The notes under the pieces are model-generated. The model searched no databases and had not been told where the DNA came from. It saw nothing but the letters and a program-made list of their open reading frames with translations. From NCBI GenBank assembly GCA_965644495.1, contig CBFFSA010000003.1, positions 434,001-498,000 of the forward strand: a stretch of DNA of 64,000 nt, written 5' to 3'. Origin of the DNA: Perkinsela sp. CCAP 1560/9. Lineage: Eukaryota; Protista; Euglenozoa: Kinetoplastea. How positions within the stretch are numbered: position 1 is the first letter of the stretch; every line of letters begins with the position of its first letter. Positions 1-64,000 of the stretch are shown here, piece by piece. A program made the position numbers and the translations under genes.

Positions 1-1
1 G

Positions 2-373
2 GCTTACAGAATTAATAAAGGGCATAAGCCACCTGTCGACCCACTTACTAAATACACCCACTTACTAAGGCGTGCAGTGGCAGCCACATTCGGTGTATGC
101 TGCAAAACAGCGGAACGATATCTTGCGTTCAAGGATTCAAATAGTGATGGGACGAGGAGTACAGTGCCGAGTGACGGTACGAATGAGTCTAAGAAACGAG
201 AACTAGCTTTGATTTCTTGCGCCAACCTTTTACGACGGTACAATGAGACCGAGTTGGACACCCCAGCAAGGGAGAATGTAATGACTTCTGAGACGTGGCA
301 GTCGGAATTACACGAAAGTATCTTGGTTCAAGATTTTCCCGATACGTCCAGAGATTCAGACCCAGAATTCTGA
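2..373 (+). CDS. 3' end of a hypothetical protein (truncated by window start)
   Basis: Frame is open from base 2 (AYRINKGHKPPVDPLTKY...) to TGA at 371-373; same strand as all neighbours; acidic tail. Confidence 0.6.
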   Translation, partial: AYRINKGHKPPVDPLTKYTHLLRRAVAATFGVCCKTAERYLAFKDSNSDGTRSTVPSDGTNESKKRELALISCANLLRRYNETELDTPARENVMTSETWQSELHESILVQDFPDTSRDSDPEF

Positions 374-549
374 AAATATATTTTCACACCCTAGTGGTTG
401 TCCATGGTACCGCGTGCCACCCTTCATGAAGCATTTATTTTTTCTTTGTTCAACTCTTGATAAAATTTCGCAGCACATTTTTGTAAAATTTGAGCTAGCG
501 TGCTTCTTTAGTATTTTTGATTTCCGTCTATTTTTTCTTTCCTAGTCGA

Positions 550-1518
550 ATGGATCCCCAGTCATCTCTTCTCCTTCCGGATGAAATTATCGCATGGCGC
601 CTACGCAATGCCACACCGACACAAACGGGAGTGCAATCTTTAAGCATGTGGTGTTTACTAAACAAAACTCATCGTCGTGCCATTCTGAAGCAATGGCGTA
701 CACACTTGTGCAATGCGGAGCTTCCCGAAAGGACGCGAGTTGCACTTTTGTACATCGTGCACGATATTTTACACAATATTATCTCGGCTTCCTCCGATAC
801 ACGTATGCGGGCACGTATCTATCTCGAAGATATCTGTGTGGAACTGCCGCTGGCCGTGATGGCTGTATCACAAGAACTCCGCGAGGCATCTAATTTGGGA
901 CCCGAACAGGAGGCTTTAATCGAGTGCCTGTCGAAACTTGTGCTTGCTTGGAAAGAAATGGGCATCTTTCCACCCACAATAATGAAAACGTTGTGGAATG
1001 CAGTGGATCGAACCAGGCAGTTTTCCGGGAAACCACCGCTTACAGTTTTGAAGGCTATACCCGCATCAGAAATAAAGCATGACGTTGCACCATGCCTCGG
1101 TGAATTGGCTACAAAACAACGAACCTTACAAGACTTAGTGGAGAAATGGCGCAAGACTCGATTGTCACAAAAGATTAAATCGGAAACAAGCTCAAAAACA
1201 GATACGGAGGAAGCGGAGCATAAGGAACTTCGTAAAGCTCTGGAATGCGTTACCCAAGCGCTGCAGTTTGTTACGAGAGAAATTATTTCTCCATTACAGC
1301 ATACGGAAGCAGAATTAAGAGCAAGGGAACATGAGTTAGCTGGCCTCGATGAAGCAAAGGAAGTGACAAAAGATATCGGCGTATGTAATACAAAATTACA
1401 CCATGAAGATAAGCTGGCGCACCCTATAGAAGACAGACGAGTGGAGGATAATATTCAACATCCCGCTGAGACCTCCTACTCTGGTACTGGAGTATTGGAC
1501 GATCTTTTCGATGACTAG
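550..1518 (+). CDS. CID/RPR (RNA Pol II CTD-interacting domain) protein, RPRD1/Rtt103-like
   Basis: N-terminal 'PTQTGVQSLSMWCL...ILKQW...RVALLYIVHDIL' matches the CID consensus; coiled-coil C-terminus; ATG 550 follows a pyrimidine tract and AG (544-545). Confidence 0.75.
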   Translation: MDPQSSLLLPDEIIAWRLRNATPTQTGVQSLSMWCLLNKTHRRAILKQWRTHLCNAELPERTRVALLYIVHDILHNIISASSDTRMRARIYLEDICVELPLAVMAVSQELREASNLGPEQEALIECLSKLVLAWKEMGIFPPTIMKTLWNAVDRTRQFSGKPPLTVLKAIPASEIKHDVAPCLGELATKQRTLQDLVEKWRKTRLSQKIKSETSSKTDTEEAEHKELRKALECVTQALQFVTREIISPLQHTEAELRAREHELAGLDEAKEVTKDIGVCNTKLHHEDKLAHPIEDRRVEDNIQHPAETSYSGTGVLDDLFDD

Positions 1519-1708
1519 ACAGAGCCAATACCGCTACTTCTATATTCCTGCATACTTCAAAAAAATATGGAAAGACAGTTAGTGTAAAGTTTGTAGCATA
1601 TTTTGTACTCTAGCAATCGAATACTATACTGTACGTCACATACTCTATCTAGTAATCCGTTAGCCACTTTTCTCTACCGCTTAACAGTAAATAATGTGAT
1701 TCGAAGGA

Positions 1709-3007
1709 ATGACAGACGCATACTTTGAGGAACCACTTTTGGCCCATTCCTTTATTGCTCACAACTCTCTTCTTCGACATGCTCGATGTGATTCCACAAA
1801 ATCTGTGGCTGTCCCGCAACCCACTTTGTCAACCGGACCTTATGGTCGTGATTTTATTAGTTCGCTGTGTTGTTCTCCGGATGGTTGTTTGATCGCAACG
1901 ACATCTATCGACGCTGTCATACGACTGTGGTGTCCGTCTTCTGTTGTCGAGAATTTTAAGAAAAAGGATTTGCAAACTCGATCCATGGGATCGAATCGGC
2001 CTCAAGGGGAAAATACGCCCGGGAGACCACTACCTCTGAAAGTTTTATATTCCCCCTTCACGCCGACAGCTTGTAATTTTGTCATCCCATGTACGAAGGG
2101 AACTTCAGTGCCCTCTGGGAGCGCAAATGACTCATACTCTTTTATTGATCCCCAGAGAGCAGAAGAAAAAATCATTGAGGCGAAATATCAGTTAGCCGTC
2201 GGTACAAGAAATGGAGAAGTTTATGTTTATTCCTTGTCTACAGGGACCATTCAAATTTCGTTAAGCACGAGTGAAATAGCGAATGAGTTTCCTCACGGTG
2301 ATTCGGTCGGCCAGGAATCAAAATACAGTATCACCGCTTTGGATTGCGCTCCGATGAATTTGCATGGGTGCCAACAGGTGGTGATATCCGCCTGCTTTTC
2401 TACAGGCCATATACTTTTAATGAAGTATGACCAAGAAGAATCGAAGGCTTCTTCCTTGCAATGGATACATCCCAATACAGTACTGGGGAGGGAACTGAAG
2501 GTTTGCCACTACCATTCCGTCGACCTGGTATTATTTGCAAAAGAGATAGACCGTTTACAGAACATTTCCCTAAAACTATCGTATTGCGACGACGTTTGCC
2601 TTAAGGATTGCAAAATATGTGCCGTAGTGCCCGATAAGCTGGATGATTTTTCGAAGTCGGTATGGAGGAAGGAAATGGAGATGAGTGTAGAGTTACATTC
2701 CGTCTTGACAGCGGTAGTCTCACAACTTTCTGAGAACTGCGATGTGATTCCATGTTCAGGATTGCAGCCTGCGAATGAAAGCATTTCTAGTACGTGTCAC
2801 CAAATAAGCACAGTGCGAGAAATATGTTTTGATAAAACGTTTTACTGCAAGGAACTCCTGAAGAATTCCTCTGGGGTTACTGCGACTTTGAGCGAACAAA
2901 GTGAGATTCAAGCTTTGGAGGAGGAAATCACGCGTATGAAGAAGAAAAAAGATCGATGGGCAAGATACATAGAAGAACTCAATCGCCGCTTGAAAGAAAA
3001 AGTATAG
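1709..3007 (+). CDS. WD40-repeat protein with C-terminal coiled coil
   Basis: 'ISSLCCSPDGCLIATTSIDAVIRLW' and 'LAVGTRNGEVYVY' WD40-like repeats. Confidence 0.65.
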   Translation: MTDAYFEEPLLAHSFIAHNSLLRHARCDSTKSVAVPQPTLSTGPYGRDFISSLCCSPDGCLIATTSIDAVIRLWCPSSVVENFKKKDLQTRSMGSNRPQGENTPGRPLPLKVLYSPFTPTACNFVIPCTKGTSVPSGSANDSYSFIDPQRAEEKIIEAKYQLAVGTRNGEVYVYSLSTGTIQISLSTSEIANEFPHGDSVGQESKYSITALDCAPMNLHGCQQVVISACFSTGHILLMKYDQEESKASSLQWIHPNTVLGRELKVCHYHSVDLVLFAKEIDRLQNISLKLSYCDDVCLKDCKICAVVPDKLDDFSKSVWRKEMEMSVELHSVLTAVVSQLSENCDVIPCSGLQPANESISSTCHQISTVREICFDKTFYCKELLKNSSGVTATLSEQSEIQALEEEITRMKKKKDRWARYIEELNRRLKEKV

Positions 3008-3235
3008 TAAGGTACTGATTATGTTTAGTTTCGAAAAATAGTATTCAATCACGTGAAGTACAGTACCTGCTTGCAATTCTCCTTTCAGACTTTACGCTAT
3101 TGTTGAATTAAATTTACATCGTATTCATTTTATACACCACAATGTACTAAATGTAGAACAATATCGTATTTCTCTACTTTTCTCTTCCTGAAAATTGGGT
3201 GTTCAAAAATTCCCGAAAAGTATATATTACGAGAG

Positions 3236-4528
3236 ATGAATGCAGCTCTATCCAAGCCCACAGCGGCGTATACGGAACGAGTAGCAAAGGGGCTAGTGCT
3301 TTCAGACGCAAAGCAAATGCGTTGCCTCACCTCGTGCTTGGATCCTCTTCACACAAGCTTAACGCAATACGCAGGATCCGGTACCTCCGAAAGTCGATCT
3401 CGATCTCGTCTTCAGGGTATTAAAGGGGCATATCTCTGGGGTGGTGTAGGCTGTGGAAAAACGTATTTGATGGATCTTTTGGAGAGCTGCCTCCCACAAA
3501 ATCTTACCCGAAGACGTGTCCACTTTCACGCATTTATGTCCGAGGTCCACAAGACCATACGTGACATAAAAAAGAAGGATTCCGTAACTGATGGAATGCG
3601 TGAGACAACGAAACGCTTGATAGGAGATGTGGAAGTACTCTGTTTTGATGAGATGATGGTTACAGATGTTGCCGATGCAATGATTCTAAAACGGTTGTTT
3701 AACTCATTCGATGAACTGGGCTTGTGTTCCGTGGTGACATCGAATCGACCCCCGGGCGATCTGTATGCTAACGGACTGAACCGCGAGCTGTTTCTCCCGT
3801 TTGTCTCTTTGCTAAAAAAGCGTTGTACAGTGTTTGACATGGAGTCCGATGTTGACTACCGTTTACGTAACAAACAAACATCGTCAACTGAATCTCGTCG
3901 GTATTTCTCACCGTCGGACAACAAAACAGAGCGTGAAGCATTTTACCATCTACTCACAAAGCTACGAAATGGTGAGACCTTGTCCCCTGCAACACTTGTC
4001 AGTTCGGTCAACCGTCTTGTTTCGGTTCCATGCGCTGCTCAGCAGCATGGAGTGTGTCTTTTTACCTTTCAGCAGTTGTGCGGCGAGGAGCGCAGTGCCA
4101 TTGATTACGAGGCCATTGCACAGTCTTTTCCTTATGTTTTCGTGACCGATATTCCTCATATTTCGCTGCGCCAGTCTTCAGAGGTACGACGACTTATTAT
4201 TGCACTGGACGTATTCTATCAACACCGGGTAAAGCTGGTGTGTCTAGCAGATGCTGATCCAGCCCACTTATGTCCCGAAATGGAATCTACTCCCCAATCG
4301 GGGCGAGCGGAGCTCTCCGATGACGATCGTCACATGATTGATTCGTTGGGTCTCACAGAAAACGGAAAAAGCACAAGTAACCGCTCCATGAACATTTTTA
4401 CACATCAAGATGAACGGTTCATGATGGATCGAGCGCTATCGCGGTTGTATGAGATGTCGACACCTGAGTACTGGAATCGACAGGAGACGGCAAAATCCGC
4501 TGCCTCATCTCATGCGATGTACGTTTAG
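3236..4528 (+). CDS. AFG1: AFG1/LACE1 (ZapE-family) ATPase
   Basis: 'KGAYLWGGVGCGKTYLMD', 'RVHFHAFM', 'LCFDEMMVTDVADAMIL', 'TSNRPPGDLY', 'RALSRLYEM'. Confidence 0.92.
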   Translation: MNAALSKPTAAYTERVAKGLVLSDAKQMRCLTSCLDPLHTSLTQYAGSGTSESRSRSRLQGIKGAYLWGGVGCGKTYLMDLLESCLPQNLTRRRVHFHAFMSEVHKTIRDIKKKDSVTDGMRETTKRLIGDVEVLCFDEMMVTDVADAMILKRLFNSFDELGLCSVVTSNRPPGDLYANGLNRELFLPFVSLLKKRCTVFDMESDVDYRLRNKQTSSTESRRYFSPSDNKTEREAFYHLLTKLRNGETLSPATLVSSVNRLVSVPCAAQQHGVCLFTFQQLCGEERSAIDYEAIAQSFPYVFVTDIPHISLRQSSEVRRLIIALDVFYQHRVKLVCLADADPAHLCPEMESTPQSGRAELSDDDRHMIDSLGLTENGKSTSNRSMNIFTHQDERFMMDRALSRLYEMSTPEYWNRQETAKSAASSHAMYV

Positions 4529-4889
4529 CGCCACTTTTTTACTTAACCTGGGAGCTGTGCGTGAGTCCTAGGGAAATGATACGACGATCATTCCCTGCCG
4601 TACGTATCATATCTATCATAGCTGAGTTCCAGCTATGAAATCGTAGCGGATGCTACCGATCAGCTTCAAAAAGGCTGATTTGCTTCAACTGATACACACG
4701 GCATTTGTGCATTGGGCTTCAATTGCAATTTTTTGCAACTATTCACTTGCATTTTTGGCTACTAAACCATTGCATTTTTTAGTTTTCTATCACATTGTAC
4801 TTTGTGTAAATGATATTGTGTACTTCAAAGAAAAGTTGACAAGCTGACCGTGTATTCTTTCTCTTCGCCTTGACAGAATTATCCAACCA

Positions 4890-4921
4890 TTTCCTTCCTT
4901 AACACACTTTTTCCTTCCTAG
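4890..4921 (+). promoter_or_regulatory. Polypyrimidine tract + AG: probable trans-splice acceptor of PABP (similar signals at ~525-545 and ~46421-46446)
   Basis: 'tttccttccttaacacactttttccttcctAG' 17 nt upstream of the ATG; typical kinetoplastid SL acceptor arrangement. Confidence 0.55.
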
Positions 4922-4938
4922 TGGTTTACTGTTTCTGA

Positions 4939-7191
4939 ATGTCCGCTAATCCAGCAACTGAGACCGCGCCCGTCCCGGAGATTCCCATCCCAGCGGACAT
5001 GTCCCATCCCACCCCCGAAGGTGTGCCCCTTGGCACGGAACCCACCACCTCCGCCACACTCTATGTCGGCAACATCACCCCGGAGATCAGCGAGCCCGCC
5101 TTGTTTGCGTTCTTCTCCAAGCACAGCCCGGTGACCTCCGTGCGGGTGTGTCGGGACCTTAACACACAGGCCTCCCTGGGGTATGGCTACGTGAATTTTT
5201 CCTGCACCGAGGACGCAGAGAAGTCGCTGAACGCGCTGAACTACGTCCCCATTCGTCCCGGAGCTAAACCGATGCGGCTGATGTGGTACGAGCGTGACCC
5301 GACGAAGCGGAAATCGGGACACGGGAACATTTTTATTAAGAATCTCACTAAGGATGTCGACGACAAGAGTTTGGCGAAAATCTTTGCAAAGTTTGGTGCA
5401 ATCACCTCCGCGAAAGTCGGACGTACCCGCAAAGGAGAAAGTATGGGTCACGGATTCGTGCAGTTTGAAAATGATTCCGAGGCAGATACGGCTATTGCGG
5501 AAATGAATGGTGCGAAGATCAACGACCTTGAACTGTACGTGGGTCCTTTCAAATCGACCAAAGAGCGTTTCGGTGAACAGGATGGATCCTACACGAACGT
5601 GTTTCTTCGTAATCTCAAACCAGATCTCACCACTGATGCTTTGAAGGAATATTTGTCGAAATTCGGAAAAGTTGTCAGCGTCTCTGAACTCACCGAGAGT
5701 AAACAATTCAAAGCCAAGTTTGGCTTTGCGAGCTTTGAATCCCACGAGGAGGCTCTCAAGTGCGTTGAGGAACTCAACGACAAAGTCATTGAAGAAATCG
5801 GCGGTGACCTCACCTTGTTTGCCGGTCGTGCTATGAAAAGTGCGGAACGTATGAAAGCCGTTCAGTACGCTGCCACAGAAGACGGCAAGGGGGCGGAATT
5901 CCTCGAAGGCAATGTCTACGTCAAAAATATCCCCGATGGCTTCACCACCGAAAAACTCACTGAACTTTTCTCCAAAATCGGCGAGGTCAGCAGTGCCGTC
6001 GTGATGCAGGACACCACCACCGGGCTCTCCAAAGGCTACGGCTTTGTCCGATTCAAATCCCGTGAGGACGCCGACCGTGCAATCTCCGTCCTGAACGGCA
6101 AACTGGTCGCTGGCAAACCCCTCCTCGTTACCCCCTTCCTTAACCTCCAACAACGTCGTCGGTACCGTGAGACCCAGGCGACCGGGGGGGCCAGCACCGC
6201 GGGGCTGCCTACCGCACTACCCACGTACCCCGGGGCCCCTGGCCACCCACGATGGCCGCTCCCTCATGCCTACCCCACGGCCTCGGCCCACCCCGGGCTT
6301 CCCCCCTCTGGGATCCCTCCATTGGCTGGACCCTACGGCACCGCCTCCCCGAGTTACTATGGTGGCAGTCCGTATCCAGCCGTAATGAGTGCAATGGGGA
6401 GAGGGGGAGGCGTCGGGGGACCGGGAGGGTATCCCCCACGAGGAGGTATGGTCCCCGGCCGGGGAATGGGAGCCCCAGGGGGCGTAGCCGTACCCGGGGG
6501 AACCCCCGCAACCGGGGCGAACCCCATGGGAATGGCCCCGGCTCGTATGCCCTATGGTTACCCTCCCCGGGTGCCTCCGAGTGCGATGCCCGGGATGGGA
6601 ATGCACCCCCCGGGAAATCCCCATCTGGGCGTGAATCCGAATTTGGTGAATCCCCGACCTCATCCATTCTCCCAGGCAGGGATGATGATGCAAGGAGGGG
6701 GACGAGGGGTAGGAGTTCCCCCGGTAGGGGCTGGAGGCGTTCCAGCAGGAATGCTCCCGCCCGCAGGTGGGGTGGCAGGGCCACAACCGCATTTGATGCG
6801 GCCGAAGATGCCTGCGATGGCTCCGGCGGTGCCCCAGCGACCCGGGGTACAGGGGATGCCGACTTCGGCGTATGGGAGTGGTCCACAGGCGCCGGCACAA
6901 CCCAGTGTGACGCCCCCACCCCCCGTGAAAAGCATTCCCGGGTTTCAGGGACTACCACCGTTGACGTCCTCCGCGCTCGCGGCGATGAGCGAAGAGGAAC
7001 AGAAAAATGCGTTAGGCGAGCGATTGTATGCTCGAATTGAGTCGCAAGAGCCGGAGCAGGCTGCGAAAATCACAGGGATGCTGTTAGAAATGGACACGAC
7101 CGAGATTTTGAATGTCCTGGAGGATCCTAACATCTTACAAAGTAAACTCTCAGAGGCATTGAACGTGCTGCGGGCGTACAAGAGTGCGTAG
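4939..7191 (+). CDS. PABP: Polyadenylate-binding protein (4 RRMs, long Pro/Gly/Met linker, MLLE domain)
   Basis: RRMs LYVGNI/IFIKNL/VFLRNL/VYVKNI, 'SLGYGYVNF', C-terminal 'QKNALGERLY...AAKITGMLLEMD'. Confidence 0.97.
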   Translation: MSANPATETAPVPEIPIPADMSHPTPEGVPLGTEPTTSATLYVGNITPEISEPALFAFFSKHSPVTSVRVCRDLNTQASLGYGYVNFSCTEDAEKSLNALNYVPIRPGAKPMRLMWYERDPTKRKSGHGNIFIKNLTKDVDDKSLAKIFAKFGAITSAKVGRTRKGESMGHGFVQFENDSEADTAIAEMNGAKINDLELYVGPFKSTKERFGEQDGSYTNVFLRNLKPDLTTDALKEYLSKFGKVVSVSELTESKQFKAKFGFASFESHEEALKCVEELNDKVIEEIGGDLTLFAGRAMKSAERMKAVQYAATEDGKGAEFLEGNVYVKNIPDGFTTEKLTELFSKIGEVSSAVVMQDTTTGLSKGYGFVRFKSREDADRAISVLNGKLVAGKPLLVTPFLNLQQRRRYRETQATGGASTAGLPTALPTYPGAPGHPRWPLPHAYPTASAHPGLPPSGIPPLAGPYGTASPSYYGGSPYPAVMSAMGRGGGVGGPGGYPPRGGMVPGRGMGAPGGVAVPGGTPATGANPMGMAPARMPYGYPPRVPPSAMPGMGMHPPGNPHLGVNPNLVNPRPHPFSQAGMMMQGGGRGVGVPPVGAGGVPAGMLPPAGGVAGPQPHLMRPKMPAMAPAVPQRPGVQGMPTSAYGSGPQAPAQPSVTPPPPVKSIPGFQGLPPLTSSALAAMSEEEQKNALGERLYARIESQEPEQAAKITGMLLEMDTTEILNVLEDPNILQSKLSEALNVLRAYKSA

Positions 7192-7742
7192 TTTCCCCAA
7201 AGTAACTCTCAGCGACATGTGTAGAAGGGATACGTGCGGGTGCTTTGGGCTAGCAAGTGTGATACGAAATGCTTGTATTTTTTTTATGATAAAAATATAT
7301 CTTCAAAAAATTGCTATTCTACCTTTTTCAATTACTTACAACCCGTTTTTGCAAAGGAGATGGAATTGTTCCAACAATTTGTGAACGAATTGACAGTATA
7401 ATGTTGCATATTGCTCAGAATAGTCTAAGTATGAGTTTTGAAAGATTTATAAATTTGGATAGTTTTCGAAAAGAAAAAAGAAGAAGGCAATAAAAGCTCA
7501 GGGCACGTAAAGATTTTGAGTTCTTTACCTTGATTCTTAATATAGAGTTTCTTTAAATTAAGGATTTAGTAATACTTTTATCTATTGTGCACTGAAACTA
7601 CGTACGAAGCAAGCTGACAGGGATGCATTGTACTTACGTTTGAGACACCAACTCTTATACTACGAGAGATGTTATACAGAATCTTTTTGGGCTGCTAGTA
7701 GGTAGAACAATTTTTAAAGAGGTAATTTTAAATGTGACCTGT

Positions 7743-9047
7743 ATGCAAACATACACGCCAGAGGAAATAAATCTACTGCAGCGCTTCTTACCAAAAGCAC
7801 TTGACAAATTTGCTCGCACGGAATCTGACGTTGCAAATCCCTATGAGATTCTAGGTATTTCTTCTGACGCGACATATCCTGAGCTACAGCGTGCCTATAG
7901 ACAGAAATGTCTACTCACACATCCAGATAGGACACAGGAAAGTTCTGCCGCGTCCGAAGGATTTTGTCTCATACAAAGTGCATTTCAATTTCTTTGTAAC
8001 TCTGAGCTACGTCGAACTTATGATAGAATGCGCGGAGCAAGGTCATGTAGCGACACACACAGACAGCTCAGCAGCCCTTCAATGCTGAGGTCACGCATCT
8101 CGCGGTGGATGAAGAAAGAAAATGATCGCCACTTACCCTACATTTCTTTCCCCCCCGTTTGGAGGCACTCCAAAGATAATCAAGATTCAAACACAATTGC
8201 CGCACGCACTGCTGTAAAAGAAAAGGAGGGCTACTTTGCCAATGCTGAACCCCACAAGAATTCTCATGATCGTCTCTTAGAAAGACTACAAACGCCCTGT
8301 TCCGACCTTTCCTTCATCAGATGTACTGCAACTCTGCATCGAGGTGAAATAACTATCGATGCAACAACGAAAGGGAGAGGAAACCCAGCGATTGCTCAGC
8401 ACCAAAGTTGGGGTCTCGTTGTTGATTCTAATCTTACTCTTCTACGATGGTCACAGCCAGTGACAGAGAAAGAGCAGAAAAACATTCACTTGAGCTCAGA
8501 CGCTGCGCATAAGATTACGGATTCACGAGAATTAAGTACACCAGTTCATATTTCTCCTTCAGGCATACTGATTCCGAAATCTAAAATAATTCTTGTAAAT
8601 GAAGAGATTGCCTCGATGCCAGTCTTACAGCGAGAGGCCTGTCGATCAACTACTTTAGATCTCGAGCTCGAAATAGAAGTCTTTTCAGTATTTTTGTCGT
8701 GTAATCTGCCTGTGTCAGATTTTATAATTATGCAAGACACTGTACAAACCTTATGGTGCTTTTCCCTGCGTATTGATGATCTGACTGTCTGTGATTGCAC
8801 TCCTGGAGGAGGAGCCCATCTGATTTACAAACAGATACAACGAAGGCGCCTATTATTTATAGGTCATGAATTTATTCGCAGCATAGAAGATCTGATACAT
8901 TGTCTTGAAACATTGACAAGAAATGTGTCATCTTCTGATCCGAAAAAAATGTCTTCTGCTTCATCTTATACCTGTAATGCAACTGAAGTGCAGATTGATG
9001 CATCCTCTACGAGCCTTACCTTTGCCTGTAAACCGACCGTTGACTGA
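7743..9047 (+). CDS. DnaJ (J-domain) protein
   Basis: 'NPYEILGI...LQRAYRQKCLLTHPDR...F..IQSAFQFL...RRTYD' with HPD motif. Confidence 0.85.
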   Translation: MQTYTPEEINLLQRFLPKALDKFARTESDVANPYEILGISSDATYPELQRAYRQKCLLTHPDRTQESSAASEGFCLIQSAFQFLCNSELRRTYDRMRGARSCSDTHRQLSSPSMLRSRISRWMKKENDRHLPYISFPPVWRHSKDNQDSNTIAARTAVKEKEGYFANAEPHKNSHDRLLERLQTPCSDLSFIRCTATLHRGEITIDATTKGRGNPAIAQHQSWGLVVDSNLTLLRWSQPVTEKEQKNIHLSSDAAHKITDSRELSTPVHISPSGILIPKSKIILVNEEIASMPVLQREACRSTTLDLELEIEVFSVFLSCNLPVSDFIIMQDTVQTLWCFSLRIDDLTVCDCTPGGGAHLIYKQIQRRRLLFIGHEFIRSIEDLIHCLETLTRNVSSSDPKKMSSASSYTCNATEVQIDASSTSLTFACKPTVD

Positions 9048-9202
9048 AAAAAGCGAGAAAAACTAATCTTCGGAAAGAATAGTACTGTGTTTTATTGTCT
9101 TGCTGATGTACCTGTAAGTCTTTTAATCTAAGATAAGATTCACACACAGTCTTTTTAGAATTTTCTACGTTCTTATATTGGTTCTTACATTGTTGTATCA
9201 TC

Positions 9203-10516
9203 ATGTTGTCTGCCCTATCTGAGCCTATCCCAGACGACGCAACTTCCGCCATTGGCGACTGTCCTACGCCCTCTTCACTCCAAAATGCAAAAGAGCGTAT
9301 TCGAATATTGGAAATGGGTATCAAGGATAAAGAAGCGAATTGCAAGACCCTTAAGGAAGAAATTGCTATTCTCGAGGAACTCAACACAACGAATTTGATG
9401 GCTATTCGAAAAGTCGAAAACTCTGCTTTGACTGCGAATCGTCGGAAAGGTCCTTTATCTAGTTCAACGGTCTCGGAGTTAATTGATTTAGATAACCGAC
9501 TCAAAAGTGAAGGACAGGTCCATGACAACCTTCTCGAAGAGCTTCGCACGAAAGAGGGCTCCATTTCCACAAAAAACAATGAAATCAAAAAAATAGAGCG
9601 TGAATTAGAGGCTGCAAAGCAAGATACAGAATATGAGACACGATGCCAGGCGAAAATTTCCTTTCCGGAAGCGTTTGACATGGAAAACAAACACGGAGAG
9701 CTGAGACGATCACTCACGAGGATGTATAATGAGCAGAAAGCAATAAAAAATTCAGCATCCGCGAAAACGGAGCTTTTGCAAGATATAACTGAAAACCTTC
9801 AAAGCCTAAACCGCGTAGATAATGAGCTTCGGGATGTACTTCAGGAGCTTGACGAAAACGAATTGGAAGAGCAAGACATCAAGGAGGAGCTACGTCGAAT
9901 GGAGCAGGTAACAAGGCGAAAGGACATACTTCTTACCGAGCTTAGTCGGAAAGATGAACATGCGTATATGCGTAATCTTGAAAACCAAAAGCGTACCACG
10001 CATCACAACATTAAGAAAACAAAGGAGGTCTGCAACAACCAAAACCGATCCATCGAGACCGAAGAAAGAAATGTGCAGCTCGTAACGACGAAGATGACAA
10101 ACGCAATACAAATTCTACGAACTATGCGCGAGTCTGCTGGGGAAGTCTCTGAGGAAGACCGTAAGTTACTGCAACCGGATATTGAAGCAGAAGCCGAGAC
10201 AGTCAATAGAGATGTTTTTGACGCTACAGAGAAAGAATTCTTAGATCTCAGACCTAAACTAGAATCATCTAGCCTCTTTTTAGATGATCTTGATCATGAA
10301 CTCGAAGCCTTGGAGAAAAAGATTGAGGTATTGCTTAAAGCGCAAATTTCGGATGCAAGGAAACATAAAATGGATACGCTGGAAGGGCGAAAAGATACCT
10401 TAAAGCTGCAGGAACTTCTTAATCGATGTGAAGACTTGTCATTGGATTTCAAAGGAATGAGAATAGCGCGACCAGAGTATTCCTCGGTAGGTACAACAGT
10501 GGTTTCATCTCCTTAA
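9203..10516 (+). CDS. Coiled-coil hypothetical protein
   Basis: 437 aa ORF rich in E/K/L/R with heptad periodicity. Confidence 0.7.
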   Translation: MLSALSEPIPDDATSAIGDCPTPSSLQNAKERIRILEMGIKDKEANCKTLKEEIAILEELNTTNLMAIRKVENSALTANRRKGPLSSSTVSELIDLDNRLKSEGQVHDNLLEELRTKEGSISTKNNEIKKIERELEAAKQDTEYETRCQAKISFPEAFDMENKHGELRRSLTRMYNEQKAIKNSASAKTELLQDITENLQSLNRVDNELRDVLQELDENELEEQDIKEELRRMEQVTRRKDILLTELSRKDEHAYMRNLENQKRTTHHNIKKTKEVCNNQNRSIETEERNVQLVTTKMTNAIQILRTMRESAGEVSEEDRKLLQPDIEAEAETVNRDVFDATEKEFLDLRPKLESSSLFLDDLDHELEALEKKIEVLLKAQISDARKHKMDTLEGRKDTLKLQELLNRCEDLSLDFKGMRIARPEYSSVGTTVVSSP

Positions 10517-11026
10517 TTGCAGATCTTAAATTCAGATCAAACTACGTGAAAATTTTGGACTGCGGAAAGTTCCTAGGACTGCAGAAGCATGCCTGAATTT
10601 TACTATTGATTCGGAAGGGGTTTTATGCAAATCAAATATGTGATTATGAGGAACACTATGTATTCTTTTGTGTTTCTCTCAATTATGTGAAAAAAATACA
10701 TCTCGAGATGATCGAGGCTCACGTGTAATATAGTCCTACTGGAGCAACCCACGTGCATTTTATAATTTTATAAACTTGTACTTGTATGCAGACGAAAATA
10801 GAGGGTTACAGCTACGTATAATAAGAGAACACTACAACGCAGTTGTATAGCGTGCTTATGAATAAGTAATCGTAAAACGGTGCCTCATAAACGGGTTTTG
10901 AAGTTCCTGTTTTAAGAGCTATTTTAAGACTTCTAAGGAATCAGCCCGATTACTTTAAATACGAGCATCCAACAATACTACGCAAAGATTTCATGCTAAA
11001 TAGGAAAAGTATTACTGCGATTTTTC

Positions 11027-13987
11027 ATGCAGGGCCATGTTTCGGAGGCTTTAACAGTCCTAACGCAATCTGTTAACGTGCTACGTAAAACCTATTCAGC
11101 TTCGTCGGAGGACGAGGATTATGAAGCTGACGATGCAGAACCGATGTGGTCATGGAACGATATAACATACGACCTTCCTGAACATTGTATTGACGCCTTA
11201 CGATTAGTAAAATCTCTTTTGGTGCGTGAAATGCGATCCATCAACGAGCGTCGAGAATCTTCCCTATATGATGGAACCGGAAAATCTGGTGAAGCGAAAA
11301 CGGCAGAATTACATAGTGCTCGTCACGGAAGTTCTGTTTCATCATCCTACCTGTGCCAGCTTGAGAGATCAAGATTCGTATATATACACAAGGCTCACGT
11401 TATTGCTAATGAACTATTCCCACTTTTGAACTACGCATTACTTACTTTAGGAGAGCAATCTGCGGACAGATTACACGGAGAAGTGACCCTTTCTCGGTGT
11501 GATTCAATTATCCGTGGCTGCCTCAGGGCACTAGTGGCTGCAACTACGCTCTGCGAAGTGGAGACAGAATACGACGAAGCAGAATTGCAAGTCGTAAGGG
11601 AAGAAAGCCTCCAAATGCTACTAAGGAATGCGTCTATGACAGCTACTACTCAATACGCAGTCTCACTGCTACTTGGTTCGTCTCCACTGTGCCCTGATGA
11701 CATGGATTTTATCGAGTTGTCCCTCCTGTATGTTAAGAACATTAGCTTACTCAGAGAGCGCGTGAAAAATTCTCATGAGTATCGCTCAACATACCTACGT
11801 TCCTTATATGACAGTGGGTGTGTTGACTTCCTATTCGTAGCAATGAAGCAAAATAATACTAGCTCTATGGACTGTGAACGACAAATGCGGTGGAACGAGC
11901 TGATTTCTTTTTCGTTGGCGGCCATGTTCAAGCTGGCCGAAACTCCTCTTGACTGGATCTCTCCAGATCAGCCACCAGATGCTGCTCTGGAAAGGAACGA
12001 AACCCAAAGTGTATCGACAGCTTCCCCCAACCGGGAAAATAAGACACTGGACACACCTGTAAACCCAGCGCCGCGTTCGCAAAGTTTCAACACTGAGCTT
12101 CTAATTCGACGAAATGCTGAAGGGCATATGATTCGTAGGCAAGACTTACCGCCACTCGCTCGACTTGAAGAAATTGACAAGAGAAAAATTGTTAGGACAG
12201 GGCCACGGAAAAATACTCAAGCAGCGCCCTTGTACACGAAAGCAATTCAAGAGATGTCTACCCCAGAGCATTTGACCACTCAAAGGGAAAATATTTCAGA
12301 ATTACATACAGGTTTTCACATTGTACGCAAAGTGTTTTCCAATAGCATGTTGACTTTTTTGCAAGGCTGTTTTCAGGATTGGATGCTACACTACGTTCCT
12401 ATTCTGGTGGCATGGTCTTCCAGTGCCGACGATGGGACCGAAAAGTTTGAGGAAAGAGAGGCAATGATGCACGACGACGCGTGCCCCGTTCCTGTAAGAA
12501 GCTTTTTTATTATTCTCGCTGCCGTACTTTGTGCCGTACGCGAATATGGTCGCTCTGATTCGAAGCATTCGCAAGGCACTGAGAACCACTTTGAGACAGT
12601 AGAACTGATAAAAGTGACTCTTCGACTTATTTGGGGAAAAATAACGGAGGGAAGTAAAAATGAGGTACAGGCAACCGGAAGTATAGATTCTTTAGAAAAG
12701 GAATCGTTTGACCCTTTATGCAAAGAATCACATGATGATATTAGCTCACTTAACGAGAATGATACTGAGGAACCTAGTGTGACTCCGCATCATAACGATT
12801 CTACCGAACTTGAAAAAGGGGATTTGGATAGACCTAGTCCGATCTCAAAAATTCCCTACAAGCCTGGTACAATTGGAGCTACCGCACTGCGTGTCTGTAC
12901 GGCAGTTCATTTACGAAAACGGCAAAGGGAAATGACCTTACTTTTGCGCTTTCTTAAAGAATACTTAACTTCCATGGCAGCATTTCCATACTTTCTACCC
13001 GACTCGATAGCGAAGAGTCTGATTCAGGAAGGTAAGTTGTGGGATGGCATTCGTTCATGGATAGGGAAGCGATTTCATCCACGGGTAAGTAGCGAGCCAG
13101 GTTACCTTTCTGATTTGCTACAACTTGTGTATCTAACAACAATAATTTGGCGTAGAGTCGATCCTGAAGATGGCGAAATGTGTGCTGTATTGTCTATTTC
13201 ATCAGATCCTTGGAGTTTATATCCTTACGAACTCGCCCTAAATCAGTGGGATTCGCTCTCATTAGACACCATTCGCTCCATCAAAACACTCTTTTACACG
13301 ATGGTTCATTTGAAGTGCCATGCTCCGCTGGTCAACATGAACTTTTTATTGTTGTATTTCGATATACTGATGAAAACAAAAGAGTGCGAAGTATCGTCTG
13401 TTGCTAGGCGGACCCTATTAGACAATTCTAGTTTTGCACATTTACACACGCAGGCACAAAGTCGAGAACGTCATGAATTACGAGAAATTGCGCTTCAAAT
13501 GACCCGGATCACAGTAGCTGCCATTCGTAAAGTAGGTTTGAAGATATCCTTGCCGAGGCTAATCTTTCCTCTATCGAACTCAACGTGGAAGGAGATAAGC
13601 ACTGTAGCTGCTACGTCAGCTCTTTATGACGACGAATCTCACAAGACGTTAGCACATGCTGAGATAAATATGAGCGAAGGCGAGGCTGAGCATGCATTAA
13701 AGACGATGCAATCATGTACTACTACTGAAAACTTGGATGTTTCCAAGACACAAAACAAGGATAAAATGCTTTTGAAGAATATCAAAAACAAAATTCATCC
13801 CACTTCCGGCAAGACTAAGCATCGTAAAAAAAAGAAGCGTCCACAGAATATCGAACCGATTCCTGAGTACGGTAGTGATAGTTTAGGGTCTGAAGTATCA
13901 TTTTCACTTCACGCTTCTAGTGCAAGAATTGAACGAGATCACGAAACTACAGAAAAGCAATTGGTATCCGAAAGTGACCAATTTTAA
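11027..13987 (+). CDS. Divergent Timeless/Tof1-like protein
   Basis: Order of motifs parallels the Timeless N-terminal domain: 'CIDALRLVKSLL', 'VIANELFPLL', 'CLRALVAAT', 'FIELSLLYVKNI', 'LYDSGCVDFLF', 'WNELISFSLAAMF'; basic NLS-like 'KHRKKKKRP'. The ORF is certain; the family call is by eye. Confidence 0.55.
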   Translation: MQGHVSEALTVLTQSVNVLRKTYSASSEDEDYEADDAEPMWSWNDITYDLPEHCIDALRLVKSLLVREMRSINERRESSLYDGTGKSGEAKTAELHSARHGSSVSSSYLCQLERSRFVYIHKAHVIANELFPLLNYALLTLGEQSADRLHGEVTLSRCDSIIRGCLRALVAATTLCEVETEYDEAELQVVREESLQMLLRNASMTATTQYAVSLLLGSSPLCPDDMDFIELSLLYVKNISLLRERVKNSHEYRSTYLRSLYDSGCVDFLFVAMKQNNTSSMDCERQMRWNELISFSLAAMFKLAETPLDWISPDQPPDAALERNETQSVSTASPNRENKTLDTPVNPAPRSQSFNTELLIRRNAEGHMIRRQDLPPLARLEEIDKRKIVRTGPRKNTQAAPLYTKAIQEMSTPEHLTTQRENISELHTGFHIVRKVFSNSMLTFLQGCFQDWMLHYVPILVAWSSSADDGTEKFEEREAMMHDDACPVPVRSFFIILAAVLCAVREYGRSDSKHSQGTENHFETVELIKVTLRLIWGKITEGSKNEVQATGSIDSLEKESFDPLCKESHDDISSLNENDTEEPSVTPHHNDSTELEKGDLDRPSPISKIPYKPGTIGATALRVCTAVHLRKRQREMTLLLRFLKEYLTSMAAFPYFLPDSIAKSLIQEGKLWDGIRSWIGKRFHPRVSSEPGYLSDLLQLVYLTTIIWRRVDPEDGEMCAVLSISSDPWSLYPYELALNQWDSLSLDTIRSIKTLFYTMVHLKCHAPLVNMNFLLLYFDILMKTKECEVSSVARRTLLDNSSFAHLHTQAQSRERHELREIALQMTRITVAAIRKVGLKISLPRLIFPLSNSTWKEISTVAATSALYDDESHKTLAHAEINMSEGEAEHALKTMQSCTTTENLDVSKTQNKDKMLLKNIKNKIHPTSGKTKHRKKKKRPQNIEPIPEYGSDSLGSEVSFSLHASSARIERDHETTEKQLVSESDQF

Positions 13988-14217
13988 TGTATCAATGGTG
14001 AAGTTGATATTTAGTGTACTGGGGCTCGTTCACACGGATATTTGATGAAAAGTTCAAGTCAAGATTAAAACCTTTTAAGACCTTAAATACCAATATTTAC
14101 CAGTTTTGTGTTCAAAAGCCTGCAGTAAAAACCACGTTTTATGAAGTTTTCCATTTTGTATAGCAAAACACACAGAACTTAGAAGTAGAGTTATTGTTGC
14201 TAAGCTTTTTCTGTATT

Positions 14218-14694
14218 ATGATCAACCGTTGCAGATTTCTGCGGCGCATTCACACAAAGTGGCGTCATCTTCTACATCCGCTCCCCAATAGTGTCCGAAA
14301 GTACGAATGGTTTAAGCGAGACGCTGCAGAAGCCAATGAGGCGACACTACGACGTCCGTACTATGTACTAAAGAGTGTGGAGCCGGAAGTACGAGCAGAG
14401 TACACGCTCAATCATCCCGAAGATTCTGACTACGAACCATACACAAGAATTGTCAATCCTCTTGAAGTGGACGACATGCGACGGGCGACGTTAGTTGCAC
14501 CTGGACAACCAGGCCCGATGCCGGAGTCCGAAGATATCGCCGCCTCTCTGCACAGTGAGGATCCTGCTGGCCAAAAAGAAATACGTCGTATTGCTGATCG
14601 TTGGGCGGGATACAATGCCACTCGACACAAATATTACCATTATTATCCCCGATACCCACACACATTCGAAGCTGTACCACCGCATGTGCAGTAG
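14218..14694 (+). CDS. Small hypothetical protein, probably mitochondrial
   Basis: Short basic presequence-like start 'MINRCRFLRR'; 158 aa on the coding strand. Confidence 0.6.
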   Translation: MINRCRFLRRIHTKWRHLLHPLPNSVRKYEWFKRDAAEANEATLRRPYYVLKSVEPEVRAEYTLNHPEDSDYEPYTRIVNPLEVDDMRRATLVAPGQPGPMPESEDIAASLHSEDPAGQKEIRRIADRWAGYNATRHKYYHYYPRYPHTFEAVPPHVQ

Positions 14695-14885
14695 TTCCCG
14701 TTTTCAGAATCATCTTCCTAGCATATACTGTGACCCCCCTAAACTGTGACCCCCCTATATAGACAAAACAATTGATACTCGTAAAGTCGCAAGATGAATC
14801 AACACGATATGGTCATTACAATATCCTCATCAAGTTTACCTGCATCTAGTTTGATTTATACTCTTTTTTACATATTCTCCTCGCT

Positions 14886-16967
14886 ATGTCAATCGCCACA
14901 GTTCCTCGCATCAAGTACTCCTACGACGAGCTCCAACGTATTCGTCTGCGCGTACGGTCACTACTTGACCTCCAAAGCGGAACCTCCCCGTCCTTCCTCT
15001 CTAGCGGTTTCACTCGCCCGGATCGCCCATCCCGCGTGGAGACTCGATCCCACGTCATCCCCCCACGGTCTCACCTTGACACCGTTCACGACCAAACCCC
15101 CACCATTCCCGAGCACATCCTCTCAACACACAAAATTCTCCACACCACGACACGGAAAACCACCGAAAAATACCCCGCCGAATTCACCTCCCCCTTCCTC
15201 CCCCCTTCCTCCCACCCCTCCTCAACGATCCGCCGCACCGACACCCTCATCAGCACCGACGAACGACACCAGCTTCAACAACTCCGAGAAAAGATCCGTA
15301 CCCACGCCACAGTGCGTACCCCATCCGGACCTGTCCCCGTTATTACCTCTACGCCCCCATCCCATCCCAGTGGCACTACCACCCCCCGTCCCCCCCCTCC
15401 CCCCTCCTCTACCTCTCTCCCTACCCACCCCCCCACGCTGTACAACAAACCCCCCGCACAACATCAACCACAACAACAGCAACAACCGCAACCCCAACAA
15501 ACTCAACAGAAACGCCTAACCTCACAGCAACAACAACAACAACAACAACAGCAACAACTGCACCCTCTCCCCCCTCACGACTACCCCCCACACCTCCCCC
15601 CCTCACTCCCTACCTCCCACACCCCTACCTACAGTACAGCCCTACACACCCAGCTCTCCCAGCTCTCCCAGCTCTCTCCAGTAGCCACAACCACAACAAC
15701 AACTACTACTACTACTACTACGACAACAGCAGCAGCAGCAGCAGCAGCAACCACTACGACGGCTACTCCCCGCATGCCCGGCGCCCCTCTCCTTCCCGGG
15801 GTCTCCTTCCCGCACGGCCACGTCGGGGGGAACCGGTGGCTGACGGCTGCGGCGTACCGCGTGCTGGAGCGTGCGTGCGGGACGGGGTGGCGCGCGGCCT
15901 GGGGGTGCGGGCCGCGGTACGCCCCCGTGGTGGTGCCGGTGCCGTATGCGGTCGGGGAGGGGGAGGGGGAGGGTCCGGGGGGAGGGGAAGGAAAAACGGG
16001 GCAGGGGGTGGGAAACGAGATCAAGACAGGGGAAGGAGGGGGGTTAGAGGGGAGGGAGGAGAAAAAAGGAAAAAAGGGAAAGGGGAAGGGAAAGAAGGGG
16101 AAAGGTGCGGTGGAGGGACGGGAGAGCGATCCTGCGAGTTGTGTGGGGGAGGATGTTTCGAGGTTTGCGCGTGGGGCGTATATGTATGACCCGTGGGCGA
16201 ATGAGATTGGGTATGTGCCGTGGGTGAATCCGATGACAATGTATCACTACCCTCGACGATATGCGCCCTATCTTGAGGATATGGAAGACACGCAGGACAT
16301 TTTGAAATTCGCGTTGAAGTACGACAACGGCCGGTTCTGTTATGCGGATCAAAGGACAAAGAAAAGCAGTACCTCTGTGAAAAAGATAACGAAGGAAACA
16401 GCGACACGAATCACAAGGAAAACAGATGAGAAGCAGAAACCCACTCCTCGCTCGCTGAAGAAGAAAGAAAAGACGAATCTGACGCTCCAGCAAAAGAAAG
16501 CTCATGCGATGACGCTCAAAGATGAAAGTTTCGCATCAGAAAACACGTCTCCCGACCCTGCTTACACAAATTCAAAGGATGTCTCAGTCGGAGACTCGAG
16601 TACAGCCATGATGAATTCGAAAGAGGGGTCTTTAAGTGAACAAGACGCATTGGTTTGCTCTCGCAAGAAAGCTCTTACGCCCGTGATGCGTTCAAAAGCT
16701 TACGTCGTGTGGTTACATGTCATGAATCATCCTAAGCCTCCTTTTCAGCATTCTTATCTTCGAGATGTCAACGATGAAACGGAAGAGCAAGAACTCTTCA
16801 AACTCGTTCATGAGATACCACAGAGGCCGGATCCAGAAAATACTTTGGTTGAAAAACCAACCTACAACTTGAATCTTCGACAGTGGAAGAAATCATTACG
16901 CAAGCTTCAGCCGTTCATTGCCAGTAAGCCGCAAAAGGCTTCTGACGATTTGGAGATTAAAACATAA
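14886..16967 (+). CDS. Low-complexity protein with C-terminal histone stem-loop-binding (SLBP)-like RNA-binding domain
   Basis: 'SRKKALTPVMRSKAYVVWL...PQRPDP...YNLNLRQWKKSL' aligns by eye to SLBP 'RRQKQI...TIAYDRYI...PKTP...WDQQIKLWK..L'; polyQ/T/A and Pro/Gly tracts. Confidence 0.6.
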   Translation: MSIATVPRIKYSYDELQRIRLRVRSLLDLQSGTSPSFLSSGFTRPDRPSRVETRSHVIPPRSHLDTVHDQTPTIPEHILSTHKILHTTTRKTTEKYPAEFTSPFLPPSSHPSSTIRRTDTLISTDERHQLQQLREKIRTHATVRTPSGPVPVITSTPPSHPSGTTTPRPPPPPSSTSLPTHPPTLYNKPPAQHQPQQQQQPQPQQTQQKRLTSQQQQQQQQQQQLHPLPPHDYPPHLPPSLPTSHTPTYSTALHTQLSQLSQLSPVATTTTTTTTTTTTTTAAAAAAATTTTATPRMPGAPLLPGVSFPHGHVGGNRWLTAAAYRVLERACGTGWRAAWGCGPRYAPVVVPVPYAVGEGEGEGPGGGEGKTGQGVGNEIKTGEGGGLEGREEKKGKKGKGKGKKGKGAVEGRESDPASCVGEDVSRFARGAYMYDPWANEIGYVPWVNPMTMYHYPRRYAPYLEDMEDTQDILKFALKYDNGRFCYADQRTKKSSTSVKKITKETATRITRKTDEKQKPTPRSLKKKEKTNLTLQQKKAHAMTLKDESFASENTSPDPAYTNSKDVSVGDSSTAMMNSKEGSLSEQDALVCSRKKALTPVMRSKAYVVWLHVMNHPKPPFQHSYLRDVNDETEEQELFKLVHEIPQRPDPENTLVEKPTYNLNLRQWKKSLRKLQPFIASKPQKASDDLEIKT
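15461..15749 (+). repeat. Coding trinucleotide repeats (CAA/CAG polyQ, ACA/ACT polyT, GCA polyA) plus a 9-bp CCAGCTCTC triplication
   Basis: Seen directly in the sequence. Confidence 0.9.
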
Positions 16968-17353
16968 AAACTGTGACTGAGAGGTAAACGTTCTGTTAGT
17001 GCATATTCAATTTTAAGATTGGACTTCTGTGAAGAGAGGAAAAAACAACATTTTTATTCGTGGAAAAATAACTTATTAATGAGAGACTTTCACAAAGAGA
17101 AACTTATCTGAATGTTGTAAAGTGCTGTGCATTCATTGTTTTAATCGCATAACTTGTGTTCAATATTAGTTAAGTAGGAATCACTACCATATTGACAAGT
17201 TAAAAACACACCATTGCTGTACATTCTATAGAGTATTACTTTTTCCCTAGTATTAGTGGGTTGTTTACTACTCTAATAGATACCGTACATAAGAATCTTA
17301 AAGAGCTATAAATTGCACTTTCTGACACATTGCAGATTTAAGATTTAAGATCC

Positions 17354-20128
17354 ATGTCCGACTTTTCCAGCAAAAAGCACGTGTACTATTTCGGTAATGG
17401 CAAAGCCGAGGGTGACAAAAGCATGAAACACCTCCTCGGGGGTAAAGGGGCGAACTTACAAGAGATGGTTAACATGGGCATTCCGGTTCCCTCCGGCTTT
17501 ACAATCACCACCGAAACTTGCAAAGTTCATGAACAAACTCAAGGAAAACTCACCGATGCTATCCGAAAAGAAATCGTCGATGCGGTACGTCGAATGGAGA
17601 ATGAACTAGGGCGTAAATTTGGAGGAGCAGAACTTCCCCTTCTGGTATCTGTGCGCTCGGGTGCTGCTGCAAGTATGCCCGGCATGATGGATACTGTACT
17701 CAATCTTGGGCTAAATGACGCGAATGTGATTGGCTTTGCGAAAGCGACAAAAAACGAGCATTTCGTGTATGACAGCTTTCGTCGATTTATCGTCATGTAC
17801 GCCGACGTGGTGAAGGGTATTAAACGGGCCGCCTTTGAGGATGCATTGCATAAGGCAAAGGAGAAGCACGGTGCGCGTCAGGACTGTGACTTGAGTGCGG
17901 AGGCACTGAAGTCGCTGGTTCAGACGTTTAAAGGAATTTACGAGCGCGAAGCCGGGGAGAGCTTCCCCCAGGACCCGATGGAACAATTATTCGCATCGAT
18001 CGGTGCTGTGTTCCGAAGCTGGAACAACGAGCGAGCTGTTGTCTATCGTCGCATGTTTAACGTCTCCAGTCTCATTGGCACCGGAGTGAACATCCAAGCC
18101 ATGGTGTTTGGTAACATGTCGACAGATTCCGCCACGGGGGTGTGTTTCAGTCGAAACCCCGCGAACGGGGATCCCGGGTTCTATGGGGAATATTTAATCA
18201 ACGCCCAGGGGGAGGATGTTGTCGCTGGGATTCGTACCCCGCAACAGATGCGTCGGGAGGTATCGCAACGTTGGGCAAGTGAGCGCAGTATCCCGGAGTC
18301 ACGTCGGGAGCGTGATTTTCCCTCCATGGAAGAGAGTATGCCGGAAAACTACCAGAGATTGGTGGATGTAAAGAATAAGCTAGAGCAACACTTTCGTGAC
18401 ATGCAGGACATGGAATTCACCATCGAGCGCGGAAAGCTGTACATCTTGCAGACCCGCAACGGGAAGCGTACGATGTTGGCAGCGACTCGAATTGCCGTGC
18501 AGATGGTTCGAGAAGGGCTGATATCTGAGAAAGAGGCCCTGATGCGGATAGAACCCGGCCAGGTGGATCATCTCCTACATCCGAATCTCGACACTACTGC
18601 GAAGCTTCCACCCAAGTTAACAAAAGGTCTTCCTGCGTCACCTGGTGCGCGTGTCGGTCAAATCGTATTTAGTCCGAAGGACGCAGTGCTCTGGGCTTCC
18701 CAAAACAAAAAAGTGATTTTAGTTCGTGAAGAGACCAGTCCGGAAGACCTTGCGGGTATGAGTGCAGCAGAAGGTATTTTAACCTCTCGTGGAGGAGTCA
18801 CATCTCACGCCGCCGTCGTAGCCCGAGGAATGGGCAAAACATGCGTAAGTGGATGCGGCGAAATGCACATTGAAGAGGCGAAGCGGCTCATGACCATTAA
18901 AGGCAAAACTTTGAAGCAAGGAGACTGGATTACAATCGATGGAAACCGTGGAGATGTGTACGAAGGTAAAGCTAAATTAATGAAAGCGGGTGTTCACGGA
19001 GACTTTCAAGTAATCCTAGGGTACGCGAAAAAGTACAAATCATTGGGTGTGCGCGCGAATGCTGATACTCCGACTGACGCAGCCACGAGCTTCAACTTCG
19101 GGGCCGAAGGAGTTGGTCTATGTCGCACGGAGCACATGTTCTTTGAAGCTGACCGAATCGATGCTGTTCGTGAGATGATCTTGGCGAAAAGCATTGAACA
19201 GCGTCAGGTCGCTTTAGAAAAAATTCTTCCTTTTCAGCAGCGCGATTTCGAAGGTATTTTCAAAGCAATGAAAGGTCAGCCTTGTACTATCCGTCTTCTC
19301 GATCCCCCCTTGCACGAATTTTTACCACATGACTCCCAGGCACAGCAAAAATTAGCTCGCAAGCTAGGAATTTCTGCGTCCGCTATCCAAAAGCGTGTTC
19401 GAGAATTACATGAGTTTAATCCGATGTTGGGACATCGTGGCGTCCGATTAGGCATTACTTTCCCTGAGATTTACAACACACAAGTTCGAGCAATTATGCA
19501 AGCTGCGGTACAAGTTCGAGAGCAATGCGGCTTGGAAGTACATCCGGAAATTATGATTCCACTGGTTGGTAAAAAGGAAGAACTGACATTTTCTCGCGAA
19601 CAGTGCGAGAAGACGTGCCAAGAAGTGCTAAGATCAGTCTCGGAATCCTCTCGCAACGCGATTGGATACACTGTGGGAACTATGATTGAAGTTCCTCGTG
19701 CGGCAATAACAGCAGATGAAATAGCTGCTGAGGCTGATTTTTTTAGCTTTGGTACAAACGATCTGACTCAAATGGGCTGCGGGTTCAGTCGTGATGACTC
19801 TGGTGCCTTTCTCAAGCGGTATGCACAACTTGGAATATACAAGAGAGATCCGTTCATGAGCATTGACCAGAGTGGCATTGGGTCTCTTCTTCTACATGCG
19901 GTCAACAAAGGTCGAAGCGTTAAGCCAAAGATGAAAATGGGTGTCTGCGGCGAACATGGCGGTGATCCCGAGAGCATTGACTTTTTCCATCGTGCTGGCC
20001 TTTCGTATGTTTCCTGCTCTCCGTTTCGCGTTCCAGCGGCCATTATCTCTGCTGCTCGGGCCGCAATCGTCCATGGCCCAATCTCGGCGAATAGCAACGC
20101 AGTAGAACGACACGGTTCAAAACTTTAG
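17354..20128 (+). CDS. PPDK: Pyruvate, phosphate dikinase, glycosomal (PTS1 -SKL)
   Basis: 'LLGGKGANL', 'SVRSGAAASMPGMMDTVLNLG', phospho-His motif 'GGVTSHAAVVARG', 'GVCGEHGGDP'; ends SKL. Confidence 0.98.
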   Translation: MSDFSSKKHVYYFGNGKAEGDKSMKHLLGGKGANLQEMVNMGIPVPSGFTITTETCKVHEQTQGKLTDAIRKEIVDAVRRMENELGRKFGGAELPLLVSVRSGAAASMPGMMDTVLNLGLNDANVIGFAKATKNEHFVYDSFRRFIVMYADVVKGIKRAAFEDALHKAKEKHGARQDCDLSAEALKSLVQTFKGIYEREAGESFPQDPMEQLFASIGAVFRSWNNERAVVYRRMFNVSSLIGTGVNIQAMVFGNMSTDSATGVCFSRNPANGDPGFYGEYLINAQGEDVVAGIRTPQQMRREVSQRWASERSIPESRRERDFPSMEESMPENYQRLVDVKNKLEQHFRDMQDMEFTIERGKLYILQTRNGKRTMLAATRIAVQMVREGLISEKEALMRIEPGQVDHLLHPNLDTTAKLPPKLTKGLPASPGARVGQIVFSPKDAVLWASQNKKVILVREETSPEDLAGMSAAEGILTSRGGVTSHAAVVARGMGKTCVSGCGEMHIEEAKRLMTIKGKTLKQGDWITIDGNRGDVYEGKAKLMKAGVHGDFQVILGYAKKYKSLGVRANADTPTDAATSFNFGAEGVGLCRTEHMFFEADRIDAVREMILAKSIEQRQVALEKILPFQQRDFEGIFKAMKGQPCTIRLLDPPLHEFLPHDSQAQQKLARKLGISASAIQKRVRELHEFNPMLGHRGVRLGITFPEIYNTQVRAIMQAAVQVREQCGLEVHPEIMIPLVGKKEELTFSREQCEKTCQEVLRSVSESSRNAIGYTVGTMIEVPRAAITADEIAAEADFFSFGTNDLTQMGCGFSRDDSGAFLKRYAQLGIYKRDPFMSIDQSGIGSLLLHAVNKGRSVKPKMKMGVCGEHGGDPESIDFFHRAGLSYVSCSPFRVPAAIISAARAAIVHGPISANSNAVERHGSKL

Positions 20129-20901
20129 ATAGCTCTACTTTATGAGTCTTCGACATTGCCTGGTAAGAAAGGTTTCGTTTGGGCTAATTGCTCTCTTCAT
20201 TCTACATATTATTTACTCTAACCTATGATTATAGGCTGCATAGATTTACCGATACACGTGTATTGTTATTAAAATCTACACATTGTCATTACCTTTACAT
20301 AACTGTTTACCCTGAGAATATAGTCTATTTTTGTAACCTTTGGGCTGCAGAATTAGTATGCTTGTACATGGAACAATTTTTTAGAGCAATTTACTTCAAA
20401 AAAATACCTTTTACTATTCAGTTCTCGTAATAGCTGTCAATTTTAAGCTTGGAAAAAACTTTCACGTGAGAACGATTAGGTCGATCGAGAGGTGTTACTT
20501 CGAACATTAAAATACTAAAAATTAGAGCAGATTTTGAGAAGTAAAGTAAACAATATACTAAAATAAATTTTGCAACAGCATAACCAGCAAATTCTAATAT
20601 CGACGCGACTTTTACTCTACACTATGCAGAAGTTAGGCAGGTTTTTAACCATGTTCTTCGTTAAATGCAACCGAATCACCGATTCAGATTTTTGGAATTG
20701 TATCGGGATTCATAAATACTGAATAAATTACTACTAAGTTCGTAAACCAACTCATACTGATTAGAAATGTTTACTTAGAATATGATTGAACAAATTAGAA
20801 TGTGATTGTATGTAGCCGTGACTTACGCAACTATAGTTGAAAAATGTCAAATGTTTAGTGCATTGCGGAACGTCCCTAGTTAGCAGAGCGTCTGTTTTCA
20901 A

Positions 20902-23900
20902 ATGGAATGCGCAGAAGATGCTAAAGCGCGTACGGGGTACGGTACACGAACACTTACTATTTCAAGTGCGAGGACGATTTCGCATGTTGATAATCACATT
21001 ATTGAATCACTTGAAAACTCCTGTACTACGGTTGGGGATCCTCTTAGAAATGCATTTCAGGCCCACGTTCACAGAGGTGATGGAAACACACCAATTACAC
21101 ACGATTCAGAGAACATTGCATCGTGTGATAGTACTTTGACGCTCCTTCCAAGAACCTTAAAAAGTCATAATTCCTGGGATTCTTATAATTCTTACGAAGC
21201 ACAAGACCCGTTTGCCTATCTGCCCGAAAATATAAAACAGAGGATTAGAGATCGTGGTATTGCAAATCTCTATGATTGGCAGAAGGAAGTACTTACGCTT
21301 GAGGCAACAAGGCTAGAGAAAAATCTAGTTTACAGTTTACCTACAAGCGGTGGTAAAACGTTAGTAAGTGAAATACTTATTCTACGTCGCTTACTTCGCC
21401 CGCGACATTCCGAGATTGCTAAATCACACACCCAAGAACTGTACAATGAATGTGCTTCGCAGAAAATGAACACCTCTGTGGCAGAGGTGAATTCCCTAGC
21501 AATGTATGTGCTACCTTATGTATCTCTGGTTGAAGAACGAGTAGAATCTTTCAGAAGCTTAGTGGATAATGAAAAAGGTGTTAATAGTGATCCGCTACTT
21601 ACGAAGGAAGCCATAGTAGCGAACGGGACATCAATCTCGGTCGAGGCCTACGCGGGAGCTGCTGGACGCTATCCACCTCCAACCGCTCCTTCAGTTTTTG
21701 TTTGCACCATAGAAAAAGCAAGCGGAATGCTCAATACATTGTATGAGCTTGATCGTATTGATGAGTTGGGCATTGTAGTAATTGATGAGCTTCACATGGT
21801 AAGTGAATGTAACGGAAGGGGTGCAGTGCTTGAAAGCTTTGTAGCTAGATTATTGGCAGGAGCTCCCCACGTGCAGATTGTTGGAATGTCAGCGACGGTT
21901 CCCAATCTCGAACATTTATCATCATGGATCTCTGCACACAAGTACAAGAATTTGTTTAGACCAGTAAAGTTAATGTCGTACACTGTTTCAGGAGGAATTG
22001 TGAAAAACGCGGGGTATTGTAGGGCTGATATTCAGATGCAGAAGCAGGAGAGCTTGGGCAGTGAAGAAAAAATGTTCGAAGACACCAACGAGACAAAATC
22101 TTTGGAGGATACAACGTTTCAGAATAACGATGCTTTACCAGTACGAACTCTTACGCTATCAAATGCTTTAACTGAGAGGGAGCAAGTTCTTGCTTTGGTC
22201 GAGGAACTGTTCCTTGAAAGTGCGATCATAGTATTTTGCGCTACAAAGTTATCGTGTGAAAGCATGGCGACGTTTTTAGCAAAGAAATTGTGGAACCGCC
22301 GTAAAAAAGAGGCAAGCAACATTTATGAAGAGCTTGACTTATCACTTCCCCAAGAATCCAAAGAAAACTACAGTGCCTTTGCCGACAAACTTGTTCGCTT
22401 ACTCCCTTTTAGAGTTGGATACCATCACGGAGGTCTGACGGCGGACGAGCGTACATTTATAGAGAGCGCTTTCCGTTCAAAACGGATCTACGTATTGTGT
22501 GCAACATCTACACTTGCCGCGGGCGTCAATCTGCCCGTTAGAAGGGTTGTATTCCACAGCCCGTATATCGGAAAGAATTTTTTGCGGAAGTCACAATACC
22601 TTCAAATGTGTGGGAGAGCAGGCAGAGCAGGTCTGGATCCATACGGTGAGTCTTACCTCGTTCACAGCGCCAAGGACGCTCATCGAGTGCATAGCCTTGT
22701 TGCTGAAATTTCGGAGCCAGTCACCAGTGCTATTAGAAGTTGTCCTGGAATATCATCATGCTCAGATACAGGAAAGTTACAGAATACATTATGCCAATGG
22801 GATGCCGTACATGAGAATTATGATATTCAACTCGAATACGTACTTAGCCGCTATTTGTTAGAAATAGTGGGTTGCGGAATCGCTAAAAGCAGTCATGGAA
22901 TGCTTGAATCCGTTAAACAATTATTGTGTTGGAAGGAAGATGAATTACTAATTTCTCGCAAAACGTTAGAAGCGCTACGCTTATTAGAAGAAAACAAGTT
23001 ATTTCATAAGGTCGCGATAGGAGGACGAACGACAACAGAATACGCTAGCACACTTTCTCACAAGTATTCTACGGAGCGTGGCGCACCAGGGACTCCAGAT
23101 TACTTCACTAAACGTTCCGAATGTCGGAATTCGATTTATTGCAAATCAGCAGAATTCTACGAACTCTCACCTCTTGGCTTAAGTGTATTTCGATCAAATT
23201 TGCCAATTCCTGATGCTTTACTCATACACTCGGAGATTGTAGATGTGCAGCGGAAAGGACTTATCATGGAAGATGATCTTCACATTGTGTATATGTTAAC
23301 CCCTATTCGCGATATGCTGGAGCCTCACTGGTCGACGTATCAAAGACGATTAAGCCATTTATCGGCTTTGCAAATGAACATTGCGGAATCTATTGGTGTT
23401 TCAGAGCATTTCATTCAACTCCGGGCTTCAGGCATATGCTTGAACGTTGTTGAAGATAATTCGCTTCAGAACCCTACAGAAGGAAATAGGAAAAGTCCAC
23501 ACACATCCCGACGTGCTCATTTCGCAACCAGGCGCTTTTGGAGTGCTCTCATACTTTTCGATTTATTGCGCGAGGTTCCGGTAGATACTGTGGCGGAACG
23601 CTACAATATTCTACCAGGCCAAATACAAAACCTGATGAAGTCAGCATCTTTTTTCAGCACTTGCATGACCGCTTTTGCTCAAGCGATGGGATGGTATGCC
23701 TTGGAGTCTGTTCTGTCCGGATATGTGAAGCGGCTTGGATACGGTGTACGTCCGGATGTTTTACCACTTATGGCTATCAAAGGAGTACAAGCGACTCGCG
23801 CACGGCTACTTTGGCAGGCAGGATACCGCACCATAAAACAACTTGCACAGTCAGATCCAGAAAAACTTCTTCAACGATTAAAGGAAACAAGCGCAAATCT

Positions 23901-24042
23901 TTTCAAAGGAAAAGATGGCTCAGCAAATGCAGTTAAATATCTCACAAAACGCAGTGCGTTAAAACTCATTCACTCTGCTCATGCATGCCTGAAAGAAACT
24001 ACCTCTTCTAAATACAACGAAATTCGTGAGCTGAACTGTTAA
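20902..24042 (+). CDS. HELQ/DNA polymerase theta-type SF2 helicase (helicase domain only)
   Basis: 'LYDWQKE', 'YSLPTSGGKTLVSE', 'IDELHMV', 'GMSAT', 'YHHGGLT', 'ATSTLAAGVNLP', 'QMCGRAGRAG'; no A-family polymerase domain follows. Confidence 0.92.
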   Translation: MECAEDAKARTGYGTRTLTISSARTISHVDNHIIESLENSCTTVGDPLRNAFQAHVHRGDGNTPITHDSENIASCDSTLTLLPRTLKSHNSWDSYNSYEAQDPFAYLPENIKQRIRDRGIANLYDWQKEVLTLEATRLEKNLVYSLPTSGGKTLVSEILILRRLLRPRHSEIAKSHTQELYNECASQKMNTSVAEVNSLAMYVLPYVSLVEERVESFRSLVDNEKGVNSDPLLTKEAIVANGTSISVEAYAGAAGRYPPPTAPSVFVCTIEKASGMLNTLYELDRIDELGIVVIDELHMVSECNGRGAVLESFVARLLAGAPHVQIVGMSATVPNLEHLSSWISAHKYKNLFRPVKLMSYTVSGGIVKNAGYCRADIQMQKQESLGSEEKMFEDTNETKSLEDTTFQNNDALPVRTLTLSNALTEREQVLALVEELFLESAIIVFCATKLSCESMATFLAKKLWNRRKKEASNIYEELDLSLPQESKENYSAFADKLVRLLPFRVGYHHGGLTADERTFIESAFRSKRIYVLCATSTLAAGVNLPVRRVVFHSPYIGKNFLRKSQYLQMCGRAGRAGLDPYGESYLVHSAKDAHRVHSLVAEISEPVTSAIRSCPGISSCSDTGKLQNTLCQWDAVHENYDIQLEYVLSRYLLEIVGCGIAKSSHGMLESVKQLLCWKEDELLISRKTLEALRLLEENKLFHKVAIGGRTTTEYASTLSHKYSTERGAPGTPDYFTKRSECRNSIYCKSAEFYELSPLGLSVFRSNLPIPDALLIHSEIVDVQRKGLIMEDDLHIVYMLTPIRDMLEPHWSTYQRRLSHLSALQMNIAESIGVSEHFIQLRASGICLNVVEDNSLQNPTEGNRKSPHTSRRAHFATRRFWSALILFDLLREVPVDTVAERYNILPGQIQNLMKSASFFSTCMTAFAQAMGWYALESVLSGYVKRLGYGVRPDVLPLMAIKGVQATRARLLWQAGYRTIKQLAQSDPEKLLQRLKETSANLFKGKDGSANAVKYLTKRSALKLIHSAHACLKETTSSKYNEIRELNC

Positions 24043-24322
24043 AAAATAATACAGATCATATCATTAAGACGTGAAGTGTGAATAGTAGCTCATACTAGAA
24101 ATATAAGAATAGCCGCGTCTGTTTTTCGGAAACACTATTCTTCAGATGAAAAATACTTGCCATTCGTATTAGAAATGCTGTATCGTTTACTTGAAATGAC
24201 CCGTAAACAACGTACAATGGCATACTTCAAAGGCCTTTAATATTCAATATTATTGAACAATTTCACACTGTACCAAGGATAACTTGCTTTCTCAATATCA
24301 TTTCTTAGCTTGTGAAAAAATA

Positions 24323-25228
24323 ATGAAACGTTTGATCACAAATCAACTTTCCGCCTTTAGAGTTGACAACTTTGGAAGCATTTTGCACCTCAAAGACGCT
24401 GTGATCTTGAGCTCAATTCGACATGGGAACATAAATAGTCGTTTGCGAAATGCAGAACAACAAAATCAAATTTTCCCCACGACCTACGATTTCGATTCCG
24501 AAAAGGCTGCTGCGACTCAATCATACACCTCCCTAGACTGCGTCATGGAGACCTCAATCGCACCACTGGGTTGGGGTTCTTGGCAGAGCTTAAAAGCCAG
24601 GGCTTCTTTGTGGATGTCTTTACGACGTCTTCGTGACCGTCGGCCGGATTTGACCAAAACGGTCATATTAGATCGTTATCTTCAATACAAACGTCTCAGC
24701 CACTCTCGAAACGATGCGGAATTAATGAATTTGGGACAGTTTACCACACCCGGGGAGGCCATGCGTCTGAGAGAGACGCGAAGCGCCGAACTGCGGAAAG
24801 TAAAAATGGGGTCAAAATGGCGTCACATGGCAATGACAGATAAAGTACCTGGAAACTACTTGTCGTCGAAAAGCAAAGATCTGCAAAATGGTGCCTCAAG
24901 CCACATATCCTCTGATGTATACTCACTTGAAGTTATTGAATTCACACCGATTGCTTCGTTTTATGGTTGTTTACCTCAGGAAGATTGGCTACAAATTACG
25001 TACTGCGTAAAGGGGTTGGAATACTTGGACGGAAAGCAGAAGCCAGAAAAAGTGCTGGAGTATTCTGTGATGGAATTTCGTTTGACCGATGGGATTGTGC
25101 GCGCCAATGCATTTCCTCCCATTGTAGTAGCCGTCATGGATAGCACGGGTTGTCGCCACGGGCGGGATGGTATGGATGCAGTGCAGTTGCGGAAACAAAT
25201 GAAACAAAAGCTTTTCTGGTCTGCTTAA
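24323..25228 (+). CDS. Hypothetical, probably mitochondrial; possible Tim44-like (mL45/Mba1) domain
   Basis: 'MKRLIT...' start; C-terminal 'EDWLQITY...KVLEYSVMEF' resembles Tim44-like beta strands. Confidence 0.45.
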   Translation: MKRLITNQLSAFRVDNFGSILHLKDAVILSSIRHGNINSRLRNAEQQNQIFPTTYDFDSEKAAATQSYTSLDCVMETSIAPLGWGSWQSLKARASLWMSLRRLRDRRPDLTKTVILDRYLQYKRLSHSRNDAELMNLGQFTTPGEAMRLRETRSAELRKVKMGSKWRHMAMTDKVPGNYLSSKSKDLQNGASSHISSDVYSLEVIEFTPIASFYGCLPQEDWLQITYCVKGLEYLDGKQKPEKVLEYSVMEFRLTDGIVRANAFPPIVVAVMDSTGCRHGRDGMDAVQLRKQMKQKLFWSA

Positions 25229-25601
25229 AGTTTTGCAGCGGGCTATAAGGTACAGTAACAGATATTTTGGACAACAACGCGGACTGTATCAAGCCTTTCT
25301 AAGCCGGCCGTTTTCATCCATAAGTCTACTGTTATAGACTATAATAAGCTCGCCTTTTTAAAGTCATGCAATTGCAATATAGGCCAATAGTGTGCGTGTA
25401 ATATTGCACAAATTCGGAACCCCATTGAATCGGGGGGATAGTAAATATATTACATGCATACATGTATAACGCGCATTAAATTCATGTTTATGTATGCATG
25501 TCTAAAATGGATGTACTTTCCACGAACATACAGTTACATGTACATCCGATTTCTACTCATAATCCAACACAACCCTATGCCTTCGTTTTAAGATCCGTGC
25601 A

Positions 25602-28307
25602 ATGTGGAACAAACTTTTATGCGACCGCCAAACGTTTTTCACCTTATTTCGGGGTGAGGCCTCCGATGAGCTCACGTGCTTTGTTGAAAACTTTTTGCAG
25701 CCCACTGCTCCATCTACAGAAAAGCGAAAGACCGCTCTAAGCTTCATCGAAAATTGTATTGAGCGCTGTGCGGTTCGTCTTGGTATTGAGAAATCGAAAG
25801 TGAGCGTGCACTTGTTCGGATCATTTTATCATGGTACGTATCTTCCCGACGGCGACGTAGATATTACAGTTCGTTCTCCTTCAAGGAACGTAGTTGCACT
25901 GATGCATAGTTTGTACAGTACACTTGAGGAAGCCCAGATACCCGTAGAATTCGTCCAGGCTGAGGTCAAACTGCTGAAGTGTTACATTAACGAAATCTGT
26001 ATTGACGTCACCTTTAATCAAGTTTTCGGCATTGTCACCGCGAGGTTGGTGCATCACGTTACAGAAATTGATCTTTTTCCTTCGAATTTAGTCAAACACA
26101 GCATTCTTTTGATCAAAGCTTGGGCGTATCACGAGACAAGAGTTTTGGGGGCAAATGGCGGATTATTGGGCACGTACGCCATAACAGTTATGCTTTTTTG
26201 CGTTCTGAACTCCTTATCTCAACATGTGCCCTTGCGTACGCTTACACCTCTGGAGTTGCTATCTCATTTTTTTGCCTTCTTCAGGGAGTTTTCGCTGCTT
26301 ACGCATATTGTTACAGTGTACGGTAGCATTTCAAAATCAGCAGAATCCTCGGCGGAAAAACAAGAGACCCTAGGAACTGCATTTCAAAAAAAGATCATAA
26401 GTCGAAACGATGTTCTAAGTTTTATGAGCCATTACGCATCTTTCTTGGACGAAAATATACCGTTGCTGTCGTCTACTCAGCCGGCATCAATAAATTCGTC
26501 ATCACATCAGTGCTCGTACGAAGCGAATTCTCCATCACGTGAGTTGGACTCGCTGCCAGAGAATTCCAAAGAAGATTCAAGTACCACAGAAAAATTACCA
26601 AGTATCACGGGAACAGCGCCGCCTCTAGAAGCGTACGTTGCCGAAAGAGACGTCGCCCCGGACGGTACGAATCCTGACTATTCCTTCGAAATAGTTGACT
26701 CAAGACCGATAAATATTGCCGATCCTCTACGACCCGAAAGTAATCTCGCAAGAGGCATCCACAAGAGCCACGCACTCCGGATTCAGGAAGCGATATCAAG
26801 AGCGGCCCATGTATTGGATCTAATTCTTCAGGAATATGTAGTGCATACCGACGAGAAAATATCATTACTTTCAAAAGTTGCTACAGTTCAGCTTAATCCT
26901 GTCGTCCAGCGAGACACTGTATATGAAGAAAGGACCGATATTTATAATAGAAACATTGCACCCTGCGTATCGAACGGCACGCCCCAGAAGATTTGTTCAA
27001 GCCCCATTTTAAAGTTTTTCAAGTGCACAGCTTATGCTTGTATTTTCAGCCAGAAATTGCTGAGTTTACGCGAAGCATCGGTTCATTCCTGTGATATTCG
27101 AGGAGTGCGAAACAGCCGATCGAAAAGTACAGAAGCAAATGATGATTTAGAGGTGCCCGCATCTATATTATGTCCATCCCCACCGATGATTGGACCATCT
27201 CCTTTGGACAAAAACTCGATAATTTGTGAGGAGGGTAATAACTATCTCGGAAGTGAAAACTCGCAGAGATATCCGCCCGCACTTGATTCACCTTCTGACG
27301 TGCGCATAGGTTATAACATTCGAGATCATGATGTATCTAACAGTGAAGCGCCAAGATTGGGAATTGCGGCAAGAACGCCTGTTACACGAACCACAAACAA
27401 GAATATCAATACAGACAGTAGTCACGCCATGCAGGCTCCTCTGTCGGCACATTCTCATAGTTTTATGCCCAATTTGCGCGACACATCTACCTGGCTTCAT
27501 TCCCCTCCACAGCCCATGTTTGAACCTCCTTGGAACATCCAATCAAAGCACCTTCACCCTCCTCGTGCTCTGCCTGTGGAGAATTTTCTTAATTCCTATT
27601 CGGGGACCATGCCTGCAGTCAATTTGAACAGCTTCGCTTGGACGCCACGGCATCCCGCTGGTGAGTTCAAACCACCCGTGACCCCAGGAGTTCCCCCATT
27701 CATTTATTATGGAACTCAAGATGAAACTTACCCCCATGGACCTGCGTGGGCCACGAACTACCCGCTTCCCCCTGCACATGTCAGAGACCCACACAACCCG
27801 GTTCTTCACAACATGACCCCAAACCCCGTGTATTATGGAACACCCTTCCCCTACCCCTCGGGACAATCAGTACCATTTCCCCCCTCGGTTCCCGGCCCCA
27901 TGTTCGAAAATCAACCCTTTAACGTGTTGGATCACGGATACGCCACCCATCGATACCCGAACTACTCCAGAGGGTACCGATACAATAGGAACTCACGTTT
28001 TCATCACACCGCACGCCCCGGCGCTGTGAATCTTCCCACTCCCCCCGATAAGCAAGCCGTTGTGCCGGAGAAGGCAAACAGCAATGCAACGCCGACGAAT
28101 TCAGAGTTGAATGTACAAAGCAATACACCGATGCAAGAACAAGGTTCTGAAGAAGAGCAAAAAGAGAGTGAATCAAACGAAGAAGAAACGATACGGGCAT
28201 CTTCTCAAAGGGGTACAACTTTGCATCCATTAAATGATCCGTCTAATTTGGAGGAAAAAAATCAGAGTGAAAAGAAATACGTGCCACCGCATCTCCGAAG
28301 ATCATAG
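25602..28307 (+). CDS. Non-canonical poly(A) polymerase / terminal nucleotidyltransferase (Pol-beta superfamily)
   Basis: 'FGSFYHGTYLPDGDVDIT' (hGS..DxD), 'AEVKLLKC...IDVTFNQ', 'ILLIKAWAYHETRVLGA..GLLGTYA', 'NIADPLRPESNLARGI'; Pro-rich tail. Confidence 0.88.
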   Translation: MWNKLLCDRQTFFTLFRGEASDELTCFVENFLQPTAPSTEKRKTALSFIENCIERCAVRLGIEKSKVSVHLFGSFYHGTYLPDGDVDITVRSPSRNVVALMHSLYSTLEEAQIPVEFVQAEVKLLKCYINEICIDVTFNQVFGIVTARLVHHVTEIDLFPSNLVKHSILLIKAWAYHETRVLGANGGLLGTYAITVMLFCVLNSLSQHVPLRTLTPLELLSHFFAFFREFSLLTHIVTVYGSISKSAESSAEKQETLGTAFQKKIISRNDVLSFMSHYASFLDENIPLLSSTQPASINSSSHQCSYEANSPSRELDSLPENSKEDSSTTEKLPSITGTAPPLEAYVAERDVAPDGTNPDYSFEIVDSRPINIADPLRPESNLARGIHKSHALRIQEAISRAAHVLDLILQEYVVHTDEKISLLSKVATVQLNPVVQRDTVYEERTDIYNRNIAPCVSNGTPQKICSSPILKFFKCTAYACIFSQKLLSLREASVHSCDIRGVRNSRSKSTEANDDLEVPASILCPSPPMIGPSPLDKNSIICEEGNNYLGSENSQRYPPALDSPSDVRIGYNIRDHDVSNSEAPRLGIAARTPVTRTTNKNINTDSSHAMQAPLSAHSHSFMPNLRDTSTWLHSPPQPMFEPPWNIQSKHLHPPRALPVENFLNSYSGTMPAVNLNSFAWTPRHPAGEFKPPVTPGVPPFIYYGTQDETYPHGPAWATNYPLPPAHVRDPHNPVLHNMTPNPVYYGTPFPYPSGQSVPFPPSVPGPMFENQPFNVLDHGYATHRYPNYSRGYRYNRNSRFHHTARPGAVNLPTPPDKQAVVPEKANSNATPTNSELNVQSNTPMQEQGSEEEQKESESNEEETIRASSQRGTTLHPLNDPSNLEEKNQSEKKYVPPHLRRS

Positions 28308-28987
28308 TAGTGGCCATGGAACATGGTGGCAAGGGGCTCGTCAGTAAGGATGTCTAGTCCTTGTCTAATAAGCAACTAAGGCCTCACTCGTTCTTGTCTA
28401 CTGCTTGCCTAGTAAGCACCAGAGAAATACGTACTTGTATTTACATGTACATATACACAAGATTAGGTTTCCAACGTGTCGAGGCGCTCTGGCGCTTGGT
28501 GTACCATGTAAAAATCTTTGAAAATACGTGAGGGTGCGACCTTCTTTTATGTGGAAGATCGGAGCAGGTGTGAGTTTCGGCATTTCAATGCAACGTTCAA
28601 TAGGATGAACAAATCAAGAGGATGGTCCCCGCATGGCTTTGTACTTCAGCAAGATCGTTTTATGCATGCATGATATTACTATACTCACCTACTATACGTT
28701 ACGGACCCAGTCCACGAAATAAGGATTTGAACGACCTTTACATGAAAATAGGCGAAGTAAAAATGCACTAATGACATTTGTTTTACGAAGATACTTGCTT
28801 GCAGTACATACTTCATTACTACTTGACGTATAAAATGAATTTAATTTAAACATACGGTAGATACATGCCTTATTCCTATAACTATTTGGGAATCTTAGTA
28901 AATAATTACTAAGAGCAATTATTAGGAGAATCTTAGTATAATTAATACTAAGAACTTTATTTCGAGAGAATTTAGACACCCTTACAC

Positions 28988-30073
28988 ATGAACGTTTATT
29001 TAGGTTTTTGCCGACTCCAGCATTTGTATGCGGGGAGGGCGCACCACCGAGGTGTAGTCTTGTTCAAATGCTCTTTTTTGCATCCCATGCGTGACCTTGA
29101 GACTTTTCATGTCCAGCTGCAATCTCGTGCCACATCACTGACTTCCTACAGGGTCGAACGCGGAGTACTTGGTCATGCTATAATGTATCATGAGCTGCGA
29201 AGACTTTATTCACACACGAACGTGAAGTGCGGACCCGTCTCACGTGAAGAACTGGAACGGGAAAACAAATTACGTGAACAAGTAGTAACTGCAATGGGAT
29301 GGAATCCCATAACGTCCAGAAAGAGTACAGTTAAAGGAGGAAACTCTATTTCCCATAAGCACGAGACCAAACCCGGTACAGAAAATGGGAGTGAGACCGC
29401 TATAAAAACTACGGACTCTACGCGACCGACTAGAGAATCTACTTCAGATCAAACTGCTCCAAATGACATGCCGCCCAGAGCTCCTTTATCTGCATATCTA
29501 TTTCAGGCATTTTTTTGGGGTATGCTGGTTGTCCTCCTGTACGACATTTTCCAGTCCGCAAAAGATACTCACGCATACAACTTGCCGCTCTGGATGGCAC
29601 CGCCCGATGTATGCGCCCGCTGGCTTCTGCTCTCTTTGTGCCATCCGGCATCAAAGGTGAAACTCGTTAGGGAAGAGTACGAAACAATGCAAAAAACGAA
29701 CCCGCTCCTTACGTTCGCGGATTTTCTTGCTTCTCGGTATCCTACTTTACTCCAGGGTCGTGCCGTGTCTCAAGACTACGCTGTATATGTTTTATCCCAC
29801 GCTGTGGCGTCCGAAGACACATTCTTGTTCCGCCGTCTTCTTCTTAGGACCCCACGGGGCAAAGAAAGCATGGACCGCGTGGATGACTTGATCTCGCGTG
29901 TCTCGGCGTCGTTCCCACCCCCACCTCCGAATTTCGGACCGCATCACTTTGCAATGCCACGAAATACAGAGCAATCACAAATTATAAACCCCACGGAACA
30001 CATGCACATAAGAAACACACCCTTGTACGGAATTTCATGTGAAAACGAAAGAAACGATGGCTTTGTTCATTAG
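28988..30073 (+). CDS. Hypothetical single-pass membrane protein
   Basis: 361 aa ORF; hydrophobic 'YLFQAFFWGMLVVLLYDIF'; start codon uncertain. Confidence 0.6.
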   Translation: MNVYLGFCRLQHLYAGRAHHRGVVLFKCSFLHPMRDLETFHVQLQSRATSLTSYRVERGVLGHAIMYHELRRLYSHTNVKCGPVSREELERENKLREQVVTAMGWNPITSRKSTVKGGNSISHKHETKPGTENGSETAIKTTDSTRPTRESTSDQTAPNDMPPRAPLSAYLFQAFFWGMLVVLLYDIFQSAKDTHAYNLPLWMAPPDVCARWLLLSLCHPASKVKLVREEYETMQKTNPLLTFADFLASRYPTLLQGRAVSQDYAVYVLSHAVASEDTFLFRRLLLRTPRGKESMDRVDDLISRVSASFPPPPPNFGPHHFAMPRNTEQSQIINPTEHMHIRNTPLYGISCENERNDGFVH

Positions 30074-30427
30074 ATTAGTTTTTCTTTAGGGATTCCACAG
30101 GAAGACCAATGAATTGAATTAAAATTGTACATAAACCGGTTTGTTTTGACAACGAATAGATTAAAAAATTGAGTAGCTACTGAAGATATAAAAAAACTGA
30201 ACCAATTTAAACCATAAATTGAATAACGATCCCTGCTTTACCTGAATAAGCCTTCGTATGATACGAATTGTATCATATTAAATTTATTTCTGAACAATGT
30301 CAACATATTAGACATGGACTTTCTTCATGTGGCTTAGTTCCATGTACCATAGCTCTGTAGTTTACAAGTACCCTATTCTTATGTGGAACTAGAACTCTAT
30401 TTTAGCCATGAATTTCCGTTACTAAGG

Positions 30428-32356
30428 ATGTCAAAATCGGAAAACGCGTCGGAAAGTAAGGAAGATACACAACCCGCACGACATCATCACTTGACCCCGT
30501 TACAGTACAACAAAGATGCTACGGTGTCACCAACCTACCCGCCCTCCGGGAGTACGGGCTTCGGTCGGGCCAGTGACTATGGCAGTCCGATGGCTCTTAT
30601 GCCACGATCCATGGGAAGCAGAGCCGCGCCCGTACCCAGGGAATACGACAGCATGCCCCCGTCTTCTGGATACGGAAGAGGTCAGAGAGGGAAGAAGCTT
30701 CGATCGTTGTTTCATGGGCTAATGCCTTTCTGGCTCTCTGGGTTGTTTTTATGGGCGCTGACGGTTACCGTGCTGCTAGGGGTGTATCGCAAAACCGACC
30801 CGAGACAGACCTTGGAGCCCAAGGACCTTAGTCTGCTTCCGCTTCCCACGAAAAGGGCCACAATTCTTCAGTTTAACGATATTTATGAGTTGATCCAGTT
30901 TAATGACCGGGGAGGGTTGTCTCGTGCCGTGGCACAACGGAAACGCTATGAGAAATCAAACCCGAACAACACAATTTCAATCTTTTCTGGAGACCTGTTT
31001 AGTCCATCCGCATTGTCCGCTGCATTCATCGACCCAACGAGTCGGGAACGTTTGAACGGAATTCAAATGGTGAACGTGACCAATTTGCTTTTCGACATGG
31101 CTGGCTTTGGCAACCACGAGTTTGATCTCAAAGAGAAGGAATTCACTCAGAGACTTCGTGAGTCACGCTATCCCTGGGTGTCCACAAATATCAAGTCACG
31201 GGCTTTTCCGCCAGGAACGGTTCACCGCTATCTGCTCCGCACTGTTGGGGGAATACGAATGGGATTTATCGGCACTTGTGTAGACAGCATCAATCCCCAC
31301 TACGTTGAGATTGAGACCTACACCGAGACCTTAAAAACGGTTCAAAAAACCGCTCGGTATTTGCGCAAACATAAAGATGTGGAATTCGTCGTGCTGATCT
31401 CTCACGATGATATGCCGCGTGATATTCGGATGGTACAGGAGCAGCTCGGGGTAGATCTAGTGCTCGGAGGGCATAACCACGAAAATATGCTGTTTCGGGT
31501 CTCAAACGAGCACGTAACCGTTGCCAAGGCGGATTCCAACATTCGAACATTCTTTGTGCACGAGGTGTTTCGCAACCCGGATCGAGATCATACGGTTCCT
31601 GTCCCAGTTAACCCGTACACGGTGCGTAGTGAGCTGATTTCTGTCACAAAGGATATGCCATGCGACCCGCAGGCCGATCACCTGATTGCGCACTGGTGGG
31701 CGATTGCTTCTCGTTCCTTCGCCTCTGAGAATTTCAATTTGGAAGAGGTGGTCACTGAAATCCCACGTGGGAGTGTCTGGGACGGACGAAATATAGTCAT
31801 GCGGCGCGCGCCAACAGGTTTGTCTGATCTAGTTGCGAAGAGCATTGCGTACTGTGCTCAGGACATGAAGCTATCTAATTTTTCAGGTGCTTTTTATAAT
31901 GTGGGCATGATTCGCGTGGATGATATTGTAGGTCCTGGTGAGGTGACGGTGTACGACGTGCTTCGAATTTTGCCGTATTTGAACGTGATGGCTATCATTG
32001 ATATTAGCGGTGAAAGACTGTTGGAAATTTTCAAAGTCTCTTTTACAGAGAATATTCTTCTTGGAGGTTTCATGCAGCTCGGTGAAATGTTTAGTCGTTC
32101 ATGCACCAACGTAGATGCTTTGCGAGCGCATCCGAACAACGAGGACCCTGCAATGAATTGTAAACTGAATGGTGAAGATGTAGTCCTTGATAAAATGTAT
32201 GCTTTGGCTACCAACAAATTTCTTCTGACTGGAAAGGAGCGCAACCTCCGTATTATGTCACCTGAACAAAGCTCAGATATCAGGCTGGTGAAAGATACTA
32301 AGCTTGACTTTCGCCGCTGTTTTATTCGCTACCTGAAGGAAACTCGTTTCACGTAA
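30428..32356 (+). CDS. 5'-nucleotidase (calcineurin-like metallophosphoesterase + 5'-NT C domain) with type II membrane anchor
   Basis: 'FNDIYE', 'GGLSRA', 'SGDLFSPS', 'FGNHEFD', 'ISHD', 'LGGHNHE', 'NVGMIRVDD', 'YDVLRILPY'; TM segment ~30707-30787. Confidence 0.9.
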   Translation: MSKSENASESKEDTQPARHHHLTPLQYNKDATVSPTYPPSGSTGFGRASDYGSPMALMPRSMGSRAAPVPREYDSMPPSSGYGRGQRGKKLRSLFHGLMPFWLSGLFLWALTVTVLLGVYRKTDPRQTLEPKDLSLLPLPTKRATILQFNDIYELIQFNDRGGLSRAVAQRKRYEKSNPNNTISIFSGDLFSPSALSAAFIDPTSRERLNGIQMVNVTNLLFDMAGFGNHEFDLKEKEFTQRLRESRYPWVSTNIKSRAFPPGTVHRYLLRTVGGIRMGFIGTCVDSINPHYVEIETYTETLKTVQKTARYLRKHKDVEFVVLISHDDMPRDIRMVQEQLGVDLVLGGHNHENMLFRVSNEHVTVAKADSNIRTFFVHEVFRNPDRDHTVPVPVNPYTVRSELISVTKDMPCDPQADHLIAHWWAIASRSFASENFNLEEVVTEIPRGSVWDGRNIVMRRAPTGLSDLVAKSIAYCAQDMKLSNFSGAFYNVGMIRVDDIVGPGEVTVYDVLRILPYLNVMAIIDISGERLLEIFKVSFTENILLGGFMQLGEMFSRSCTNVDALRAHPNNEDPAMNCKLNGEDVVLDKMYALATNKFLLTGKERNLRIMSPEQSSDIRLVKDTKLDFRRCFIRYLKETRFT

Positions 32357-32948
32357 TCGTAAAAAAAATGTTGCGTGTAGGAGGTTTCCAGTTATGTGTG
32401 AGTGTTATTTATTGTAGTCTCTGTTGAGTATAATAATGCAGTCCTCTCGGAGTGGTTGTGCGGGTGGGCTTCAATGTGCTTATCGTATGAAACGAAATTG
32501 TCTCCCATATACACGGCTTTAACCTACATCGAAATATCTTTAATTTCAGAACTAGGGAAATATTGAGCAGTAATACTATCGTTATAGTGACTCTAGTTCA
32601 CTATAACACTATCGTAGTCTTATGTAATAGAAAACACTTCTGTTAGGTCTTAGACGTGGAGTGTCTCCGTTGTGCTTTTGACTTCAGAATTGCGTGAATG
32701 GGTCAATGATTTTTTTTCTTCGGTTCGCTTATACCTTCTATAATCACAGACGTTCAAAGATGCCTGTGACAAGAGTTCTGCTCATTCGGTATTGATGTCG
32801 TGCTAGAACTTGTGTAGCAATTCGTTTCTATTAAAAAAGATATATTTATAGTTCTAGAAGAAGAGCATCTAATATTGCAATGTTTGGAGCTCTACCCTTG
32901 TAATCTCTATGCTAAAAATATTTAAGGCCAGTTGTTACTGCTATTTTC

Positions 32949-35876
32949 ATGTTTAGACTCAGAACATGCTTGCGGAGCTCTTCCGTTGGAAGTTCCACAG
33001 GACTTATGCAGACTCAGACAATCGCACTCGGGACCCCTTTAAAAGAAATCCTTCCCGATCTGATTTCATACCGTGCTCAGATGATCTCACTTGAAGCTAA
33101 ACATCTGCCAACCCGTCCAACATTACAAAAATGTGCAGCAGCGTTTTCCAGCGTATCTATGCCATTCGATATGAACTTGTCCACAGATGAAATTCGGGAA
33201 TTGCTTTTGTCATACAACGCATGTAGCTCCACTCTTTTATGCGGGGAATTCGATATCCTTCTTGTTGAATGGCTCTGTGCCCACTTGAAACGCTCGACAA
33301 AGGCGGACATTTATCGAATTCTTCAGCATGTTAACGAGACATCTCTTATCGAAGCAGAAGGCTTAAACTCGCAACTTTTTCGTTTCTTGGGAGCGGATTG
33401 GGTTCTAGAACAGTTAGACAGTTGTGATAACGCATTGGATGGATTCATTCTTGTTGAATTCGTTTCGTGTTCCATGCGATCTCCGGATACAATAGTCACT
33501 TCAGAGGGACAGAACAATATACGTGTTGCTATAGACAGTCTTCTTCCTCGGGTCTTTGCCTTCCAATGGCAAGATGAACTGGGCGACTTCTGTCTCCGAT
33601 TTAGTGTGCTCTTAAAATGTATTCTAACCCTACGTCGTGTGCATGAGGCTGGAGTTGGCGCAGCTCAGGGAATTGCACGAAGTTACATTGAGCACTCGAA
33701 GTGGCATCACGTGTCGTTCATTGCCCATCTCCTAACGGAATCCAAGGATAGTCCTCAAAGTTTTACTCCGTGTTCGCTTCCCCCATTTTACAACGAAAGA
33801 TCACCCCCAATTTGTGCTCACCCTTTTCTACGCGACGAATATTTAGTACCCCACTTGCAGAAGATGATTCAGTCCAATCGGGCTATGCGAGTAGAGGACG
33901 TAATGCACATGCTGAGCGCAGCTACTTTTCTTTGCTACAACGATGATGTATCACTGACAGAGTTAATCGCAACGATGTTAAAGAAAGCGCATCAGGAACT
34001 GAAAACTGCAAAGCTAAGGAAATCCACCTTTTCTGAGCTTTTGAGAGTTTCCTTGCTAACTATTAGAATGACTGTCACATTACCTCCGAATGTATTTACT
34101 CCCGAAAATAAAGGTGTCGAGCTGCAGAATGAAATAGATCATCGTTTGAGATCCATATCATTGAAGAAAATTACTTGTGAAAATTGGAGTGATATAGTTG
34201 CACTGTATTCCTTATTGTCAGATGGTTTAATACTAGAAGGATGGACGAGCGCCTGTGAAGCCTTGAAAATATTTTGTGTTGAGAATGTTGCCGACATGCC
34301 ACCAGAATATAGGGCCTCGGTGCTAGAGGCTCTTGAAAAACATATGACTCATTACGCTCGAAATAACAAGCTCAATTCTTCTTCACTGGACGAAATATTG
34401 GAGAAATATATTGCTGCAGTTTTTTCGTATTTGCAGAAACTCTCAGTTGATGATGTTGTAAGATCGCTCGCCTCCGCAATCCGATTGGGTTACGTATTTC
34501 TACCCGAAGATATAGCAAACTACACTAAGAATATAGTAGAAGCGCCTTCAAGTGCAGTCTTTCCTCCTTGTGTGCTTTGTCTTTTTCAGTACTTAACCAA
34601 AAACAGGCATCGGGTTCACATTGACGCTATCTTGCACCTTGCAAACTATCTTGCACGAGAAGCGTCAAATCTTGACGAAGAACAGCTTATCCAGGTCTTG
34701 CGCAATTTACACGAAAGTCGACTTAAGTACGATGCCTTGCAGACGAAGCTATACCATCGCCTTATGGAATTACCTCTTTCGTCTCAGCATGCAGTAAATA
34801 TCTTGTTCATGCTTGAAGAGTTTGGCAATCGTACGCTAAGTGTTGTGAATCATTTAGCTGGAACTGCTCTCCAAGATTTGAACAACCTTCCATTGGTTTT
34901 AGAGGTTTGCGTACACCAGAATTTGTGTTCTGTTGACGCCCTTGTATCTGTAGCAGATTCTAATGCGAAACTAAAGAACGTGATGAAAGCTTTCTTAGAC
35001 GCACCAGAAGAGAACTGCAGTAAGTGGGTAATAGCTTTCTTTCGCCTATTTCAGAGACTGCCAACTTCCCGCCAAGTGAATATGTTTGAAATTGTTTCCT
35101 CGCGGCTACTATCCGCAACGCTATCCCCTCATGCAGAACTTTGTAAAACCGCGCTTTTGGTATCAAGATGTCGAAGGCACCATGAATTCGCGATAGGGTC
35201 AAGTCTTGTTAATCAAACACGCGATGCACTGAAGTTAGCGACCAAGATGTTCCGTCTTGCCGAGTTAGACATTTCAATAAAGTCAGGTAAGAAAGCAATA
35301 GGACAGACACCGTCGCAAAGGAAACCGTTAGATATTTCTCGCTTTAATGAAAAAGGAAGTGCCAGGGCATTTTTCTCTGATGTGGTACAATGTATCTATA
35401 TGATAAGTGGGGCGCCCGTTCCATCAGTGATCGCATCCGAGGGCATCACTACAGCGTCGAATTTTCCGGAAGACATTGAATCGACCATTACGGAATGCTT
35501 GACCGCACTGGTTCCTACAGTAACAGAGGCTATGGAAAGCATTTCCATTTCCGAAATATGCACTATCTTGATCTCCTATGTGCGTTACCCTTTGAGCGCT
35601 GTACCGTTATTCGTTTCTAGGCTTTGCCGTGCTGTCCATATTCACAAAAAAGAACTTGATCACGCAACAGCGAGCTTATTTTTATATTGTCTCACTGTAC
35701 TAAAGGTTCGTGACGCGCATACGATGAGTACCTTAATGCGTATTATCGAACGTGGAAACACAAAGGTAAAGGCATTAGGTCACTTGAGTGGTACTAGTAT
35801 GCTCTTGTATAAAAATGCTTTAAATAATTTGCGCCGTTCCGGAGTCGAAGCGCAAACAAAATTCCACGCTGACTAA
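32949..35876 (+). CDS. Large alpha-helical hypothetical protein, probably mitochondrial
   Basis: 'MFRLRTCLRSSS' presequence-like start; Leu-rich helical repeats; 975 aa. Confidence 0.65.
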   Translation: MFRLRTCLRSSSVGSSTGLMQTQTIALGTPLKEILPDLISYRAQMISLEAKHLPTRPTLQKCAAAFSSVSMPFDMNLSTDEIRELLLSYNACSSTLLCGEFDILLVEWLCAHLKRSTKADIYRILQHVNETSLIEAEGLNSQLFRFLGADWVLEQLDSCDNALDGFILVEFVSCSMRSPDTIVTSEGQNNIRVAIDSLLPRVFAFQWQDELGDFCLRFSVLLKCILTLRRVHEAGVGAAQGIARSYIEHSKWHHVSFIAHLLTESKDSPQSFTPCSLPPFYNERSPPICAHPFLRDEYLVPHLQKMIQSNRAMRVEDVMHMLSAATFLCYNDDVSLTELIATMLKKAHQELKTAKLRKSTFSELLRVSLLTIRMTVTLPPNVFTPENKGVELQNEIDHRLRSISLKKITCENWSDIVALYSLLSDGLILEGWTSACEALKIFCVENVADMPPEYRASVLEALEKHMTHYARNNKLNSSSLDEILEKYIAAVFSYLQKLSVDDVVRSLASAIRLGYVFLPEDIANYTKNIVEAPSSAVFPPCVLCLFQYLTKNRHRVHIDAILHLANYLAREASNLDEEQLIQVLRNLHESRLKYDALQTKLYHRLMELPLSSQHAVNILFMLEEFGNRTLSVVNHLAGTALQDLNNLPLVLEVCVHQNLCSVDALVSVADSNAKLKNVMKAFLDAPEENCSKWVIAFFRLFQRLPTSRQVNMFEIVSSRLLSATLSPHAELCKTALLVSRCRRHHEFAIGSSLVNQTRDALKLATKMFRLAELDISIKSGKKAIGQTPSQRKPLDISRFNEKGSARAFFSDVVQCIYMISGAPVPSVIASEGITTASNFPEDIESTITECLTALVPTVTEAMESISISEICTILISYVRYPLSAVPLFVSRLCRAVHIHKKELDHATASLFLYCLTVLKVRDAHTMSTLMRIIERGNTKVKALGHLSGTSMLLYKNALNNLRRSGVEAQTKFHAD

Positions 35877-36298
35877 AACAGTCAAGATTCCCCAAGTTAA
35901 TTGGAGAAACTCCTGTACATTTATTTGAATACCATGATTATAGCGGTTGTATCAGTGCCCGGAATGAACAGTTGGGCCTAGTCAGCACTAATCCAAGCAC
36001 ATTTTGTAGAGCCGATTTGTTTTCACCGTATTTCACACTGCCATATTAAGTGTACATGTATGTACACGTACATGTATGTATTGAAGGTGTGATCTATGAA
36101 ACGCGTCATAGCATGCTTTGCGGTACAGTGTGTATTCATTATTCTTTTGAGCAGCACAATATTCACTATTTTTTATAAAAAAAAGAGTTGCATTCGAAAT
36201 AAACAACATAACCGGATTGATGGAAACGATTCTAGACTATCACAATAGTAAAAATAATACCTGTATCTTCTTTTTTTTCTTCTTGAATCCTTTACCAC

Positions 36299-37081
36299 AT
36301 GGGAGGAAAACGCGCACATCCCATCGCTCGCCCGTGGTACTGGAAAGAGAACGACCCACTAGGGTGGTGGAAAGGCTATGACTGGCCCAGCATTCGCCGT
36401 GGTCGCCAAGTCTACTCCGAGGTCTTCGCTCCTTGTCACCCCATCTTTGACTACACCTTTAACCACTTCCAGGCTTTCATGACGAAAGAGGAGATTAAAA
36501 AACTCGCGAGTCAGTATGATATCGTGGATGAAAACCCGAGCCCGGATGGCAGCGATGATGTGCGTAGTGGTAAGCCCACAGACGACCTCCCCAAGCCCTA
36601 TCCGAACTCCCGGGCGGCACAGTTCGCCAACAGCGGCGCCGAGCCCCCGGACCTGCGCTATGCCGCGTTCTGGTGTGAGGACGGGGTGGACTACATTTTC
36701 TCCCTACTCACGGGCTACAGTTGGGGCCAGGGTTTGTTTCCGCTCCCCAGCTTCCTGCCTCCACTCAAACAAGGCCAGTTCTTCAACCCCTACATGAAAG
36801 GGTGCGTAATAGCGATGCCCCCACCGCTGTCGGATGGAATGTTGGAGTACGAGGACGGCACCCCCGCGACGGTGAGTCAAATGGCCAAAGATGTGTGCAA
36901 CTTTTTGCGTTGGACCGCAGAGCCGGAGTACGATGAGCGCCGAGTAAGCTTTTGGAGGATTTGCTCCACCGTTTTGCTCACCGCCATGCTACTGATGCAC
37001 CAGTCGCAGAAACACACGTCCTACCTGATCTATCGACGTGGTCGGTATCGCTACTGGGACAAGGCGGCGTGGGGAAATTGA
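36299..37081 (+). CDS. CYC1: Cytochrome c1, euglenozoan type
   Basis: 'SIRRGRQVYSEVFAPCH', 'PYPN..AA.FANSGAEPPDL', 'FNPY..G.VIAMPPPL', 'YEDGTPATVSQMAKDV.NFL.W.AEPE', C-terminal TM. Confidence 0.97.
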   Translation: MGGKRAHPIARPWYWKENDPLGWWKGYDWPSIRRGRQVYSEVFAPCHPIFDYTFNHFQAFMTKEEIKKLASQYDIVDENPSPDGSDDVRSGKPTDDLPKPYPNSRAAQFANSGAEPPDLRYAAFWCEDGVDYIFSLLTGYSWGQGLFPLPSFLPPLKQGQFFNPYMKGCVIAMPPPLSDGMLEYEDGTPATVSQMAKDVCNFLRWTAEPEYDERRVSFWRICSTVLLTAMLLMHQSQKHTSYLIYRRGRYRYWDKAAWGN

Positions 37082-37602
37082 TGGTCATGTCGTATGGGGT
37101 GGTAAGCTGGGTGAATCGCACTTAAATATATGATAAAATATAGAACTAGTTTTGAACCAAATAAGTGATTTGTTTTGATAATTTTGAACCTTATGACCAT
37201 GTGTGCACTATTGAGGTACCTCCTTATGGATAGAATTCTCTGTTGTAGGATCATTCACATCGGAGCCGTACATTAACAGACTTCAAACAGGATTTTTCTT
37301 TGACAAGTTGATGTGCTATTTATCTTAAGTCTTAAGATAAAGACTCATATTTTGAAATGAAAGTTAACGATATAACGGGAAAGAAGAATTTTTCATGCAT
37401 AAAGTGGCACTCAGTCGTGCATGAATGATTAATGTACACCTATTAGTACTATTAATGAGTACATTGATTGCGTATCCCATTGTTCTGTTCTTGTGTACGA
37501 ATCAATAGTTTAATTTTTTGATCTTGGGTTGTCAATGTACTAATGACTTTAGAGTGATGTAGATGAATGTAAGAAGTTTTGATTTTTAACTTTATTGTTA
37601 CA

Positions 37603-38631
37603 ATGGAACAAGTCGCAACTGTTGTCTTAGCTCTGAGGAACTCTGGAGAAAGTGATTCGATTAAGTCCACTGAGCTCCCTTGTTTTCAGCCACTCGGCCA
37701 AGAAAGCACGTTGCATCTCCTGTTGCGTGAGATTCATCGTGCGCGTGCCGCAACTCCAATCAATATTGTATGTCATTTTCAAGATAAGGAGAGAATGGAA
37801 GCCCACCTAGAAAATATTGACTTTCTTCATGGTGAAGCTACAAACCGAATTCCGTGTCTTGTACGTGGCGTTGATAACTCGTGTACAAGCTCGACAAGCG
37901 CGCTGGGTAGTATTGTGGATAATCTGAGCCACTACATAATGATTATTGATGCTTGTGCGTGGGTATCTGCCACCGAACTTGGAAAACTTTGTAAATCTTT
38001 TTTCCTGTACGATACTGCCGCTGTGCTCACCTTTTTTCACAAAATATCACCATCGGATGCAGTCCAAAGCTCTTGCTTAGATTCGAAGGGTAGGAAGGCT
38101 CTTTCATTGAAACGGACGACACCTACTGTTTGTTTCGAGCGTGAAATCACTGAGTTTTCGTTTCCACAAACTCAACGAGTTTGTTTTATGTGCCACGACG
38201 CAATCGATTTTCTAACTTTGCATGAAAATTGTATATCGCAATTACGCAACGCAACATTTACCAATAAATTGCATCATCTCCCATGTGCGGTTATACGGCG
38301 GAACGTTATTATGGACATGCAGAGTACTCTTGCGTCGGAGGAGATTTTTCCTGACTTTTGGACGGACTTTTTACCTTGTTTAATTCAAAAAGAGTGGCAA
38401 TCTGACAAGCAATCTTCTCAACGGTTTTCGTGGTATTCCGATAGTGTGAATTCCAAAGATCATAATTACAGTGTCAATCTATTGAATGAAATTCATTCTT
38501 TAGACGAATTGGAAACGTTGAATAAATGTGCCAATCTCAATCGAAGTTCAAATGGGATATGCATCGGCTGCATTTTATCGCACGATTCTTGTTCTTTTAG
38601 TGATTCCTTAGCCGCGTGTGAACAGACTTGA
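37603..38631 (+). CDS. Divergent eIF2B gamma-like subunit (nucleotidyltransferase-like fold)
   Basis: 'VATVVLA...LPCFQPLGQESTLHLLL', 'FTNKLHHLPCAVIRRNV...FWTDFLPCLIQKEW' parallel eIF2B-gamma; no clear C-terminal LbH repeats. Confidence 0.5.
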   Translation: MEQVATVVLALRNSGESDSIKSTELPCFQPLGQESTLHLLLREIHRARAATPINIVCHFQDKERMEAHLENIDFLHGEATNRIPCLVRGVDNSCTSSTSALGSIVDNLSHYIMIIDACAWVSATELGKLCKSFFLYDTAAVLTFFHKISPSDAVQSSCLDSKGRKALSLKRTTPTVCFEREITEFSFPQTQRVCFMCHDAIDFLTLHENCISQLRNATFTNKLHHLPCAVIRRNVIMDMQSTLASEEIFPDFWTDFLPCLIQKEWQSDKQSSQRFSWYSDSVNSKDHNYSVNLLNEIHSLDELETLNKCANLNRSSNGICIGCILSHDSCSFSDSLAACEQT

Positions 38632-38860
38632 GAATAATTGACCGAAGTGCACTGCGATGTAATGATTCTAAAACCATTTTCACATTGGCTTATTGGAAGA
38701 TTACGTATCATGAACTTACTATATCAACACGATCTACAAGTGCAAGATATATCATGTGACCACAAGATTCGACGTTTAATTTGTTTAGAACATTTTTTTG
38801 ATTTAGTGACAGTCACGATTGTTTATTACTTTTTCTATTCGAATTGCGCTTGATATTTTC

Positions 38861-41800
38861 ATGATGGAAGTCATTCATTCCTTGGATGAGGAGGAACGTG
38901 TTGGGTGGTTGATAAACATGACAGCAAATACCACCGTGGATAGCGAATCAAAGGTCTCGCTTGCAACCCTTCAATTATTCTTTCTCGATAAGAGCAACGG
39001 ATCAGTGTTTGAAACAAAATTGCCGTACGCACCATATTTTTTTGTGATAACTAAGGATGGATTTGAGAGAGAGGTAGAAGTGGGCTTGAGATCTCACTTT
39101 TCAGACATGATTGTTAGCATCGAATGGGTAGAAAAGGAAGATTTAGAAATGCCGAACCATCTTAGCGGGAAACAACGCACACTACTTAAGATTTTATTCC
39201 GGAACGTGAATGATTTGACGACTGTCAAGTCTAGAATAGTGTCTGCAATAAAAGTTAATGCAAGTACAGACAAATTCATAACCGAATTTAGGGATCAAGA
39301 GTTTGACTATTCGGGTAACGGCCGAGGCTATTTCGAGTCTCAGACGAAATCTTCCTACACAGAAAAGATTGTAGAACTCCGTGAATATGATGTGAAGTAC
39401 GCCATGCGTTGTTCTATCGATATGGATGTCTTTGTCGGCTCGTGGTATACTGTGAGTGCCTTTCACGGAACCACCACACTGCGTCGAGCTGCAATTGACG
39501 ACGTTTCTCCACCACTTCGCGTTCTAACATTCGACATTGAAACCACGAAAGCCCCTCTCAAGTTTCCCCAACCCTCAAGCGATCAAGTCTTTATGATCTC
39601 CGTGAGCTTAGATGGAAGGGGAATGCTGCTCGTAAATCGTGATGTTGTTGCGTCCGACATTGCAGATTTTGAATACATACCGAAAATAAGTGATTCGTCC
39701 AGAACTATACCAGTAGCCGTTTCGAACCACAAAGATGAGAAGTCACTGCTCATTTCTTTTTTTGATTTAGTGAAGAATTTTTCACCTCATGTCGTGGTTA
39801 CCTACAATGGCGATAATTTTGACTTTCCTTTTCTACAAGCGAGAGCTGAAGCGAATGACCTAGTGCTTCGTGATTCGATTGGGTTTTATCAGAGCACTGA
39901 TGGCGCCTTTCTTCATGAAAACGGCCTGGCAAGTCATCTGGATTGCCTCTATTGGGTCAAACGTGACTCCTATTTACCGCAAGGCAGTCATGGATTAAAA
40001 GCAGTGACGAGGGCCAAGCTGGGCTACAACCCCGTGGAGGTTGATCCTGAAGAAATGGTACCCCTGGCACGTGGGCCTCAATGCCAGCGCATGGCATCCT
40101 ACGCGGTCAGTGATGTGGTGTCCACGTACGATTTATTCGCAAAGTATATTCAACCTTTCGTGTTTTCACTTTGCACCATAATTCCGCTTCGCCCAGACGA
40201 AGTTCTGAGAAAAGGCAGTGGCACCCTTTGTGAAAGCTTGTTGTGCATTCAGGCATACAGGAAAAATGTAGTGTACCCAAATAAACGCTTGGATGAACAT
40301 GAAAAATTCCACAAGGGTCAGCTGATCGATACAGAAACGTACATTGGTGGACATGTCGAGGCCCTTGAGGCGGGAGTTTACAGGTACGACCTTCCCCTAC
40401 GTTTTCGCTGCACCTCGTCTGCTTATCAAGATATTCTTTCTGATTTAGACCAGTGTTTACGATTTGCTTTAGAAACGGAACACGATACGAAAATAGATGA
40501 TGTTATTAATTTTGAAAAAATCAAAGAGGAAGTTTCATTAGCTTTAACGAGTTTAAGAGACAAGCCAGAACGGACGGAGAAACCTTTAATCCTACATTTA
40601 GATGTGGGTGCTATGTATCCCAATATAATATTGACCAACCGTTTACAACCTTCAAGCATGGTGAACGATGATATTTGCGCATCGTGCTGTTTTAATCGCG
40701 AAGAAAACCAATGCAAACGCCCCATGGAATGGATATGGAAAGGCGATTTATTTACCGCCTCTCGTGGAGAGTACAACCAAATACGCTCTCAACTGGAACG
40801 GGAGAGCTTCGAGGAAAGACATGTTGAAAAAGCCATAGAAGACATGGTAGCAAACGCCTCTAAGAAGAAGGCAGCAGCAGCATTTTCAAGAGGTTCATCA
40901 GGTTCCTCTAGCATGTGGGGGACGAAACCGGCAATATGGGAACGAAACGCATTTAAGACTACATCTCGCTCTTCAAATAATTATAACCGTTTCAATAGGG
41001 GTGGAAGCAGGCCGAATTATGCTCCTGGTCAGAAAGCGGAGAGACCGACTGTCAATGAAGAATTCCGGAGATTGAAATCGCAAGCTCACGCGATCAAGCG
41101 AACGAAGCGTTCCGGGAGAAACTCAGATGATTCCGATGGTTCGGATCTTACAGAAAATGATGGCAACGATTCACAAAATGATGAAGCATTATCGAAGCCG
41201 TTTCACTCCTTATCGGACGCTGTTCAAGTCAGTATGATTAAGAAACGCGTCACAGAGTACTGTAAACGTGCTCATAGAAAATTACATGAATCTAAGGAGG
41301 AACGTAAAAATAGTGTGGTCTGTCAACGTGAAAACTCTTTTTATGTTGACACAGTGCGGCTTTTCAGAGATCGGCGCTACGTTTATAAGGCTGAAACAAA
41401 GAAATGGAAGTCAAAATTGTCTCAGGCTTTGGAATCTAGTGATTCGACGAATATCAAAGAATGCCAAGGCCGAATAATACAGTTTGAATCCTTGCAATTG
41501 GCCCACAAGTGTATTTTAAATTCCTTTTATGGCTACGTAATGCGGAAAGGAAGTCGCTGGTATTCCATGGAAATGGCAGGTGTCGTAACGTACTTAGGAG
41601 CCACGCTTATTCAAATGGCACGAGAACTTGTGCAACAGCTCGGGATTCCACTTGAACTTGATACAGACGGGATTTGGTGCTGCTTACCGTCCAGTTTTCC
41701 GGAAAACCTGACTTTCGTCACGAAAACAGGGAAGCAAATAGTTGTCAATTATCCTTGTGTGCTCTTGAATAAGGAAGTCAACGATCGATACACGAACAGT

Positions 41801-44800
41801 CAATACCAAGACATGGTTTCTCCAGGTGCTTACGCTATTCGTTCCGAGTGCTCAATTTTCTTTGAAGTCGACGGTCCCCATCAAGCAATGATTCTTCCTG
41901 CGAGTCAAGTGGAGGGAGGATGTATCAAGAAAAGATATGCTGTATTTTATCCCGATGGAACCCTTGGTGAACTCAAAGGATTTGAAATTAAGCGACGCGG
42001 TGAACTGAAGATGTTGAAAGATTTTCAAGACAAAGTCTTTTATCAATTTATGCTTGGGAACACATTAATAGAAAGCTATTCAGCAGCTGCTTCAGTTGCC
42101 AATAAAACTCTTGATGTACTATTTAACAAAGGAGTTGGCGTTGATGATGACGAAATCCTTGATATGCTTGTGGAAAGCCGGAACATGTCTCGTCGGCTTT
42201 GTGATTACCCAGCAGATCAGAAGTCTTTAGCTCTTACCACTGCCCGGAGGATTGCCGATTTTCTTGGTCCCCAAATGGTGCAAGATAAAGGTTTGACTTG
42301 TTCTTTTGTCATTTCGAGATACCCTGAAGGTAAGCCAGTTACGCAACGTGCCATACCCATTTCGATTTTCAACGCTTCTGATGACGTTCGTGTATTATTT
42401 CTTTCGAAATGGGTAGGTGGAGACCGGGCAACAGATCTTCGACATTTTTTGGACTGGGAATACTACATTACTCGCTTTAGTTCATGCGTCCAAAAAATTA
42501 TCACAATTCCAGCTGCAATGCAGGGCATTAAGAATCCAGTGCCGAGAGTAAAACATCCCGATTGGCTTGCATCTAAGGTAAGAGAAAAGTATTCCCCTTT
42601 TGTTCAAACAACTCTACTGCAAAATTTTACTAGGGCACAAGTTGGCATACCTAAACAGTGTGCCATTGAAACTGAGATTACAACGAAAGTCAACATGTTT
42701 CTTCCGGAGTCAGAGCACATAATTTTACCGAGGAATGTACAAAGCCGTTACTTGATGGCGAAAACATTAGGCGAAATTCCTTTAGATGATAACTTCTTTA
42801 TCGCTCCAAGTTATTTGCAATGGATTCGAGGTGCACAGCGCATTTGGAGAACTCTCATTAGAAACCGATCCGCTTTATCTGCATTGGAGTTTCGTCAAGT
42901 TAGCACAATTACTGCTCCGAGAGAGGGAAAAAATGTTGGAGAAGGAGCTCTACACACTCTAGCAGAACGATCTAAGCGACGCGTTTTGAGCTCATGTTGG
43001 CACGTTCTGCGTGCTTTTAAGAAACCTAATTATCCTTCTTCGGAGGAAGCATATTTAACGTGCCTTGTTGACCAAACGGAGATGTACACGTTTCCTATTC
43101 GTGTTCCCCGTGTATTTCTTGTAAATAGTAAGACCCCGCTTTCTGACTTGGACAGTAACCTTTGCCGACTTGTTACAGAAAAGAACATTGTCTTGCCCAG
43201 AAATGCTCAACTTCATCACCTCTACGAGCTCACAGTTCCTTCCCACATGGACACAGATGTATTATTGCGTCAACTTTATTGTTGCTCCGACGACGTCTGT
43301 GGTGTTTACGAATCGAATGTCGACATTGTTACCAAAGCACTTCTGAAATTTGGTAACTGTGTGCGTGTTTTGCCGGAAGCCCGGGCTAAAAGAGAAGACT
43401 TGTCGATAGGAGAAGTTTTGCATCACGGATTCAGTATCACCGAGTTAGAAGGAGTACAGGAAACCAATGCGCGCTCGAACTACGTTCTACGCGAGCTTAC
43501 CGAGCCTGACAGAAATCAGAGCGATAATCTTAATAGCAAAAGTTTTGAGCATAAATTCTTGCCGTGGACTCCAGTATTACGCATGGTTCATATGTATCAT
43601 CTACGATTAACGGATTCAACAAATAACATCGAAACCGATATTACTCTTTTGACCCATATTTCCAAACGATCGTCGTATATTTTCGCATGTATTGAGGGAA
43701 AACCGGAACTCAGTAAGCACCATAAAGAAGTTTTGAATTTGCTATACGCAGAATTACGAGATAATACTGCACAATTTCTAAACTCCATTAGAACTGCATC
43801 AACTGAACGAACGCCGAAAGAAGCATTTGCATCTTGGCTGTCGCCGAATTCACTTCTTTTGGAAGGATTTACTAAGAGAGATTCTTTTTGGAGCTACGTG
43901 GATGACTTGTGCGCAGATTTTCTCAGTGAAGCTCCGACAATGATGCTCATTCAAAGCAACGTTTCTAAACAACCATGGGACAATGTAACAGAGACAATAA
44001 CAGAGTCGAATCCTCAGTTCAGCTACGGGACTTTGCAGACAAAGCTCCCAGTTTTCCCCATCCCGTATAACAACACAGATGAATGCTTGATATCTTTAGA
44101 CTGCCTTGGAGAATTTCTTACAGATGAGCGTTTGAGTACTATGAAACATGCCGATAAAGCTCTTATCCGGGGAGACATTGTCGACAATCTTAAAATAGCA
44201 TTTGAACGTATTGTAGCACGGGCAATCGAAAGATTGTTTCTAATTCCTCCATTTTTAATAGATCACGTTCACCAGGCAAGCTACAGCAACCTGCCGATCT
44301 GCAGCCTGGGAAGTGACAGCGTTTCTGTGATGTGGGATACACTCTACGCCCGCGAGCTGATGCGCAAATCACATGTTTTGTGGCTTTCCAAAACCGGATG
44401 CCCCGATCTTGGAAAATCTGCAACCGACATTTCTTCGAAACATTCAATGGATGATTGGGAGGGTGCAGGGTCTATGAGAGAAGTAGTTGTACCAGGGTTT
44501 TACTATACCTGGAGTGCGGAACTTCGTATTTTCCATTTCGAAGTGTCCTCTTTATTGTTGTCGCAAGAAGTTTTTGAAGAGCAAGACGCAATGGGTGAGT
44601 GGTTGCAAGATGCCGGTTTGCTGACCCATTTTCATGTATTGCGCGATATAGTTGGCAAAGTTTATGGGCATGCTGTGAAAGGGAATAACCCTGAATCCAT
44701 TGAAGCAACCAAATCGTCGCCATATTTTTCAGTGAAAACTGGGAAGCGTGCCCAGGAAGTTAATCTTCAGGGCAAGAAGCATGTAGACGACGTTTTACTT

Positions 44801-46237
44801 TCAAATGGTGATACACCGGAAGTTCTACTGTTACATTTCAGTCGTTGGCTTAGGAGCAAGTCTTCCACCCTTTTTGATCCTTTGCTCGCACGCTTCATTA
44901 ACAACATTACTAACCGTGCGCTTGCTTCTGTTCTTCTCCGAATGCGTCAGCTCGGCACACGCATCATTCATGGAAAGCGGGACCGAATCATTTTTTGCAC
45001 TCCGAAGATGTCTTTTGCAGATGGAGAAAAGTATGTTGATTATGTTGTACGGGCGGTGGGCGAAGTCCCAATTTTTCAGCACGCGCGGATTAGTCTTGAA
45101 GCGATGTGGTCTCCATTTTTTCTTCTGGATCCTTATAACTTTATTGGGAGAAGAGTGCAGTGTACGGAAAATTCATTTGCTATCGCATTCGATGAACAAG
45201 GTGACCCGAAAACTAATACGATAGAATTTCACTGGGAGATGGCAGATTCCTTATTATCCTTTGATACTCACCAGCATCGCATGTTTGCTACTCACATGAT
45301 GCAATTTGTATTGCACGCTTCAAAGTACAAACATGAAGCTATTGCAGAGCTTCGTGAAGCAGAGAAAGCGTTTTCCGAAGGAGATACTACAAATGCGACT
45401 GCGGTTACGTTAGACACACGCTACAAGGTAATCGAGAACCAAATGCTATCAAAACTCAGCCAATACATTCACCGTGGTATGGAGCCTCGTTTTCTTAGGC
45501 AATTACATACACTTCGCTATGCTGGAGCTCACGGCGTTGATATATTTTGCCGACTGTTTTGTTACACGCTTGGCTTTGTGGATGGAATCTCCGATTCGGT
45601 GGAAGAAATGCACCAAAATGCATGCAAGCTAGTGGAAATTAGTCCCTTTGAAAGTCCCGAGGTGATTTCAAAACTTCGTAAGCAATATCCAAGGGAAGCC
45701 ACAATTTTGAAAGATTACATGTGCCCATACTGTTTTGAAGTCAAAGATTTGAATATTCTTTACCCTGAGAGAAGTTCAGTCGAGAATCACACAAACGCTT
45801 TTCTTACACAGCAAGGAAATTTGACATCCTCTCTGGAAACGTTGACCCCAATGACTCAGAAAATTTCTAATACTTTGACTCAAGAGACCATGATGAAATC
45901 CCAGTTTGAAAATAGCATCGAAAGTACTATCCGAAAACGACTTTGCTGCACATATTGTGGCAATATTTATGATGAAAAAGCAATTGAAGAATGCCTTATA
46001 TCCTCAATTCTTGATATCGTGAAGCGATACTACTCGCAAGATCTGAAATGTGCCAAATGCAATATGTGTATGGAAACTCTGTTGATACGTCGATGCTCTT
46101 GTGGTGGACATTTTATCAACACCATTTCGAAATCTTCTTTATTAAGCCATATACAAGCATTGGAGATAATCGCGAAACAACGAACCTTGACGCTTCTTCA
46201 AGAATATACTTCAAATGTCCGCAGAATGATTAAATGA
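38861..46237 (+). CDS. POLE: DNA polymerase epsilon catalytic subunit
   Basis: Exo I 'FDIETTKAPLKFP', 'TYNGDNFDFPF', region II 'HLDVGAMYPNIILTNRLQP', CysX 'CASC...C', 'QLAHKCILNSFYGY', 'ELDTDGIWC', C-terminal Cys clusters. Confidence 0.98.
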   Translation: MMEVIHSLDEEERVGWLINMTANTTVDSESKVSLATLQLFFLDKSNGSVFETKLPYAPYFFVITKDGFEREVEVGLRSHFSDMIVSIEWVEKEDLEMPNHLSGKQRTLLKILFRNVNDLTTVKSRIVSAIKVNASTDKFITEFRDQEFDYSGNGRGYFESQTKSSYTEKIVELREYDVKYAMRCSIDMDVFVGSWYTVSAFHGTTTLRRAAIDDVSPPLRVLTFDIETTKAPLKFPQPSSDQVFMISVSLDGRGMLLVNRDVVASDIADFEYIPKISDSSRTIPVAVSNHKDEKSLLISFFDLVKNFSPHVVVTYNGDNFDFPFLQARAEANDLVLRDSIGFYQSTDGAFLHENGLASHLDCLYWVKRDSYLPQGSHGLKAVTRAKLGYNPVEVDPEEMVPLARGPQCQRMASYAVSDVVSTYDLFAKYIQPFVFSLCTIIPLRPDEVLRKGSGTLCESLLCIQAYRKNVVYPNKRLDEHEKFHKGQLIDTETYIGGHVEALEAGVYRYDLPLRFRCTSSAYQDILSDLDQCLRFALETEHDTKIDDVINFEKIKEEVSLALTSLRDKPERTEKPLILHLDVGAMYPNIILTNRLQPSSMVNDDICASCCFNREENQCKRPMEWIWKGDLFTASRGEYNQIRSQLERESFEERHVEKAIEDMVANASKKKAAAAFSRGSSGSSSMWGTKPAIWERNAFKTTSRSSNNYNRFNRGGSRPNYAPGQKAERPTVNEEFRRLKSQAHAIKRTKRSGRNSDDSDGSDLTENDGNDSQNDEALSKPFHSLSDAVQVSMIKKRVTEYCKRAHRKLHESKEERKNSVVCQRENSFYVDTVRLFRDRRYVYKAETKKWKSKLSQALESSDSTNIKECQGRIIQFESLQLAHKCILNSFYGYVMRKGSRWYSMEMAGVVTYLGATLIQMARELVQQLGIPLELDTDGIWCCLPSSFPENLTFVTKTGKQIVVNYPCVLLNKEVNDRYTNSQYQDMVSPGAYAIRSECSIFFEVDGPHQAMILPASQVEGGCIKKRYAVFYPDGTLGELKGFEIKRRGELKMLKDFQDKVFYQFMLGNTLIESYSAAASVANKTLDVLFNKGVGVDDDEILDMLVESRNMSRRLCDYPADQKSLALTTARRIADFLGPQMVQDKGLTCSFVISRYPEGKPVTQRAIPISIFNASDDVRVLFLSKWVGGDRATDLRHFLDWEYYITRFSSCVQKIITIPAAMQGIKNPVPRVKHPDWLASKVREKYSPFVQTTLLQNFTRAQVGIPKQCAIETEITTKVNMFLPESEHIILPRNVQSRYLMAKTLGEIPLDDNFFIAPSYLQWIRGAQRIWRTLIRNRSALSALEFRQVSTITAPREGKNVGEGALHTLAERSKRRVLSSCWHVLRAFKKPNYPSSEEAYLTCLVDQTEMYTFPIRVPRVFLVNSKTPLSDLDSNLCRLVTEKNIVLPRNAQLHHLYELTVPSHMDTDVLLRQLYCCSDDVCGVYESNVDIVTKALLKFGNCVRVLPEARAKREDLSIGEVLHHGFSITELEGVQETNARSNYVLRELTEPDRNQSDNLNSKSFEHKFLPWTPVLRMVHMYHLRLTDSTNNIETDITLLTHISKRSSYIFACIEGKPELSKHHKEVLNLLYAELRDNTAQFLNSIRTASTERTPKEAFASWLSPNSLLLEGFTKRDSFWSYVDDLCADFLSEAPTMMLIQSNVSKQPWDNVTETITESNPQFSYGTLQTKLPVFPIPYNNTDECLISLDCLGEFLTDERLSTMKHADKALIRGDIVDNLKIAFERIVARAIERLFLIPPFLIDHVHQASYSNLPICSLGSDSVSVMWDTLYARELMRKSHVLWLSKTGCPDLGKSATDISSKHSMDDWEGAGSMREVVVPGFYYTWSAELRIFHFEVSSLLLSQEVFEEQDAMGEWLQDAGLLTHFHVLRDIVGKVYGHAVKGNNPESIEATKSSPYFSVKTGKRAQEVNLQGKKHVDDVLLSNGDTPEVLLLHFSRWLRSKSSTLFDPLLARFINNITNRALASVLLRMRQLGTRIIHGKRDRIIFCTPKMSFADGEKYVDYVVRAVGEVPIFQHARISLEAMWSPFFLLDPYNFIGRRVQCTENSFAIAFDEQGDPKTNTIEFHWEMADSLLSFDTHQHRMFATHMMQFVLHASKYKHEAIAELREAEKAFSEGDTTNATAVTLDTRYKVIENQMLSKLSQYIHRGMEPRFLRQLHTLRYAGAHGVDIFCRLFCYTLGFVDGISDSVEEMHQNACKLVEISPFESPEVISKLRKQYPREATILKDYMCPYCFEVKDLNILYPERSSVENHTNAFLTQQGNLTSSLETLTPMTQKISNTLTQETMMKSQFENSIESTIRKRLCCTYCGNIYDEKAIEECLISSILDIVKRYYSQDLKCAKCNMCMETLLIRRCSCGGHFINTISKSSLLSHIQALEIIAKQRTLTLLQEYTSNVRRMIK

Positions 46238-46449
46238 TAAAAAATGGACTTGTCAAATTACAAAGAGAAGGCTGTACTCTTCGATCGCTAGCCTGGAGGA
46301 TGAACCTAGTACCCCATTGTATAGCATGGGGGATGAGCCTAAATTGTACTTGTACATAGAAAATGAATGTCATTCTTTCTTACCAGACACTGAAAAAAAT
46401 AATACTTTAAGGTTCTTTTGGTTCGCTTTTCTTTTCTACTTTTCAGTGG

Positions 46450-47307
46450 ATGATATCTCTTTCATCAGTAACCGTATCGCTCAGAGATGAACGTCGCAGC
46501 GGCTCACGCCAGGGAAAAGTACGTGGCGCAGGATTGCCACCCGAACTTGAAATGGTCCGTCTCGTTGAGAATGTACTGAATCCTGATTCTTCGTGGAAAG
46601 CAGAGAAGGCTTTGGTGAAATGGTACGGCGTTGGTTGTGATAAAAATGGACATCCAACTAGTTTGAGTTGGGGAAATATGCTGTTTCGCGGCCAGCTTTC
46701 ATGGAAATTTCTTCCCTCCACTCTTAATTCCATAAGCGTCGTAAGCAACGCCTTAGAGGGTGAACTCCCAACTGAGTGCTTTCCGGTATCGCTGCGCGAT
46801 TTTTATGTTTATCGTAATCGTCTTGATGGGGAAATAAATTTGAAGAATTTGCCACTGCATTTACAGGATTTATATTTGAATCATAATCAATTTACAGGGG
46901 AACTAAATCTCACTTGCCTTCCTGCTGGACTACATAACCTATATCTCAATCATAATAGATTCAGTGGAGAAGTGTCCCTTCGTTCGCTGCCCCTGTCGCT
47001 GTCAAAACTTGCGTTGCACAACAACCTCCTTTCTGGACAGGTTAGCCTCTTGCAACTTCCTCCCGACCTAGAAGGATTGTTTTTAAACTCAAATCGATTC
47101 ACCGGGACTTTGTCTCTTAGAAATCTTCCTGCACGCCTACGCGATTTGTATCTTCATCAGAACCAGTTTTATGGTAAGGTCGACGTTACCGAACTTCCGT
47201 TAGCTATGGCGCGGTTGGATTTGAGCGAAAATGCCTTGGAAGGCTTGGAACACGTCCAAGGTGCTGTCGTTATCGTAGGTAAGCAGAATAGTCTTTCGAC
47301 GGAATGA
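46450..47307 (+). CDS. Leucine-rich repeat protein (~23-aa repeats LPxxLxxLYLxxNxFxGxxxLxx)
   Basis: About 8 regular repeats; preceded by pyrimidine tract + AG. Confidence 0.93.
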   Translation: MISLSSVTVSLRDERRSGSRQGKVRGAGLPPELEMVRLVENVLNPDSSWKAEKALVKWYGVGCDKNGHPTSLSWGNMLFRGQLSWKFLPSTLNSISVVSNALEGELPTECFPVSLRDFYVYRNRLDGEINLKNLPLHLQDLYLNHNQFTGELNLTCLPAGLHNLYLNHNRFSGEVSLRSLPLSLSKLALHNNLLSGQVSLLQLPPDLEGLFLNSNRFTGTLSLRNLPARLRDLYLHQNQFYGKVDVTELPLAMARLDLSENALEGLEHVQGAVVIVGKQNSLSTE

Positions 47308-48229
47308 TGCACGCACGTTTTTCTTTTAGAAAACTGAGGTAAAGCACATAAAAATAAGGATTAATTAAACCGGGACGTATAAATATTCTAATTACAGACC
47401 ACAACATTACAATTACAGACCATTAGTAACCTAATTGGACGCTTATCCTAATTTTTTTTATGTATTTTTTTTTTAAATGTCCATTGAAGTGATACAATTT
47501 TTGGAGCGATGAATTATGGAGGTTTGCAGGAGCCATGTGATCTGATTCTAAACCTGATGATTCTAAACCTAGGAAAAAAATTGGGAATAAGTAGAAAGAG
47601 CAAAACAAGGGCTTCTCTTGGTGCGTATACATCACAAACCTGTCAATATAGGTTTGGGTAAATCCACTGCTTGGAATTTCGGAGCTGTTTTTTATTGGGC
47701 TCGAAAAGGTTCGGATATCGAGATGACTGAGCGGGATGGTCCTTGATCGTTTTTTCAAGTTATTCTTTTTTGTCAGGAGTCATTCAAGGATATTTTCCTT
47801 CCTAGCCGTGATGATGAAAAACTTCGAGATTATGAACAGTCAGGGCACAAGAAAAGCTGTACTAGAATAGAGCGTCAGAGAGCTTCGTTCAGTTCTTAAA
47901 TGCAAGCCATCGGCCACTGCAAGCACGCCCGAACACATGTTCAATGCGGGATCGAAAGTGTCCCAAAGACTCCTTATACGTCATTTTATGATGTGCATTG
48001 TCCACATGGTTCCATCTTGCCATTCGGTGACAAAGTTCGGCCATATTTTTGTTTTGTCGAAAGGAATAATGAACTTTTGGGGAAAATCATAGAAATCCCC
48101 ATTCGCAAGAGTTTGAATTTGGTAATAATCATGAAGTCTACAATCTTGGATAGCACTATCGGGCGACGCTCTCTGATACAAAGATTCGCCATAGTGGCAC
48201 AGATATTTGATCAATGTACACGGGCATCT

Positions 48230-48265
48230 AGATAATAAAAAAAACTTGCTAGTTTCTTTATATTG
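48230..48265 (+). other. Spliced-leader (mini-exon)-like 36-mer at the 5' junction of the retroelement
   Basis: 'agataataaaaaaaacttgctAGTTTCTttATATTG' resembles the conserved kinetoplastid SL 3' end (AGTTTCTGTACTATATTG); not followed by the GTA of an SL intron, so not an SL RNA gene. Confidence 0.4.
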
Positions 48266-49657
48266 AAGGATAAGTTCAGTGATCTGACGCTTTGGGCTTA
48301 CCTAGACGACCTTTCAATCATCGGCCCGGCAGAACGTGTCGCACAGGCGTTTGGCGCTCTCTGTGATCACGCTTCGGGAATAGGACTGGAGGTACATCCG
48401 GCAAAATGTAAGCTTTCGACGCATTTCAATGACCAGTACGCTCCTTTCAGAGGTATGAACATAGAGCATGCGGAGCAAGGACAAAAGCTCCTAGGTGCAT
48501 TCGTCTCCAAGGAAGGCGCGGATGAAACCAGATGGGTAGTCAACCAAATGCCTAAATTGCAGACATTCCTGGATCGGCTGCAACATCTCTCGTTACAAAG
48601 TGCTTACATTTTGCTGAAGAGATGTGGAGTCCCCCGGTGGGACTACCTAATGCGGTGTCATGAGCCGGAGGTAACGGCAAAAGCCAACGTGTTAGCGGAC
48701 AAGGCCATACAGGAGTGTGCCTCAGAGCTGCTAGGAGGCTTCGAAGACCTGGAAAAGAACCCGTTTCACAGTACTCTCATGACGGGCGACCTTTTGGGGG
48801 CGAAACCTTTTGCGCAGCAAGCGGCAACTCTGTATTCTCGCACAAAAGCTGAGGTATTAGGGTGTATGGAAAGACGACGTTCTGCCTTGACAAGATATGA
48901 AGAGTCGAAGTCAGCAGTGCGTAAAGAAACCAGCGAACTACATGACGTCCATTCACTTCAGTTGATGGACAAGAGAACGCGCAATTGGACAGAGGCGCGT
49001 AGGAATCGGGGTGAGTACTTCATGCGCGACGCAGAATGGGAAACAGCCATGCGCATGCGATACTTGATAGCACCTACTTCGGACCCTTTCGCACAATGTG
49101 AGTGCGGAGACATCCTCTCAAACAAAGATTTTGTTGTGCACGCCCTTGACTGCAATAAAGTCAAAGGCGACACTGAGGCCACTCGCCACAAACTTGTTAA
49201 GAATGCCTTCGTGCACTTGCTACGACAGTACGGATTCACTCCTGACAATCATGAACCCCGATTCTCTGCTGGTCAGGGCCCCGACGTCTGCTTTATGCTG
49301 GGAGGGAAGATATGTCTGGTGGACGTGACCGTCGTTAACCCCCTCGCCCCTTCTTATGTTAAGGCCGAATGGGTAGCGCCTGGCAACACTCTAGAAAGGG
49401 TGGAAAGCTTGTAAGTAAAAGCGCACAGTGACATGGCCACGAAAAGGGGTATGCATTTCTACCCCCTTGCATTTACCGTTTTTGGTGTGGCAGGGAAGCG
49501 CACCGTACTCCTCCTAAAGGAGATCGCAAGGTATACGTATGACAGGAAAGGTTTCCTGCGTCATGCACTACAAGCCATTAATGTGGCTGTTCAAAAAGGC
49601 AACGCCGCGATACTATCCTCCGCGGTAAAAGAGTGGAGGAAGGCGGGTGTCCGCTAA
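48266..49657 (+). mobile_element. 5'-truncated, inactivated non-LTR retrotransposon, CRE/SLACS/CZAR-like (RT C-half + CCHC knuckle + restriction-like endonuclease)
   Basis: RT 'WAYLDDL', 'GLEVHPAKC', 'KLLG'; 'CECG...HALDC'; RLE 'RHKLV...GPDV...VDVTV'; an in-frame TAA at 49412-49414 continues in frame into 'VKAH...FYPLAFTVFG...VAVQKGNA'. Confidence 0.9.
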
Positions 49658-49685
49658 TTGAAAATTTACTTATTACAATTCATAT

Positions 49686-50604
49686 TAAACCACCGTCCGG
49701 GTTATTATACCTAGGAGGTATAATAAGTGTCCCTAGGTATAATAAGTGTCCCTAGGTATAATAACTTTGCTTTGCAAAAAGGATAAAAAAAATTTCGCGC
49801 CGCTTCGCGGCGCGTTCTTCTTCACATTGCCCACAACAAGTTATGATCCATTTGTAAGTTTCCCTCTCGCGCCTGGGGAAACGTGTGCGAGTGGGGGGTA
49901 AGATTGTTTTCTGGGGGGTCAGGGGTAAAAGAATATGAAATGTCACGAATACATGTATTTTCGTGGTTACTATACCCAAACTGATCAAAATTCTTGACAA
50001 GGGATGTAATGCAAGCAGATAGTGGCAGACGGTGACAGATGGTGGCAGACAAAACCATACACTTCTGCAGTACATCCAATGTCAATCTGATTTCTTGGTA
50101 AGTTTCCCTCATCAAACGCAACATTGAAATTTACGCGCAGTGAGTGGAAAAGATTGCTGCGACAACAAAGAGCATGCACCAGCATGCTTTTACGTGTCCA
50201 GGAGATGAATTAACCCTTTCGGAGTGTTTATGTTTGGGCGATCGTCCGTAATCCCGTCTTTGTGGCATAAATCAGGGGGGGGATCAGAAAAATTGTAAAA
50301 AATGCAAGATTTTGTCTACCAAAAAACAATGTGATCTATGTGCATTCGAAAATCCAAACGCAGATTACGTGCCTGCACGTTCATGAGCCCTGTTCGAGTG
50401 CTCTCGAATGCGCTATAACTTTCCAAAATGGGCCAAGTTTTACAAATTTTAGTCCCCTCCCACATCAAAGTTTACTGTCCTGTAAGTTCTGCACCCGCCT
50501 CTGAAGGTAGGGGGGGGGAGGTATAATAAGGACCCTAGGGACACTTATTATACCTAGGAGGTACAATAGGTGTCCCTAGGTATAATAACCCGGACGGTGG
50601 TTTA
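49686..50604. mobile_element. Non-autonomous TIR element (MITE-like), 919 bp, probable TA target duplication
   Basis: Perfect 30-bp inverted repeat TAAACCACCGTCCGGGTTATTATACCTAGG (49686-49715 / 50575-50604); subterminal 19-bp repeats (CCTAGGTATAATAAGTGTC) at both ends; no convincing ORF. Confidence 0.88.
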
Positions 50605-50794
50605 CATTCTATTTTTTTTTTGGACCTTAAAGATACGTGCGCGCTACGAAAGTCAGATTCTTTATATCAGTTGGAATATAACAACCTCCCCCAATGGACC
50701 TACGTGGTTCGTGTACTGGGCTTATAGAGGCAAAAAAAGAAGGCAAAATGCCCTTTGCATTCGCAAAACAAATCATGTAACCCCGGGAACGGTA

Positions 50795-51148
50795 TATTAT
50801 TTAAATCGTTATTTAAATAATATAGTGTTATTTAAATAATATAGTGTTAAAGTTTCTAAAATATTTTAAATAATATACAGTAGCGTCAACGCTATAATAT
50901 TTAAATAGGGGAAAAACGCAAGTAAAATTGTGGTCTTTAGAAGTACGCACCGTAGGTTAACGGGCTTTTACGGTGTTATAGAGCACTTAAAATGTTGAAA
51001 AAAAAGGATTTTAGCCTATTGTTCTAGGTATTGCCAAAGAATTCTAGGTATTTCCAAAGAAATGTCTCGACAAGTAGGCCCGCCATAATGGGAAAATTTC
51101 GCCATTTAAATAAATAATATAGTGTCATTTAAATAAAAAATAATATTA
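50795..51148. repeat. AT-rich short repeats (ATTTAAATAATATAGTGTT x2 tandem, variants near 51104-51148)
   Basis: Tandem copies at 50811-50848; related ATTTAAATA motifs recur. Confidence 0.7.
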
Positions 51149-51171
51149 CCGAAATATAGAATAGTTTTCAG

Positions 51172-51246
51172 CATGATGATATCGATGATATTTCCCTGCT
51201 TATTTGAAGCAAGCATGATATTCGACGCATACTCATATCTGAGAAT
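51172..51246 (+). repeat. ~75-bp dispersed direct repeat, copy 1 (copy 2 at 55144-55220)
   Basis: Shared core 'GATGATATTTCCCTGCTTATTTGA.GCAAGCATGA.ATTCG...ATATCTGAGAAT'. Confidence 0.85.
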
Positions 51247-51334
51247 ACAGTCCAGACCACAGAGTACACCGTGAGAGCTTTTGACCTAATTCCTTCGGCA
51301 ATCGACAGATCTTGAGGGGCTGCGGGTGGGGATT

Positions 51335-51397
51335 CGGTGCGGTCTCGGCGCGGCCTCGGTGCGGTCTCGGCGCGGCCTCGGTGCGGTCTCGGTGCGG
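51335..51397 (+). repeat. 11-bp tandem array CGGYGCGGYCT (~5.7 copies)
   Basis: Seen directly; the same unit recurs at 53863-53906. Confidence 0.92.
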
Positions 51398-51733
51398 CGT
51401 ACGCACTTATCTCAGTGCAAGAACAGAAAGTGTGGAATGGGTGGGGAGTGGGGGCAGGGGCGTAGAAGGCGAAGGCGAGGCTACATGAATCCGGACATAG
51501 TTGGAGAGGAAATCTCAATGAAATTTACGGTTATTAACAAATCTGTACGGTTAGTAACAAATCTACTAAAAGGAATATACGCGTGATTTTACCAAAGAAA
51601 GGGGTAACCCTGATACACTCATTTATAACTACAAATTTATCACGAGCCTTGAACGTAAATATTTTTCTTTTTGGTGTACACCCCCTAGGCCCACCGGAAG
51701 CCTACCCCCCCCCCCGCCCATAAGTAAATAAAA

Positions 51734-52719
51734 TTACTTAGCACACTTATTTGATTTTTTAGGCTCATAGGCAACGCCATCTATATTTTCCTTAAGCCAC
51801 TCTCTGCAGCTTTCGATACCATCAACTACACCGCACCCTTTACTACATAAACACTCACCTTCATCACTTGTAGATTTCAAACTTAAATTTATAATCGAAT
51901 CGAAAACATACTGCGGCTGAGTAGCCAGCAGTCCATACGTAACTACAGAAACAATTTGAAAAGCGTCTCTGACCCATGATATATCATGATCAGTACCATG
52001 AAGAAAACGAAACTTGTCGAAATGTGCAAAACGTCGCTCAATTCGAGAGCGAATCAGTGAAATCCTTTCATTCACACGTTTTTCATCATCGGTGAGACCA
52101 CAGCCAGTTTTCTTATAGGGTACAAGGCAGTGCGCACAACCTATGTACCCTAGATCGGCCAAGAACATTTCATCTTCGTGGTGAGTGAACAGCGGAGTAC
52201 GATGCACACTAGTACTCATATAAATTTTGGCATCATGCATGCTGCCAACAACTGGTCCGCGAAAGAAGAATGGAACTCCGGCCAGAGTTAGCCAAACTTC
52301 CACCTTGAAGCAGTGCTGCCGGTGCTTTCCCGAATAGGTGCTACCTCGGGTGGTTCCATCAGGTGCTTCTCTCGGTTTTCTTGCACGACATGGGATCGTC
52401 GTGACGTCCAGCATGCAGGTTACGTCAGATAACCATGATACTCCCTGGGTAAACCGTGGCTCGGGGTTCATGAACAGGGGTGAACGGCACAGCTCACACG
52501 AGTAAAATCATCCTGGAGAGTCCGAATTGAAATCAACGGGGCGTCCGGTGAGAGCCACGCCCTTTGGACATCGTACAACTGTTCCCATGCGCAATTCAGA
52601 GAACAGATGCACAATGATGACTGACCACGACGGTAATCAGTCTCCGTAACATCGGATCCATGCACACGTCGGAGCTCGTTGTAGAACTCCCGCACCTGTG
52701 CTGCCGAGATGCCAAACAT
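51734..52719 (-). pseudogene. PIF/Harbinger-type DDE transposase (DDE_Tnp_4); catalytic part 51734-52471 open, N-terminal part out of frame
   Basis: 'CMLDVTTIP', 'YSGKHRQHCFK', 'GSMHDAKIY', 'FLADLGYIG', 'VPYKK', 'EKRVNERISLIRSRIERRFAHF'. Upstream ORF 52468-52719 overlaps by ATGA; one frameshift near 52500-52510 would join them. Confidence 0.85.
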
Positions 52720-53023
52720 AGAGAGAGAATGAAACGATTGAAGGAAATTTCGATTTAAAAGCAGAATAAGTAGGGTTGTATTTTATTATTGGGCGGAAAT
52801 ATTTTAGCATGTACTTGTAATTAGTGGAATGAAATAACAATTAGTGGAATGAGCTAGTAATTAGGGAAAATCGAACAGAACAGTAGTGGGGACGAAATTG
52901 CCTTACCTTACCTTGCCTTCTAACTTGCCTTATTACCTTCTTTACCATCTCATTACCGTCTTACCTTCGTAAGACCTTGTTACCGTCTTACCTTCGTACT
53001 TTCTCGTCTCATGTGGAGCACAC

Positions 53024-53668
53024 CTATAAGGCCGGGAAACGAATCGAATGATCCGAAGTAGCGATCGGGCTGGCCACCGAATACGAGGGAGGATTGTATT
53101 CTGGGGGTGGTGGTGAGACTTCAGCCCCGCTGCTTGATTCATTTTGACGAGAAGCGGTCCGCTTGCGCTGACGCCACTGCTGGCAAACGAGAGACCGCTT
53201 CCCGGAAAAAGAGCACCGCACGCTGTCCACAAAGTCGCCCACTTCACCTTGGTGATGGGGGGAAAAGAGAGGGTCTTTTTGAAGGTACGCTTCAAGGTCG
53301 GCGGTTGCCTCTCCAAGGAAGTACGCGCTCCGGGGGCGGACGCTCAGAAGCAGATGGCCCCGGCGGTCAACCAAGTGGAACAGGACGCGAGTCACGATGC
53401 ACGAGGTCAAGTTAATGCCACACACAGAGCGTGCAACATGTAGGAAGTTGTCCATCGTGCATGACACGCGCCCTGCGAGTTCATCCACTTTACTACTGAG
53501 CTCTGCATTGCTTATCTCCAAACGTGGCTTGGAGAAAACGTCGGGCCTCTTCGTAAAGACCCGGATCGTCGAAGCGTTGATGACATCGAAGAATTTGTCT
53601 TCGGCACTTGTCTCAGGCTCAAGAGAAGTCAATCGCTCTTGCAATGCGTCATTGCTCTCGATAGTCAT
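53024..53668 (-). CDS. Transposon ORF2, 214 aa, unknown family
   Basis: ATG-initiated, same strand as the transposase, inside the TIRs, preceded by pyrimidine tract/branch/AG; no Myb/SANT Trp spacing recognised. Confidence 0.55.
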   Translation of the reverse strand: MTIESNDALQERLTSLEPETSAEDKFFDVINASTIRVFTKRPDVFSKPRLEISNAELSSKVDELAGRVSCTMDNFLHVARSVCGINLTSCIVTRVLFHLVDRRGHLLLSVRPRSAYFLGEATADLEAYLQKDPLFSPHHQGEVGDFVDSVRCSFSGKRSLVCQQWRQRKRTASRQNESSSGAEVSPPPPEYNPPSYSVASPIATSDHSIRFPAL

Positions 53669-53862
53669 AAAAATTTAGGAGCAAAATTTACAGCAAAAGA
53701 AAACCGCGCTGTTGTTAGTAAAAAGGATGAAAATGATTCAGAGAAAGAAACAAAGAAAAATATAGCTAGAAGCGTACACCGAATTCGAAATTCCACTTAA
53801 AAATAAAAACAAATGTAAACTTTTGGCTGTTTTTCTATCTCTCCCCATCGAAAATACGAACC

Positions 53863-53906
53863 GCGGTCTCGGTGCGGTCTCGGTGCGGTCTCGGTGCGGT
53901 CTCGGT
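53863..53906 (+). repeat. 11-bp tandem array CGGTGCGGTCT (~4 copies)
   Basis: Seen directly; same orientation as 51335-51397. Confidence 0.92.
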
Positions 53907-55143
53907 CGAAGTACCCGCAGTCCCTCTCTTGAAAAAGTAGAACGTTTTCCGTTTTTTTTTCATCCGAGGAGACCCCTAGACCCCCTGTGTACACTCCCAA
54001 AGTTGGGTTTTTTCCCTTAAAAAATAGTTCTTTTAGACGAAAAAAATGAAAAAAATCATCAGAAAATACTTATTTGAAGGGACAAACCAGTACCCTGTAT
54101 GACCCCCCTTTACACGCTGCATAATTTAAATGCGTTTGGTCACTAAATTCATACAATTCAGAACCTGACGCTGATAGGGACTTTGCTTAATCACCAAAAA
54201 AGCTTTTTTAATGGCCACCCGAAGCTCTTACTCATTTTCAGGCTTTAAAATTTCTTTAACTAAATTTCTTTTTGGACTGACGAGTGATTTCAAGAGTTCG
54301 CATTGAGCTATCTTGTGCGTAATTTGGGGGTTTTCGTTCGGGGGCGTGTTGGAATAAGATTCTCAGTAGATTTAACAGGGGTTTTCCGCAATAGCATGTT
54401 GATGAGATACGGTTTTATAGCAAGAAACACCTAAAAATTGAACTTTTCGCGAAATATTTCAGAATAATTCTCATTTTTCCATGTTTTCTTTTTACCCGTT
54501 ACTCATGTGGGGGGCTCCACATGTGAAAAAAATACGGGAAACATTCCACTTTTTTAATATCTGTCGAATGCCAAAGGAATTAGGTCAAAAGCTCTTACGG
54601 TGTACTCTGTGGCCTAGGGGGCTGACAATGTGGCCTGGACTGTATGCTTACTGTGCTCTCGTTTAATAGAGACCCCCTGAGACCCCCCCTTTAATAGAGA
54701 GAGAAAATAAAAGATCATGATAAGTTGAAAAATGACGAAGCATGATAAATAATCCTCCCACTCAACCTTCATCTTTTCCCCTCCTGAAAATGGTTATCTT
54801 TATCTCTATCTCTGGACACCTATTGCTCCCAAAAATTGACACAGTGACAAGAACGTTATAAAACTAATTTGTATCTTAAATATTATACCTGTAAAATCTA
54901 AAGAGGCGGGTGACAGTAATGCACACATCATATGCGTCAGGGGGAAAGGGAGAAAGCGACTCCCGTCAAACAATAAAGATGCTGCTTCACATGCAAGGCT
55001 ATGGCTTGCATGTTAGCATTTTTTTATTCCAGACCCTTTTCACCCCTCCCATTTTATTATGAACAAAAGCCGAAAAAGTGTCCATAATAAGGGGCGTCAC
55101 AGTATTACAACTTTTAGTAAATAACTTTTAAACACCTTCCAAT

Positions 55144-55220
55144 CATGATGATAAAGATGATATTTCCCTGCTTATTTGACGCAAGCATGACATTCGCTAC
55201 ATAATAAAATATCTGAGAAT
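55144..55220 (+). repeat. ~75-bp dispersed direct repeat, copy 2
   Basis: Matches 51172-51246. Confidence 0.85.
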
Positions 55221-55379
55221 CCCAGAAACTAAACACTAAAAACATCACCTTGAAGGTCACACGACTTGTTCTACACTGTAGTGCGCTACTTATCCTAGTA
55301 CGTTACTTATCTTCAAACTGCCTGTTTTGGAGGCGGAATGCGGGATATCTATTGTACATATCTATTGTACAAACATATA

Positions 55380-56230
55380 TAAACCCCTCGACACGATAAG
55401 GCCCCCCCTCTAAAGTCAGTATGGTAAGTCCGTTTGAGTAAATTCTTGTGGCATTTTGCAGATCTCAGTAAATAGACTTTGTGCACCTCGTAAACTTATC
55501 CCGGGGTGAATAAGGTAGAATATGAATTGGCGATTACCATTTTTTTGCCTTTCTACTTCTATGCTTTACCTGTATAGTCCAGGTCACGATAATCTAATCA
55601 GGCCACAGAGAGTAGCGTAATAGCTTTTCATCTAATTCCTTCGACATTCGACAGAAAGGGAATAAATAAGCCATTTCGCGTATTTGTTTCATCTGTATAG
55701 TCCCCTAGCCCCCCAGTACCTCCTAGATCATGATTTTCCCTTTGAAAAATAGATCCTTTTGGCAGAAAAAAATTAAGAAACTCACCCGTTGTACTCATTA
55801 GAAAAGGTTAACCAGGGGGAAAACCGCCCGATTTTGCTTAATCTTCCTGCAATGTATCTAGCGCTGCAGTCTCCATCAATATCTTTAGTAGAAATGATTT
55901 GTTCACATTTTTTGTTCGGCCTATTTTTTTTTCTGTGCTAATATGTCGATTAGGTGTCTTTTTGCTTTCGGATATCTTTGCATGCATTTCACAGAAATAT
56001 TAAGGTTTCGTGCCAGTTACTTCGGGACACTGTCCTCGAAAATTTGGTACAATAGTATTTTCCCTAGGGTGTCAATAAATTTTTGAAACTATTTTTTTCA
56101 AAGTTTCAAAATAGTCTAAAGACCCCGGGGACGCACAGATCTCAATTCTGAACGAAAAAGTGGTGCTGCAACCCCCATGGGTCCCCGCGCGCGAAAAACA
56201 AGGGGGGGTGCCTTATTCTTGAGTGGTTTA
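55380..56230. mobile_element. Second, older TAAACC-ended MITE-like element (~850 bp)
   Basis: Left TAAACCCCTCGACACGATAAGGCCCCCCCT versus reverse complement of right end TAAACCACTCAAGAATAAGGCACCCCCCCT (degenerate TIR). Confidence 0.55.
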
Positions 56231-56468
56231 GTTGTATATTTAAATTTAACATAGACATTTAACAATTTAATAAATTGTTAAATGCAGTATATAAAATATA
56301 AATGTTGTATAATGTACGTATAACATGGGAATGAACCAAATGGGTTTGATTTAACTTCGTGAATACCTGATTGATGCGTGAATGGCCAAAAGTTCCGCTT
56401 CTAACATTACCATTTTTTTGTATATTTTAAAATGCAGGCATTTTCTAAAAATCGTTTTAGTGCTATCT

Positions 56469-57638
56469 ATGATTGTTGACGGTTCGACACCGACACCAGA
56501 CGCAGAGGGAGTTATCCATCAGTTTGAGGATTTTCAACTTCGTAGCGATCTCTTAAAGGGCCTCTTTGCCTACGGATATGCAAAGCCAAGCCTTATCCAA
56601 CAGCGTACGCTACTCTCCGTCGCACAAGGCCGCGACGTTCTGGCTCAAGCACAGTCGGGTACGGGCAAGACCTCCATGTTTGTTCTTGGCATTCTGCAAC
56701 GTCTCGACACGAATCTTAGGGAAACCCAGGCACTTGTTTTGAATCCAACTCGAGAGCTTGCCCTTCAGACACGTACGCTTTGCCTAGCGCTGGGAGACTT
56801 CATGGCAGTGACGGCCCATGCGGTGATTGGGGGTAAGAGTATGACAGAGGACATGATGCGTCTGGAGAGTGGGGTACAAGTTGTGAGTGGAACTCCCGGG
56901 AGAGTTTTTGACATGCTAAAGAGGAAATGTCTTCGCGTGCGGAATATCAGACTTTTTGTTCTTGATGAGGCAGATGAGATGTTGGATAGGGGATTTAAGG
57001 AACAAGTCTATGCATGTTACTCTTATTTACCACAAATAGTTCAAATTGTGTTTGTTTCGGCTACACTTACGCAAGCCACATTAGAGTTGGTTGAAAAGGT
57101 AATGACTGATCCTGTTAGGGTTCTGGTAAAGCGAGATGAGCTGGCACTTGAGGAGATTAAGCAATATTTTGTTCCGATCGAACGCCAGGAATGGAAGTAC
57201 GACACTCTGAAAGATTTGTATGAATCTCTGCACACATCTCACTCCGTAATTTTTCTGAATACTCGAGAACGTGTGACCTGGTTGGGAATGAAGCTTCAAC
57301 GTGACCACTTTAGTGTTTCTATGATTCATGGTGAAATGCCCCAGGCTGAGAGAGATCGTATTATACAAGATTTTCGAAACGGTGTTACTCGAGTTTTACT
57401 TACCACAGATGTCCTTGCCAGAGGTATTGATGTGCAACAGGTTACTCTCGTGGTCAATTTTGACCTACCAAAGAATCGCGAGACATACTTGCATCGCATT
57501 GGTAGGACAGGTCGATTCGCCAGAAAAGGAATAGCAATAAATTTCGTTTGCGGTAACGAAGAATCACAGCTCTTAAGAGATATTGAACAATTCTATGGTA
57601 CGCAGATTGAGGAAATGCCGATGGTCACTGAAGATTGA
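56469..57638 (+). CDS. EIF4A3: DEAD-box helicase eIF4AIII (DDX48/Fal1)
   Basis: '[10 protein letters not shown]', 'PTRELA', '[12 protein letters not shown]', 'LDEADEML', '[11 protein letters not shown]', 'HRIGRTGRF'; in-frame upstream ATG at 56382 also possible. Confidence 0.9.
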
Positions 57639-58085
57639 GCAACCACTAGTTTTAGCACTGCGGCACCGAATGCACAAGTAGTGCCTTTGCTCTTGGATTC
57701 TGTGACACATATTGATACATTGGAATATTAGACACATTGTGTCCACGATTTCTAAAGGCAATTCAAGACATATTATTTACGAGTTACATATTATTTACGA
57801 TTCACTAATCTTTTTCTTACTAGCTCAGTTCTCACGTGTCATAAAGAAAACAGATATAATGAGTCCGTCAAAGCTGCTCTCAGAAAGAGGAATGGATGAG
57901 AGAAAGCGGATTCTGACAAACCCATTCAATGAAAGATTCCACAAAGTATAATTTCCCTTTTGAAAGACGTGTGATTTTACACTTCAAAAAGTTGAGTGAA
58001 CGAAAAATAATTTCTTTTGTTATTCTTATACCACTACCTGCACGAATGTAGCAATCCTTAGACCTGTGGTGTGACCTGCATTCCG

Positions 58086-58367
58086 ATGGTTTCAGACGCC
58101 GTATTCGGTATTGTCCTTTATTACGGTTCCATCGCGTTCTACGTCTACTATCTGCTGTGGGTCATCATCACACCTTTTATCAATTTGACTCATCCTTGGA
58201 TGGATTACTTTCCACCAATGGAATATAGCTACCTCCCTCACGCTTTTTTGGTGTCTTTTTTAGTGTTGTTGACTACAACGGTAGCTGTTCTTGCGAATAT
58301 GAGGGAGTGTATTGATATCCATTACGCGGCACGCATACCTACGAGAGTTTCCAAGCTAGCGGTGTAA
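58086..58367 (+). CDS. DPM2: Dolichol-phosphate mannose synthase regulatory subunit DPM2
   Basis: 'D..FG...YYLLWVIITPFI...HP...YFPP.EY' matches DPM2; two TM segments. Confidence 0.8.
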   Translation: MVSDAVFGIVLYYGSIAFYVYYLLWVIITPFINLTHPWMDYFPPMEYSYLPHAFLVSFLVLLTTTVAVLANMRECIDIHYAARIPTRVSKLAV

Positions 58368-59006
58368 GCAATGGGTTCAGCGGAACAAAGAAGTGCCTTC
58401 GAATCTTAGCACGATATTCAAGGACTTATCACAACGATGATCGTTGAAATCTTCTTTGTAAGTGCAGTTATTTGTAGCGAATAGAGAAAATCATCAACAT
58501 GATTATTTCTAGATATTTAAACCAACCATTGACTTTTCGATCATGATAAACATGATATTCGTATGAGTTACTTTCGGTAGTTTAGCATTTTTCTTTTGGA
58601 TAAAAACTGTTTAAGTCTCAAAGCTTAAACATTTTCTATGCTGTAGTTGCTTCAAAAAAGTATGCTGCCGTTCTATGATTATGGTAAAGTAGTCGTTAAT
58701 TGTTTTTCATCGACCAACGCCTCTACGACACATAAAACATCTAACCACACACCAACGGGTCAGAGGCTCTGTCGATGTGCGATGACTGCCGGGGCCTAGC
58801 ACACCCATCTGCCCGAGCTTTCTTTTTATATTATTATTGTTACGATTAAAATAACAATCTTCTTTCAGTGCAAGGTATGCATGCTGTGTCTAATCGCTAC
58901 TCTTCGTTGAGTTAGTTTTTGAAGCATTTTGATTTGTACTTGCCCGTGATTTTCAATCTTTATTGCTTTTTAGTCACTTTTTCAACTCGCATTTCTTTAT
59001 TCCTTG

Positions 59007-59360
59007 ATGCCCCTGAATTTGGTTCGATTTCTTATGAAATTGACAAATGAAGTGGTGACGTTACATTTGAAGGATGGCAGCGCAGTGAACGGTACAGTGA
59101 CTGGAGTTGACAATGCGATGAACACTCATCTAAAAAATGTGAAAGTCAGCAGCAAGGAAAAACCCCGCTCGGAGCTTGATTGCCTTACAGTAAGGGGAAA
59201 CAACATCAGATTTTATCAATTAAGCGACAGTGTAAACTTGGACGCGTTGCTTGCAGACTTGTCAACACCTCGTGTTGCAAGCAAGATGCCAGAAAAGGGT
59301 AAAAAGAGGCCAGGAGAGAGTACTTCGAGTACTAGAAAAAAGGTGCGCGTGCAGCAATAG
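59007..59360 (+). CDS. SmD1: Sm core protein D1
   Basis: 'LVRFLMKLTNEVVTLHLKDGSAVNGTVTGVD.AMNTHLK', 'LTVRGNNIRFY.L.DS.NLD.LL'. Confidence 0.95.
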   Translation: MPLNLVRFLMKLTNEVVTLHLKDGSAVNGTVTGVDNAMNTHLKNVKVSSKEKPRSELDCLTVRGNNIRFYQLSDSVNLDALLADLSTPRVASKMPEKGKKRPGESTSSTRKKVRVQQ

Positions 59361-59731
59361 ACATTTTGAATGAGATGTAACATCTTTATTGTATGGCTTT
59401 CATGAACACGAATACGTACTACGGACACATAGGATATGTTGACGACCTACAATCTGTATGTATCTGTGGGAATGCGTGCTTGAAAATGTGATCGTTGTCA
59501 ATGTATGAGTGCGGAAAAACTGGTTTTTGTGTACGCGTATATTTTTCATGAATACATATTACTTAAGTGTACATTACAAGAAAAAATGTAGTAGTAGAGG
59601 AAACGTGATAAAAGGATACATTCTGTAACATTTTTAGCATGGTAGAACTTTAATTTAGAGTTTAATAATCAACTGATGATCCACTAAATCGTCTGATAAG
59701 GTAAAATGGAGTCTTCAATGGGCAGCGCAGT

Positions 59732-60106
59732 ATGACGGCCTCATACAGTGGAGCAGGACATTGTAAACGCAATGGAAACGTTCCTTCGAATCAGTTTTAT
59801 TCTGTTTCAACCATTGAAAATGAAGTAAAAGTGCTACGAACAGTCCTAAAATCTTACCGGATTGGCATGCGACACTGTATCTGGTATAGTAAATCTTGCG
59901 TGTTGTCACGTAGACTTTGTCAGGAAATCCTTAAAACAGGGAAAGCAAGGGGGAACCATCTTATTTCCTTGCGAAGACATTGTCTTCTAGTGGTCCGCAC
60001 ACTTTTACGGGAAGCACGATGTGCTACACGCACCATGCCTCTTTGCCTTGTGCTGATGGGACTCTTTTCACAGATTTACACAATGTTAGAGTCAAGAGCA
60101 CCCTAG
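59732..60106 (+). CDS. Small hypothetical protein, possibly Rmp1/NEPRO-like (RNase MRP subunit) N-domain
   Basis: 'ENEVKVLRTVL....MRH..WY.....LSRRL' and 'PLCLVLMGLFSQI' loosely resemble Rmp1; fills an otherwise long gap on the coding strand. Confidence 0.35.
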   Translation: MTASYSGAGHCKRNGNVPSNQFYSVSTIENEVKVLRTVLKSYRIGMRHCIWYSKSCVLSRRLCQEILKTGKARGNHLISLRRHCLLVVRTLLREARCATRTMPLCLVLMGLFSQIYTMLESRAP

Positions 60107-60499
60107 AAATTGTGAGCTACACGCTCAAGTACTCTCTGATGTACTGAGTACTGCATATAGTAAAGACTATGAATATAGAAACCCGGAAGCATCCGAAGAA
60201 ATATACCTTATTACTGCATATTTCGAAGAGCCTTCCCCGGCAAGCCTGAACACAGAAAATAAGAATAAAAAAAATACCCATGGATGCGTCTGGCATCTCA
60301 GAGCTGTCTAAGAAATTTCTCATCCAGTATTCCAGAGAAGGCCTTTATTGAAACGTTTCGGGGTATTTATGAAACCGTTTCGGAATGTTTGTATGCAACG
60401 ATTATAAAGAATGAGTAGTATGTCAGCAAGACATCGATAGCCGTACAACGCACGTCTATTTTTACCCTTATTCTTGATTCTTCTAATCTATTTTCTGAT

Positions 60500-62290
60500 A
60501 TGTTTAGCAACCTCAACGACCCGAGGCGTTCTACTTGGCGCAACTCGGAGGACCAGCTTCTTACGGCGTTTGTTATGAAGTACGGCACTAACGACTGGTC
60601 TCGCATCTCCTCCGTGCTGCGCTATAAAACCCCGAAACAGTGTCGGGCTCGGTGGTCAGAATATTTAGATCCACGGCTTAAGAAACACAATTGGACTTCC
60701 GAGGAGGACATTCAGTTGATTGAAAATATTAGACGGTTTCCACAGCAGTGGAGAACGATTGGCCAGTCCATGGGACGCAGTGCTCAACAGTGTCTCTCCC
60801 GTTATGAAGAATTGCTACAAAACGAGTGGACCTCAGAGAAAGGGGAAAATCCAGATGTGGATTCTCCTTCGCTTTTTCGAGCTGAGGCGTCATATCCACA
60901 CACGCAGCCGCCAATACCGGACGCCATAGATTTGGATGCGGACGAAGAAGCGATGCTTGCAGAGGGACGAGCACGACTTGCGAACGTCCAAAGTCGGAAG
61001 GATAAGCGCAAACATAAGGAGTCGATAATCGCGCAAGCCCGGGGTCTTAGCAAACTACAGCGGGAGAGAGAATTACGGCAGGCAGGGTTAATTGCGAAGG
61101 ATGAGACAACAGAGGCGGAGCGCCGTGTGCTACGGAAAAGAATTTTGAATTCAGAAGGTGCCCCCATGTTAGTAGAAGGCGAAACTGCTGCGACGTATGA
61201 AGAACAGGTAGAAAAGCAAATATTGCGCGACTCTGTTTTGTCTCGCGCAGCATTTTCGGATTCTCATGATAGCTTAAATCCAGTGATTGACAACACGACG
61301 CCTGTGTTAGACATTCGCATTTTAGAAGGTGAAAAGACCAAGTCTCTACGTAAGGACTCGCAACAGCAAGCTACGTCGCATGGTAGCCATCGCCCCGAAA
61401 CCCCCACAGTCTCCTCCGATAGTGAGAAAGTGATAAAAGACGAGAGAAATACGACACATCCATTTCCTGTTGTTCCTCGCTTTGAATTCGATGACGCCGA
61501 GGAGGAGTCCCTCGATAAAAACCAACAGAAAAATAACTTTATGTCGGAAACATTTTCAAAACGTGTAACTGATAGTGTTGCGCTTCGTAATATAGATGGA
61601 TCGAGCCTTATTCCGACCTTTCTAAAAGATCTAGAGATGGTAATTCCCATAGTGCCAGTCTCTGGTGCTCAGCCATTTCCTGAGAATATGACGGATTTAA
61701 CGAGAGGGCCGTCCCAGCGCCAAGACCAATATGTGGGTGAGGAAGATGTTCGGCAGATTAAAAAAAGTGAGAAATCAGCGGACGATAAAACATTTTCTTC
61801 ACACGAAAACAAGCACACTAAAAACCTTTCTCCTACTGAACTTGTCCACAATGAACTTTTGCAGCCCACATGTATCACCGCTGCACAGCGTGAAAGAAGT
61901 TTCAAGCTAATTGAATACGAAAATATGAAATTTGCTGAGACCAAAAATCGGTTTGAAAACATGGATGAACAAAGAAATTCATTGAGTATTTCAGATGTTA
62001 CTACTGCTTTGCAAAGGCATAATAGTAAATTGAGAGCAAACATCTGTACCCCCGATCAACAGTCTTCCGTCCGGGATAAAAATAGTGCATTGCAATTTAA
62101 TTATCTCGAAAAACGTCTTAAGGATACTATTAAAGAGTACAAGGATCTCCGAATGCAAGCGGTCGTTTTTGAGCACATGAGGGAAACAGAATCTAATGCG
62201 GCAAAGCATCGAATTCAAGTAGCTACAAAAGAGCTTGCTCACGCATCCGACTATGAGAAGAACTTGCGAAACCAATTTGGTAGAGTGTAA
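60500..62290 (+). CDS. CDC5: Pre-mRNA splicing factor CDC5/Cef1 (Myb repeats)
   Basis: 'WRNSEDQLL.AFVMKYG.NDWSRISS', 'KQCRARW.EYLDP', 'QWRTI', 'P.PDAIDLDADEEAMLAEGRARLAN'. Confidence 0.95.
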   Translation: MFSNLNDPRRSTWRNSEDQLLTAFVMKYGTNDWSRISSVLRYKTPKQCRARWSEYLDPRLKKHNWTSEEDIQLIENIRRFPQQWRTIGQSMGRSAQQCLSRYEELLQNEWTSEKGENPDVDSPSLFRAEASYPHTQPPIPDAIDLDADEEAMLAEGRARLANVQSRKDKRKHKESIIAQARGLSKLQRERELRQAGLIAKDETTEAERRVLRKRILNSEGAPMLVEGETAATYEEQVEKQILRDSVLSRAAFSDSHDSLNPVIDNTTPVLDIRILEGEKTKSLRKDSQQQATSHGSHRPETPTVSSDSEKVIKDERNTTHPFPVVPRFEFDDAEEESLDKNQQKNNFMSETFSKRVTDSVALRNIDGSSLIPTFLKDLEMVIPIVPVSGAQPFPENMTDLTRGPSQRQDQYVGEEDVRQIKKSEKSADDKTFSSHENKHTKNLSPTELVHNELLQPTCITAAQRERSFKLIEYENMKFAETKNRFENMDEQRNSLSISDVTTALQRHNSKLRANICTPDQQSSVRDKNSALQFNYLEKRLKDTIKEYKDLRMQAVVFEHMRETESNAAKHRIQVATKELAHASDYEKNLRNQFGRV

Positions 62291-62505
62291 TTTAGTCCTG
62301 TATATCGAGTGGCATAAATGAATACGTAGCAAAAAATGATGATTCAGACACTAAATTACGTGGCCGCATACCATTTTTAAAGAAAACTGGAATCGAATTT
62401 TAGCTTAAAAAATAGAATAGCACTAGCGGCTTTAGAATAGCATTATTTTACGTACTAACATAAGTATGTTGCATTGCTATTATAGACTGATTTTCTGCTA
62501 CTCAC

Positions 62506-63069
62506 ATGACAGACCTTACAACTGAAAATCAGGGCACTGGGGACTCAGAGAATCCCACTGATACGATGGCATCCGTTGTTCTTTCCGCGCCATCTCATTT
62601 TGTTTTTGATGAAGATGAAGAACCAGTGGATTTATCAAACTTTTTCGTAAAATTTTACGTGGGGCATCGCGGACGATACGGCCATGAGTTTCTTCAATTC
62701 ACTGTGGCTAATACGGGATTGTTGCACTATGTGAATCAGAGTGAATATAAGAAAGATGGGTTGATTCAAAAAGATGTTGTATGCGGGGGTTTGATACTGT
62801 ACCAGATTCGTAAGATCATATGCGATAGCAAACTTTTAGAGTACAACGACAAGAAGTGGCCGAAGGCTGGCCGTACGGGAAGACAACATTTGGAAATTCG
62901 ACTCGGTACGCAAACTGCGTCGTACACCACAGAAAAACTTGGTACTTTGTCTGAGGTAGAATGCTGTACAGACGCGGAAGGCTTGAAAATATTTTATTAT
63001 TTATCCCAAGACCTCAAGGCGTTAATCTTTGCCTTGATTAGCACACACTTTCGTATCAAACCAATTTAG
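62506..63069 (+). CDS. MAGO: Mago nashi (EJC core)
   Basis: 'YVGHRGRYGHEFL', 'YVNQSEYKKD', 'WP...R.GRQHLEI', 'EGLKIFYYL.QDLKALIFALI..HFRIKPI'. Confidence 0.96.
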   Translation: MTDLTTENQGTGDSENPTDTMASVVLSAPSHFVFDEDEEPVDLSNFFVKFYVGHRGRYGHEFLQFTVANTGLLHYVNQSEYKKDGLIQKDVVCGGLILYQIRKIICDSKLLEYNDKKWPKAGRTGRQHLEIRLGTQTASYTTEKLGTLSEVECCTDAEGLKIFYYLSQDLKALIFALISTHFRIKPI

Positions 63070-63462
63070 AATCTTTGAAGAATTCTATTGTATTTTATAT
63101 ATTATATTTTAAGTGATACGTACTACGCTGTAGAAATACCGCGCGTCAATAAAGCAAACACTCCGATCATTTTATGCGGACGAAACAATATCAGTGATTT
63201 CTTTAGATTTATCAATGTACTCGTACGTTGTATGTGGAACTATATGGCTATTTACATTCTACGTTTTACATTCCACCGATGTTCACGCAATTAATAATAC
63301 AAGTGTTTTAATTCATTTTTCTATAAAAATATTCTCCATTGTTTTTCACAACTATTTTTCTAGTACAGGACAGCAAGGCATAAAAAATGCGCATGGATCG
63401 AGAAACGTACGCCGGAGAAAACTACGTCGTTATAGAATTCATCCGCTGAAAAAGGCAAAACA

Positions 63463-64000
63463 ATGGCACAACATGCGGAGACCCCCCTTGACCGCTTATC
63501 GGACACCACATGGTACGATCGTGAAGATGACACCGTTCTCGAATCCGTTACCGTCCATGAGACCCACCCCTCCTTAGATCATCACTACAAAACACGAGAA
63601 CAGAACGTCCTCCAGTCCTTACGTACCTCACGCGACCCCTTTCCCCGCGACCCCTTTCCCCGGGTCTCTCTCCCCCATGAGGCATCGACCCGATTGACCA
63701 CTCCTTCGCAACCTCCAAACCCCTTTCACCCCGTGGTGGAGACCGAGGAGGACACGCCTGTGGTGCTGACCGCGAAACCGGAGGCCTGGTCCCCCCCGTT
63801 TATGCGTCTCCCGCACGCTGGCGCCCCCCAGGACCCGGACACCCCCGAGGCGCCCCAACCCGTGTCTCTCTTTCGAGACCCCCGCAGTGCGCTCGCGCTC
63901 TCCGCGCTGAACGGGTCCGAGAGCTTACGCGGCTACCGGCAGCTCCAGCAGCGGCTGCGGCAAACCCGTGAGTTACGGGAGATGGACCCGCGAGGGGGCA
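63463..64000 (+). CDS. 5' part of a probable PRP16/DHX38 spliceosomal DEAH helicase (runs off window; absent from the ORF track)
   Basis: Frame open from ATG 63463 to the end: 'TTWYDREDD', 'PPFMRL...QPVSLFRDPRSALALSALNGSESLRGYRQ' parallels PRP16 'PPFL...EPV..VKD.TSDLA..ARKGS..VR..RE'. Confidence 0.65.
   Translation, partial: MAQHAETPLDRLSDTTWYDREDDTVLESVTVHETHPSLDHHYKTREQNVLQSLRTSRDPFPRDPFPRVSLPHEASTRLTTPSQPPNPFHPVVETEEDTPVVLTAKPEAWSPPFMRLPHAGAPQDPDTPEAPQPVSLFRDPRSALALSALNGSESLRGYRQLQQRLRQTRELREMDPRGG

What the first reader, a model, noticed from the sequence alone, without database searches (positions are those of the whole stretch)
51246..54644. TIR-bounded Harbinger/IS5-type DNA transposon with an unrecognised partner ORF in a kinetoplastid-type genome
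Seen: inverted termini (TACAGTCCAG...CTGGACTGTA plus a 54-bp IR, 51/54 identical) enclose a DDE_Tnp_4-type transposase and a 214-aa ORF; these are the only credible minus-strand genes in 64 kb. Established: trypanosomatid genomes are known for retroelements and essentially lack cut-and-paste DNA transposons. Harbingers usually carry a Myb/SANT partner and TAA/TTA TSDs, and ISL2EU a YqaJ nuclease. Here ORF2 resembles neither, and the ends parse as TA|CAGT (Tc1/mariner-like) or AT|ACAG. Inference: a new PHIS-lineage element, possibly acquired horizontally.
Basis: partly seen in the sequence, partly recalled or inferred. Interest (0 to 1): 0.8.

Follow-up and report, generated by a model that had tools for sequence, protein, structure and literature searches.

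The report
Nested kinetoplastid PHIS transposon, 4-bp TSD
The reported inverted repeats belong to a small non-coding transposon, and a separate two-gene cut-and-paste transposon of the Harbinger/IS5 (PHIS) kind has inserted into it; this second element is a broken copy of a large family in a kinetoplastid genome, with its own 14-bp ends, an unusual 4-bp target duplication and a partner protein with no detectable relatives outside this transposon lineage.

Summary
The sequence features are real, but the reported boundaries are wrong. The TACAGTCC inverted termini (51246 and 54644) belong to a low-copy, roughly 780-bp MITE with about 106-bp TIRs. Other copies of that MITE run uninterrupted across the point where the genes sit here.

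The gene-bearing element is 51314-53926 (2613 bp). It has its own 14-bp TIR, GAGGGGCTGCGGGT, and is flanked by a 4-bp duplication, TCTT. That terminus occurs 289 times in the 21-Mb genome and 0 times in the control. Of 27 paired copies, 19 have a perfect 4-bp TSD, with consensus ANNT.

The window copy is defective: a 4-bp deletion frameshifts its DDE_Tnp_4 transposase. Copies with both ORFs intact exist elsewhere (L002, L054).

ORF2 (213 aa) sits upstream of the transposase in at least four subfamilies at about 46% identity. It has no Pfam or PDB match, no fold match, and only 19 lineage-restricted hits among 1.84 billion proteins.

The host is a kinetoplastid (KMP-11 is present). A relative with GAGGGG ends exists in Bodo saltans. 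Recent horizontal acquisition is not supported.

The closest described group is Pangu within PHIS (ANT 3-bp TSD, second ORF without motifs). The 4-bp ANNT TSD fits none of the six described PHIS groups. Other first readers of this scan noted the same family on other pieces of this genome.

The parts
51246..51309 (.). Left TIR of the outer, non-coding long-TIR MITE (TA|CAGTCCAG end). This is the host element, not part of the transposase element.
   Evidence: The terminus TACAGTCCAGGCCACA occurs about 10 times in the genome. This arm lacks about 22 bp compared with the right arm and with other copies.
51310..51313 (.). Left copy of the 4-bp target-site duplication, TCTT.
   Evidence: Paralogous uninterrupted MITE copies read ...ACAGATCTCGAAAAAG... 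once across this point.
51314..51327 (+). 5' TIR of the PHIS element, GAGGGGCTGCGGGT.
   Evidence: With the flanking T, the terminus gives 289 genome hits at up to 1 mismatch and 0 in the control.
51334..51398 (+). Subterminal tandem array of 5.8 copies of an 11-bp unit (GCGGTCTCGGT type). Candidate protein-binding sites.
   Evidence: TRF. The same unit lies on the same strand at the other end.
51734..52719 (-). DDE_Tnp_4 transposase pseudogene. A 4-bp deletion near 52495 splits it into 83-aa (52468-52719) and 245-aa (51734-52471) frames.
   Evidence: The intact 329-aa homologue is L002:1869-2858(-). The DDE triad is D106, D190, E229 in L002 numbering.
53024..53668 (-). ORF2, a 214-aa all-helical accessory protein with no detectable relatives outside this transposon lineage. 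Intact in this copy.
53863..53906 (+). Second subterminal array of 4.0 perfect copies of the same 11-bp unit, in the same (direct) orientation as the left array.
53913..53926 (-). 3' TIR of the PHIS element, ACCCGCAGTCCCTC on the + strand. One mismatch to the consensus.
53927..53930 (.). Right copy of the 4-bp target-site duplication, TCTT.
53931..54644 (.). Remainder of the outer MITE: the rest of its left TIR (53931-53976), its interior, and its right TIR (about 54510-54644, ending ...CTGGACTGTA).
   Evidence: Aligns continuously with L053, L050, L051 and L052.

Best explanation
The interval holds two transposons, one nested inside the other.

(1) The outer element is an old, low-copy MITE of about 780 bp with about 106-bp TIRs and TA|CAGT ends. 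It occupies 51246-51313 plus 53931-54644.

(2) A 2613-bp two-gene cut-and-paste element of the PHIS (PIF/Harbinger-ISL2EU-Spy/IS5-like) superfamily inserted into the left TIR of that MITE. It occupies 51314-53926 and duplicated the target TCTT.

Shown about the inner family:
- It has 14-bp TIRs, GAGGGGCTGCGGGT.
- Its 4-bp target-site duplication has consensus ANNT.
- It carries arrays of an 11-bp unit at both ends on the same strand. The unit differs between subfamilies.
- It has two same-strand genes: ORF2 (about 213 aa, helical, no relatives outside this lineage) followed by a 329-aa transposase with an N-terminal helical region, a DDE_Tnp_4 core (D106/D190/E229) and a C-terminal Cys motif.
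- The window copy carries a 4-bp deletion in the transposase gene.

Inferred mechanism:
- The transposase recognises the invariant TIR and makes cuts staggered by 4 nt at ANNT.
- ORF2 plays the part of the Harbinger Myb-like partner. It would bind the subfamily-specific arrays and recruit or import the transposase through its conserved basic patch and C-terminal ...RFPxL motif.
- The window copy could move only with transposase supplied in trans by copies with both ORFs intact, such as L002 (G000:C1:1737934-1740492) or L054 (G000:C1:788227-790774).

The family is long-resident in kinetoplastids rather than recently acquired.
For: Boundaries:
- 12 or more other copies start exactly at window 51313/14 and end at 53926, without the TACAGT repeats.
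- The terminus gives 289 genome hits against 0 in the control.

Nesting:
- The outer IR resumes at 53929.
- With the insert removed, the outer element aligns continuously to L053 (819 columns, 81%), L050, L051 and L052 across the junction. These paralogous empty sites read ...ACAGATCTC(G/A)AAAAAG....

TSD:
- 19 of 27 paired copies have identical 4-mers on both sides, and 7 more differ at one base.
- The four copies whose TSD starts with T instead of A have T on both sides (window, L002, L054, L057). The outermost base is therefore duplicated target, not element.

Transposase:
- Pfam DDE_Tnp_4 at 65-70 bits against a cut-off of 24.8. D, D and E are invariant.
- dN/dS is about 0.13 between subfamilies A and B.
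- A 4-bp deletion is present in the window copy.
- Both ORFs are intact in L002 and L054.

ORF2:
- It lies upstream of the transposase in subfamilies A, B, C and D at 44-50% identity, with no stops.
- Between subfamilies dN is about 0.5 with dS at or above 1.6.

Subterminal repeats: they lie on the same strand at both ends, and never inverted, in subfamilies A, B and C, in Bodo saltans and in the JGI contig. The unit differs in each.

Host and residency:
- KMP-11 is present.
- The Bodo saltans homologue P0032 sits in a 2006-bp unit with GAGGGGGGGG...CCCCCCCCTC ends and an upstream 189-aa ORF.
- The genome has 60 DDE_Tnp_4 matches.
Against:
- ORF2's role is pure inference. There is no DNA-binding domain hit, no fold match, and the complex prediction gave no verdict.
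- The upstream ORFs in Bodo saltans and the JGI contig are not detectably homologous to ORF2 (hhalign E 0.3-0.4).
- A 4-bp TSD cannot be formally separated from a 3-bp TSD plus an element-borne T with an obligatory T in the target. Three of the non-A termini do not covary.
- Copies of subfamily A differ by about 4%, so this subfamily may no longer be active.
- The transposase model has moderate confidence (pLDDT 65), and its matches to DDE transposases are weak (E at or above 0.015).
Confidence: 0.85

Rival explanations
1. One reading: 51246-54644 is one Harbinger-type element whose ends are the TACAGTCCAG repeats and the 54-60-bp IR.
For: The IR is real and encloses both genes.
Against: - The TACAGT terminus occurs only about 10 times in the genome and is never otherwise found with these genes.
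- The genes occur in many copies bounded by GAGGGGCTGCGGGT with their own TSDs.
- Other copies of the IR-bearing element are continuous where the genes sit here.
Confidence: 0.02
2. The element is an ordinary PIF/Harbinger or Pangu member. ORF2 is then a Myb/SANT-like DNA-binding protein diverged beyond recognition, and the apparent 4-bp TSD is a 3-bp TSD plus a conserved flanking base.
For: - The two-gene layout with an upstream accessory ORF and DDE_Tnp_4 is the Harbinger/Pangu plan (PMC4482050).
- Pangu has an A..T-type TSD (ANT) and a second ORF without motifs.
- ORF2 is all-helical with a conserved basic patch.
- The invariant T next to the TIR could belong to the element.
Against: - No Myb/SANT/MADF hit appears in any of 14 family members at E up to 10, and no fold match.
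- The 3 bases next to the TIR are NNT, not ANT.
- The base 4 positions out covaries on both sides in 4 of 4 T-initial cases.
Confidence: 0.25
3. The element was acquired recently by horizontal transfer, from a bacterial IS5-type element or from another eukaryote.
For: - The 4-bp palindromic-type target resembles bacterial IS5 (my own knowledge of ISfinder).
- There are weak hits to NCBIfam IS5 models.
- Trypanosomatids lack such elements (PMC8101967).
Against: - IS5 model scores are far below the cut-offs (23 against 140 bits).
- No relative was found in 185,579 prokaryotic species through conserved-motif patterns.
- Four or more old subfamilies are present with saturated dS, and 289 termini.
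- A Bodo saltans relative has the same terminal motif.
- Metagenome relatives reach only 26-37% identity.
Confidence: 0.07
4. The island is an assembly chimera or a contaminant join.
For: No read evidence could be obtained.
Against: - The insertion has a perfect TSD, and both elements are multi-copy in the same genome with precise ends.
- Flanking host genes are collinear on one strand.
- The ENA assembly ERZ24900291 is the same genome (100% identity over 8.9 kb at another locus). It is therefore not independent.
Confidence: 0.02

Closest known systems
Pangu group of the PHIS superfamily (Han et al. 2015, PMC4482050)
   Same: - DDE_Tnp_4-type transposase with no extra recognisable domain.
- A second ORF with no known motif.
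- Short TIRs (11-40 bp) that start with G/A-G.
- An A...T-type target duplication.
- Length of 2.5-3.5 kb.
- Reported as the eukaryotic group nearest to bacterial IS5.
   Different: - The TSD here is 4 bp (ANNT), not 3 bp (ANT).
- Pangu was reported from plants, fungi and animals, not from Euglenozoa.
- Phylogenetic membership could not be tested because no reference sequences were available.
Canonical PIF/Harbinger (e.g. Harbinger3_DR, PIF, Pong/mPing)
   Same: - A two-protein system: a DDE transposase plus an upstream accessory ORF.
- Subterminal repeats.
- Many MITE derivatives that share only the ends.
   Different: - The TSD is 4-bp ANNT instead of 3-bp TWA.
- The accessory protein has no detectable Myb/SANT domain.
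- The transposase is short (329 aa).
- There is no Plant_tran (PF04827) hit.
ISL2EU
   Same: - PHIS-type DDE core.
- Two ORFs.
- Target with conserved outer A and T (A|AT|T).
   Different: - No THAP domain in the transposase and no YqaJ nuclease ORF.
- In the 4 of 4 T-initial cases the outer base is duplicated with the target, which gives 4 bp rather than 2 bp.
Bacterial IS5 family
   Same: - Weak similarity to DDE_Tnp_1 and IS5 models.
- A short palindromic-type target. The IS5 subgroup makes 4-bp duplications (from my own knowledge of ISfinder).
   Different: - Scores are far below the NCBIfam cut-offs.
- Two genes instead of one.
- Eukaryotic host, and no prokaryotic relatives found.
Merlin elements of Bodo saltans and Perkinsela (PMC8101967)
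   Same: - Cut-and-paste DNA transposons in non-trypanosomatid kinetoplastids.
- Often antisense to neighbouring genes.
   Different: - A different superfamily (IS1595-type DDE, 8-bp TSD).
- Merlin copies there are few and degenerate. This family has hundreds of termini and copies with both ORFs intact.

Membership tests
PHIS superfamily (PIF/Harbinger-ISL2EU-Spy; DDE_Tnp_4) | Transposase catalytic core matches DDE_Tnp_4 above the curated threshold | tested here: met
   PF13359 scores 69.8 bits (window fragment) and 64.9 bits (L002) against a cut-off of 24.8.
PHIS superfamily (PIF/Harbinger-ISL2EU-Spy; DDE_Tnp_4) | Conserved D..D..E triad | tested here: met
   D106, D190 and E229 are invariant across 8 sequences, including the Bodo saltans and metagenome relatives.
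PHIS superfamily (PIF/Harbinger-ISL2EU-Spy; DDE_Tnp_4) | TIRs plus a short TSD at multiple independent insertions | tested here: met
   14-bp TIR with 289 termini. 19 of 27 pairs have a perfect 4-bp TSD.
PIF/Harbinger group | 3-bp TSD, TWA (TTA/TAA) | tested here: not met
   The TSD is 4 bp with consensus ANNT, for example TCTT, TAGT, ACTT, AAAT, ACAT.
PIF/Harbinger group | Accessory ORF with a Myb/SANT-like domain | tested here: not met
   - No Pfam hit in 14 members at E up to 10.
- No PDB sequence hit.
- Foldseek best E 0.2, and VIA-align best Z 7.5 to a de novo designed bundle.
- A very diverged three-helix domain cannot be excluded.
ISL2EU group | 2-bp AT TSD (A|AT|T), THAP in the transposase, YqaJ nuclease ORF | tested here: not met
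   No THAP or YqaJ hits. The middle dinucleotide of the TSD is variable, and the outer base covaries on both sides.
Pangu group | 3-bp ANT TSD | tested here: not met
   The three bases next to the TIR are NNT. The A lies four bases out.
Pangu group | Two ORFs: a transposase with only a DDE core and a second ORF without known motifs | tested here: met
   Definition taken from PMC4482050.
Pangu group | Transposase clusters with Pangu reference transposases in a phylogeny | not testable with these tools
   No Repbase or ISfinder reference sequences are reachable. The protein libraries searched carry no TE classification.
Bacterial IS5 family | Match to an NCBIfam IS5 equivalog above its cut-off | tested here: not met
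   Best match is NF033581 at 23.4 bits against a cut-off of 140. No prokaryotic locus was confirmed.
Tc1/mariner-type MITE (outer element only) | TA target and CAGT-type TIR starts, mobilised by a DDE_3 / DD(34-37)E/D transposase | tested here: inconclusive
   All six inspected ends read TA|CAG(T/C)..., and the genome holds at least 150 DDE_3 matches. No empty site of the MITE and no matching autonomous partner was examined.

The most novel reading that the evidence does not exclude
The GAGGGG-ended elements are an undescribed seventh group of the PHIS superfamily, native to kinetoplastids. The group would be defined by three features: a 4-bp ANNT duplication, same-strand 11-bp subterminal arrays, and a fast-evolving helical accessory protein with no relatives outside this lineage that replaces the Myb/SANT partner. 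Copies with both ORFs intact (L002, L054) would still be able to mobilise the many MITEs in trans.
Probability: 0.45. Interest if true: 0.7.

Novelty: new variant of a known kind. Interest (0 to 1): 0.55.

Why it matters
Kinetoplastid genomes are textbook examples of genomes with retroelements and no cut-and-paste transposons. The only exception in the papers I could search is a few degenerate Merlin copies (PMC8101967).

This kinetoplastid genome carries a large PHIS family. It has 289 termini, at least four subfamilies, many MITEs of 46-1600 bp, and at least two copies with both ORFs intact. The genome also has at least 150 Tc1/mariner-type transposase matches. The absence in trypanosomatids therefore looks like a loss, not an ancestral state.

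PHIS groups are defined by their target duplication (PMC4482050). A 4-bp ANNT duplication combined with a non-Myb partner would extend that classification. It would also give a test case for how the stagger of target cleavage changes within one transposase fold.

How a two-gene element is expressed in a genome of unidirectional gene arrays (all long host ORFs in this window lie on one strand), which in kinetoplastids are transcribed polycistronically (general knowledge, not tested here), is an open and testable question. The window copy and at least two other copies lie antisense to the local host genes.

Tried and rejected
There is no read-level check of the junctions, of expression or of trans-splicing.
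- ORF2 identity: no usable result came from Pfam, NCBIfam, a PDB profile search, ESM Atlas features, Foldseek against PDB, the Atlas structure search (TM at most 0.36) or VIA-align wide (top Z 7.5 to a designed helical bundle, within the background for helical proteins).
- ORF2-transposase complex prediction: no verdict (score 0.00, the supplied alignments were not used). This is not evidence for or against binding.
- hhalign of the ORF2 profile against the upstream ORFs of the Bodo saltans and JGI elements: not significant (E 0.32 and 0.41).
- The ENA assembly ERZ24900291 as an independent species or strain: rejected. It matches G000 at 100% over 8.9 kb. Loci L031 and L032 are therefore own-genome copies, and no presence/absence polymorphism test was possible.
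- Transposase fold search: only weak matches to DDE transposases (ISCth4, Mos1; E at or above 0.015) from a model with pLDDT 65.
- Orientation of copies relative to host gene arrays: two of the four flanks with long ORFs are clearly antisense and the others are ambiguous. The sample is too small to claim a bias.
- Considered and rejected: a 2-bp TSD with element ends T...A (the ISL2EU-like parse A|NN|T). The non-consensus outer base covaries on both sides in 4 of 4 T cases.
- Phylogeny against named PHIS clades: not attempted, because no reference sequences are available.
Full report
**What is at the coordinates.**
- The inverted repeats are arms 51254-51313 / 54556-54615 (60 nt, 92% complementary) and 51242-51261 / 54629-54648.
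- The 245-aa minus-strand ORF 51734-52471 matches Pfam DDE_Tnp_4 (E 2.7e-19).
- The 214-aa ORF 53024-53668(-) has no Pfam hit.
- All long host ORFs in the window lie on the + strand.

**The boundaries are different.**
- The outer inverted repeat does not stop at 51313. It resumes at 53929-53976, which pairs with 54510-54557 (pair I2).
- A genome-wide search with the interval and a re-alignment of 30 loci show that the gene-bearing part recurs many times. It always starts at window position 51313/14 and ends at 53926, and never carries the TACAGT repeats.
- At those positions the element has its own TIR: GAGGGGCTGCGGGT on the left and its complement on the right, with one mismatch in the window copy.
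- The 15-mer terminus occurs 147 times forward and 142 times reverse in the 21-Mb genome, and 0 times in the control.
- With 51314-53930 removed, the remainder aligns without interruption to other copies of a small non-coding element: L053 over 819 columns at 81%, and also L050, L051 and L052. Those copies read ...ACAGATCTC(G/A)AAAAAG... once across the junction.

The interval is therefore a nested pair. A roughly 780-bp MITE with about 106-bp TIRs and TA|CAGT ends (about 10 termini in the genome) received an insertion of a 2613-bp two-gene element into its left TIR.

**Target-site duplication.**
- The insert is flanked by TCTT on both sides (51310-51313 and 53927-53930).
- Of 27 copies where both ends could be paired, 19 have identical 4-mers on both sides, 7 differ at one base and 1 differs at two.
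- The consensus is ANNT.
- I tested the alternative parse, a 2-bp TSD with element ends T...A, as proposed for ISL2EU (A|AT|T; PMC4482050). Among termini whose adjacent base is not the consensus, the four with T (window, L002, L054, L057) have T on both sides of the element. The outermost base is therefore duplicated target.
- Three further exceptions (G, C, T) do not covary and are best read as later substitutions.
- A 3-bp duplication plus an element-borne T cannot be strictly excluded. It would still require a T in the target, so 4 bp is the simpler reading.

**Coding capacity.**
- The window copy's transposase is broken. A 4-bp deletion near 52495, relative to L002, splits it into 83-aa and 245-aa frames.
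- L002 (G000:C1:1737934-1740492, 96% identical in DNA) has an intact 329-aa transposase and a 213-aa ORF2.
- L054 (G000:C1:788227-790774, another subfamily) has 365-aa and 221-aa ORFs.
- The transposase has an N-terminal helical region, the DDE_Tnp_4 core with invariant D106, D190 and E229, and a conserved C-terminal CxCxxGC motif.
- It scores far below the cut-off on the NCBIfam IS5 models and has no THAP or Plant_tran hit.

**ORF2.**
- It lies upstream of the transposase, on the same strand, in every subfamily examined, at 44-50% amino-acid identity and without stops.
- The transposases of the same pairs are 60-76% identical, so ORF2 evolves faster.
- Between subfamilies the transposase has dN/dS of about 0.13, and ORF2 has dN about 0.5 with dS at or above 1.6. 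Within subfamilies the ratios approach 1, as expected for decaying copies.
- An exhaustive profile search of 1.84 billion representatives gave only 19 hits. Most are short fragments and none has known relatives.
- Pfam on 14 members at E up to 10, PDB sequences, ESM Atlas features, and three structure searches with an AlphaFold model (pLDDT 70.8, seven helices) gave nothing above background.
- It is therefore not a recognisable Myb/SANT protein or a YqaJ nuclease.
- Its conserved features are the motif HxVDRRGHLL, a basic patch SGKRSRxCxxWRQRKR and a C-terminal ...RFPxL.

**Architecture shared across lineages.**
- Both ends carry short tandem repeats on the same strand, never inverted. The window has 5.8 and 4.0 copies of an 11-bp unit.
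- Subfamilies B and C have related but different units. The Bodo saltans and JGI-metagenome relatives have unrelated AT-rich units in the same arrangement.
- The 14-bp TIR is identical in all own-genome subfamilies. The distant relatives keep the GAGGGG start.

**Host and distribution.**
- KMP-11 (PF03037) is present full-length at E 3.8e-43, and in none of the 14 control genomes. The host is therefore a kinetoplastid.
- The best named relative of the transposase is an unannotated Bodo saltans protein (P0032, E 1e-76 to the profile). It sits in a 2006-bp unit on CYKH01001496.1 with GAGGGGGGGG...CCCCCCCCTC ends and a 189-aa upstream ORF.
- A JGI metagenome contig has the same plan.
- The ENA assembly that supplied most protein hits is the same genome, so it is not independent evidence.
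- No prokaryotic relative was confirmed. Other metagenome relatives reach only 26-37% identity.
- The genome contains 60 DDE_Tnp_4 matches and at least 150 DDE_3 (Tc1/mariner-type) matches.
- These facts argue for long residence and diversification in free-living kinetoplastids, not recent horizontal acquisition.

**Comparison with known groups.** Han et al. 2015 (PMC4482050) define six PHIS groups by their TSD:

| Group | TSD |
|---|---|
| PIF/Harbinger | TWA |
| ISL2EU | A\|AT\|T |
| Spy | none |
| Pangu | ANT |
| NuwaI | CWG |
| NuwaII | C\|TNA\|G |

- Pangu is closest in plan: two ORFs, a second ORF without motifs, TIRs starting AG/GG, and a position near IS5.
- None of the six groups has a 4-bp ANNT duplication.
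- Membership by phylogeny could not be tested without reference sequences.
- Searches of the paper library found no report of PHIS elements in kinetoplastids. The 2021 Merlin paper states that only retrotransposons had been reported before it.

**Mechanism.**
- Shown: the ends, the TSD, the coding capacity, the defect in this copy, and the existence of copies with both ORFs intact and of MITE derivatives.
- Inferred: the transposase binds the invariant TIR and cuts the target with a 4-nt stagger. ORF2 binds the subfamily-specific 11-bp arrays and recruits or imports the transposase, by analogy with the Harbinger Myb-like partner.
- The complex prediction gave no verdict, and no read data could be obtained.

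**Relation to other notes of this scan.** After I had reached this reading I found that other first readers had flagged the same family on other pieces of this genome: GAG ends, a 4-bp TSD, same-orientation subterminal arrays and an ends-only 64-bp derivative. These notes agree with my results but are not independent evidence.

**Verdict.** This is a real and well-defined transposon, but a defective copy with boundaries different from those reported. The family is a new variant within the PHIS superfamily, in a lineage where such elements had not been described. Interest is moderate to high for transposon and kinetoplastid genomics.

Noticed in passing
G000 genome-wide (e.g. G000:C3:268232-268654, G000:C1:1066138-1066557): At least 150 matches to Pfam DDE_3 (Tc1/mariner/IS630-type transposase), many in open frames of 280-400 aa without stops. 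This kinetoplastid genome is rich in a second cut-and-paste superfamily.
   Followed up: partly
window 51246-51313 + 53931-54644; also L053 (G000:C3:1020216-1021373), L050, L051, L052: A low-copy MITE family (about 10 termini) with about 106-bp TIRs and TA|CAGTCCAGG ends. The window copy's left TIR lacks about 22 bp that the right TIR and the other copies have. No autonomous partner was identified.
   Followed up: partly
window 51172-51238 and 55144-55210: A 67-nt direct repeat (85% identical) flanks the nested pair at 3972-bp spacing. It is probably pieces of yet another repeat family in this 9-kb TE island.
   Followed up: no
L032:5959-6714 (own genome, subfamily D copy): A MITE with about 126-bp near-perfect TIRs (arms 5959-6081 / 6595-6714) sits in the 3' end of a transposase gene and extends its called product (P0004, 384 aa).
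   Followed up: no
window 53669-53760 (- strand, upstream of ORF2): A TACTAAC-like branch motif followed by a pyrimidine-rich tract and AG lies just upstream of the ORF2 start. In a kinetoplastid this looks more like a spliced-leader acceptor than the cis-intron another note proposed. The ORF2 N-terminus is conserved from the same Met in all subfamilies, so no upstream exon is needed.
   Followed up: partly
L067 (Bodo saltans CYKH01001496.1, locus 703-2708): A gene annotated only as 'unnamed protein product / DDE Tnp4 domain-containing protein' lies inside a 2006-bp TIR-bounded unit with an upstream 189-aa ORF. This appears to be an unreported PHIS element in the published Bodo saltans assembly.
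   Followed up: partly
G000:C2:1437622-1438080, C1:1051174-1051632, C36:59821-60279, C77:11183-11641, C5:814490-814948: A second group of DDE_Tnp_4 matches lies in open frames of about 397 aa and scores lower (about 40 bits). These are probably the other Harbinger-like families, with 3-bp TSDs and Cys-rich partners, that other readers of the scan noted.
   Followed up: no
ENA assembly ERZ24900291 (L031 = G000:C10:686829-695775): This public assembly matches G000 at 100% over 8.9 kb, so protein hits labelled 'ena' come from the window's own genome.
   Followed up: yes
G000:C1:2089941-2090020, C3:970448-970527, C5:306881-306953, C6:~732535-732595: Ends-only derivatives of 46-80 bp consist of little more than two GAGGGG TIRs, and some still have 4-bp TSDs.
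   Followed up: partly
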